From Ostrea edulis (lineage: Eukaryota): 64,000 bases of DNA. Of the stretch, positions 1 through 64,000 are shown in pieces. The translations under genes were made by a program, and so were the position numbers. Position 1 is the first letter of the stretch. Each line of letters begins with the position of its first letter. The notes beneath the pieces are model-generated. The model did no database searches. It saw only the letters and a program-made list of their open reading frames with translations, and was not told where the DNA came from. The DNA lies in contig NC_079164.1 of the NCBI RefSeq assembly GCF_947568905.1, positions 77,500,001 to 77,564,000 on the forward strand. The letters run 5' to 3'.

Positions 1-90
1 GAGTCTTCCATATCTGCTTCAAATTTGGATATTTTATTGAACATGGATGTTAATGGCAAACTGACAATTCTACTTCATGACAAACAATGA
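1..90 (+). mobile_element. Penelope-like retroelement RT fragment
   Basis: Frame 1 reads SASNLDILLNMDVNGKLTILLHDK, a decayed match to the SASYLD...GKL-T-LYDK motif of mollusc Penelope-like elements. Confidence 0.55.
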
Positions 91-529
91 CAGGTGATAT
101 CGTAACGGGTCTCGTTCGTGTGTGGGCGAGTGTGTGTGTGTGTAACACTAGTTTGTAAACACTCTAAGGCCACATTATTTGCTCCATTGGCTTCACATGT
201 AGCATTGTTATCAAAAAAGGAATAACCCTATTGATTTGTGGGTCAAAAAGTCAAAGGTCAAGATCACTACCGGACTTCATAGAAAAATCTTGTAGACATG
301 CTCTCATTGTGAGGGGATATGCACTACTTTGTGGAGTTTTTTGTTTTAATATATTTTGCTACCTGTCAAAATTTTTAGACAATTGTGAAGACAACTTCTG
401 CGACTGCCTCCCCTTTTCACTCTTTGAAGAGAGTATTTTGTTGGGCAAGTGTCCTAGAGTCATCCAAAACCCTATTTCTTAACTGTTTTATATCTATAAC
501 TATTGAGATCCTGACCCCTAAACCATATA

Positions 530-760
530 CAGACCCCGAAGCCTACTACTACACCACTTGCATGGAATATTATGAAATTATTCTTACAAGAAAGGTGAAC
601 AGTTTGCATGGAAAGGTGAGCAATTTGCAAGCAATGGTGAAAGATCTGCAGGGAACGGTGAATGGTTTGCACGGAATGCTTCGTACGAAATGTTGAATGC
701 TTTTTAAGTGTTCTGCATGATATGGTAGGCATGTCTTGCATGGTTTGATTTTTCTGGCAG
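530..760. mobile_element. Partial TA|CAG-terminated MITE with 21-nt internal repeats
   Basis: TA then CAGACCCCGAAGCCTACTACTACACC; reverse-complement homolog of 15300-15570. Confidence 0.6.
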
Positions 761-2184
761 TTTACAGACAGACATATGGACAGAGTGAATGCTATATGGT
801 GCCCATCATACGGCGGGGCATCTATTACTTCTTTCAGGTGAAACAGGCCACAGTATGACATATGTCAATATGAATCCGCAACAGATGATCAATAGATAAG
901 CAAATAGTAAAGAGGGCTCAGGAATGAATTATTCTCCCTCTTGATTTACACAAAATAAATAAAAAAGAATCATCTGTAACCATACAAACAAACATAGCAA
1001 AGCGGTTATTTCAAGCCTGTATTAAGCCATTCTGTTAGAGAAGAAGCAACAAAAATATCTGTTTATATAGAAGAAACAAATAATACAAACATATCTATTT
1101 ATCACGAAATTCAAATAACTGTCCACGACATTTTGATGAAATCACGCACACCATTCTCAAAATTAATTAACAGAAAATCTGTCAACTCCTCAGAGAATTT
1201 CCTCTAATTGTAAATGACACTTTCAAACCGAGACCTCTTCAAACTGGCCATGACAGAATGCCAACAACATAGTCATGCTTTTGTTGGTTATCAATATACT
1301 GAAATCTGATTATTCCTTGCTAATTTCATGAATTACCAATCTATTGCAGATCTATCATCCATAAATGATTTCATTGGTTGCTACTGAGTTCTCTTGCATC
1401 AGGAATGAAAATACAGGATACCGTATATCACATTGAAAAATTCCCCTAGGGACATTGAAAATCATCCCAGTTCAGTTCAGATAAACCATAGAAATTCAAC
1501 AAAATACCCTATACAAAAATATATCATCTAGTTACATTATTTTTTTTGGTCTTCTAAATGTTGCAATATAAAAACAAAATGAAATAAAATTCATTGTGAT
1601 TATACATGTATGGCGTACATAGTGAGGTTTAAAATTTTGGACCGATAAATAACTCAAATCCACATATACATGTACATACAATGAATTTCAACACGCAACC
1701 CGCAATCCTATCATCTCGCTAAGTCACATCTCATTCACATCAAATTATGAACTTATTTGAATTGTGTAAATTTCATCCTAGTCTTGTGATCCCATGCAAA
1801 ATGCAGTGCACAAAACGGATTAAAAATGAGCAGGTCTAATGCATTTAGTGAATCAAAGGCCTCAAGGGCCTCAGCGTCGACTCATCCACGATTTCCAACA
1901 GGGGGAGGGGGGGGGGGGGGGGGTTGGTGGTTTATATACATACAGCGCCATCTTATAAACTTATTCTGAATCTTTAAAGTACGGTAAACAAAATGTACAT
2001 GCATAAATATATCCATCTTCCCAAGCCAAGGGTTTCTGATCCGCTCTGCTCCACATATGGGGCAGATCAGAATCCCTTGACTTGGGAAGGTGAAGTATAT
2101 TATGCTTAACTAGATATCTATGTAATTTTAACGTCACACACAAACAAAAAACATATAAATAGATAACATGTAGCAAACTTGAAT

Positions 2185-2790
2185 ATCGTATTGTGTGTGT
2201 ATCCTATCGTATTGTGTGTGTATCCTATCGTATTGTGTGTGTATCCTATCGTATCGAGTGTGTATCCTATCGTATTGTGCATGTATCCTATCATATTGTG
2301 TGTGTATTCTATCGTATCGTGAGTATCCTATTGTATCAAGTGAGTATCCTATCGTCCTATCATATCGAGTGAGTATCCCATCATATCTTACGTGTATCCT
2401 ATCATATTGTGCGTGTATCCTATCGTATCGTGCGCATATCCTATCCTATCGTGCATGTATCCTATCATATTGTGTTTGTATCCTATCCTATAGTGCGAGT
2501 ATTCTATCGTATCGTGTGAGTATCCTATCGTATCGTGTGAGTATCCTATTGTATCGTGTGAGTATCCTATTGTATCGTGTGAGTATCCCATCATATCTTA
2601 CGTGTACCCTATCATATCATGCATGTATCCTATCGTATAGTGTGTGTATCCTATCGTATCGTGCGTGTATCCTATCCTATCATGCATGTATCCTATCATA
2701 TTGTGTTTGTATCCTATCCTATAGTGTGAGTATCCTATTCTATCGTGTGTGTATCCTATCGTATCGTGCATGCATCGTGATCTATCGTTT
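2185..2790. repeat. 21-bp minisatellite (TATTGTGTGTGTATCCTATCG)n
   Basis: About 600 bp of degenerate 21-nt units; source of the CILSY-repeat ORFs. Confidence 0.9.
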
Positions 2791-3230
2791 ATCATGTCAA
2801 GAATAACATTGCGGGTACTGTATGAGGAAAGGGGTCTGTGTCTTTCTACCCCTCCACACTTGGTAGAATATAAGTTCATCTGCATTTCTTATGCACTTTC
2901 AGTTGTAAGATATTAAGTGTTAGTCCCTATAATAAAAGCTATTCCATTTAGTGTGATCTTACACTTTGCAAAGTATAAAATCAATTTCATCCAACTAGCT
3001 ATCCCATTTAACAGTCACCCAATAATATTTCATAGTCCCTGCACACAATGACAAAGATGCATGCAGTAGCTAAAGTTCTCCATCTTCTGATTCAATGCAT
3101 TTATAAACACTCTCCATCTTAGTTTATTAGGACGACTACACATGACACCTTTACAGCTTGCAGGTGTATATACTAAACCTGATTTTGTTACTTGCAATAT
3201 CTACAAAGGGCAGGTGCAGTGCTGACTTAC

Positions 3231-3360
3231 CTTGACATGATATTAATGGAACCTGGAACTTTCTAAGTAGACGATGTAGTTGCTGCTGTATTTCAATTGC
3301 ACGACAGAGGCCTTTGTAGTTCAGAAAATTTTCTTTGCACCACTTGGAATTCTTCTTATA
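3231..3360 (-). CDS. DHX35: DHX35 exon 22 ([18 protein letters not shown]...[10 protein letters not shown])
   Basis: WC-ENFLN motif, GTAAGT donor. Confidence 0.92.
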
Positions 3361-6300
3361 CTATTCAGCAGAAAAGGTAATTTTCAGTGTAACAAAAAAA
3401 AATTCAACATATCAAAGAGGAGAAAATGATTTTCAACATTAACTGCCAATCATACAGGGCGGAGAGAGCTACCAAGAGGCCCTGGGTAGATCCAGGGCAA
3501 AACCCTCACAGAGAAACAAGAAAGTTTCACAAAGCCCTCACAGAGAAACAAGAAAGTTTCACAAAGCCCCCATGAAGGAAAACACCATTGCAGTAAAAAC
3601 CATATTGAATGAAGTCTTTACTTTCACAAAATAACATTTCTCTCAAATGTTGTTGTTACTAACTTTATATTTGATTTAATAAAGACTTTGATATTACAAT
3701 AATACATTAAATTTTGTTGTGTGTAAGAGGGGTCAGGATTGCACCCATTGTAACCTCCTTCTGTTTAACAGCCCTACAATTTACATCTATAAACCAAAAA
3801 CACCACCTCGACAACAATATTACACCAAAAGCAGCAGCTGAAGGTTTTCATTCATAAAACTGCATTAACATCAAATCCTCATTTGATCTGTTATATCAAC
3901 AAAGGACAGTAAATTTGAATGTTTTGCATATCATTACTGAAAATGTTTATACAACAGGATCTTCCAATTGCACAATAACAAAAGTGCTTTGCTTCTTTTG
4001 CGTATACAGAAGGCTAGTTTTTACCTACACCAAAAGCATATTACATACCTTGATTTTACATACCTACCTTGATAAAAGTGCGAAACACATTTAGTAAACT
4101 AACATGGTCACCTTCCTCAACAGAAAAATTTCTCTTGGCACGATTCTGCAAGAAAAGAAAATCAATTTAATAGGTGTATGTTATTTTTGTATGACAAAGC
4201 ATGCCAAAATACATATATCATATGTTAGGCTCTGCTCCGCACCCTTAGATTGATGTATTATTATGATTTGTATAATGTTTCACCCACAGCTTTCTTGACA
4301 AGCAAATAAACATTTCAATATTTTTACAAGATAAATGTACGTCAAAACAGAACCATAGCACTGTTAAAAAAAAAATCATTCTGTACGTAATGCCGGGCAA
4401 TACAAGTCCCCTACAAACCCAAGTCAATTTAAGTTGTTTGCAAATCACTGTTTGAAAGATTAAAAGTTAACAGTTTATGCATATAATCAAAATAAATATT
4501 ATACAAACAAAAATAACCAAAATGTATTTGTAAAACACTTGATGAAAAATGTTCATCTCAGAAATGAATTTCAATTTTGAAAATACATGAGGTTATAAGA
4601 ACAGCCAATTTCATGCCAGCTAGCATACTTCATGAAGCATGTTAGCGCTTCAAGAAATGCTTGCTAGTGTAAAGTGTTGCAGTTCATAACTTCATACTCA
4701 TGTATTTTTAAAAAAGAAATTTCTTTTTTATATTTACATTCTACTTTCATTTCTGTTAGAACTCCCAGAGCCATTTATAAACAATCAACCAGAAGGGTAC
4801 AGTTTAAAATTTTATTGGGTCTTTACAAACCCAAACATCACTACATATAAACAAATGCTGCCATATAATGTTGTACATATACACATACTACACCTACAAT
4901 AACTAATAATTTGGCATCTTGGGGGCTACTCATTCCTTTCTTAACAATCTATTATTAATAACAATATTTGGCTTGATCCTATCATCAAAATTGTCCGAAA
5001 GAAAAGAGTAAACAACCCTGCCTAGGGTCAATATAAACCCAGACTCATGCACTCTGGGCTGATCCCAGGAGTATGCCTGGGGCTGATCCCAGCAGGCATC
5101 ACAGAACAAGTGAACCATGCCCGGGGCTGATCCCAGCAGGCATAAAAGAAAGTGAACCATGCCCGGGGCTGATCCCAGCAGGCATCAAAGAAAGTGACCT
5201 ATGCCAGGAGCTGATCCCAGCAGGCAACGAAAGGGAACGAGTACTCTGAGCTGAACCCAGGAGCGATAACGTATTCCTGGGACTGAACCAGCAGGCATAA
5301 AACTTGTGTTAGTCTAAGAAAACACTACATACTAGTCAAAATCTATTAAAAAAATTAACAAACTACCTACGTACAATAAGTTATATGTGATGATAAAACT
5401 GTGGTATATACCGTAATAATAAGCAAAACCAAACATAGACTTGGGGGTAGAATTCCCCTGGAATGAACGCCAAATGAACGAAGGAATGAGTGATGCCCCC
5501 AAGTATATCGGTTACAAGACATTTTTTAATGGATTGTTGACAAAAAATTGTTTATTTTAGTTTTTTAAACTTAGTAAACCTTCTTTTGAGATTCAAAAAT
5601 ACAAAGTTTTTGTTGAGCTTTTTTAAGAACCTCAGGATCAGTTCTGATATATCTCACATAACAGTCAGATGTCCATCTACTTAAGTCTTTGATAATGTGG
5701 TCTTCCACCCCCGCTGCAGCAGCAGCTGTGGCAGCTCCTATTCTAAAGGAGTGACCTGCATATTTTGTGTCATTCAGGCCAACTTGCATGAGTAAAGATC
5801 TCAGATGCTGTATAAATGTATCCCTAAGCATCGGTACATGGTTAAATTCACCAGTGATAAACAATGGTGACTGCATGAGGATAGCACATGGCAAAGAATT
5901 TCTAATTTGCAGATATGAACACATGATATGTACAGGTTTAAAAACATAATTTTCATAAATAGTAATATTTACACCTCGTGAAAATGGATCTGTTTTATTT
6001 CAATTAAAATAGATGTACTATATCTATCAAGATGTGCATGGTTACAACTGCAGTGCATTCATGAGGAAATGGCTATCATTGCAAAAGACAAAGACATCAA
6101 AACGGCAAAAACATTGGAAACGTAACCCAATCTAATTAAAATCAGATCCTAGGATACGCTCACAATCGCTATAATAGGATCTGACATAACCCCATTGGGG
6201 GGTCATGTCCACATGACCTTTTGCTTGGAATATTCAGGAGAACTATCAGCCAGTAAGATTGCGCCATACAGACAATGATGGGTATTCAGGCGGTTCCTGG

Positions 6301-9300
6301 CAATTCGTAATCAAGTTGTAGTAATCGATTTCCCACGAAGTTTATTGCACTGCACTATAAAATTGTATATTCTCACATAAAGAATTTTAAACTTTCGCAA
6401 TAATGCCCAATCTATTCCGTCCATACAAACAACAAAACGTACGAGATAAAATACACCCAAATCAAATTAATTGTGAATTGCGATTTATGTATGAATAGGG
6501 ATGGATACGATTTGAATAGTTTTCAAAATAGTTTACTTAATTAACGCGAGGAATATAACGCCAGTCGACGTAAACGGTGCATTGTGACGTCACATCTAGC
6601 TGCGATGTGTTTTCTTTCAAACCAAACAATCACAGCCGTTTTCCTTGAATTGTAAACATCGATGGTTTCAAAGCAGACGCGCTGATTGGCTGATATAAAG
6701 TTCATCTGAACATAACCCCTAATCGGGTTATGCAAGATCTTCTTACGCAGAGTATACGGTGCGGATCTAAGAAGTCTGATTTTAATTAGATTGAAACGTA
6801 ATCATATAAATGTAACTGCTCGGACTGTATCTGCATTACTGTCTCACAAAAAGTAGGCCATCTTTAACCTATACGGAAATTAAAGCCTTCATTAGATATA
6901 TGCAATAAAAATATATTATATAGACAAGATTTTAATATCCTCTTATACAAATGTTAAAACATACTTATTTAGAAATAAAGTCAAAACTGGAGACCAATTT
7001 CACCTTAGGGTTAAAATTCTTTTTTTTCTTATATTACAATGCATAGAAATTAATTTGAATGAAATCTTTTTAATTCAAAGCAAATGAACAGTCCACTTAG
7101 CTCATAATGAATTGTTTTCATATTGAAGTACTCATCATCATCAACCCTCTCTGCATTGTGGACTATACAGATTAAATAAAACCCACCACATTTAATGCCT
7201 GCAAAACTATTCCTGTTCTAATGATACTAACACTCTCTGCATTGTGAACTATACAGATTAAATAAAAACCACCACATTTAATACCTACAAAACTATTTCT
7301 GTCCTAATGGTACTACATGTAACACCCTCGGCAGGGCTCATCCACATTTGTGCATGTATTTGAAATATTGTATAACTGAAGACCACAGAAAGACACGAAT
7401 TACAACATTATATTCATGTTTCACCTGAAAACAAGTTAAACGATACACTAAATTCCTTTGATCTTCATTTTTATCAATGTTCATGGTGTGAAAAGCAGGA
7501 AATGTAAATCTGATGAACACAGTATAGATCTTTGGTCACCAACTTGAATCTATACACTTAACTATGTGAAACCAATTAATTGTCCCTGTAACAGATGGAT
7601 GGATGAATAGACAGACAGACATGGTTGAACCATTATGCCCCTAAACATTTGTGAGGATACTGGCAGAATGTATACTATCAGAAATACCATAAAATATAAC
7701 TACAAATGGCCATAACTTTCTCAAAATTGAACGAATCAACATGAAAATATAATTTCTTTTTGTTAAATACATTTAAATGTCTCCCCAAATTGAAAGTGTT
7801 CCAAATTATACTCTTTCCCCTTAATGTACTGCATGGTATGGAGAAGAAATCATGTGCAGAAACATAGACATTGTGAATTGCACTATGTGCACTGAGGAAA
7901 AAGATGCAGAAGAGATTCAACATCAAAGTCACCAATGTCATTGTTGTATATGATACAAAAATACTGACTATATGCAGAAATACCAGTAGGAAAGTGAACA
8001 TACCCTTGTACAAGAAAAAAAAGAACTATAAAACACTCCTCTTTGATCCATTGTAAATTGTAGGAAAATATTAGATCCATCAGTCAAAGCAATGTGAACA
8101 CCATGAAATGATAATGAATCATAGTACAAAGTTTCAAGTCTTTTCGATAAGCCAATATATTGGAGGAGAGGCGTTCAAAAGCTATTTTACCCCCTCCACT
8201 GCATCTGGTGCAGGGGATGTATGTCAATGCTCGTAGCTGTGTTCCCGTTGGTGACAGCTACAGTGAGGAGTTTGCTGTGAAGGTCGGAGTTCATCAGGGG
8301 TCAGTACTCAGCCCTCTGCTTTTCATCATCGTGCTCGAGGCTCTTTCATGTAAATATTGTACCAGTGTCCCCTGTGAGGATCTGTATGCAGATGACCTGG
8401 TTATCATTGTTGACTCATTAGATGATGTGTCAAGAGGCTCCTGACTTGGAAAGAAGCTATGTAAAGGAAAGGACTGAGAGTGAATGCGGGCAAAACCAAG
8501 ATCATGATCTGCGGTACGGGTGTTGACCTACTTCAGGACTCAGACAGCTTCCCATGTGCTGTCTGCCATACAGGTGTAAGCAGCAATAGTATTTTCTGCA
8601 ATGGCTGCAAGCACTGGGTGCACAAGAAATGCAGAGGACTCATGCACCTGTTTGTGGACCCTGACTTTCGATGCTCAAGATGCAGGGGAATGACTCGCCC
8701 TCTTGACGGCAGGCCACAGAGTGATGTCCAAGTTGGTCTGAACAAGTTGTAGGTTCCTTCTGCTACCTCGGAGACATACTTTCTGCAGCTGGTGGCTGTG
8801 ACCTTGCAACCACTACGCATGTGAAGACCGCTTGGAAGAAGTTCAGGGAGCTGCTACCGGTCCTGACATATCACACCACCTGTTGTATACGACTCGTGGT
8901 CAAGTGTATAGCACTTGTGTACGGAGCACTATGCTACATGCCAGTTAAACCTGCATGGGCACTGACCAAGCTAAATCTTCATTGCATACAGCGCAATGAC
9001 AGGGCCATGATCAGACAGATCTGCAACATCAAGACAGAAGATATCGCCACTGTAGGTTCAACTGAATTGCTGAGGCGGCTTGGTCTCGATGACCTTGACC
9101 TCATCTTAAGGGAAAGGAGACTTCACTGGTACGGCCATATTGTCAGATCCAGCAGTGCAGTCAAGTGCGCTCTCAATATACAAGTTCCTGGTAGGCGTAG
9201 AGTTTGTCGGCCAATGATATCATGGAGAGGGCTGATGGAGAAAGATCAAAGAGAATGGAATCTCTCTACTGCCGACCCTCATGACCGGCAAAAAAGGAGA

Positions 9301-11684
9301 TCTAAAGTGATATCTGCCATGCATGCAGCTAGCCAGATACCTGGAAGGGGGCCCACTAGGGTGCATAGACAATACCCGTACATCTGCACGTAAATGAAAA
9401 GGAACCTACAACAACACCCCTCTTAGATCCACTATAACTTTAAGGGTAACAATTGAATCCTGACGTAAATGACATGTACCGATAATATACACATCTGCAA
9501 ATGGCTATGAAGCATTGTAAAAGTTTCAAGTCTATCAGATAAGCCATATAGAAGAAATGTTCATAATTAAGCTATTTCACATTCCCCCACCCCTCTTAGA
9601 ACCACCATAACTTTTAGGAAAATAATTGGATCCTCATGTCCCAACAATATGCACATGCATCTACAAATGGCAATGAAGCATTGTACAAAGTTTCAAGTCT
9701 ATCTGATAAGCAATATAGGAAGAGAAGCATTCACAAGATTTTGTGACAGACAGACAGACAGACAGACTGATTTGTAATATTCTGTAATATTTTAAATCCA
9801 CCACTGTGGTATCTTAATAGGTGAAAACAAAACAATTATATAGATGAAATTAGCATTACAGTTCACATTACATTCCCTATGTGTATTTTGTCTTCTCTGT
9901 TCTATAAATATTATATCATCAAAACCTGTGTTCTATAGCTAGTAACAGAATATGGTAATTATACTAAAGAAAATATGACAGACTTTCCTCAAAGTGATGG
10001 TTCTCAAATTACTCAATGCACATACAATGGAAAAGATACAAACAAGAACCAAAATGCTGTCTGGTTTCTCTTTTTTCAAACAAAGCAGCTTAATTAACAA
10101 GGAAGGACCCTGACAATGAGAGGTTGTGATGTATGTTTAACCAAACATAGTTTATATATAATTAAAATAAAAGTTTATATATAAAATAAAATGTTTGTAC
10201 TACTATATGCCTATATAATAGAAGGAATTAAATAACTACAAGATTATTATATCCAATCTAAAATTTACTCTGCTGTGTGACAATAACCGAATCATCATGC
10301 ATTCATAATTCCTAGCAATCCTCAAAATCGGCACAAGAAATGATATAAGCCAATGATGGGCTTTCAAATTTCTTTCCAACATAAAATATTTCAGTATAAT
10401 TCTTGCTTGCAATATGAGAAATCAATTCCAAATTGGCTATTTCAAGTAGTCCAGAATCAAAGTCGATCAACGTAGTCCGAGAAGACTTGCGGAAATTGAC
10501 AGAGAAATATGAACTCTGTTGTTTTCCACATCAACAAATCAACTAATCCGTTCTAGGAAAGTGCAGTGGAGTTTGCCAAATAGGTAACAAGTCACCTAAA
10601 ATAAAAGCTGGAAATGTGGGTGGGGTTTTATTTGAAATTCACAATGTGTGTAAATACAATACCATTGGTACCCCGAGAATAATTCTGATATTACACTTTG
10701 ACATCATGATTGCATGACAAGGTTACTAGAATGCTAGGTTATTTCAGGACACAGAACTCACTGCTTTGAAAGTTGGTTCCTTTTATATTTTTTCTTCCAT
10801 ATCAGGATAATTTGGTATTTAATTGACACTTTGAAAGCCGACATACAGGGAACCTGTCCCATTAACTTTCTGATTAGTTAATGAAGAAAGCCAATGAAAA
10901 TGTATGATCTTCTGTTTTTGTGATACAGAGGCATGAATGCTGTCAGAATGCCCTGGTCCTGTGTCAATCAACTAAACAAATCCCATGATGCTTCAGCAAC
11001 AGCTTAAGCAATTAAAGCCCTGCTGTATATTTTACGATTGACATTCTCACTAGATGACTACGTAAAACACTATGCTCTTCATTCAAAATTCATTTCACTT
11101 CTTTGTAGATATTTTCATCTAATGCATGTATTATCACAACAATGAAGAATCATCCTTAAACTTGAGACACTGTACTGCACGCAATGTTCTGCAAAACACG
11201 AGCTTCCCATTAACGTTATACAAGTACGGTGAGCCAAAGTATTAGTAAATATTTTGAAGCATATATGCTTTTTAATTCTCAGATCATATTTACGAGATTT
11301 CACTACATCCAAAGATTAAGATGTTTTAAATTTGTGAATCATGTCCAGTAAAATAATGGGAAAAGATGATACCATCACTGATGGCCCCTGAACTCCATCC
11401 TCAATTCACAATCTGAAATAAATATCTGCAAGAGCAGAGGAAAAAAGTGTGGAAAACTGATTGACTAGACTGAGGACATGAGACAGACAGATGGATGCAT
11501 GGATAGACGGAGCACAAACCTAAAGTCCCCTTAATTCGACTTCGTTGGTGGGGGACAAATAGGAGAAAAGATGCTACCCCGACTCTGATCTCGATCCTCA
11601 AATTACAATCTGATTAAAATCAACTCCTTAATCCGCTCCTCTTTTTTTTAAATTGTCGCTACAGCGTGTAGCAACAATAAAAAG

Positions 11685-11719
<35 letters not shown>

Positions 11720-26700: not shown

Positions 26701-29700
26701 TTGATACATGTAAATGCTTTTAACAGCTAGGATTCCAGATTACCAAAAGCATACAGTCCTTTCATCACTTTGGAAATGTGACTTCATCAGAAGACAGAAT
26801 AATTTTGCTTTGTGACCTGTCCATTAGGTATACTACCGATAAGAAGTTGAATCTGACGATGTTGGACACTCCTAGAGCCTTCATCTGAAGGATCACAGGG
26901 GCGAGGTCTGACCGCTGCATTTCTGGGACAGTTGATGCTTCAAGTCCACCATAACCATCCTCTACAGCAAAAAGTATAATATATACCACCAACAACAAGC
27001 TTTTTAAAACTAAATAGTTCAGTTTAAAGGAAATCAATTTTATGATAACCATAAACTGAATTTGTTTTGTGATGGGATGGGCTTTGATAACAGCCATTTC
27101 AGAAGTTTTAGGAACACTTCTAAATTGTGACACAAATTCCTCATCATCTATGTGACAAAATCAGATTCAAGCTCTGAGGTGATTCATATCTGCACAGAAT
27201 TAGCTCACTATTGCACCTGATATTTACATGTAGCACCCAGTGAAGAACATCCACTTTTAAACTGATTTGAGTTTGTATGCAGTAATGTTCAGCAGTATAA
27301 AACAAGATAATTGTTCTTCTAAAACACACAAATATAAAAAAAAAAAGCCCAAATTGATGAAAAACTTACATAATATATAATGTTATATTAACACTATATA
27401 ACTATCTTTGACCCGCCCTAAAATCATTCACAATTTTGGTACATTCCTTTCTGTTTTTCCTTCATATGCATTTAGGTTAATTCGAGAGATCAAGTGTAAA
27501 TTTGCTTTATACTTATATAAAGAATAAAATCAGGACCATGATTTCACTTTGAGAGATCAAAGTTCCGACTATTGAGAGTCACCTGTATAGTGAAAAAAAT
27601 TACCACCTTGACACCTTAAAGCTTAATCATCCCATTTCTTGTTTAAACTATGCTTAAGATTATGATAAATTTACCATGTTTCTTTAATATTAAGGGATCA
27701 AGCTTTTCCAGATCTGTAAAAGTGTGGACAAGGCCAAATACCTAGGAGAATTTTAGCTAAAGAGGAAATCAATGCTTGACTAAACATCTCACACGAAACA
27801 TGATGTACGATACACCACAACAGACACAGACCAATTAAAATAGGTCACCTAAGTGATGCAGTTGACCTAACAAAGTTAATGTCTTAGTTGAAAGAATTAT
27901 GACCTTGTTCAAAATAAATGGACAAACCTGTGTACAGTCTGAATGCCTTTCCAGCCCTCACTTTACCTGCCCTTCCAGCCCTCACTCTATCTGCCCTCCC
28001 TGCCCTGGACTAACCTGTGTACAGTTTGAATACCTTTCTAGCCCTCACCCTACCAGCCCTCACTCTACCCCCCCCCCAATCTATCCGCCCTCCCAGCCCT
28101 CACTCTACCCGCCCTCCCTCTATCTGCCCTCCCTGCCCTGGACTAACCTGTGTACAGTCTGAATGCCTTTCTAGTCCTCACCCTACCAGCCCCCAGCCCT
28201 CACTCTACCCACCCCCCACTTTATCCGCCCTCCCAGCCCTCACTCTACCCGACCTCCCAGCCCACCCTCACTCTACCCGCCCTCCTCCCTGCCCTCACTC
28301 TACCCGCCCTCCCAGCCCTCACTCTTCCCACCCTCCCTGCCCTCACTCTACCCGCCCTCCCAGCCCTGGACTAACCTGTGAACAGTCTGTATGCCTTTCC
28401 TGCCCTCACTCTTCCTGCCCTCCCAGCCCTTTGTTCTGCTGAGGCCTTGGAGACAGGAATGGTCACCAGAGATTCTGAAATTGATTTAGTCGTCACTTAA
28501 CTAATCATTAAAGAAAAGTGGTTCATGATCTATTATTCTAATTCCCTCACAGCGATATAGATCTTTAGGTTATGAATTAGACCCTCTTATAATTGACTTA
28601 TAAATAATATTTTCAAAAAGATGGTACAATACTCAGCACAATTTGGTGTACAATGGGGGAAAATGAAGAGTATTATAGCATTACCTTAATTAACTTGTAT
28701 GATTTTTAAATAAGCTTACCAACTCCTGATTTTGGATTATATGCCTTCAACTTCACAAATCCACAATCTACAACTATAAAGTAGTCAAATTAATTCAAAC
28801 TGAAACCATTTAATTTTTTTTAACAATGTAATGGCCTCTTACCACTTATCACCACTTTTTCAATATTATCTTATAAGATTTCCTATTTGTGAATGGCAGA
28901 CTATGTCATATCTTCATATAATGTAATAAGAATATTTTAAGAATTATCAAAATTACAATGTCATACAGTATATTGGTGTTATTAAAAGGGTTGGTATTTT
29001 GAGGATTTGCCAATCTAGATTAAGTACTGAATACTACCACTTCTTCACTGACTTTAAATTATTTTCTAAAAATAATCCAAATTAGCTGATGATATTCATT
29101 GATAATATTACTATATGTATATACACTGTAGCACATATTTTCACAATGTTAATTTGAACTAATTGCCACATTGCAATTTTACATGTACTTTCAATAGATT
29201 AGTTAGCAATAACAAGTTATTTCTAATGATGAATGATAAAATTCCTTTCGATGATTCATTGATAAATATTTACATTTCCAATGTTGATGCCTTTGATATC
29301 TTTACAAATTGAAATGATAGGCATTTCCTAATGAACATGATGCAATTGTAAACAATATTGGTAGGTTGAATATTGTTTAACGTCCCTCTCAAAAATATTT
29401 CACTCACATGGAGACGTCACCATTGCCAGTGATGGGCTGCAAAATCTAGGCCTATGCTTGGTTCTTATGGCCTTTATCGTGCCACATCTGCTGTGACACA
29501 GGGCCTTGGTTTTTGCGGTCTCGTCCAAAGGACTGCCCCATTTAGTCAGCTCTTACAAGCAAGGGGTACTGAGGACCTATTCTAACCCAGATCCCCAACA
29601 ATGTATGTTTGAATACAGAACTGCTTGATAAATATAGTATGTATATTTTAACATCTGGGAATTCTAACTGTAATGAAAGTGGAATGTAATTTAATAAATT

Positions 29701-29709
29701 TCATTTTTG

Positions 29710-29740
<31 letters not shown>

Positions 29741-32700
29741 AGATAATGGCCAATTCCAAATATGGCCAAGGTCACAAGAACAAATATTTTGGTACCAATA
29801 GAAAGATCTAGTTAAAATGCTGTGGTATTCATACCTACTTCTTTCATATTTCTTTAGGTGGTTTCACATTATAATGAGAAATTAAAGGCAATACATGCCA
29901 TTTTGAATCTTGACTAGCATTTTGAAAATCATTTAGATGGAATTCAAAGTTGAATAAGCATACATCTTAAATTAACTAGTGCTAGGCAAATTTCAACCAA
30001 GAGGTTGCACATGAGTTTCAAAAGAACAGAGCTGGTGAAAAACTTGTCATACTAGGTGTAATGTATACAGTTCGCATTCAATGTATAGTTTCCCCAAGTT
30101 TTCCGACTCACATTAAATTTAGTTTTAATTTTGTCATTTTGAAAATTGAAAATTGCCGACGTAGGTATTTTTTTTAAATGATACGAATATTCCTGTCGCA
30201 ACTAAACTAAAATAAAAAAATGGATGACGAAGCTGAATCATCCAATAAGATTGAATATTGTTTAACGTCCCTCTTGAGAATCTTTCACTCATATGGAGAC
30301 GTACTTAGAGTCTTTGAGCAGGGATGCATCTTTATCGTGCCACACCTGCTGTGGCACAGGGCCTCGGATTTTGCCTCTTACAACAAGCAAGGCGTACTGA
30401 GGCTCTATTGTAACCCGAATTTCATAAGAACTACAACAAAAGTCGAGATATCTATCCCTAACCCGGGCAATCTAATTAAAATTAGATCCTATGATCCGCT
30501 CATCTGTACTATCCCTATAGTAGAGGAGCAGATCATAGGATCTAATTTTAAAATGTATCCCGGAAAAACAAAATCAAACGTATAGGGTTATTAACTTCAA
30601 ATTTCTAATGATTTTATTCTAATTAATACAGATTAATTTGCCTTCATGCCAGATTAATCTCATTTAATTGACGGAAGAACTGTTTCCAATGTTGGCCGAT
30701 CTAAAAATCGAACGAATTAATCAAAACCAAAGCCATCATAGTACGAGTTAATGTGCACATAGCACTTCCTTTTCCATCCCAGACACGAGCAGATTAGCAC
30801 TGAAACATAGCAGATGCTCTCTAAGAATTTTCCATCGACATCATCATCATGCCTCACAATCGGAGAATTTCCCAGCGACATCATGAGAAGTACTACTCGG
30901 TTCTGTGGTGTAGTGGTTATCACGTTTGCTTTACACGAAGAAGGTCAGATTAGCACTGAAACATAACAGCCGCTCTCTAAGAATTTTCCATCGACATCAT
31001 GGTCATGCCTCACAATAGGAGAATTTTCCACACCAATTCGGGAATGCATCGCCGAGGAAACAGGCTCTCTATTGGGTGAGTCAGAAACCAATTTTTTGCT
31101 ACCTCCAGCTCCAGTCGACAAAATATTCACACATACCCCAATTGGCGCCCACGTGCCACAATATAAAATCAAAATATTCCCACATACAACACTAAAAGTA
31201 GTGCCGAAATCAGGGCTCGCCATTTCATAAATCTAATTCAAACCCCGAGTTTTTTCAACCCAATTGGCGCCCACGTGCCACGTAAAATCTGGGAGGGTAT
31301 ATATATTCATCGGTCTATCCTTTAAAATCTGCGTGGGAAATCTAGGATCCCGTGGACACGCTCGGTCAGATTCATATACAGTGTTTTACTAAATTCATCA
31401 TAACAAATAGAGCCATGTACTCTACTATTCCTCAGATCTCCATTCTTTCCGGTCATGAGGGTCGGCAGTAGAGAGCTTCCACTCCCTATGATCTTTCTCC
31501 GTCAGCTCTCTCCAAAATAGCATTGGCCGACCAACTCTATGTCTCCCAGGAACTTGTATATTTGAGCGCCTTTACGATGCTAGTATACTATACATCTATA
31601 TATATATATCTACTACATTGGTGCCGTTGACCACCCCTTCAGGGCTCGAATTAACATATGCACGTCAGTCTGTGACTGGTTAAAAGTCTGGCGGACTGAC
31701 CGACATTTGTTTTAGTCAGTCTGATGGGACTGGTTAATTTTCTAATGCTTCATTTTGGAAAATATACTTATGAAATCTTATACACACATTTGGCATCCTT
31801 TTGTAGATATCAGATGAACCCGATTAATAAACATTAATCTCACACAAGTGTTACAATATTGTCAGAGACATATTGAGTTAAATTTCATTTTATAATTTAA
31901 ACATCTGTTGGACTGGTAATTTTCTGCGGACTGGTTGAAATTATACCCCATCAGTCCACCTGGACTGGTGAAATAAAAAGTTCGCTTCAAGCCCTGCCTT
32001 GGTCTTGCAGGTGAAGGTCCTGTCAGGGGCCAGAAGAATCTGGGTTAGGTGTCTTCGAGGGCGAAGACTGTTTAAGGCAGGAGGAATGTAGTAATTAGGG
32101 CTATGCGGTCCGTGGATATCGACCTGGATAGCTCAGTGGTTAGAGCACCTGTCTGGTAGTGCAGGGGGTCCTTGGTTCGATTCCCGGTCCAGACAAAGAG
32201 TTTCTCCCCTCTCCTATATATACTAATCATTATATATTTACTACATTTGGTGCTGTTGACTACCCCTGGTCTTGCAGTCGCAGGTCCTGTCAGGGGTCAG
32301 AATCTGGGTTGTGTCTTCGAGGGCGAAGACTGTTTAAGGAGGGAGGAATGTAGTAATTGGGCTATACGGACCGTGAATGTCGGCCTGGATAGCTCAGTGG
32401 TTAGAGCACCTGACTAGTAATGTAGGGGTTCCCGGTATAGCCGAAGCGAGTTTCTCCTCTCACCTATATATAATTCAATATATTATACTACAAATTTGTT
32501 GGTACTTCCGTAGCTGAGCTTTGCAACACATCTTTATAATCATCTAACAAAGGGTTTGTTGTCCCCTATCCTGGGGGAAAGTATCCCCTGAGTAATGGAG
32601 GAACATCATATCGATGTATGTGGCGGGTCCGTAGGGATGGATGGGAGGGTTGTGGGCATATCTGGCTCGTGGTTTCCCTGCCCAGCCATTATGCATAGTG

Positions 32701-35700
32701 GTGGGCGCAATGTTGGGTAGACAGGTTGTCTACAAATGTATGCCATGTAGAGCATGTTATCAAGTAAAAAATGTTGGGTAGACAGGTTGTCTACAAATGT
32801 ATGCCATGTAAGGCAAAGTTTTCGATTGGGGTCATAGCAAAGCCTGCAGGCTTGGGGCCCTCTCCACCTCTCATAACAGGAGGGGAGACTTAGTACTGGA
32901 GTACTTGGGTAGAGAAGTACTACTAACCAGAAGCAATCACCGGGAAGCGGGTATACGGATGTGCTCTCAACAATCTCGGACCCAAATGTCTAGTACCACC
33001 TAAATTTGGGATCCTTGGCACCTGCGCCCAACGCAGGGCCATTGGTTTTGCCCGGTACTTATTAGTCGGTATACCAGCTATCCCTTCTGGACCCAGTTTT
33101 TTATTGTATATCCCACAATGCGGCCGTTTCAATGCCAATTCCCTAATGTCCATCACAGTTCGGAACATATGTTGTACCCTTTTGATTAGTCTTTAATAAA
33201 CATAATAAACTATAATACTCTTGTTGTCTAGTTGGCATCAGGAATGGTAATGGGTATGTGAATATCACCAAATGCAAGGAATCTTATGTTTGTAAGCATT
33301 CCTACCTGACTGTTCAATTAATTTAATATTTAGGGTAAAAAATAAAATAAATTTAATATATTTATGCCATAATTTGAAATGAATAAAATTCGATTATTTT
33401 TCGATTAATCAATCGAAAAGGTGTATCCGATTAATCCGATTGAATTCTTTTTCCTGATTGCCCATCACTAGAAGTCCAGCATACTGTATACCGACTTACT
33501 CCAGCATGCTAGAGGTTCATGGCGAAATACTTTTGACTTGGCACTGCTTCTGAGGTATATAAGGGACGTTAACAGAGTCTAACTTGTTGGAGTACCGACT
33601 TACTATACACAATGCCTGGGATGGTGATCGAGGTCTCTGCTATGTTTGTAGCCACAACAATCTTCCTTGTCGTCCTTCCACATCTCTCAAACACCTTCAT
33701 CTACAGCAAGTATTACAAAACTTTTTAGATATCAATTTTTTCTTAACAATGCACCAGTTTAGTATACAAGTACATACTGTATCTTTTCCTCTCAAAACCA
33801 CAAGATGAACAAATATCCGTTCCCCCCTACAGAGAATTTTTCACATACCTGCTCTGAAGCAGGTAGACTACCATACATTGGTAAAACCTTCATTTTCATG
33901 GCAGCTTGGGTCCTTATGCACTCCTTGGCCACTTCTCTAAGATGATTAATCATTAAATTTAAATATTTTACCCTATTACCCTGTATTTGTACCATATACA
34001 TGTATCAATGACCATGCACATCATCAAAATTGAGCCATTCCTAGCAAAAAAAGGCACTTATTTTATCCAACGTTTTTCAAAAAACGTCATAATCAAAAAA
34101 CGTATGTAACATCATTTTTTGCATACTTGAAAAGAAAAAGGTCATGATTACCAATCACGAGTTGGTTGATCTTTGATTGACTGTAATATCTCAACGACAA
34201 TCAACATTGCATGCTCTAATATTTTGAGGGATGTTCTCTATAGTTCTCACTTTAGCACTAATACACTTAAGGGCCCTTTTTGCTAGGAACAGCTCAAATA
34301 TTTTACCCTATTACCCTATATGTGTACAATATACATGTATCAGTAATCATTACATGTATCAGGTAAGTTAGGCAGACTAGAAGGGTTGACTCAAAGGCGG
34401 ATCAGGAAAATTCACCAAAAATAAAGCGCCAACATTTCTATTTACCGTACATAGATAACACACTTGTTAGATGAAATTGCATTAAAAAAAACAAAGGTAA
34501 AATTTCAGACCACTTTTTTTCTTTTTTTTAAAAAGAAAAATCCACTGAATATTCCTGATGGCCAAATTACCTGATGTCTGGTATATGATGCACTATTCAT
34601 TTATGTACTTTTTAAAAATAATATTCATGAAATTCAGTTGTGTATAATATTACATTTTTTTTATATATATATTTACTGATGCTCTTACATTAATTGTCTT
34701 GTCACAGTTTCAACTTCATCCTAAAAGAAAAGAATCATTCAACTTGTATTATATTGAAAATAGTTTAGCAGAAATTTATATACTCTAGCACTTTTCATGC
34801 TTGTCTTATATACATCATTAAAACACTGGTCTATACATGTATGTATCTAATTTTCTATTCAAACTATGAAACATATCAACTAAATACAAACAATGCAGTT
34901 ATTTCTGCCCTCTTTAAAAAATCACTTATTATGTTTATGGCCAATATAGAATTATATTTAATCTTTTTAAAACAATTTTAAATGCTCCCTCTCTGGAGCC
35001 CCTTTCTTACAAGGTAGCTTGCATGCATGACCTGAAGTGCCCTATTACAGAATGAGCTAACATAAACAACTAAGAGATTCAACATGGCACACCATCATCG
35101 TGACCATGATAAACCTCAGCAGAAGATGACAGTAGGAATGTGGAAAGAATGTTGGAATACCCCAAATGTGGAGTTCCATAACCCAGATCTGAATGAGTTG
35201 TTCGTGAAATATAACAACAGAATGCTAACAAGGCCAGGCATGAGGATATTTGTGCCAATGTGTGGAAAAGCAGTGGAGATGAAATGGCTGTTGGATCATG
35301 GATATAAGGTTGTAGGGCTGGAGGTAGCTCCTGTTCCATGCAAGGCATTCTTTGAGGAGAACAATATTCCTTATCATATCAAAGATATCCACGACATTCA
35401 TGGGGAGAAATATGAAAGCTTAGATGGCAATATTGTCATATATTGCTGTGACTTTTTTCACTTTTCCAGAGAGATTTGTGGAGATTTTGAAGCAATCTGG
35501 GACAGCGGTGGACTAAATTCTATGGATGTTGAAGACAGGCCAGTATATGTTCACAGAATCCGAACACTGATGGGCCAGGGGTGTGTAAATATGACAGAGT
35601 TTGTGAATTTTGATCCCTCAATTGTCGATATTCCTTGGAGCATGACAACAGTAGACCTACAGAAGTGCTTTGGAGAGGGATATAGTATTGAAGATGTATC

Positions 35701-38700
35701 AAAGATGGAGGCCTCTAAGAGATTACAAGATCAAGGCTGTAATTCGGTGCAACTGTTCACTATTACTAAGACCTAAATTTATATACATGTATAGACACTA
35801 ATGTGTCTAAATGAAATCTTTTTATTTTGTTTGCTCAATTCAACACCTTGAGAACAGATGTACCACAAAGACAACAGCATCCACAATTCCTAATGTATAA
35901 CAAACAGGAACTTTTTTTGAAACTGTAGAGTACGTTGGTTTTTTTTTTTTAATTTTACTCAAAAAAGAGAGACTTTTTTCAAACAGGAGAAGTATAAAAA
36001 ATATATACCCCTTTCAGGATTATCTTAGTAACAGTAGTGTAATTCATATTGAAGATTAATACCATGAAAATTGTTAACAGCCATGTATTATATATTATTT
36101 GATCAGGTATTTACCATTATGTGATCAATGTTTACCGACTTCTACATGCACTATCAGGGACGGGAAACAATTCTGCAGTATATGCAAGCAGTGTTAGTTT
36201 GGGTTGTGTTTACTTTCACCATTGTTTAAAGTCAGCTTTTTGTTATTCCCCAAATCCAATGTTTACTAAAAATCAGGTTTATTGTTGCCATAGAAATGTG
36301 TGTTTGTTTCCAGTGATAAGCTCTTTACAAACTTAGTGTACCGGTAACACGTATATTTACTTCCTCAAATCCAAGTTACACATTTTCCTTACTGAAGGGA
36401 TAAGTTACATATTTAGATGAAAAGTAACTTTCATTGTTTTTCACATCAAATACAGGGCAAATGAATAACTTTAACTAATTTGACAATTTTTGCCAAAACG
36501 AGTGCCATATTTATTTATTTTTATATGGTGAATGTTGCATTTATTAGATTGCTACATTACATTATATGTATATGCTTGATGTGTTTTGTTTGATATATTT
36601 TATGAATAAAGATGATTGTAAATGATAAATGTATACAATTCAATCAAATAAATTCTTGAAATTAAGCATACTATCATATGTATTCATTATTATTGGGATA
36701 TTAAAACTCATTTTAAAAGATCCAAAATTAAGAGAGCCCTAATCTTTCAATTGGTGACAGAACTTCATCTTTATTGTGAATTTTCATTGTCAAAGATTAT
36801 GCCAGATGATGGGCTAAATATGAAGAAGATTAGAACAAGATATTTTGTCAGAATGGATAAAGAGTATACTGTTACGAGAAATATATTAAAATCTAATATT
36901 AAGACACGATAAAAGTAAAAACAAAAGTGTTTAGCATTTATCCTTCTGTGTTTAGTACACCAGAAGTGATCGAAGTTACAGATTAAGGTTTAATACAAGA
37001 GGAATATGTACTGGTTCCAGCTAACAAAGCCTGTTCTCAGAGGGTAACAATATGTTTTTTTTCAAATGCTTCTCAACCTATCAGATTTGGGTATTTCACA
37101 TGAAAGTATAATACAATTTGTAGAGATATTAAAAGCAGAAACATTGGAAATGTGAATATTGTTTGATGAATACTCTGTTCTTGTATATAGGGTGACTGGA
37201 GTGATGCGTAAATGCAGTATTTATCGCAATTCACCTTTGAATTAGAACGCTTTACCCGATATAGTATTTCGTTGTGTGACGACACAATAGTTTACGCCAG
37301 CACCGTTTCCGGTTTTAAATATTAGTCACGGTTTATGGGGGATACTGAAAACGCTTTATCAATTAGACGCTTGAAGTAAACAATGGTGAAATATTGTTGT
37401 GTTCCACTTTGTGGTGGTTTTGGGGGTCACAAGTTTCCCACAGATCAGGAATTACTCTTGAAATGGAGGGTAGCGATCAAACAGATGGATAGGAAAACAA
37501 AAAAATTATGGAACCCAGGAAAAGAAGACGTTGTTTGCCATATACACTTCACAGAAGATGACTACAAAATCACCGAATCAGGTTAGATCGAGGTCCTATC
37601 AATCAGTTATATAAAGCTGCATCGTCAATTGATTTGTTGAATTGTTTGAATTTTTCCTTCTTTCAAATATTGATTTATAAAGTTTCTTCATTTTGTCTTG
37701 TATTCGTGTATTGATAACGTTCTTTTTTACATTCTTGAATGCGTTGCTTTGTGGTTTGTTTTTACTCTTTTTCAGGTGCAACTACTGACATGTGGTATGT
37801 ATCACAGTATTCATTTAATATAATACTAGGCTATATGACGAGACATATACTGCTTTGATAAAACGTTACAGGATGAAAGAGTGCTATGATACCATATATG
37901 TATATATATATACACACATATAACCAGCTGAGTCCTGGTCTCCACACAATGTAATTAAAATTAGATCTTCCATCCGCTCCCCAAACTGGGGAGCTGATGG
38001 AAGATCTAATTTTAATTAGATTGGGTCTCCACATTAACAATCACCATTTTCTGGTGTTATTTTCATATATTTGGTGACACCCCCCCCCCCCCCCACCTAA
38101 TATTTTTTACAGTAGAAGTGACTGCTAAAAATGCAAGGTTGAATTTGCTACATGACTATTTATGTAAATCAATTATAACAAATCTAGTTTATAATTAGCG
38201 AATCTTAAAGCTTTTAAATATAAAGTATAACTTACAACCAACATTCCTGTAACATATTCAATTTGTGACAGGTGAACGAAGACGACTTAAGTATGGAGCT
38301 GCGCCCTCTGTTTTTGACTTCAAGAATACCAGTACTACCCAGGAGTCTGACAGAGCTAAGCGAAAGAGGCTGCGAGAGTCTACTCAAGATACATGTACTC
38401 CAATGATTGAAGACCTGCCCATGTATATGGATGAATTGATTGTACATCACGAAGTTGTCGTAGATCAGTCATCTACAAGTATGTCCACATCCATGCCAGA
38501 AGAAATGTGTTCAACAGCTGAGAAAGAAATCCAGTGTGACATACCTACCTTAGGTAGATTTTCAATTGAAGGTATGAAACTGGACACTAAGATGCTTTCT
38601 TATTACACTGGTTTGAATGGCTATGATCATTTCATGCTTCTCTTTAATATTCTTGGGCCAGCAGCTTTTGACTTGAATTACAAATGTGGCTTATTAAGTC

Positions 38701-41700
38701 CACAAGATCAGTTGTTTTTAACTCTGATGAAACTCAGACAAGCAAAAGAAGATGTGGAACTTGCTATGCTCTTTAAAGTCTGTGAATCTACTGTTTCTAA
38801 AATTGTAACAACTTGGATTAACTTTTTGTATTTTCAATTAAAAGAGTTAGAGGAACAATTCTGGCCTTCTAAAGACATCATTAAAGAACATATGCCAACA
38901 GATTTTGCTAAAAAGTTTCCCAATACACGCGTAATTTTAGATGCAACCGAGCAACCAATTCACAAACCATCAAATGTTGAGGCACAATCCAAAACATGGT
39001 CTTCTTATAAACACAAAAACACGTTGAAAACCATGGTAGGTGTAACTCCAAATGGAGCAGTATCTTATGTATCCTCTACTTATGGGGGCTCTGTGTCTGA
39101 CAGACAAATCATTGAACACTCTACTCTGCTAGATGTAGGCAAATTTGATGCTGGTGACAGCATTATGGCAGATCGGGGAATTCTTGTTCAAGATTTATTT
39201 GCGAATCAGAATGTTTTTATTAATACACCTACGTTTCTCAAGGGCAAAAGCCAACTTGACCCCGAAGAAATAGTTAGAGATAGGCGAGTTGCCTCAAAAC
39301 GTATTCATGTAGAGAGGGTGATTGGGCTTGCAAAGAGGTTCAAAATTTTGAAACATGAGCTACCAATGTCAAAAATCCCCCTAGCTTCCAGAATTGTGTA
39401 CATTTGTTTTATGTTGTCAAATTTTAGGAATTGCATTGTTGATAAAAGTGCTTAAACATGTGCCAGTAGTATATCAAAATGTACATGCATACATGTCTAA
39501 GTTTAATAAATGTATGCCCTGCACATACAGTGAATCCCTTGAGAGTTGTGTTCATATTTCTGCTTACAAGTTTTAAATGTATCGTACCTTTTTTGTATCC
39601 TTTATGCAACATGTGCTGTCAATATTCAAAGGGATACATCATACAAGGATCTTGGTAGACATATCAACTTTTAAGTGTAAAAGCTATTTACCTTGAAAGG
39701 GTCAAAGTACAATATCTTTTTTTAAAAATCAATTTAAAAAGTTTAACACTTTATATAACCAACATCTATGCATTGTTACATGTATATTGTCAATACAGAA
39801 AATTTCATATCATGGATATGCAATGTATTTCATCTGAAATTGATTGGCATTCTGGGCAGAAACTTAGGCAAAAAAACATGAAGAATCATTTGCAGACTCT
39901 AATGAAATCATGAATACAAAAAAGATTCTGTATAAAAAAAATGAACTGTCTCGATAAATCATTTAGAAGAAACTTTTACACAAGTTTGCATATATGCTTC
40001 CACTTTACAGCAAGGATAACAAGTATGGCATGAAAAATTTATCATAGAATACATCAAGCTTTGGAAGAAGAGAATTCTGGCAACATTCTACATCAATATG
40101 TACTTTCTGGATGAACAAATCTTTGAAAGTGTATACAACAAAATAGCAAATTTGTTTTTTGGCAATAAGCATTTGGCCTTGTATTTGGAAAAAATATTTA
40201 GAGGTGGGTTTCAATTTCATTTCACCAGTTACAGAGTCCATTGTTAGATATGGGAAGTACTTTCCAGGCTGAATCTTCTCAAAGCGACCAGCAAAGGGAC
40301 ATTTGACTTCAATTAGTGCATCATTGCCAACGAGTCCATCCGGTGATGCCCCCAAGTAAGGTCGATCCATATCAACAAAGAAACCACATCTTTGAACACC
40401 TTGGCCAGTCTCTCTTTCAAAGGATCTGTAATGAGAGATAAAAATAAGAAAAGGCATATAATATATGTAAATAATAATTTACTGATTTGACCAATGCTTA
40501 TATAGAGCGTTAAGATTTACAAACCAGGTCTCTGCTGTACACGTGATTGTCTGACTAGCTCACACTAAAACATACCTAATAGCACGTGTCTCGTAGGTAC
40601 TTCCATGGACTAGAGCTTCACTGCGAAATACAGCAGCAGAAGGCTGGTATAGGGACTCGCAGAGTTTCTGCCTATTACGCCTGTCTGTAGCTAAACAGAT
40701 ATCTCCAAATCTTGAGGCTGTGATCCGCCATGATCTCTCCTTGAACCAATTATTTGAGCTGGCTTGTCCACGTGTCTGCTCCTCAATGGCAACTACTTTA
40801 TCTGCTGTTACCTTTAAAAAATTGTATATAACAAAAACCATATATCTTGTACTGTGTTTTGTAGTATAAAATTGCATGGTATTAGTAATACATATGAACA
40901 TGAGAAAAAATCCTTGCAATCAATTTACATTGCACATTATATCTTATTTTAACACATATACAACATTTGCACAAATGTCATAAAATTTAATTTTGTTGAA
41001 ATGCAGTTTAAGCCAATTAACAAAAGACCTACCTCAACAGCTCGTTGAACCCAATACTCTGTGAAGGGTCTTTCCAAATAATCATGGTCCAATACTGCTG
41101 CCTAGTGAAACAAAAGGTGTTACAGTTTGTTTGTTATTAAACACTTTATTTTATATGTGCAGTTTTACCCATCACTACTTACTGCTTTAGATTAACAGAC
41201 TTATAATTTTAAAATCAACATTTTATATGCATTACTAATATAGCTTGCTATAAGTTCACTATCGAGATACTTTTGACTTGACACTGCTTATAATTAGCGA
41301 TGTACAGGGACATTAAGTGAGATTCTTGCTTGTGTGAGTAATGCATTTTCATGCTTATGTTTACCTGAATATTTGCTTTCTCGATGAGATATCTGTATGT
41401 CAGATTGTCTGAGGTCTCTGCACAATGGTTTAAGACCATATTGCGAACCCTATCCGGGTAACCAGCTACACCTTTTAGATGTTCAGGGCGGGGATCATTT
41501 AAAAAATCATCAGTCAGATTCCGCTTCCTGGGCAGATCTTCAGTTTTGACTGGTGAACCTATATCAAAATTTGAATATGTTAAACATGTGGAAAAAAAAT
41601 AAATTATTGTACTTGATTCAATATATGGTCATAAAACTATTGCTTCTGTTCATCATGGAACATCACATAATATTCATGTATTTTTACCTGAGTATGAATG

Positions 41701-44694
41701 TTTGGGTTTATGAAATGTCTGCAGGTTTTCTGTGCATGATCTCTGAATCCTCAAACCTTTTCCTTCACAACAAGAGAGTAAAACTATGGCAACAGCAGCA
41801 AGATGCTTGCAAGTTCCATGGGGACCTCGTCCTGCAGGACACTCACAATGGCTGTTCAAGATGTCTCCCGAGTTTTTGTCAAATTTTAATTTGAAGTTGT
41901 ATGTTACCTTTAATTTGAAATACATACATGTATTCTGGGTAATATAATTTTTTTTAGTTATTTTTACAAAAATATCTCAGTACAGAGTAATAAAATAAGA
42001 GAAAATAACTGATAACATACATGGTACATGTACAATTAGTACTACAATGTATATTATATCCACAAATTAAATGTAATACTTGCCTTTGTTTTCATGGCTG
42101 CGCCAACAATGCCTGTAAAGAACAGGGAATTATCTTCCTTTAAATATGACACAGCCAAGACTCTATCACTTTCAACAAGCAGCCTTCCTTTCTCGATAGC
42201 CTTGACATCACCAGTGCTTTGTCTGTCACCTACACATAAGTACAAGCTCATGATTTTAAAATTTATTTACTTATAAACACATAATTATATATATGTACAA
42301 ATTATTCTATAAGATATTGCACATTCATTAAATGACTCCTAATGTTAGATGTATGTTTTACAAAAATGTTGTTCTTAATCATACAAGTAAATTATAAGAA
42401 CAAACCTGCTAATCTATGTACAAAATACATGTCTATCTGCTCAATGCCTATCTCTGGGATTTCTTCTTTATGTGATTCCTGGAGCTGTTGAAATCCCCTC
42501 GTTGGCCAATCAACTTCCAAAGGCTCAGGTATATGAATTGGGTCATTCTTGAAATCTTTATTTCTATCATATGCCTTAAGCCTACAATAAAGTACTGTAC
42601 AATGTCCACTTCCCATAAAAAAAATATTAGGTACCAAGACGTACTAGTACATGTCAGTGAATGCCATTGTATCATGTATTACAATATTAACAACAGTCCG
42701 TATAGTACTATAATTATTACGTATAATTGATGACATAAATATAACTTATATCACATTAATTTATTGAATTTTGATGCATTTTGATAAAAGAATTGTCGCA
42801 CTGAGCATCAAAACAATATTTAGGCATAATCATGCCGGCGTAAACATCCTCCGTCGTCTGCATGGGTGCAGAGCTACGAATTTGTTGAAATATTACAAAC
42901 GAAAATAACGGCTATGAGGTATGAAACTACAAACCTGTCTATAAGGTCGGCTTTTCTGCCTCTCGTGGTGGCTCCTTTTTTCTTTAACTTGTCTTTGAGT
43001 CGAGAGACGGAAAACTTTACGTAAGTTTCTCTTTCCATTTCAGTGTTTACAAGCGTCTAAGTGAAATAAAGCGTTTTAACGTATCCCCCATAACGACATA
43101 ATTTTTAGAACCGGTAACGGTCGTCGGCGAATACCATTGAATGAGACGATCGAGCAGTTTGAATGACATGTTTGATGTAATACAACAAGAGTTTTCATTG
43201 GCCGATTACAGCCCGCCCACTTTCTCGAGCTGATTCAGGTGACCGGTGATCAGATAAGATGGACGGACTAGAAAATTACTAGTTGGAGAACTGTAGCTCT
43301 CTGAAAAAATATTGTGACGGAACAGAGCTACAGATCCAGCTCTTATAAAAACCTTCGATTTACAGGGCACCAAAAGCTGCGCACGGTTGAGGAGACATCG
43401 CGTTATCGGTGTATTCTTGTGTTGCTGTCTCGTAAATTCAATATTTAAAAAATCTTAACATATTTTCCTACTATACCTGTGTCCAAACATACCTTCAAAT
43501 ATTCATTAAAGCCACACACAACCCGAAAACTCGCAGTTTCAAATGATTTCGTTTGTTGACGTAGCCATATTAGGTAGCCGGTCAATTCGAACTCTGTTGC
43601 TATTTCAAATTTGTACAATTATTAAATGTTCATATAGATGTACACGAACTTTGTAATTTTGGGAAATATTTATGTCTTACACTTAAGTTACGAGAAAACT
43701 TTGTTTTAAAGTTATTCTCCATTGTTTGAATTTGTACATCGCCATACATTGCCATTTTTGTGTATTTATGTATACATACATGTATTGTAACTTATATGAT
43801 AAGACATATGTCTTAAGCTATAAAGATAGTACATGTAACTGTATTTAAATCTATAAAGTGATCTTTGTACACTTTACATCATACTACAATGCTTCTTTTG
43901 TATCAAAGCCATGGATGGCAAATATTCCAATGCTTAAATTATGTCTGCTGTTTCTTGTTTTATAGCATCAGACAGATAATTCTTTGTTTTCCCTAGTTTT
44001 AACAAGATTACTGGAAGCACTATATAATATGCCTGTCACGAGCATAATTTAGGCTCTTTTTCTTAAGCTATGAGTTGTAGAACTTTACTTAAGGTAGTAT
44101 CAGCCAACATCAAGCTGTGATATATACTTCACTTTTGATTGTATGAATATAAGGTCCTAGCTTAAAAACTGTGACAGGAGGTAGATGCATATAAAACAAG
44201 AATGTGTGTAAAATGTTTCCCCAAATAAACCAAGTTCAACAACTTGTCAATTTTTTCTCATTGATTGATAGATTGTATATTGTTTAATGTCTCTCTCTCG
44301 AGAATATTTCACTCATATGGAGACATCACCATTGCTGGTGAGTTTGGGCTGCAAAATTTAGGCCTATATATATGCTTGTAAAGAACGATAACTATACTGG
44401 TAATTGTCAAGATAACTTGTACGTTGATCACGTGAATATTCAACAAACAACTTGTTGAAACAACAAAAATGGCCGCGTTCTGTATCGCATTGCGTACTGG
44501 TAATTGCTGCTTTATTGCATTGTCCAATTAAAATGAACTTCGTCAATTGCTGTTATCTCTCATTTTATGCAATTTCTATATATTATAGAATTACATTTGA
44601 TGTTGGTAGAGAACTCGGATTACTTCCTAAGGTGCACTCGGGCTGTTTTCAAGTTTGTGAAAAATACATGAATTTGTAGTCTTGTTGTTTGGGG

Positions 44695-44739
<45 letters not shown>

Positions 44740-47700
44740 TGTGTGGTGTTGTTTTTCTGGAATCGACAGAAAGGATGTCTTGGGGTGGATATGAATATAT
44801 GGTAGTTTCAGTAAATTAATTGTACAATTTTACAATGCATTCCATAACGTATGTGATAAACATGTACTATGAAAATTTGGGGGGCCAGTAAATTCAGACA
44901 GTTCACTGGTCCGACTGGCCAGCAAGTTTTAAATGTTTTCATGAAGACTGTATGCCACAAGGAATACACATGTGAAAGCCCTATCCTATAACCATTCAAA
45001 AGTTATGGCCAAAGTTAAATTTTTTCAAAAGTAGGTCAAACTTCAAGGTCATGATGTCAAATTTTCTTTAGTACAATAAGAAAGGTCTTGTCAAAAGGAT
45101 CTAAACACAGGTGTACAAAAATCACAACATGGCCATCATCTATGGTAAATGGATACATCTTTTGGTTATTCTATGACTTAAGGAAATTCAGTATCAAACT
45201 TATCCTGGAATACTTGTGGATAATATGATGTGTCTTCAGTATCTATTTAAACTTCATTTCTTTCTTGTTGGCCTACATTAAAATTTTAAAGATAGCAAAG
45301 CAGAAAAAAATACCCAGATCTCTGATCTGTCTTAAATATTTTCTCAGAGAGCTACAGTTCTGCATTTACACAGCATGTATATAAAAGATAAAACAAACCT
45401 GAAATTCTATAGCGTGTAGTTTCATTTTCAAACCTTTTTATACCAAATTTTCTAAAAAACACACAGAAATATTTGTTTAATAGGCCAATTAAAATTAATT
45501 GATAGATTATCATCCCCGCCCGCCCCTCAAAAAAGGGCCCCATACCGATTTTTTATATTTTCACAAAAATTACGATTTCAAACAAACTTGCTTCCCAGTG
45601 ACATGAGGGAATGATTAAAGTCACCGAACGTTGGTTTTATATCTTTTACCAAGGACTATTTGAATGTTAACTTGATTTAATAACTCTTTGTGTGATGTCT
45701 TTTGTCATTAATTTTTTTTTTCTCAGGGGAAATAAAAATTTAAAAATAAAACCCTCCCACCCACCCCATATTTTTTTTTGACCCCAGATGATAATCTACT
45801 ACATTAAGTTGAATTGGCCTTATCATTATTTAACTTAATTCACAACTGAAAGTTTGGAAAAGTACTGAATCACAATAAAAAAATGAATCACTATCAATCT
45901 CAGAAACCAATTTCTTGGTCTTATCATTAAGGACAGATGATACAAACAATTTTTTTCTTTCGAAGAGACTTTATATGATGTCATTCTTTTATAAAAGTGG
46001 ATAATTCCTTGAATTCTTTTCCCCTTTGACTTGGAGAGTGAAATATTTTCTGTATTTCCAAAAAAGTACAAAACAATAGTTGTCATGGTAAATCAGTTTA
46101 TTCTTCATTTCTTTACCTTCTTTATCCCTCAAAAAATGATTGTCAAGGAGAACAGAGTGTACTGATATTAGATTTACAACATAACATGTAAAATATTAAT
46201 TCATTACAAATTTTGCACTTGGAAAATACTAGTTGCTGCTTCAATAAAATTACATATATGGACATTGCACCCTCAGTAAAGGTTTACAAATTAAAATAAA
46301 CTTCATATGTTGACTTAATGTTTAAAGTGTAATATAAACTTAAAAAACATATACCATACGGGGTGAATTTTCTGAGTAGAAGCAAAATTGTAAAAATCAC
46401 ATTGGCTGATTTTCTCAAGACAAAGAAGAGTTGTCTCCCATAATATAACTTATAAGAGTAAAATTTAACAACTTCTGAAAATAATTTACAATGGCATATA
46501 TGATTTTTACTATTTTTTGTCACTCTTGGTTTTCCTTTGCTATTCATCTCTGAAAATAATAAAGAAATGCCTAATACAGGTTCTCTTTGATGTGCCATTT
46601 TACGTTAGTTTCTGCATTACGACGTTTCCCAGTAGAAACAGGAGAAAGATGACTGCATGTTTCCTGCTGACATCTTATATATAGCAATGATCCAAGTCCA
46701 TAGCATTTTTCGTCCTCACAATGTCTTAAATCTAGTGGTCTACCACACGCAGCACAACCTTTTTCCAAATTGTCCACTAGAATTCCAAGTTCCACAACTC
46801 GTCTCCCACATCTCCAACAAATCATCTCCTCATGCTCTTCTTCACTCTCTGATGCATCAGATGGATACGTGTCTTCATTTCCTAGGTATTCTTGTGAATT
46901 ATCACCAGACGAACAATTTTTTCTTGATTCATCCAGCTTCTCCTCGATAACCACGTTGTTATTGGCATCAACATTCACTATCTTACATCCAAGGGATAAT
47001 ACATAACCTGTCCTAGCATTCTGTAACCTTTGAGGATTTTTTTACCAATAAATCTTCCTGATTTTTTCCTCCTGAATGATTCTGGCACCATAATTGTTTA
47101 CATTGTTTACTGACCCCTGCTCTTAAAACACAGAAGAGTTCCAAACAACTATAAATGAGAAAACCAAAACCAACCAAAATATTTTTTTACCATGGGAACT
47201 CTTCAGAGCTAAAGGTAGAAAAATTTGTATATATCATCTGGCCTTAAGGTGGACAATGAATGCGGCCACTCTAATTTCATAGAATATGGCGATGCATGAT
47301 AATTTCGGTTCACTTCAATCACTTCAATTTGACGCTACCATAAATCAATTGATGCTAGCTGATTGATTTCCCGATTGTGGGCACGTAGGTATATATCTTT
47401 TGATTTGAAATGTCCATGCAATTTACACAAAATTCATCTTTTGCTGGAGGAGGAGACTCATCACTTTGCGTAATATGCGCAGTATCAAAGACACCGAAAT
47501 TCACAAGGTGACAGAACAATTGTTAGAAAGAAAATGCCACACTGACTAGGTCAGTCGGAGCTTTTGAAACATCATCAAAAAAATAAATAAACAAATTATA
47601 ACGAGGATTAATAGCAATTAAAATATCGATAAGACTTACTCCACAAATTACATACTAATTCGATTATTTAACAAAATTATTCATTGGAAGCAAATTATAA

Positions 47701-50700
47701 CGAGGATTAATAGCAATTAAAATATCGATAAGACTTACTCCACAAATTACATACTAATTCGATTATTTAACAAAATTATTCATTGGAAGACAAAATCACC
47801 TCATTCAAGCAATCTAAAATTGCCCATGGGATATAGATCTAGAGATTGGATACTCAATATCTTTATAGTATTCTGCAAAATGTACAGCACATTATATTCA
47901 CAAGATACCATTTACTCTGTGTGACATTGTGAAAATACACCTTGACACTTCGTGAACACACCGAGGGCTTTCAGAGTCTAGGGATGTGCAGGAACCGCAA
48001 CTTCGTTTTTATTTTACTTGAATAAAGCTTATTTGTTAAGGTAGACCTATACTCGGCCTTAAATGGACTCAATCATGAAAAAATTGCCTATATAAGATAG
48101 ATATATATTCCAGTAATAGATAAACATTGAAAAATGTATAATGTTAACATGCTAATTTCATTGTTATTGCTTCTCAAAAGTAAGTACCCCATCCACATAT
48201 AATCAGCATTAATGAAAATGTATTCCTCCTTCTTATTTTTCTTAATAATTATTATTTTTACAAAACAAAAGGGCTGTAATAAGCAACATAGACTATATAC
48301 CATTATTTAATGATATGTGATCATTTATTTTAATAAATTTGAATAACTATTTTCATAATGTACACTTTATGAGCCCAAACATTTTAAAAGAAGTACTGTT
48401 GAAAATGTCATTTGATTTCAATATTGGTCTTTCCTCCCAATTTTTATGGACTAAACCTTGAATAAATTGTTTCTAATTTACAGATTATTATCTCAGAAAA
48501 AGGATTTGCGTAAGAAAATCATATGTCGACGTATCATTTTAAAAGCTATAAGCTCTATAACAAGTACTTGAATAACTTGAATAAACTTGAATAACTTGAA
48601 TAACAATAACAAGGGGGGGGGGCCTCCAAAAAAAATCTTGAATTATACATTATCATATTTTCATATGACATGTGAAATTTTAGTATATTTACAACCTTGG
48701 ATAATAATTTGAACTATGTTATACTATGAGTATTAAAGATACATGTGGGTTGCAATTAGATTTTACATTTTATCTGAAAACAAATTTTGAATTTTGATGG
48801 TTTTGCTATTATGATTAATGCATGTGTGTAATGTGTGTTATATCTTTTATCGTGAAATCATTTGCATGTACATAAATTGGATATACGTACATGTACATGT
48901 ACACTTACGTCGATCTATGTAGATGCAATCTCAATAAGGAACTAATCACGTTGTACAGATGCTGCCCCAATAATTTTGAAAAAATGGAGAGGGGTTGAGG
49001 AAAAAATGACAAATTTATGACGGTCGGTGAAATAAAACAAATTATTTGCAGCCGTTCTTTGAAGCTTGCGTCAATATCTGCAACATTGGCGCAGCAAAGT
49101 GTGAACTTTTATTTTTACACAAGCTTACCATGTATTTGTTCTGACATGATAATTTCGATTCAACAGCTGCATAGTTTTGAATTAGCAATTATTACGCTCG
49201 AGAATTTATTACTCATATGGAGACGTTACCATTGCCGGTGAAGGGCTGCAAAACTTAGGCCTATGCTCGATGGCCTTTGAGTAGGGATTTTTAGCGTGCC
49301 ATACCTGCTGTGACATGGGGCCTCTGTTTTTGTGGTCTCATCCGAAGGACCGTCCCATTTAGTCGCCTCTTGCGACAAGCATGGGGTACTGAGGACCTAT
49401 TTTAACCCGGATCCTCACAAAAGAAATAATATTATTATTATGATGCTGGTGGAAATATGAATTGGTCCCCCTTTCCCATCCGTCTCTCCATCTTTCTGAT
49501 GCCCGCATAATTCCATATGTTGAACATGGATCATTGTAAAACTTTTACATACATGAATAGTCAATGTATCTCACGGACGCCCTTATCTGCCAAAATATTG
49601 TCTGTTCAGCTCCAACCAATTTTTTTCTAAAGCTTGAATCATCTTTGGCCCCCCTCCCTTTTTATTTAAATACAAAATTTGACCACAGCTGATAAGAACG
49701 CATTAGAAGGAATCAATATCGGACAATCATATCGCCATGTAAAAATCAAACCGATATCTTTAGAATACCACATTTCGGAAAATGGACGCATGGTTCTGCA
49801 TTTACATTTGATTGTGACGTAAGCCGTGTATAGGTCTACTTTAATTTGTTGTTGTACACTGACTCTGTGATATGATATGAAATTCCGTCCCCCGCCGCGC
49901 CTGCCTTAGAAATAGTTGATCTGTAATTTCTAACCTTGCATGTTGATAATTAAACTATACTAATGAAATCATGGCATGAAATGAGAAGGGATATAACTTT
50001 TAGAATTCTTTAAATTAAAAACTGACCTGTCCCGTTAGAAAAGCCAGAATGTTTCCCTCCTTTTCCTGATGGTGAATTTTAGTGATGGTCTCTACTGTAG
50101 CCTTAATGTAATCAGGAACTGGGCTGAAAACAAGTACACAAAAAGAATAAATGAATACAGAGCATCTTCAATATAGCCCTCCTTCTGAAAAAGGTTTTTA
50201 AAACATTGTATTTAGATTTTCAAGTATCATCATGCTTCTTAAACACAGCTAGTATATACAACGCTATGCAGGTGACTTGAGATGGTTCAAACTTCAATCC
50301 CTTGGAAGTTCTCAATCTCAAATTCCCGATCTCCCAACACCTTCAATCTTTCGAAGTAAAATTAAGATTCTTTACACTTTACTCTCAATATTTGGAAGTG
50401 CTGTTTACACCGGCCAATGGTCATTAATGTGCCCGTTTCGAGATGGATCCGAGTTATTTCCCTTTGGAGAACTCTCGTAGATAGTAAGGCACAAAACAAC
50501 TTGTCTACATGTGGGAGTGGGACAAATATTCATCACTTCATAACTAAATGTGCTCAGTTTCTCATACGCAGTTTTATCACGCGAATTCAACTGATACACA
50601 AACAAAGTAAATCATAAGCATTTGGGGAGTAATTGAATACATGGAATTCTTATTATATCACTTTCTTTCATTGCTCATATGTATCACATCCAGGATATTA

Positions 50701-53700
50701 CTTGCAAATATGATAATATGTTTTACGGCATGACCGTGTTTGAGGGCGAAGCAAAAAAGTTTTGGCATTAGTATATATATCCAAAACAGGACAAAAACAT
50801 CCCGACGTTAGCACGCGGACGGAGCTGTATCAAAGCATCCTAATTTTGGGCATTTGATCCGCCTATATATTGAACGCGGGAAATATAACGCAATTAATGT
50901 AAACAGTACATTGTGACGTCATATTCAGCAAATTTACAATCATAGCGTTTGAACCACAACAAAAAACATGGCGTTAAACGTAGAGTGATTATATATGATT
51001 AAGAAAATAAGATTTACATGCTTTTACGGATTTTATGTAACATCTCAGAACGACGTGAACTAGGGTAGACGAGATTCAAAATGGAGGAATACATGTCCAC
51101 GCGCTAATATTCGAATCGACGCCATTGGTACCAAACTTTTCAAGTTCCATAGGTATGGTTTAATTTTTCATTATTTTCCTATATTTTCCTTTTAAACATG
51201 TATATATGTGTTACCTATAGGGAGAGCTCCGCTCTCACGGCCCTTCGGGCCGTGAGAGGGCTTCGCCCTCTATTATGTTTCCACTTAAGTAAAACATTTC
51301 TTTCGATAGTATTTTGTATTTCCTACATTTACATATTTAAAGAGAGGTTGCTTTTAATACATTTTATCATCTTCCTCACTGTCTGTAGGTCGACTCTGTC
51401 CCCTAACAGGCATTCAAAATTCCACTAAATGCACCTCCTACACCTAAGAGTTCTTATTTCAAAACTGGTGTATTAACACAGCATGGACTATTCCTATGTT
51501 GGCCATAGTTATGATAGCACAGCTTGATTAAGGGCCTAATTAGCAATGAATATTTACTTCCGGTAAGTATCCCAACCATGGGATTAGTTGTTCTGTGTAA
51601 AGATTGGTAGCAATTATTAATTTACGTAATTAAAGCTTGAGAGTTAGACTATAATTATGAAACCTGACACTAATTCTAAGATGTATTTATTGCTGCATCT
51701 GTTTGTCTGGTGACTTACGATAATACACTATGTATTACGAAGCTTTTACCATAAAAGATATTAAAATGCGAATTTTCATAGTCTTTCTTATCTATATGTA
51801 GATTAATTTTACTTTTCTAAACCTGGTCTACAATGGGTAAAAGTTTGCTTTTTCATAAACCTAACATGATATTTTTTACCTGCAAAACCGATAGACTATG
51901 TTTTAAATTTAATCCTTTTGATTATTCGTCGACCGCGGGACAAAGTACACTGCATGCACAAGGTCATACACTGCATGCAAGGCTGACTACTTGCAAAAGC
52001 TGTAAGCTCTGATAAAGATATGCAAGCCCTGACAATGTAAAAGGTTTTTCTGGGGTGTGATTTTTAAAATAAATTACTCTTTAATTTTTAAGCATGAGAA
52101 ATGTAATGAATCCAAGAAGGCACAATTTTCCTTACGTTTGGTGTCTCTGTACTGTAAACATGGACATTTTTTTTTACAGTATACTTGATAATACTTAATA
52201 AGGATTTGTTTGTTAATAATAGGTTTTAATGACAGCACGCTTCATCGAATAAATGGTATTGTACTGTTACTTAACTGGTTTAGCAAGAATTGCAGATATG
52301 CAACATTGTTTATACTTCATATGTATAAGGGGCGAGATCAAGATCAATGTCGGATAAAAATCTAAATTCAAATAGTTAGGGGGAGGGAGGGAGGGAGGAT
52401 AAAATCTCCCATAAGTTTCTGTCATCCGACATCGATTACACTTTAGTTGAAAAAGAAAAAAGACAAGTGACTGTTAAAAACCTCATAATAATATTACATT
52501 TTAATGAACATTTAAATGGTTTTGATGTACACTTTCATTTGTGAATTAACAGTAGAAAAGGTATGCAGAGTGTTATTTATAATCGTATGTTTTTAAATGT
52601 TAATGGATTAGGTTCAACATTCATCATATTTAGTTTTAAAGGGAAGGGGGGGGGGGGGGGGGTCTTGGTGAAAACTGTGAATTTAGTTTTTTGTCAGACA
52701 TTGAACTTTTCATCTCACCCCTAATATGTAATTTTTAAGTGATCACAAACAATTTGGGGAATTCCTCAGAAAAACTCTCCCAGTAGGCTATGCTAGATAT
52801 CTGTAAGGATTATATCAAGGAGAAAAACTTCGACCACATGCGTAGATTATCTCAACTTTGATAAACCACCTTGCTGCTTCGGTTGAAAATTGTCTAATGA
52901 ATGGGTTCGATCTCAGGGAGTACCAGGCGTGACGTAGAGCATACAGAGTAACTCGTACGCTGTAGCAGATAAGTCACGTAGACCCAACATACATAGTGTA
53001 TCTACATTAATACGGACTATTTGATATAAAATCAAATAATCTCGATTGTTTATACTTCATATGTATACTATGTAATTTTTAAGTGATCACAAACAACGAA
53101 AATTAATCCACACGAAATTGTGTTCACTACAAAAACAACAAAAATATTTCCCAATGAAGTTAAATACGTCTACAGTAATTTAATGTAAAATCTTCGTTAC
53201 TGAAAGCTGGAAAATTTAGTGTGACAAAAATTGCAATTAAGAAATAGTAGTTTCATTATCAGTGTAATCTTGATACTCATTAAAATTAAAGTCATCAAAT
53301 ATTTCAGCATGTCCCACGGGGCATCGAAATAGTGTATTAATTTATGCATCTATACAGTCAGCCATTTGAAGCATCCATTTTATGATATGTAGTATTTACA
53401 AATTTTACAATGTGCAATGCGATAGATAGTTATGATATTTAGTATTTACAAATTTTACAATGTGCAATGCGATAGATAGTTATGATATGTAGTATTTACA
53501 AATTTTACAATGTGCGATGCGATAGATATGATATGTAGTATTTACAAATTTTACAATGTGCGATAGATAGTTATGATATGTAGTATTTACAAATTTTACA
53601 ATGTGTGATGCGATAGATAGTTATGATATGTAGTATTTACAAATTTTACAATGTGCGATGCGATAGATAGTTATGATATTTAGTATTTACAAATTTTACA

Positions 53701-56700
53701 ATGTGCAATGCGATAGATAGTTATGATATGTAGTATTTACAAATTTACAATGTGCAATGCGATAGATATGATATGTAGTATTTACAAATTTTACAATGTG
53801 CGATAGATAGTTATGATATGTAGTATTTACAAATTTTACAATGTGCGATGCGATAGATAGTTATGATATTTAGTATTTACAAATTTTACAATGTGCGATG
53901 CGATAGATAGTAATGATATGTAGTATTTACAAATTTTACAATGTGCGATGCGATAGATATGATATGTAGTATTTACAAATTTTACAATGTGCGATGCGAT
54001 AGATAGTTATGATATGTAGTATTTACAAATTTTACAATGTGCGATGCGATAGATAGTAATGATATGTAGTATTTACAAATTTTACAATGTGTGATAGATA
54101 GTTATGATATGTAGTATTTACAAATTTTACAATGTGCAATGCGATAGATAGTACCCACTCAGACAATTTTAACTTCAGATGCCAATTCCAGGATGAGCGT
54201 TCCCTGAATTCTCGAGGCAAGTCAAAATTAAATGTTTTCATTTCTAAAGTTATTACATATGTTATAAATACTTACTCAATAGTGTAATGGATATCCACAG
54301 GAAAATTTCTACCTTCCACACTCAATATGGCAGCAGTGTCTTTGCTGTATTTATAAAGTGAAACATGTTATCAAACTAAAGCATCCAAAGGCAAAATTAC
54401 ATGTCATATGTAAATTGTTTTCTTATACACTTCTTGGAATGTGCGATACTGTACAAAACCACGAGAAAATACTCACTCTGGATTCCCTGATGAGTTGCTA
54501 TTAAAGAAGTCTTTCATTTCCTAAAAAAGTACATCAATAATATACGTCAACACCGATTTTTAACATAAATTCTACAGTAGTACATGCAATTAGTATAGCA
54601 CACTTTCATAAAAATTTCAATTGATTCGAGTTTTACAATTTCAATCCAAAATTACTGTAAAGAAATCAATTAATATTTAAAGGACATATTGCATGTTTCC
54701 AAAGTATACAAAATTACATGCATTTTGTCTTTCTTTACTTATAGTAATTAATTCTAATAGTTAGTTCACCAAAATTTTGCAATAATTAGCCACAACACGG
54801 ATTTAAATCTATAAAGCCCCAATTTCTTAAAGTCTAATTAATTAGTTAGGTAGTCACATGGTACAGTAACGTCACATGCGCCCTTCTTCAATCAACTGAT
54901 TGTGAAAGTAGTGCGAGATATTGATTAAAAACTCAGCTTTTAGGGACCTAATTTATTCATCACGGACAACATTTAAATTGGTGTTGACAAATTTCCCTAG
55001 TCTTATATGTTTTATCCACCAGTGCATACAAATAGCGATGTAAATACCCAAATATAGCAAGGAAAGCAAGTATGAAAGAGGCAATATTGCGAGTAAATAA
55101 TGTTTGAATATGGGTCACTGTCTCCACACTATTTGGTAATGTTATTCCTTTATACATCTGTAATTGGTGCTGTTTTTCAAAAATAAACAGTGCAATTATT
55201 ATTTATTTTTGGATTAGACAAATTATGATATGTTACATTGTTGACAACTAGGCATAGCTACTGCCACGAGTGCATTTTGGAAAGGGAAAAAACAACAACA
55301 CAGAAATCAATAAAAACAATCAAATTTAAAGCGGAAATTAATCACAATATTTTACTTTAATAAAGTAGTCTTATTATTATTTTTGAATTGTGATTTGCAC
55401 ATCGTTAGGAAGTGGGAGCACAGCATTATAGGCCTATTGAAGCACTCAAGATGTTATGAGTTCAATGAGGCATAATTTTATAATTCAATTTAAAGTTAGG
55501 AAATACAATATTTTATTATTTATGATTATAAGTTAAATTATTTTTCATCTTTAATTTTTTTGTAAATCTACCAGTTGGTAGGGAGCATAAGTTACATTGT
55601 ATATGTTGTTACAAAGTGAAGGTCAGTTGATCCGAGTGTGTATTGAATTTGAAAACCAGAACAGAATGTATATGCTGTAGGCCTAGCAGTACTTATAGCT
55701 TCAATATATCCATTTTATCGCAGTTTATCTGGGTCTCTGTCCAAGTGGTTTTTGAAAAAGTACAGGGACAAACATGACTGGGTGTTTTGTTAAAGGTAAA
55801 GTTCTTGCTCCAACAAAAAATTATCCAGGTCTTTTTTCTAATGCCTTCCTTCGAAAAATACTCAGTCTAAATCCTTTCTACTGACAACAATGAACTAGTA
55901 CACCCTTAAACGGCACAAAACACCTTAATGCAATCTTATTTACAAGCCGTCAACGTGAGACTTTTTTTTATAAATTAAATCAAATCTGTTTATGAAATCG
56001 TTAATAAATGTTTTCAAACCCCAGGGAGCAGAGGACATCACACACAATGGTGTGTAAAATAGCGAAAGCAAATATGCATATTGCAAAATTTGAATTTTAT
56101 CACTTTCAAACTCGAAAACTATGCAAATAATTTTCATTAAAAACACATTTAAAGTAGTTTTAGGCATGAAAAGAATTAATTTTGCTGAAAAAATGAAAAG
56201 TTTAGAAACATGCGTTGTGTCCTTTAAGTTTGAATAAGTACACGTATAGCATAGAAATTTTAAAATATCTCTATCACATCCATATTATCCTTTTTTTATA
56301 GACTTAAATGCATTCACAGTCCATTTTAATGTAGTTCTGTACCTCCGCATCCAGTGTGGCTGACGCAACAATCAGCTTGAGATCCTCTCTTTTTTTCTGA
56401 ATCTGCAAGGATATCAAACATGTGATTGAAATATACTAAAACTCAGCAAATGACATCAAGACCCTTCTGATCATGCAACTTTTGTGACTAATAAGTGTTG
56501 GACTTATAATCTAAAAACAAATGATCTCGAACCTTTCGTAGAAGCCCCATTATCAAATCTGTGTTTAGTGATCTTTCATGTGCCTCATCCAACATAACAA
56601 CACTAAAATTGAAAACAAAAATACATTATTACACTGTATGAATAGCTACAGAAACACTGATAAACCACAATGTAAAATCCTTCTATTTACAAGTTTCTCT

Positions 56701-59700
56701 GCTAGCGATTCAGATGTACTACAAACACGCTCTGATATCGCCACCTTAAAATTTTAACAAAAAAAATCTCCAACATATTTTCCAACTACATACATCTGTT
56801 AAGACATATCTTAAGACATTTATCAAAGCCTCATTCAAACTGAAATATCAAAGCTTCAATTGTCAATACAAAAATATTACACCTGAATCCTGCACAGAAA
56901 AAAATGTGCCGTAGATCAAAGGGAAATAACTTGATGCACATCAATAAACACAATAACAAACTTCATCTTGTACACACAAATGCAAAACAACAACAAACTT
57001 CATCCTGCATGCACAAATGCAAGCATATGCTCAATTTGAGAATCAACATGGAATTCAAAAGGGGTGAAAATTGTAAATTCCCATTCTATCATCTATAAAA
57101 ATAGTGCAATGCATCGATCATATAACAACACCATAATGAACAATTCACATAGCAAGTTTACACTTAGCACTCATCGAATGTGAGTAAACATTCATGTGGG
57201 CCTATCAAATTGATAACTCACTCACTAAATATTGAATAAATCATGTGGTGTATTTGCATTCTGTAACAATTTGATCAAGTTCGATGTTAAAAATGCAGAT
57301 ACTGGTTAAGTTTAATGTTCAGACCTGTACTTCTTCAAGAGCGGGTCCTCCATAATTTCTCTAATCATCAAACCATCTGTCAAAAACTGTAAAAGAACAA
57401 GAAATGTTTTAGAAACATATATGCCCCCTGTGTGGTAATATTTATAAGTAGCAATACTGAAAAAATATGGGTTATCTACTAGTGAGGGGCAACCATAATA
57501 CGTCTCTCAAGATACTGAGCAGGTATTTCCAAATAACCAGTCATTTGAGTCACGACCTTTGACCTTGTAACTTGAAAACCAGTGGGGGCCATCTACTCTT
57601 TAGGGGACACCAATGAACCAAGTTTGATGTCAGTCAAGCAAAGGGTTCTTAAGATATTGAATGGACAATATCTTATGCCCAGAGTAGTTTTACCAATGAC
57701 CTTGTGACCTTAAAATCAAGAGGAGTCATCTACTCCTTAGGTAGAACAAGTGTACCAAGTTTTCTGTAAAAAAAAAAAGGGGTTCTCAAGATAATGAGCA
57801 TACAATATCTGACTATGTCCAGTTTGACCCTTTACCTTGTGACCTCAAACTGAAAATAGGACATCTACTTCATAGGAGGAAACAGTATGGAAGTTTGATG
57901 TCTGTCAAGCAAAGGGTTTTCAAGAAATAAGTGGATAATACCTTAGTACATTCTGTTTGACCTTGAGACTTCAGAATCAATTGGGGTCATCTACTCCTTA
58001 GGGTGTACCAGTGTACCAAGTTTAAGGTTTGTATAATATCTCAGCCATTTGAATATGTTCCTGTTTTCGAAACAGACTATTTATATTTTATCCTATGAAC
58101 CTGTAGTTCTGTACTGGAGTATGCAAAACATACTGTAGAATAACTTCTTTTCAATTTTTAAGATTTTAGGAAAACCAGCATAACTGGGGAGGGGGGGGGG
58201 TCAATTTCATGGTTGTGGAGTAGAGGACAATTTCAATATCCATGAATTTGTTTGTACCACAATAATTAGTCATCCACGAGAATCAATAATCCACAATAGA
58301 TTAATCAGGTAAAAAACTTAAGTGATTTTACTTTGTATGTATAACTAAACATAATAATTCACTACTTGGCTTAGGACGAACCACAATTGTTAATAGCAGT
58401 CCAAACGGTTAGAAATACTTGACCGCATAGACCATTCTAAACCAGTGATTGGGAAGGTCATGCGTCCTGCACCATATTCAGGTGAAAATTGGCGCATTAA
58501 ATTATCTAATCCATGCGCCAAAGTGCGCATTCATTATCAATTGTAACTTACGGTTTTTTTTCTCTAGAAGTGAATTGGGTACGACTTTCTTATCATTTTT
58601 ATACTTGCGTTTTTAATTCCTATGTATTCTGATACACCGAATCTCATTGGTTGAACCAATACAAATCAAACTAGATAACCAATAAACTGTTTCCTCTTAC
58701 ACCATGCGCTCGTCTTCTCATGCTTATACTTTAGCGTTTAAGCTTTGAAAGTCCAAGTACAGATATAGAAACGAAAGAAAGTGAAAAAAAAACAACAAAA
58801 AACAAATAATGAAAAAAACAACAAGAGACTGTCTTCAAATACCAATGCCGATAAAAGCAATGATACCGTTGAGAAGGGGACATTGAAACAAAGAAGAAAC
58901 ATTTTCAAGAGCGGTGGAAAAGATTGTGGTCATGGTTCAGATTTTCATTTCAAAACAAAAATGTTCCACTGCACATTTATTTATTGAAAATGGCCATTCA
59001 AAATATGTTGATGGCCCATTAAATCTGAAAATGGCCCATTGAAAACTAACCGTGGGGCCATAGTCCCATAGGCCATTTTGGCCTTCTCAATCACTGCTAA
59101 ACAAAGATGATCCAAGCCTTTTAGATTCTCACAATCTTATATTATCACAACAACCCAATGGGGTTACGACGTGCTTGGGTACTAGTAATTATTGCGATAG
59201 AATGAATGTGTGCCATATTTGTTTGCTGATGATCACAATTCCGACATGTACAATGTACCCATACTCACACCTAATGACTGACACTAAGCAGACAACATAC
59301 TCGTACTTTACTTACTTATCCTCTTCGTCCCCGGTGGGACATAAGGCTTCAACAAGTTGTCTCCATCTACCTCTGTCCTTGGCAATATACTGTGCCTGTC
59401 CCCATGAGTAGCCCATTTCCTCAATTTCTGATGTTACGGTTCTCCTCCAGGTGGTACGTGGTCTGCCTCTTTTCCTCTTTCCAGGTGGTGTCCAGTGTAG
59501 AGCTACTTTGGGAATCCTGTTCTGGGGCATTCTCATTACGTGACCAAGCCATCTCATTCTTCTTTGTTTAATCTCTGTGCTGATGTTCTTGCTTTTGCAC
59601 TTTTGGTGTAGGTTTTTATAACTGATTTTGTTTGGCCAAAAGATTCTGTTTATTTTTCTAAGGCAGCTGTTGTGGAAGGCCTCAATTTTTCTCATATCAC

Positions 59701-61704
59701 TGTCTATAACACGCCAGCATTCAGACCCATACAGGAGGACTGATTTCACATTGCTGTTATAAAGTTGGACTTTGGTCCTCAGACTGTAGCTGTTTGATTT
59801 CCAGATGGTTTGGAGTTGGGCGAATGCTGCACGTGCTTTGTTGAGTCTTGCCTTTATGTCTTTCCCGGCACCGTTGTCCTTGCTAAGTATGCTTCCTAGG
59901 TAGGTGAAGTCCTCTACCTCCTCTAGCGGTTCTCCATTTAAAACCACAGGTTCCACTGGAGCATTTATTGTCATCACCTTGGTCTTTTTGGTGTTGATGT
60001 TAAGACCAGTTTGTTTGGCAAACTAAAGCACAATGGATTGCCCGGACTTTTGCAGCCTTGCGTTTTAAACAATACACAATTTAGGTCTGGGATGCGTCCA
60101 CAGACTCATCATTGTGTCCCAAATAATTATTTTGCATCTAGGACACAGATTCGAAAAACCAGTGATAGCAAATCAAGTAATTGTTCAACCTCCTTCATAA
60201 AAGTTAAATGAATTATTATGAGTACAGCAAACTAATGTTACAGAGTTTTTACTGCACTTGTATCACATTGATACTAGCTGCTGGTAAATGCATATTGTAT
60301 GATTTTCTTACTTTGATTCGAGTGCGTGTAGGATCTGACGTGTCGTCAAATCTGATTGTGTATCCCACTTCATCCCCTAAAAGAGCCCCTCTTTCCTCTG
60401 CAACTCGTGTGGCAACCTTCCAAAATACATAGACAAAATTAGCATGAAAAAAGTCTGACATACGTCTAAAGAAATTTTGTATTTTCTGTATACTTTACGA
60501 TCACAATAATAATACATATGTACGCATAACTCACAGTGACAGCAGCCACTCGTCGCGGCTGAGTGACCCCAATCAAGTGACCTTCTGCTCCCCATCCAGC
60601 CTCCAGTAAATACTGAAACATTTCAATAGTACAAATACCAATGGTACTACATTATACTGCAAATATCCATTAAAGGTATTTCTGACATTTCATTTTAAAC
60701 AGACAAATGTGTTGCATATAAAAACATACAAATAAAAAAAATAAATAAATAAATGTTTATTCAGTATATACATACATACAAACATAAATACCAAGGATAA
60801 CCCATGAAAGCTTGAAAGCTTATTTCCAATGGGGTCCTTTGATGCATGGATGTTTACACTAGGGGGTCATTTATGTGGGAGGAAACCGGAGTACCCGGAG
60901 GAAACCAACGTGTCCAAGCGGGCGACCGACATACCCTCTCACATACAACTACTGCCAATCACGGGGATCAAACTTGGGTCGCAGCGGTGAGAAGCGAGAG
61001 CACTATTAAATGTATGGTTTTCACTGTCACACAAGGTATGGCTGAATATTATTTTTTTTCCCTTTTTTTTTTAAATTTTAAGAAATTAGAATTTACATTT
61101 TTTCACATACCTGAGGTATCTGAGTAGATTTTCCACATCCTGTCTCTCCAACAATTACCACTGTCTGGTACTTCTCCACCAAATACAGGATATGATTCCT
61201 CAGCTGTTAAATCAAAAACACTGCATTAGTAAGTGGCACCTTGAAACCATCTTCTGAAATACTTTTGTATTTCAGGTATATATACAGATAAACTCTAATT
61301 GACACATTTCAAACTCTCATGCCTTAAACACTGGAAGTTTTTGTCGCTGTTGCTCAAGAGACAGGGATACATTTTGATTGTACACCACAGTAGTCCCCCC
61401 TTCCTCAGCAATTGTAGTCCTCTCCTCCTTCAAAGCCTGGCCCGGAGCTTCAGCACCTGATAGTGACAACACAAAACCCTTCATAAATCGACATGTGAAT
61501 TGGTTCAATGCAGTCATAAACTGGTTACCTATAATCAATGTGTAACTGTAAGGATGATGTACTTAGACACGGAAAGAACAACACAACCCTCAAGATTATT
61601 CTGGCAGTGTCACTGGGTGTGTGCACATTCAACAATTGTATGCTTGTAGTTTACAGTAGAAATTATTTACCAGGCTTCCAAAACTTTGGTGCAAACGATG
61701 ACAT
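3231..61704 (-). CDS. DHX35: DEAH-box ATP-dependent RNA helicase DHX35, 22 coding exons in window, 3' end beyond left edge
   Basis: Manual splicing: 61704-61671, 61456-61323, 61203-61111, 60612-60535, 60416-60312, 57386-57325, 56602-56533, 56402-56343, 54520-54477, 54344-54276, 50123-50027, 34720-34689, 33936-33849, 33700-33604, 28773-28720, 28474-28376, 26961-26837, 26610-26556, 26150-26055, 23010-22916, 4145-4068, 3360-3231. Total 1795 nt, phases consistent, all GT-AG except intron 2 (GC-AG). Motifs [42 protein letters not shown]. The N-terminal KFWKPG and [11 protein letters not shown] match DHX35 as recalled. Confidence 0.95.
4068..4145 (-). CDS. DHX35: DHX35 exon 21 ([26 protein letters not shown])
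   Basis: EGDH--LLN motif. Confidence 0.92.
5055..5300. repeat. ~42-bp tandem repeat (GGGGCTGATCCCAGCAGGCAT core)
   Basis: About 6-7 degenerate units just downstream of the tyrosine recombinase fragment. Confidence 0.8.
5571..5924 (-). mobile_element. Tyrosine recombinase C-terminal fragment (DIRS/Ngaro-like retroelement remnant)
   Basis: [36 protein letters not shown] is the DIRS-type YR catalytic region; 5' part missing. Confidence 0.8.
6128..6793. mobile_element. MITE with CAATCTAATTAAAATCAGA TIRs and 10-bp TSD
   Basis: TIRs at 6128-6146 and 6775-6793; flanks AAACGTAACC / AAACGTAATC. Confidence 0.75.
8030..9770. mobile_element. Helentron-type non-autonomous element fragment interrupted by the RTE LINE
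   Basis: Unit AAAGTTTCAAGTCT...GATAAGC occurs at ~8128, ~9520 and ~9688; ends in a (GACA)n tract at ~9745-9768. Confidence 0.55.
8200..9395 (+). mobile_element. 5'-truncated, decayed RTE-clade LINE (RT plus Cys/His finger)
   Basis: [27 protein letters not shown]...[21 protein letters not shown]; stops and frameshifts present. Confidence 0.9.
11685..12986. mobile_element. Helentron/DINE-1-type non-autonomous element carrying ~6 copies of a ~166-bp satellite
   Basis: AACAAGAGGCCCATGGGCC palindrome, subterminal IR GCTCACCTGAG / CTCAGGTGAGC, (GACG)n microsatellite; units spaced 165-167 bp with AAGCTT sites. Confidence 0.85.
13241..13420. mobile_element. Partial copy of the same TA|CAG MITE family
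   Basis: TA|CAGACCCTGAGGCATGCTACTATACACC followed by TTCCGTGCAAACCGTTCA repeats. Confidence 0.6.
13990..14498. mobile_element. Helentron-type non-autonomous element with two ~145-bp core repeats
   Basis: AACAAGAG start, (GACG/GACA)n tract, terminal hairpin TATACCCCCCC...GGGGGGTATA. Confidence 0.8.
15300..15570. mobile_element. Partial copy of the same TA|CAG MITE family
   Basis: 21-nt GTTCCGTGCAAACCGTTCA-type repeats ending GGTGTAGTAGTACGCTTCTGGGTCTG|TA. Confidence 0.6.
18093..20549. mobile_element. PIF/Harbinger-type non-autonomous element, 2457 bp
   Basis: ~40-bp TIR GGGCTGTTCCATTAA(A)ACATATGAGGTACCCGGGGA-GGCA at both ends; TAA TSD at 18090-18092 and 20550-20552; no coding capacity seen. 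Confidence 0.85.
20551..21060. repeat. 35-bp tandem array (AAAGCTTTCAATGCAAGATTTGACTCAATTCTAAG) plus Helentron-type terminus
   Basis: Array 20551-20790; ends with TTGAGCTCTTGGCTCAGGTGAGCTATAAA, like the 12986 terminus. Confidence 0.7.
22916..23010 (-). CDS. DHX35: DHX35 exon 20 ([24 protein letters not shown])
   Basis: CS-E---IAAM motif, GTAAGT donor. Confidence 0.92.
24194..24460 (+). mobile_element. Bivalve SINE (Meta-domain-like, head truncated)
   Basis: GATCCGGGTTAGAATAGGTCC...GTGTCACAGCAGGTGTGGCACGATAAAG...GTTAAACAATATACAATCAATC; four more copies in the window. Family name from memory. Confidence 0.75.
24609..25648. mobile_element. Helentron-type non-autonomous element with ~135-bp core repeats
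   Basis: AACAAGAGATGTTTGT start, 5-6 tandem units, (CCGA)n tract, terminal TATGCCCC...GGGGGCATA hairpin. Confidence 0.8.
26055..26150 (-). CDS. DHX35: DHX35 exon 19 ([31 protein letters not shown])
   Basis: HA2 motif LT-LG--MAEFPL-P. Confidence 0.93.
26556..26610 (-). CDS. DHX35: DHX35 exon 18 ([18 protein letters not shown])
   Basis: Start of HA2 region, AG/GT bounded. Confidence 0.92.
26837..26961 (-). CDS. DHX35: DHX35 exon 17 ([22 protein letters not shown]...FLS)
   Basis: PEMQRS-L motif. Confidence 0.93.
27920..28430. repeat. Minisatellite derived from the 3' end of DHX35 exon 16 and its donor site
   Basis: CCCTCCCAGCCCTCACTCT units plus four copies of the AACCTGTG-ACAG block; the array overlaps the exon. 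Confidence 0.88.
28376..28474 (-). CDS. DHX35: DHX35 exon 16 ([32 protein letters not shown])
   Basis: Motif [10 protein letters not shown]. Confidence 0.93.
28720..28773 (-). CDS. DHX35: DHX35 exon 15 ([17 protein letters not shown])
   Basis: DCGFVK motif Va. Confidence 0.93.
29360..29596 (-). mobile_element. Same SINE family, reverse copy
   Basis: Reverse complement of 24194-24460. Confidence 0.75.
30249..30420 (-). mobile_element. Same SINE family, internally deleted copy
   Basis: TGTTTAACGTCCCTCT...GTGCCACACCTGCTGTG...TAACCCG. Confidence 0.7.
30468..30557. mobile_element. Short foldback copy of the CAATCT family
   Basis: CAATCTAATTAAAATTAGATCCTATGATC ... GATCATAGGATCTAATTTTAA; right end degenerate. 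Confidence 0.6.
30899..30946 (+). pseudogene. Truncated tRNA-Val(TAC) pseudogene
   Basis: GGTTCTGTGGTGTAGTGGTTATCACGTTTGCTTTACACGAAGAAGGTC resembles the 5' two-thirds of metazoan tRNA-Val(TAC); T-arm and 3' acceptor strand absent. Confidence 0.7.
31640..31996. mobile_element. 357-bp MITE, TIR CAGGGCTYGAA, 4-bp TSD CCTT
   Basis: CAGGGCTCGAA at 31640 and TTCAAGCCCTG ending at 31996; CCTT at 31636-31639 and 31997-32000; splits the TRIM internal region. Confidence 0.75.
32122..32194 (+). pseudogene. tRNA-like sequence (Thr/Lys-like) inside the TRIM LTR
   Basis: A box TAGCTCAGTGG (32129-32139), B box GGTTCGATTCC (32174-32184), CTGGA/TCCAG acceptor pairing. The second copy (~32384-32437) lacks the T-arm. 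Not a bona fide tRNA gene. Confidence 0.7.
33604..33700 (-). CDS. DHX35: DHX35 exon 14 (MKVFE...[17 protein letters not shown])
   Basis: Motif V. Confidence 0.95.
33849..33936 (-). CDS. DHX35: DHX35 exon 13 (EVAKE...[13 protein letters not shown])
   Basis: PMYGSLP motif IVa. Confidence 0.92.
34030..34297. mobile_element. ~270-bp TIR element flanked by ~53-bp direct repeats
   Basis: TTGAGCCATTCCTAGCAAAAAAAGGCACTTA / TAAGGGCCCTTTTTGCTAGGAACAGCTCAA; flank repeat at 33962-34014 and ~34297-34350. Confidence 0.7.
34689..34720 (-). CDS. DHX35: DHX35 exon 12 ([10 protein letters not shown])
   Basis: 32 nt, TTTCTTTTAG acceptor and GTAAGA donor; supplies the expected EVE segment and restores phase. 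Confidence 0.85.
35084..35776 (+). CDS. Thiopurine S-methyltransferase (TPMT)-family SAM-dependent methyltransferase, intronless, nested antisense in DHX35 intron 11
   Basis: 230-aa ORF with [36 protein letters not shown] and W-E-W...FH, all typical of the TPMT family. Candidate AATAAA at 36605-36610. Orthology to TPMT itself not established. Confidence 0.9.
   Translation: MAHHHRDHDKPQQKMTVGMWKECWNTPNVEFHNPDLNELFVKYNNRMLTRPGMRIFVPMCGKAVEMKWLLDHGYKVVGLEVAPVPCKAFFEENNIPYHIKDIHDIHGEKYESLDGNIVIYCCDFFHFSREICGDFEAIWDSGGLNSMDVEDRPVYVHRIRTLMGQGCVNMTEFVNFDPSIVDIPWSMTTVDLQKCFGEGYSIEDVSKMEASKRLQDQGCNSVQLFTITKT
37383..39455 (+). CDS. THAP-domain / HTH / DDE_Tnp_4-type transposase, 2 exons (37383-37581, 38272-39455), 460 aa
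   Basis: Exon 1 is a C2CH THAP (CCVPLC...W...VCHIHF) ending G|GTTAGA; exon 2 starts TGACAG|GT in matching phase. LFLTLMKLR helix-turn-helix; catalytic [20 protein letters not shown]; no internal stops. Confidence 0.92.
37947..38023. mobile_element. 77-bp foldback MITE (CAATCT-AATTAAAAT family) inside the transposase intron
   Basis: Near-perfect hairpin flanked by an exact 10-bp direct repeat GGTCTCCACA (37937-37946, 38024-38033). Confidence 0.85.
40005..43038 (-). CDS. SAP-SWIM-YqaJ (lambda-exonuclease-like) protein, 8 exons, 521 aa
   Basis: Exons 43038-42935, 42581-42406, 42229-42084, 41907-41688, 41558-41365, 41101-41033, 40811-40576, 40425-40005; 1566 nt, phases consistent, one GC donor. 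SAP-like [42 protein letters not shown], YqaJ motifs [43 protein letters not shown]. Confidence 0.9.
44093..44627. mobile_element. Possible Kolobok-type non-autonomous element
   Basis: TTAA|GGTAGTATC at left and offset inverted CCAACATCAA motifs at both ends; right flank is TAAG rather than TTAA. Confidence 0.3.
44261..44367 (-). mobile_element. Same SINE family, 3' fragment
   Basis: GATTGATAGATTGTATATTGTTTAA...GCAAAATTTAGGCCTAT. Confidence 0.7.
44699..44735. repeat. (GA)n microsatellite
   Basis: Perfect dinucleotide run. Confidence 0.95.
45483..45819. mobile_element. GGCC-terminated MITE (Zator- or Harbinger-like)
   Basis: GGCCAATTAAAATTAATTGATAGATTATCATC versus the reverse complement of GATGATAATCTACTACATTAAGTTGAATTGGCC; flanks ATA / TTA. 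Confidence 0.55.
46560..47243 (-). mobile_element. 5' remnant of a Kolobok / Mutator-like transposase gene with Cys-rich N-terminal domain
   Basis: ORF 46978-46571 has [44 protein letters not shown]|GG terminus at 47247-47243, about 130 bp upstream of a stop-interrupted start (ATG near 47112). Superfamily call from recalled motifs. Confidence 0.55.
47592..47789. repeat. 99-bp tandem duplication
   Basis: CAAATTATAACGAGG...CATTGGAAG twice, essentially identical. Confidence 0.9.
48040..49840. mobile_element. Kolobok-type non-autonomous element (TTAA TSD)
   Basis: TTAA|GGTAGACCTATACTCGGC ... GCCGTGTATAGGTCTACT|TTAA, 16/18 TIR match. Confidence 0.75.
49196..49418 (-). mobile_element. Same SINE family, nested in a TTAA element
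   Basis: CTCGAGAAT...GGACCTATTTTAACCCGGATCC. Confidence 0.75.
50027..50123 (-). CDS. DHX35: DHX35 exon 11 (PVPDYIK...[10 protein letters not shown])
   Basis: Motif [10 protein letters not shown]. Confidence 0.95.
51220..51275. repeat. GC-rich double hairpin, probable transposon (Helitron-like) terminus
   Basis: Perfect 12-bp stem CTCTCACGGCCC-TTC-GGGCCGTGAGAG (51232-51258) followed by GGGC-TTC-GCCC. Confidence 0.45.
53382..54152. repeat. 50-bp minisatellite, about 15 copies
   Basis: ATGATATGTAGTATTTACAAATTTTACAATGTGCRATGCGATAGATAGTT head to tail, no spacers. Confidence 0.95.
54276..54344 (-). CDS. DHX35: DHX35 exon 10 ([22 protein letters not shown])
   Basis: VEGR-FPV motif, GTAAGT donor. 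Confidence 0.92.
54477..54520 (-). CDS. DHX35: DHX35 exon 9 ([14 protein letters not shown])
   Basis: 44 nt, TTTTAG acceptor and GTGAGT donor, phase fits neighbours. Confidence 0.85.
56343..56402 (-). CDS. DHX35: DHX35 exon 8 ([20 protein letters not shown])
   Basis: SAT motif III. Confidence 0.95.
56533..56602 (-). CDS. DHX35: DHX35 exon 7 ([23 protein letters not shown])
   Basis: DEAH motif II. Confidence 0.95.
57325..57386 (-). CDS. DHX35: DHX35 exon 6 ([20 protein letters not shown])
   Basis: AG/GT bounded, motif Ib/Ic TDG. Confidence 0.93.
57396..58030. mobile_element. Degenerate copy of the 24609 Helentron-type family
   Basis: AACAAGAAATGTTTTAGAAACATATATGCCCC start and the same CAAGCAAAGGGTTCTCAAGATA units. 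Confidence 0.7.
58443..59096. mobile_element. hAT-like MITE, 654 bp, 6-bp TSD CTAAAC
   Basis: CAGTGATTGGGAAGGTCA / TGGCCTTCTCAATCACTG TIRs; CTAAAC at 58437-58442 and 59097-59102. Confidence 0.78.
59307..60022 (-). mobile_element. 5'-truncated RTE (BovB-like) LINE 3' end
   Basis: Open 221-aa ORF: [48 protein letters not shown]; (TAAG)n tail. Confidence 0.92.
60312..60416 (-). CDS. DHX35: DHX35 exon 5 ([10 protein letters not shown]...GYTIRFDD...TRIK)
   Basis: AG/GTAAGA bounded, 105 nt. Confidence 0.95.
60535..60612 (-). CDS. DHX35: DHX35 exon 4 (YLLEAGW...[10 protein letters not shown])
   Basis: AG/GTGAGT bounded, motif Ia. Confidence 0.95.
60740..61005 (-). mobile_element. tRNA-headed V-domain SINE with a LINE-like 3' tail
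   Basis: Minus strand: tRNA-like head, GGTTTCCTCCGGGTACTCCGGTTTCCTCCCAC core, then GGACCCCATTGGAAATAAG...AATAAAC(ATTT)n. Confidence 0.7.
61111..61203 (-). CDS. DHX35: DHX35 exon 3 (LRNHILY...[13 protein letters not shown], Walker A)
   Basis: AG/GT bounded, 93 nt, motif I. Confidence 0.95.
61323..61456 (-). CDS. DHX35: DHX35 exon 2 (AEAPGQ...[11 protein letters not shown])
   Basis: TCAG acceptor; ends at AAG|GCATGA (GC donor). Confidence 0.88.
61671..61704 (-). CDS. DHX35: DHX35 coding exon 1 ([11 protein letters not shown])
   Basis: ATG at 61704, G|GTAAAT donor; KFW-PG motif. Confidence 0.85.
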
Positions 61705-61870
61705 TTGCAGATTAATTTAATTTAATTCCAGACTTGACATTAGGTGATAAGCTGTAATCACGTTGGGTACGTGTCTTTCTCCACGTGCACTTCGTTTGTC
61801 TGACGGCTAATATTTGTTTACTTCCGTTTTATTTTGCTCATGCGCTTCACGCGTTTGAAAGCCCGCGAAA
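61705..61870 (-). promoter_or_regulatory. Probable DHX35 5' UTR and proximal promoter
   Basis: Local CpG enrichment just upstream of the ATG, with an ETS-type ACTTCCG (~61820) and an E-box CACGTG (~61782). TSS not determinable. Confidence 0.35.
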
Positions 61871-63390
61871 AAAAAAAAAAGTTCGGCGAAACTCGGTTCT
61901 GCCGATCTAATACGGGGCACTTTCAAGGGGAAACTCATAATCTACCTATTATATAACATACATTATGACAATAAAAGGTGTTAGAAAATTATAGGGGAGC
62001 ACTGGGACTAAAATTATTTTCTCATAAGAAAGACTAGAGACATGTAGGCCCTATATGGTATATATTATATATCTCTGATCAGATATTGACTTTTTAAAGT
62101 TTGATACCAAGTTACTGCAATTTTGATGGCTTCATATAATACATTTACATCCTTGATTAAATGAATGCTGTTGCTATATATAATTTCCTAGTTTAAAGAT
62201 GCAATACACACTTTTTCGAGTAAGTAGCAGTGTAATGTATTTTGGGAAATTCCATATTGGAATAAAATAGCCCGCACGATGAAAATAGAATGAGGGACTT
62301 AGTCTTTAAATATTTAAAGGATTCTGATTCCTGCATAGTTGGTCCTTAATTGTTTGATACCTTTTCTCCATGTCAAATTTCTACTCTATCGAGCCTCGTA
62401 GTTCATGCCCTGATGTATTTTCAAAAATGAAATCTGGAACCAGTTGCTCAAAAGTTTAAATTATTTTATGATTTAATTTATTACAGTAAAATACATGTAG
62501 TTCTTATAGCTATGAATTTCATAAGAATAATAAACGATAAAAGAAGCTATAATTTTTCCCACTCTCAGAGAAATAAATGACAAGATCTTTTGATATTGGG
62601 AGAACTTATATTTTATTGAATGAAAACCTTAAAATTTGTGTCATTTTGTTGATATCACCTCACTAAAAAATGGACAGAAAATAGTAAAAATGACTACATT
62701 GGTGACATATTTCAAGCCCTGTTAAACCCAGGAGCTGCCGGGGGCTTCGCCCCCTGGACTCCGTCCTGGGAGAACACCAAAGCAGCCCCAGACCCCCAGA
62801 TTATAAAATTGTGCCCGTCACTTCATTTCCTGGATCCGCACCTCCCACCGGTTAAAAGTTTTGAGGAACTGGGACCCGAGTTGGTTTTTTTTATTATTAT
62901 TATTATGTTTTACACAATTTTCGATCAAAATTATCCTTTGACAGAGGGCTAAAAATAGATTGGGGATTTCCTGAATACGGGGGTGAATCAACTTGTGATA
63001 CTTTCACCATAGATGCTAGCTAGTGATAATAATCTTTTAAAATATGTTTAGAATATCCCTATTTCTTAATGTGTCATGAGTAACATTTTTTCAATTTTTG
63101 CATGGTTTTCTCGTAGACATGCACTTAAGAAAACGGCACACACAAACACCTGCAAATGCGACATAGGGACACACAATCCTAGAAGAAGATTGCGGTGTGC
63201 TGAGGCGTTTCTTCCCCTGCGGCAGCAAGCTGTCTCGTGGTGCATTGGGAATTACCCTTAATCGTCAATCGTCTCCAGTAGTTGCGACACCGGCCAAATG
63301 CGTTTCTTATACAAATGGGCCATGTACTTTTCTCGATCTGACAAGCCTAGGTTCATTTCATGCTTTACCGCTTAAAGATGGGCGTGCTAT

Positions 63391-63411
63391 ACAGGCACTT
63401 GTTTCATACAT

Positions 63412-63444
<33 letters not shown>

Positions 63445-63490
63445 GTGGTATTATTAAGGAGGGGAACTCATGTATAAAACAAGTGCCTGT
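63391..63490. mobile_element. 100-bp foldback element with poly-C loop and 9-10-bp TSD
   Basis: ACAGGCACTTGTTTCATACATGAGTCCCCC / GGGGAACTCATGTATAAAACAAGTGCCTGT; GGCGTGCTA on both sides. Confidence 0.75.
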
Positions 63491-64000
63491 GGCGTGCTAC
63501 ACCGGTAACTGCATGGTGGGATGTGATATTTTTGGTGGTTTTCATACTATCATTACCTAAATTTAAAGCGGGACAAAAAATTTTGGGGAATTCAATGAAA
63601 GACTGACTAAGAGGGAACTTATAGTCCAATCCTATTAACATTCAAGAGGCAAATTAACATCGGTTTAACTATTTCCAAATTCTTATCTATAATTTTTCTG
63701 TTCGTACATCATATATTCTGACAACCAGTAGTATTGACTATAATCTCTCTGGTATTTGATATTTTCTGTCGGGTTTTCTCCCTTCCATTTGATCAATATA
63801 GGGATATCCCCAATTTCAATGGACAAAATTATAAGTGATTAACAATTACACACACATGCCTTCTTGCGCGATTGGTTATTTCATCTGTCGTGTAATTGAT
63901 CTGAATTCGGTAATTAATGAGTCGATCTCATCCAGATCAGTGCATCAGGGCTTAGGAAAATTTATAGACGGAAATATTTTCACAAGAACTTAACCAAGCG

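Follow-up and report, generated by a model that had tools for sequence, protein, structure and literature searches.

An apparently intact ISL2EU-group transposon in Ostrea edulis pairs a THAP-DDE transposase with a lambda-exonuclease-like nuclease

Two convergent genes in Ostrea edulis, one resembling a transposase and the other a phage exonuclease, raise the question of whether they form a single mobile element and, if so, of what kind, in what state and with what use for the nuclease. They lie in the window, the whole 64,000-nucleotide stretch of DNA that was analysed, which by sequence comparison is 100% identical to O. edulis OX387704.1, the flanks of the element included. The element occupies window positions 37289-43135 (5,847 bp) and sits within one intron of the DEAH-type helicase gene that spans the locus. 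It is very probably a young, structurally complete, autonomous copy of a cut-and-paste DNA transposon of the ISL2EU group (PHIS / PIF-Harbinger-like).

The original prediction placed both ends of the element within AT duplications of a palindromic CA-AT-TG target, and this was borne out by local alignment of the left end against the reverse complement of the right. Imperfect terminal inverted repeats (TIRs) of 94 nt on the left (37289-37382, plus strand) and 92 nt on the right (43044-43135, minus strand) are bordered by AT, the presumed target-site duplication, at 37287-37288, with CA before it, and at 43136-43137, with TG after it. We infer the duplication from the invariant AAT and ATT flanks described below together with published empty-site analysis (PMC4482050). 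Each TIR extends as far as the start codon of a gene that points inwards: the transposase ATG follows the left TIR directly, and the right TIR stops 5 nt short of the ATG of the second gene (ORF2). The left terminus is AG, not the usual GG, in this and all other O. edulis copies examined, and the right terminus reads GG on the reverse strand. Blocks common to the left TIR and the Saccostrea arms, whose termini are GG at both ends, are GGTTTACGCC, CCGTT.CCGGTT, GGGGAT and two AACGCTT-like repeats.

The expected related copies were recovered, and they share these termini and the AT flanks. The comparison covered six further O. edulis copies, making at least seven on five chromosomes with the window copy included. 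They differ by 0.05-1.07% over the whole 5.8 kb, introns and TIRs included, and homology between them ends exactly at the TIR ends. AAT precedes the left end in all seven, ATT follows the right end in all six that have one, and the full CAATTG site is found at three of the six complete copies. Both reading frames are open in four of the seven; others have been disrupted by a frameshift, by a nonsense codon or by truncation. Judged from these sequences, the family appears to have been active very recently. Annotation treats both genes as ordinary loci for an 'uncharacterized protein', as might be expected of domesticated host genes that are fixed at this position and no longer mobile. That reading is rejected as having next to no chance of being correct, because near-identical copies with the same AT-flanked termini, some of them broken, lie at unrelated sites on five chromosomes, with homology ending at the TIR ends; neither gene, then, is a domesticated single-copy gene fixed in place.

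Spliced translation confirmed the anticipated gene structures, two convergent genes of two and eight exons encoding uninterrupted proteins of 460 and 521 aa. The transposase gene has one GT-AG intron and no internal stop. Exon 1 (37383-37581, plus strand) encodes the C2CH part of a THAP zinc finger (C5/C6, C10, C52, H55), with P19, W28 and F56 also present, and exon 2 (38272-39455, plus strand, stop codon included) supplies the THAP AAPSVF box (residues 76-81), the HTH_Tnp_4 domain and the DDE_Tnp_4 domain with D290, D367 and E414. The catalytic triad was said to be kept, and its three residues are indeed invariant columns in a 16-protein alignment (numbered from exon 2, to which 67 is added to give full-protein positions). 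Strong purifying selection acts on the transposase between oyster genera, its dN/dS against Saccostrea elements being about 0.10. Within intron 1, a self-match reveals a near-perfect palindrome with 40-nt arms (37944-38026); the corresponding reverse-strand self-match is also present in copies L001, L003 and L004.

ORF2, on the minus strand, likewise has no internal stop, and its introns are GT-AG in six cases and GC-AG in that following exon 3. Exon 1 (42935-43038) encodes a SAP domain; exon 2 (42406-42581) has a boundary conserved in Saccostrea and Mytilus; exon 3 lies at 42084-42229; exon 4 (41688-41907) encodes a SWIM zinc finger (C163, C165, C175, H177); exon 5 (41365-41558) a linker region of lower pLDDT; exon 6 (41033-41101) a conserved DHDY motif; exon 7 (40576-40811) the N-terminal half of the YqaJ/lambda-exonuclease domain, with W325, R329 and ITAS336; and exon 8 (40005-40425, stop codon included) its C-terminal half, with D411, E421 and K423. 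NCBI's 521-aa models for other O. edulis copies run colinear with this one, with differences at only 3-8 residues. In Pfam searches run on exon-wise translations, the six domains named beforehand all exceeded curated cut-offs: THAP (38.4 bits), HTH_Tnp_4 (51.1) and DDE_Tnp_4 (145.8) in the transposase, and SAP (34.5), SWIM (20.6) and YqaJ (35.9, from the exon 8 piece alone) in ORF2.

The published definition of ISL2EU elements comprises AT duplications at A-AT-T, a transposase with THAP, HTH and DDE domains, a YqaJ-encoding second ORF of function stated as unknown, TIRs of 6-259 bp that usually start with GG, and occurrence in animals only (PMC4482050, PMC4122938, PMC9179366); a further published mark of the group is a DDE core that falls in the ISL2EU clade, with six ISL2EU-specific residues (PMC4122938). 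Identification of the locus as an apparently intact two-gene ISL2EU element agrees with this definition feature by feature, and the element belongs to the known ISL2EU group of the PHIS superfamily. AT flanks in A-AT-T, THAP, HTH and DDE_Tnp_4 domains, a YqaJ second ORF, a convergent gene pair and an animal host are all present; the TIRs fall within the published range, and the 5,847 bp length is near the group average of roughly 4.8 kb. The AG left terminus is a difference, and a minor one since the published wording on GG is 'usually'. The THAP-DDE plus YqaJ architecture is not new, having been described since at least 2014-2015; of the O. edulis family itself, no description was found in the searchable literature, in a search made without Repbase or Dfam.

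Relatives in other species have the same organisation. The convergent THAP-DDE/YqaJ pair is found in Saccostrea cucullata, S. echinata, Mytilus trossulus, Haliotis rufescens, Argopecten irradians and Lingula anatina; among the nearest relatives, the transposase has a YqaJ partner gene at each of the seven loci fetched, and THAP is present in those relatives that are full-length. S. cucullata, Haliotis and Lingula have GG-type termini within AAT...ATT at both ends, and the S. echinata copy has such a terminus on the left. Within the YqaJ domain, O. edulis ORF2 has one intron more than that of the Saccostrea and Mytilus elements.

The two-exon form of the transposase stood in part. Homology favours it, as the THAP-DDE junction of the 460-aa protein (..ESG-ER.RLK.., the hyphen marking the junction) agrees with annotated full-length Saccostrea and Mytilus proteins, but it is not the form that NCBI annotates in O. 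edulis. The NCBI transposase models for the family are of 408, 350 and 115 aa, and the 460-aa form is absent among the 15 cluster members listed. The 408-aa and 115-aa models contain a 19-nt cassette exon (37776-37794, plus strand). Its inclusion shifts the frame, so that the THAP frame ends at a TGA spanning the exon-2 junction and THAP is cut off from DDE; the AVPTIF-type box of the THAP domain, being encoded in exon 2, likewise depends on direct splicing of exon 1 to exon 2. The length and both splice sites of the 19-nt exon are kept in O. edulis, S. cucullata and S. echinata, and annotators' models include it in two of these three oysters. Upstream of it, an intronic motif made up of CTTTGTGGTTTCT, a pyrimidine tract and CAG recurs in Mytilus and Argopecten introns that are otherwise unalignable.

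These observations allow the tentative proposal, put at somewhat less than an even chance, that oyster ISL2EU transposases are regulated by a conserved 'poison' cassette exon of 19 nt between the THAP exon and the AVPSxF/DDE exon. If so, inclusion transcripts would give no functional THAP-DDE transposase, and the 460-aa enzyme would arise only via exon skipping, perhaps germline- or stress-specific. Such a self-limiting switch would be analogous to splicing control in the Drosophila P element, which shares with the O. edulis element an N-terminal THAP domain and, possibly, splicing control of the full-length transposase just after the THAP region; the P element differs in belonging to an unrelated catalytic superfamily and in retaining an intron, whereas O. 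edulis would include the 19-nt exon.

The same annotation bears on whether the window copy, intact in structure, could be dead or crippled in function, with DNA binding impaired by R34Q, the 19-nt exon present in most transcripts, and movement in trans only. Over its 5,847 bp the window copy has only six private substitutions, all of them outside the TIRs. Its four private coding changes, R34Q in the THAP domain (at 37483) and three in ORF2, are all non-synonymous, which fits neutral decay after insertion. All six other O. edulis copies retain the arginine, as do 14 of the other 15 aligned sequences that bear THAP; we take it to be the equivalent of human THAP1 R42, which is needed for DNA binding. 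The NCBI models, none of them of 460 aa, could be read in the same way, but annotation models are not quantitative transcript evidence. Glutamine at position 34 may moreover be tolerated; neither frame is interrupted, no catalytic residue is missing and the two TIRs match the family majority. A dead or crippled state of this copy is considered rather unlikely, at about three chances in ten by our estimate. Under the favoured reading of a complete autonomous element, its own transposase may be weakened by R34Q, but it should still be mobilisable in trans.

The nuclease motifs ASPDG and EVKCP, also said to be kept, proved so among 40 ORF2 relatives, in which D411, E421 and K423 are invariant or at least 90% conserved. 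Via a 60%-identical Saccostrea domain, the two motifs align with CSPDG and ELKCP of lambda exonuclease, where the counterparts of the catalytic Asp, Glu and Lys are D119, E129 and K131. W325 and R329 are nearly invariant in the same 40 relatives and align with the W..R of LHK-Exo; the arginine may correspond to the 5'-phosphate-binding R28 of lambda exonuclease. Sequence matches in the PDB are LHK-Exo (3.4e-09) and lambda exonuclease. An AlphaFold model, made for the sister protein P0396 (99.4% identical) in place of the window copy itself, has a mean pLDDT of 85.8 and exceeds 90 across the nuclease domain. Its best Foldseek matches are LHK-Exo and lambda exonuclease at probability 1.0 (3syy, E=5.5e-10, target TM-score 0.76; 1avq and 3sm4, target TM-score about 0.6). 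On this model the C-terminal domain of ORF2 has the predicted lambda-exonuclease fold with an intact D...ExK centre. Replacement sites in ORF2 have changed far less than silent sites (pN 0.27 vs pS 0.83).

In likeness to lambda exonuclease, LHK-Exo and YqaJ phage exonucleases, the domain shares the fold, the D...ExK residues and the N-terminal W..R...TAS motif; it differs in its C-terminal place in a eukaryotic protein of 521 aa, after the SAP and SWIM modules, and in belonging to an element that encodes no RecT/Red-beta-type annealing partner. Another comparison is KolobokE, which has a TTAA target duplication. This eukaryotic DDE transposon also recruited a lambda-exonuclease-like PD-(D/E)xK nuclease, but fused it downstream from its transposase domain and belongs to another superfamily (PMC9587614). 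PIF/Harbinger elements resemble the O. edulis element as two-gene DNA transposons with a DDE_Tnp_4 transposase and differ in that a Myb/SANT DNA-binding protein takes the place of the nuclease as second product, and in their 3-bp (TWA) duplication.

In the mechanism proposed, the THAP domain would bind conserved subterminal TIR motifs, and the DDE domain would excise the element and insert it at A-AT-T with a 2-nt stagger, repair of which would give the AT duplication. The ORF2 nuclease would act as an accessory factor, resecting 5' strands at the double-strand breaks that arise from transposition. Resection would steer repair of the donor gap to homologous recombination from the sister chromatid, so that the donor copy would be restored and copy number would rise. 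End resection favouring homologous repair is probably the role of ORF2. A catalytic part in excision could be envisaged instead, by comparison with Tn7, in which strand cleavage is divided between TnsB (DDE) and TnsA (restriction-enzyme fold): cleavage of the 3' ends would fall to DDE, and cutting or trimming of the 5' (non-transferred) strands to the PD-(D/E)xK enzyme. ORF2 is such an enzyme, with a predicted active site that is intact and two DNA- or partner-binding modules (SAP, SWIM), and it is retained beside the transposase in three animal phyla, namely molluscs, brachiopods and a nemertean (Tubulanus). Its best structural matches, however, are processive 5'-3' exonucleases (lambda Exo, LHK-Exo) and not endonucleases. 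For Harbinger3_DR, Sinzelle et al. (2008) reportedly found that a Myb-like DNA-binding partner suffices and that no nuclease is required. In the sister group Spy, of which cgSpy and cvSpy are active in cells, the transposases complete transposition alone (PMC11304231), a point in favour of the nuclease being an accessory rather than the strand cleaver. A TnsA-like role is accordingly held to be improbable, at roughly one chance in eight. Spy has a related DDE_Tnp_4 transposase and an AT-rich palindromic target and is present in oysters; it differs in its single ORF, without THAP or a YqaJ partner, and in inserting at AAA-TTT without duplication.

As a genomic observation, the element is a textbook case of a described group. 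Few eukaryotic DNA transposons have been studied as little as ISL2EU elements, and no ISL2EU activity assay was found in the literature examined. The O. edulis family offers natural, probably active sequences for reconstituting ISL2EU transposition and a way to ask what the cut-and-paste reaction gains from a lambda-type exonuclease; it may also yield a new gene-transfer tool, as has been done with the sister Spy group.

The window maps to positions 77,500,001-77,564,000 of Ostrea edulis chromosome record OX387704.1 (assembly GCA_947568905.1), and the element (37289-43135, 5,847 bp) with its flanks is 100% identical to loci retrieved via the encoded proteins. The insertion, at about 77,537,289-77,543,135 of the chromosome record, is intronic within a minus-strand DEAH-type helicase gene. 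The same intron holds an intronless, annotated TPMT-domain gene (35084-35776, plus strand, 230 aa) 1.5 kb upstream of the transposon. Gapped local alignment of the left end against the reverse-complemented right end delimits imperfect terminal inverted repeats (TIRs) of 94 nt (37289-37382) and 92 nt (43044-43135), which a repeat finder missed because of small indels. AT stands immediately outside both ends, in flanks reading CA-AT...AT-TG. The left TIR abuts the ATG of the plus-strand gene with no gap, and the right TIR stops 5 nt short of the ATG of the minus-strand gene. Because the TIRs reach the start codons, each must, judging from the gene-model coordinates, hold the 5' UTR of its inward-facing gene, and probably the promoter as well. 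No further copies, fragments or MITEs of this O. edulis family were found elsewhere in the 64-kb window.

The THAP-DDE transposase is encoded by two plus-strand exons (37383-37581 and 38272-39455) that join into an uninterrupted frame of 460 aa, while the second gene, ORF2, has eight minus-strand exons running from 43038 to 40005 and an uninterrupted frame of 521 aa; both agree exactly with the original prediction. An exon-wise Pfam scan recovers, each exceeding its curated cut-off, all six domains expected from it: THAP, HTH_Tnp_4 and DDE_Tnp_4 in the transposase, and SAP, SWIM and YqaJ in ORF2. The catalytic residues said to be kept are indeed conserved in alignments. The DDE triad (D290, D367, E414) occupies invariant columns of a 16-sequence alignment, and in ORF2 the ASPDG and EVKCP residues are retained, with D411, E421, K423, the SWIM ligands and a DHDY motif invariant or nearly so among 40 relatives drawn from molluscs, one brachiopod, one nemertean and insects. 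NCBI models at other O. edulis copies are colinear with the 521-aa model and differ at 3-8 residues; the annotation of the window copy's ORF2 is split into models of 196 and 266 aa despite the open frame. Intron 3 of ORF2 is of the GC-AG type (donor GCAAGT, 42078-42083), a junction also used in the NCBI 521-aa models elsewhere. Intron 7 (40426-40575, 150 nt) splits the YqaJ domain in the O. edulis family. The corresponding region is one unbroken exon in the ORF2 genes of Saccostrea cucullata and Mytilus trossulus, so this intron represents a gain or a loss inside a transposon gene.

ISL2EU elements, as described by Han et al. (PMC4482050, PMC4122938, PMC9179366), are known from animals only and combine a DDE/HTH/THAP transposase with a second ORF that carries a YqaJ exonuclease domain and has no known function. 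Their consensus is about 4.8 kb long, their TIRs measure 6-259 bp and usually start with GG, and they make AT duplications at A|AT|T, the last backed by paralogous empty sites. The element shows each ISL2EU structural feature tested, which bears out the earlier assignment, and on these features it is very probably a member of the group. As ISL2EU has already been described, the element adds a new member with little novelty. A lambda-exonuclease-like nuclease has also been recruited in KolobokE, but there as a fusion (PMC9587614), whereas here it is a separate gene.

Protein clusters at 90% identity contain 27 O. edulis entries for each gene, under many locus names. Six further copies were compared, two each on OX387712 and OX387710 and one each on OX387705 and OX387706, so that with the window copy seven copies occupy five chromosomes. 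The six sisters share 98.8-99.7% identity with the window copy across the full 5.8 kb, introns and TIRs included, and pairs of copies diverge by 0.05-1.07%. Homology between copies ends at the TIR termini, AAT precedes every left end and ATT follows every right end; the CAATTG target is seen in three of six complete copies. The original prediction had named a lack of related copies with these termini and AT flanks as grounds for refuting it; such copies are present. Segmental duplication is excluded by near-identical copies at AAT/ATT sites whose homology is confined to the element, and domestication as fixed host genes by the comparison of multiple copies on five chromosomes. The copy at locus L008 has a PIF/Harbinger-type transposase gene (Plant_tran/DDE_Tnp_4; L008 14449-15429) as a neighbour, 2.4 kb away.

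Both frames are open in the window copy and at loci L006, L007 and L008, the left TIR of L007 having a 10-bp deletion. The remaining copies are damaged, by an ORF2 frameshift (L001), a nonsense change, E241* (L003), or 3' truncation (L004). The window copy is young and intact. Against all six sisters it has six private substitutions (0.10%), none within the TIRs; four are coding, and every one of these is non-synonymous (R34Q in the THAP domain; E17K, S189C and A221T in ORF2). Of the 15 other THAP-bearing sequences in the alignment, 14 have arginine at position 34, which should correspond to an arginine that human THAP1 requires for DNA binding. The copy's own transposase may thus be weakened; the copy should be mobilisable in trans.

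The convergent THAP-DDE/YqaJ pair is also present in S. cucullata, S. echinata, M. trossulus, Haliotis rufescens, Argopecten irradians and Lingula anatina. GG-type termini with AAT...ATT flanks are found at both ends in S. cucullata, Haliotis and Lingula, and a GG-type terminus with an AAT flank is readable at the left end in S. echinata; in every O. edulis copy examined the left terminus begins with A, not G. TIR searches at the Mytilus (L010) and Argopecten (L013) loci gave no convincing termini, the L010 locus ending inside the element. The four Ostrea and Saccostrea TIR arms have blocks in common, including a terminal GGTTTACGCC-like decamer and two AACGCTT-like repeats, and these conserved blocks are candidate transposase-binding sites. 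Against the Saccostrea elements, transposase dN/dS is about 0.10, and ORF2 gives pN 0.27 with a saturated pS of 0.83; this low replacement relative to silent change indicates that selection, acting on the element, has maintained both genes. The transposase protein is 81% identical to that of S. cucullata (pS 0.57). ORF2 shares about 60% identity with Saccostrea, and its nearest relative outside Ostrea is a Crassostrea virginica protein (81%). The differing nearest relatives and synonymous divergence of the two genes hint at module shuffling between ISL2EU lineages. One Crassostrea model (P0029) has a short alternative N-terminus, and a search for its contig found none.

For the transposase of the O. 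edulis copies, NCBI gives models of 408, 350 or 115 aa, none of them the 460-aa form. The 408- and 115-aa models begin at an out-of-frame ATG in the THAP exon and run through a 19-nt cassette exon in intron 1 (window 37776-37794) with a strong acceptor and donor. When this exon is included, the THAP frame stops at a TGA across the exon-2 junction, ahead of the AVPSxF box. The exon keeps its length and its two splice sites across O. edulis, S. cucullata and S. echinata (Saccostrea loci L009, 7374-7392, and L015, about 6299-6317); the annotated S. echinata model also includes it, that copy's THAP frame bearing a nonsense codon besides. Although the first introns of the Mytilus and Argopecten elements cannot otherwise be aligned, they too contain CTTTGTGGTTTCT ahead of a pyrimidine tract and CAG, and CTTTGTGGTTT(C/G)T, again with tract and CAG (window 37747-37775; L010 about 9209; L013 about 6740), is common to the ISL2EU transposase first introns of Ostrea, Saccostrea, Mytilus and Argopecten. 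From the Mytilus acceptor an in-frame stop would come after 12 codons, and the best candidate exon in Argopecten is 57 nt and frame-preserving. As the downstream exon does not always break the frame in these two genera, its reading as a poison exon is limited to oysters, for which annotation models and sequence conservation hint at splicing-based self-regulation of the ISL2EU transposase. The same intron contains a palindrome (37944-38026) with 40-nt arms, 93% complementary, bracketed on both sides by GGTCTCCACA; its self-match is also present in L001, L003 and L004. Possible readings of the palindrome are an old nested foldback element and a structural feature.

For the ORF2 nuclease, a PDB sequence search with the Saccostrea YqaJ domain, which is continuous and shares 60% identity with that of the window, matched LHK-Exo (3.4e-09) and also lambda exonuclease, with whose catalytic CSPDG and ELKCP the ORF2 motifs ASPDG and EVKCP align. 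The AlphaFold model of P0396, an O. edulis sister protein three residues off the window's ORF2, has a mean pLDDT of 85.8 and exceeds 90 throughout the nuclease domain. Its best Foldseek matches, at probability 1.0, are LHK-Exo (target TM-score 0.76) and lambda exonuclease (about 0.6), followed at lower rank by Mimivirus R354, herpesvirus alkaline nucleases and Cas4-type enzymes; the SWIM region weakly matches ZSWIM8. Two candidates for the N-terminal 300 residues, a RecT/Red-beta-type annealing protein and a relic MULE transposase, were rejected: Pfam detects only SAP and SWIM, Foldseek only the match of the SWIM region to ZSWIM8, and MULE-YqaJ fusions align to the YqaJ part alone. In several close YqaJ relatives of 770-1155 aa (P0140, P0194, P0203 and P0281) YqaJ is fused C-terminal to a Mutator-like transposase domain (PF20700), and these proteins probably represent a lineage of the KolobokE-fusion type (PMC9587614).

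By analogy with their families, the THAP-DDE transposase would bind the TIRs, excise the element and integrate it at A|AT|T with a 2-nt stagger. The main alternative for ORF2 makes it a TnsA-like enzyme that processes the 5' strands, which is improbable. In the sister clade Spy, single-ORF transposases need no partner for full activity in cells (PMC11304231), which makes an accessory function likelier for the ISL2EU nuclease than a share in strand cleavage. The resection role put forward in the original prediction, tentative as it is, appears the most plausible one. As a predicted lambda-type 5'-3' exonuclease with SAP and SWIM domains, ORF2 would resect broken ends, and resection would steer repair of the donor gap towards homologous recombination, by which the element would be restored.
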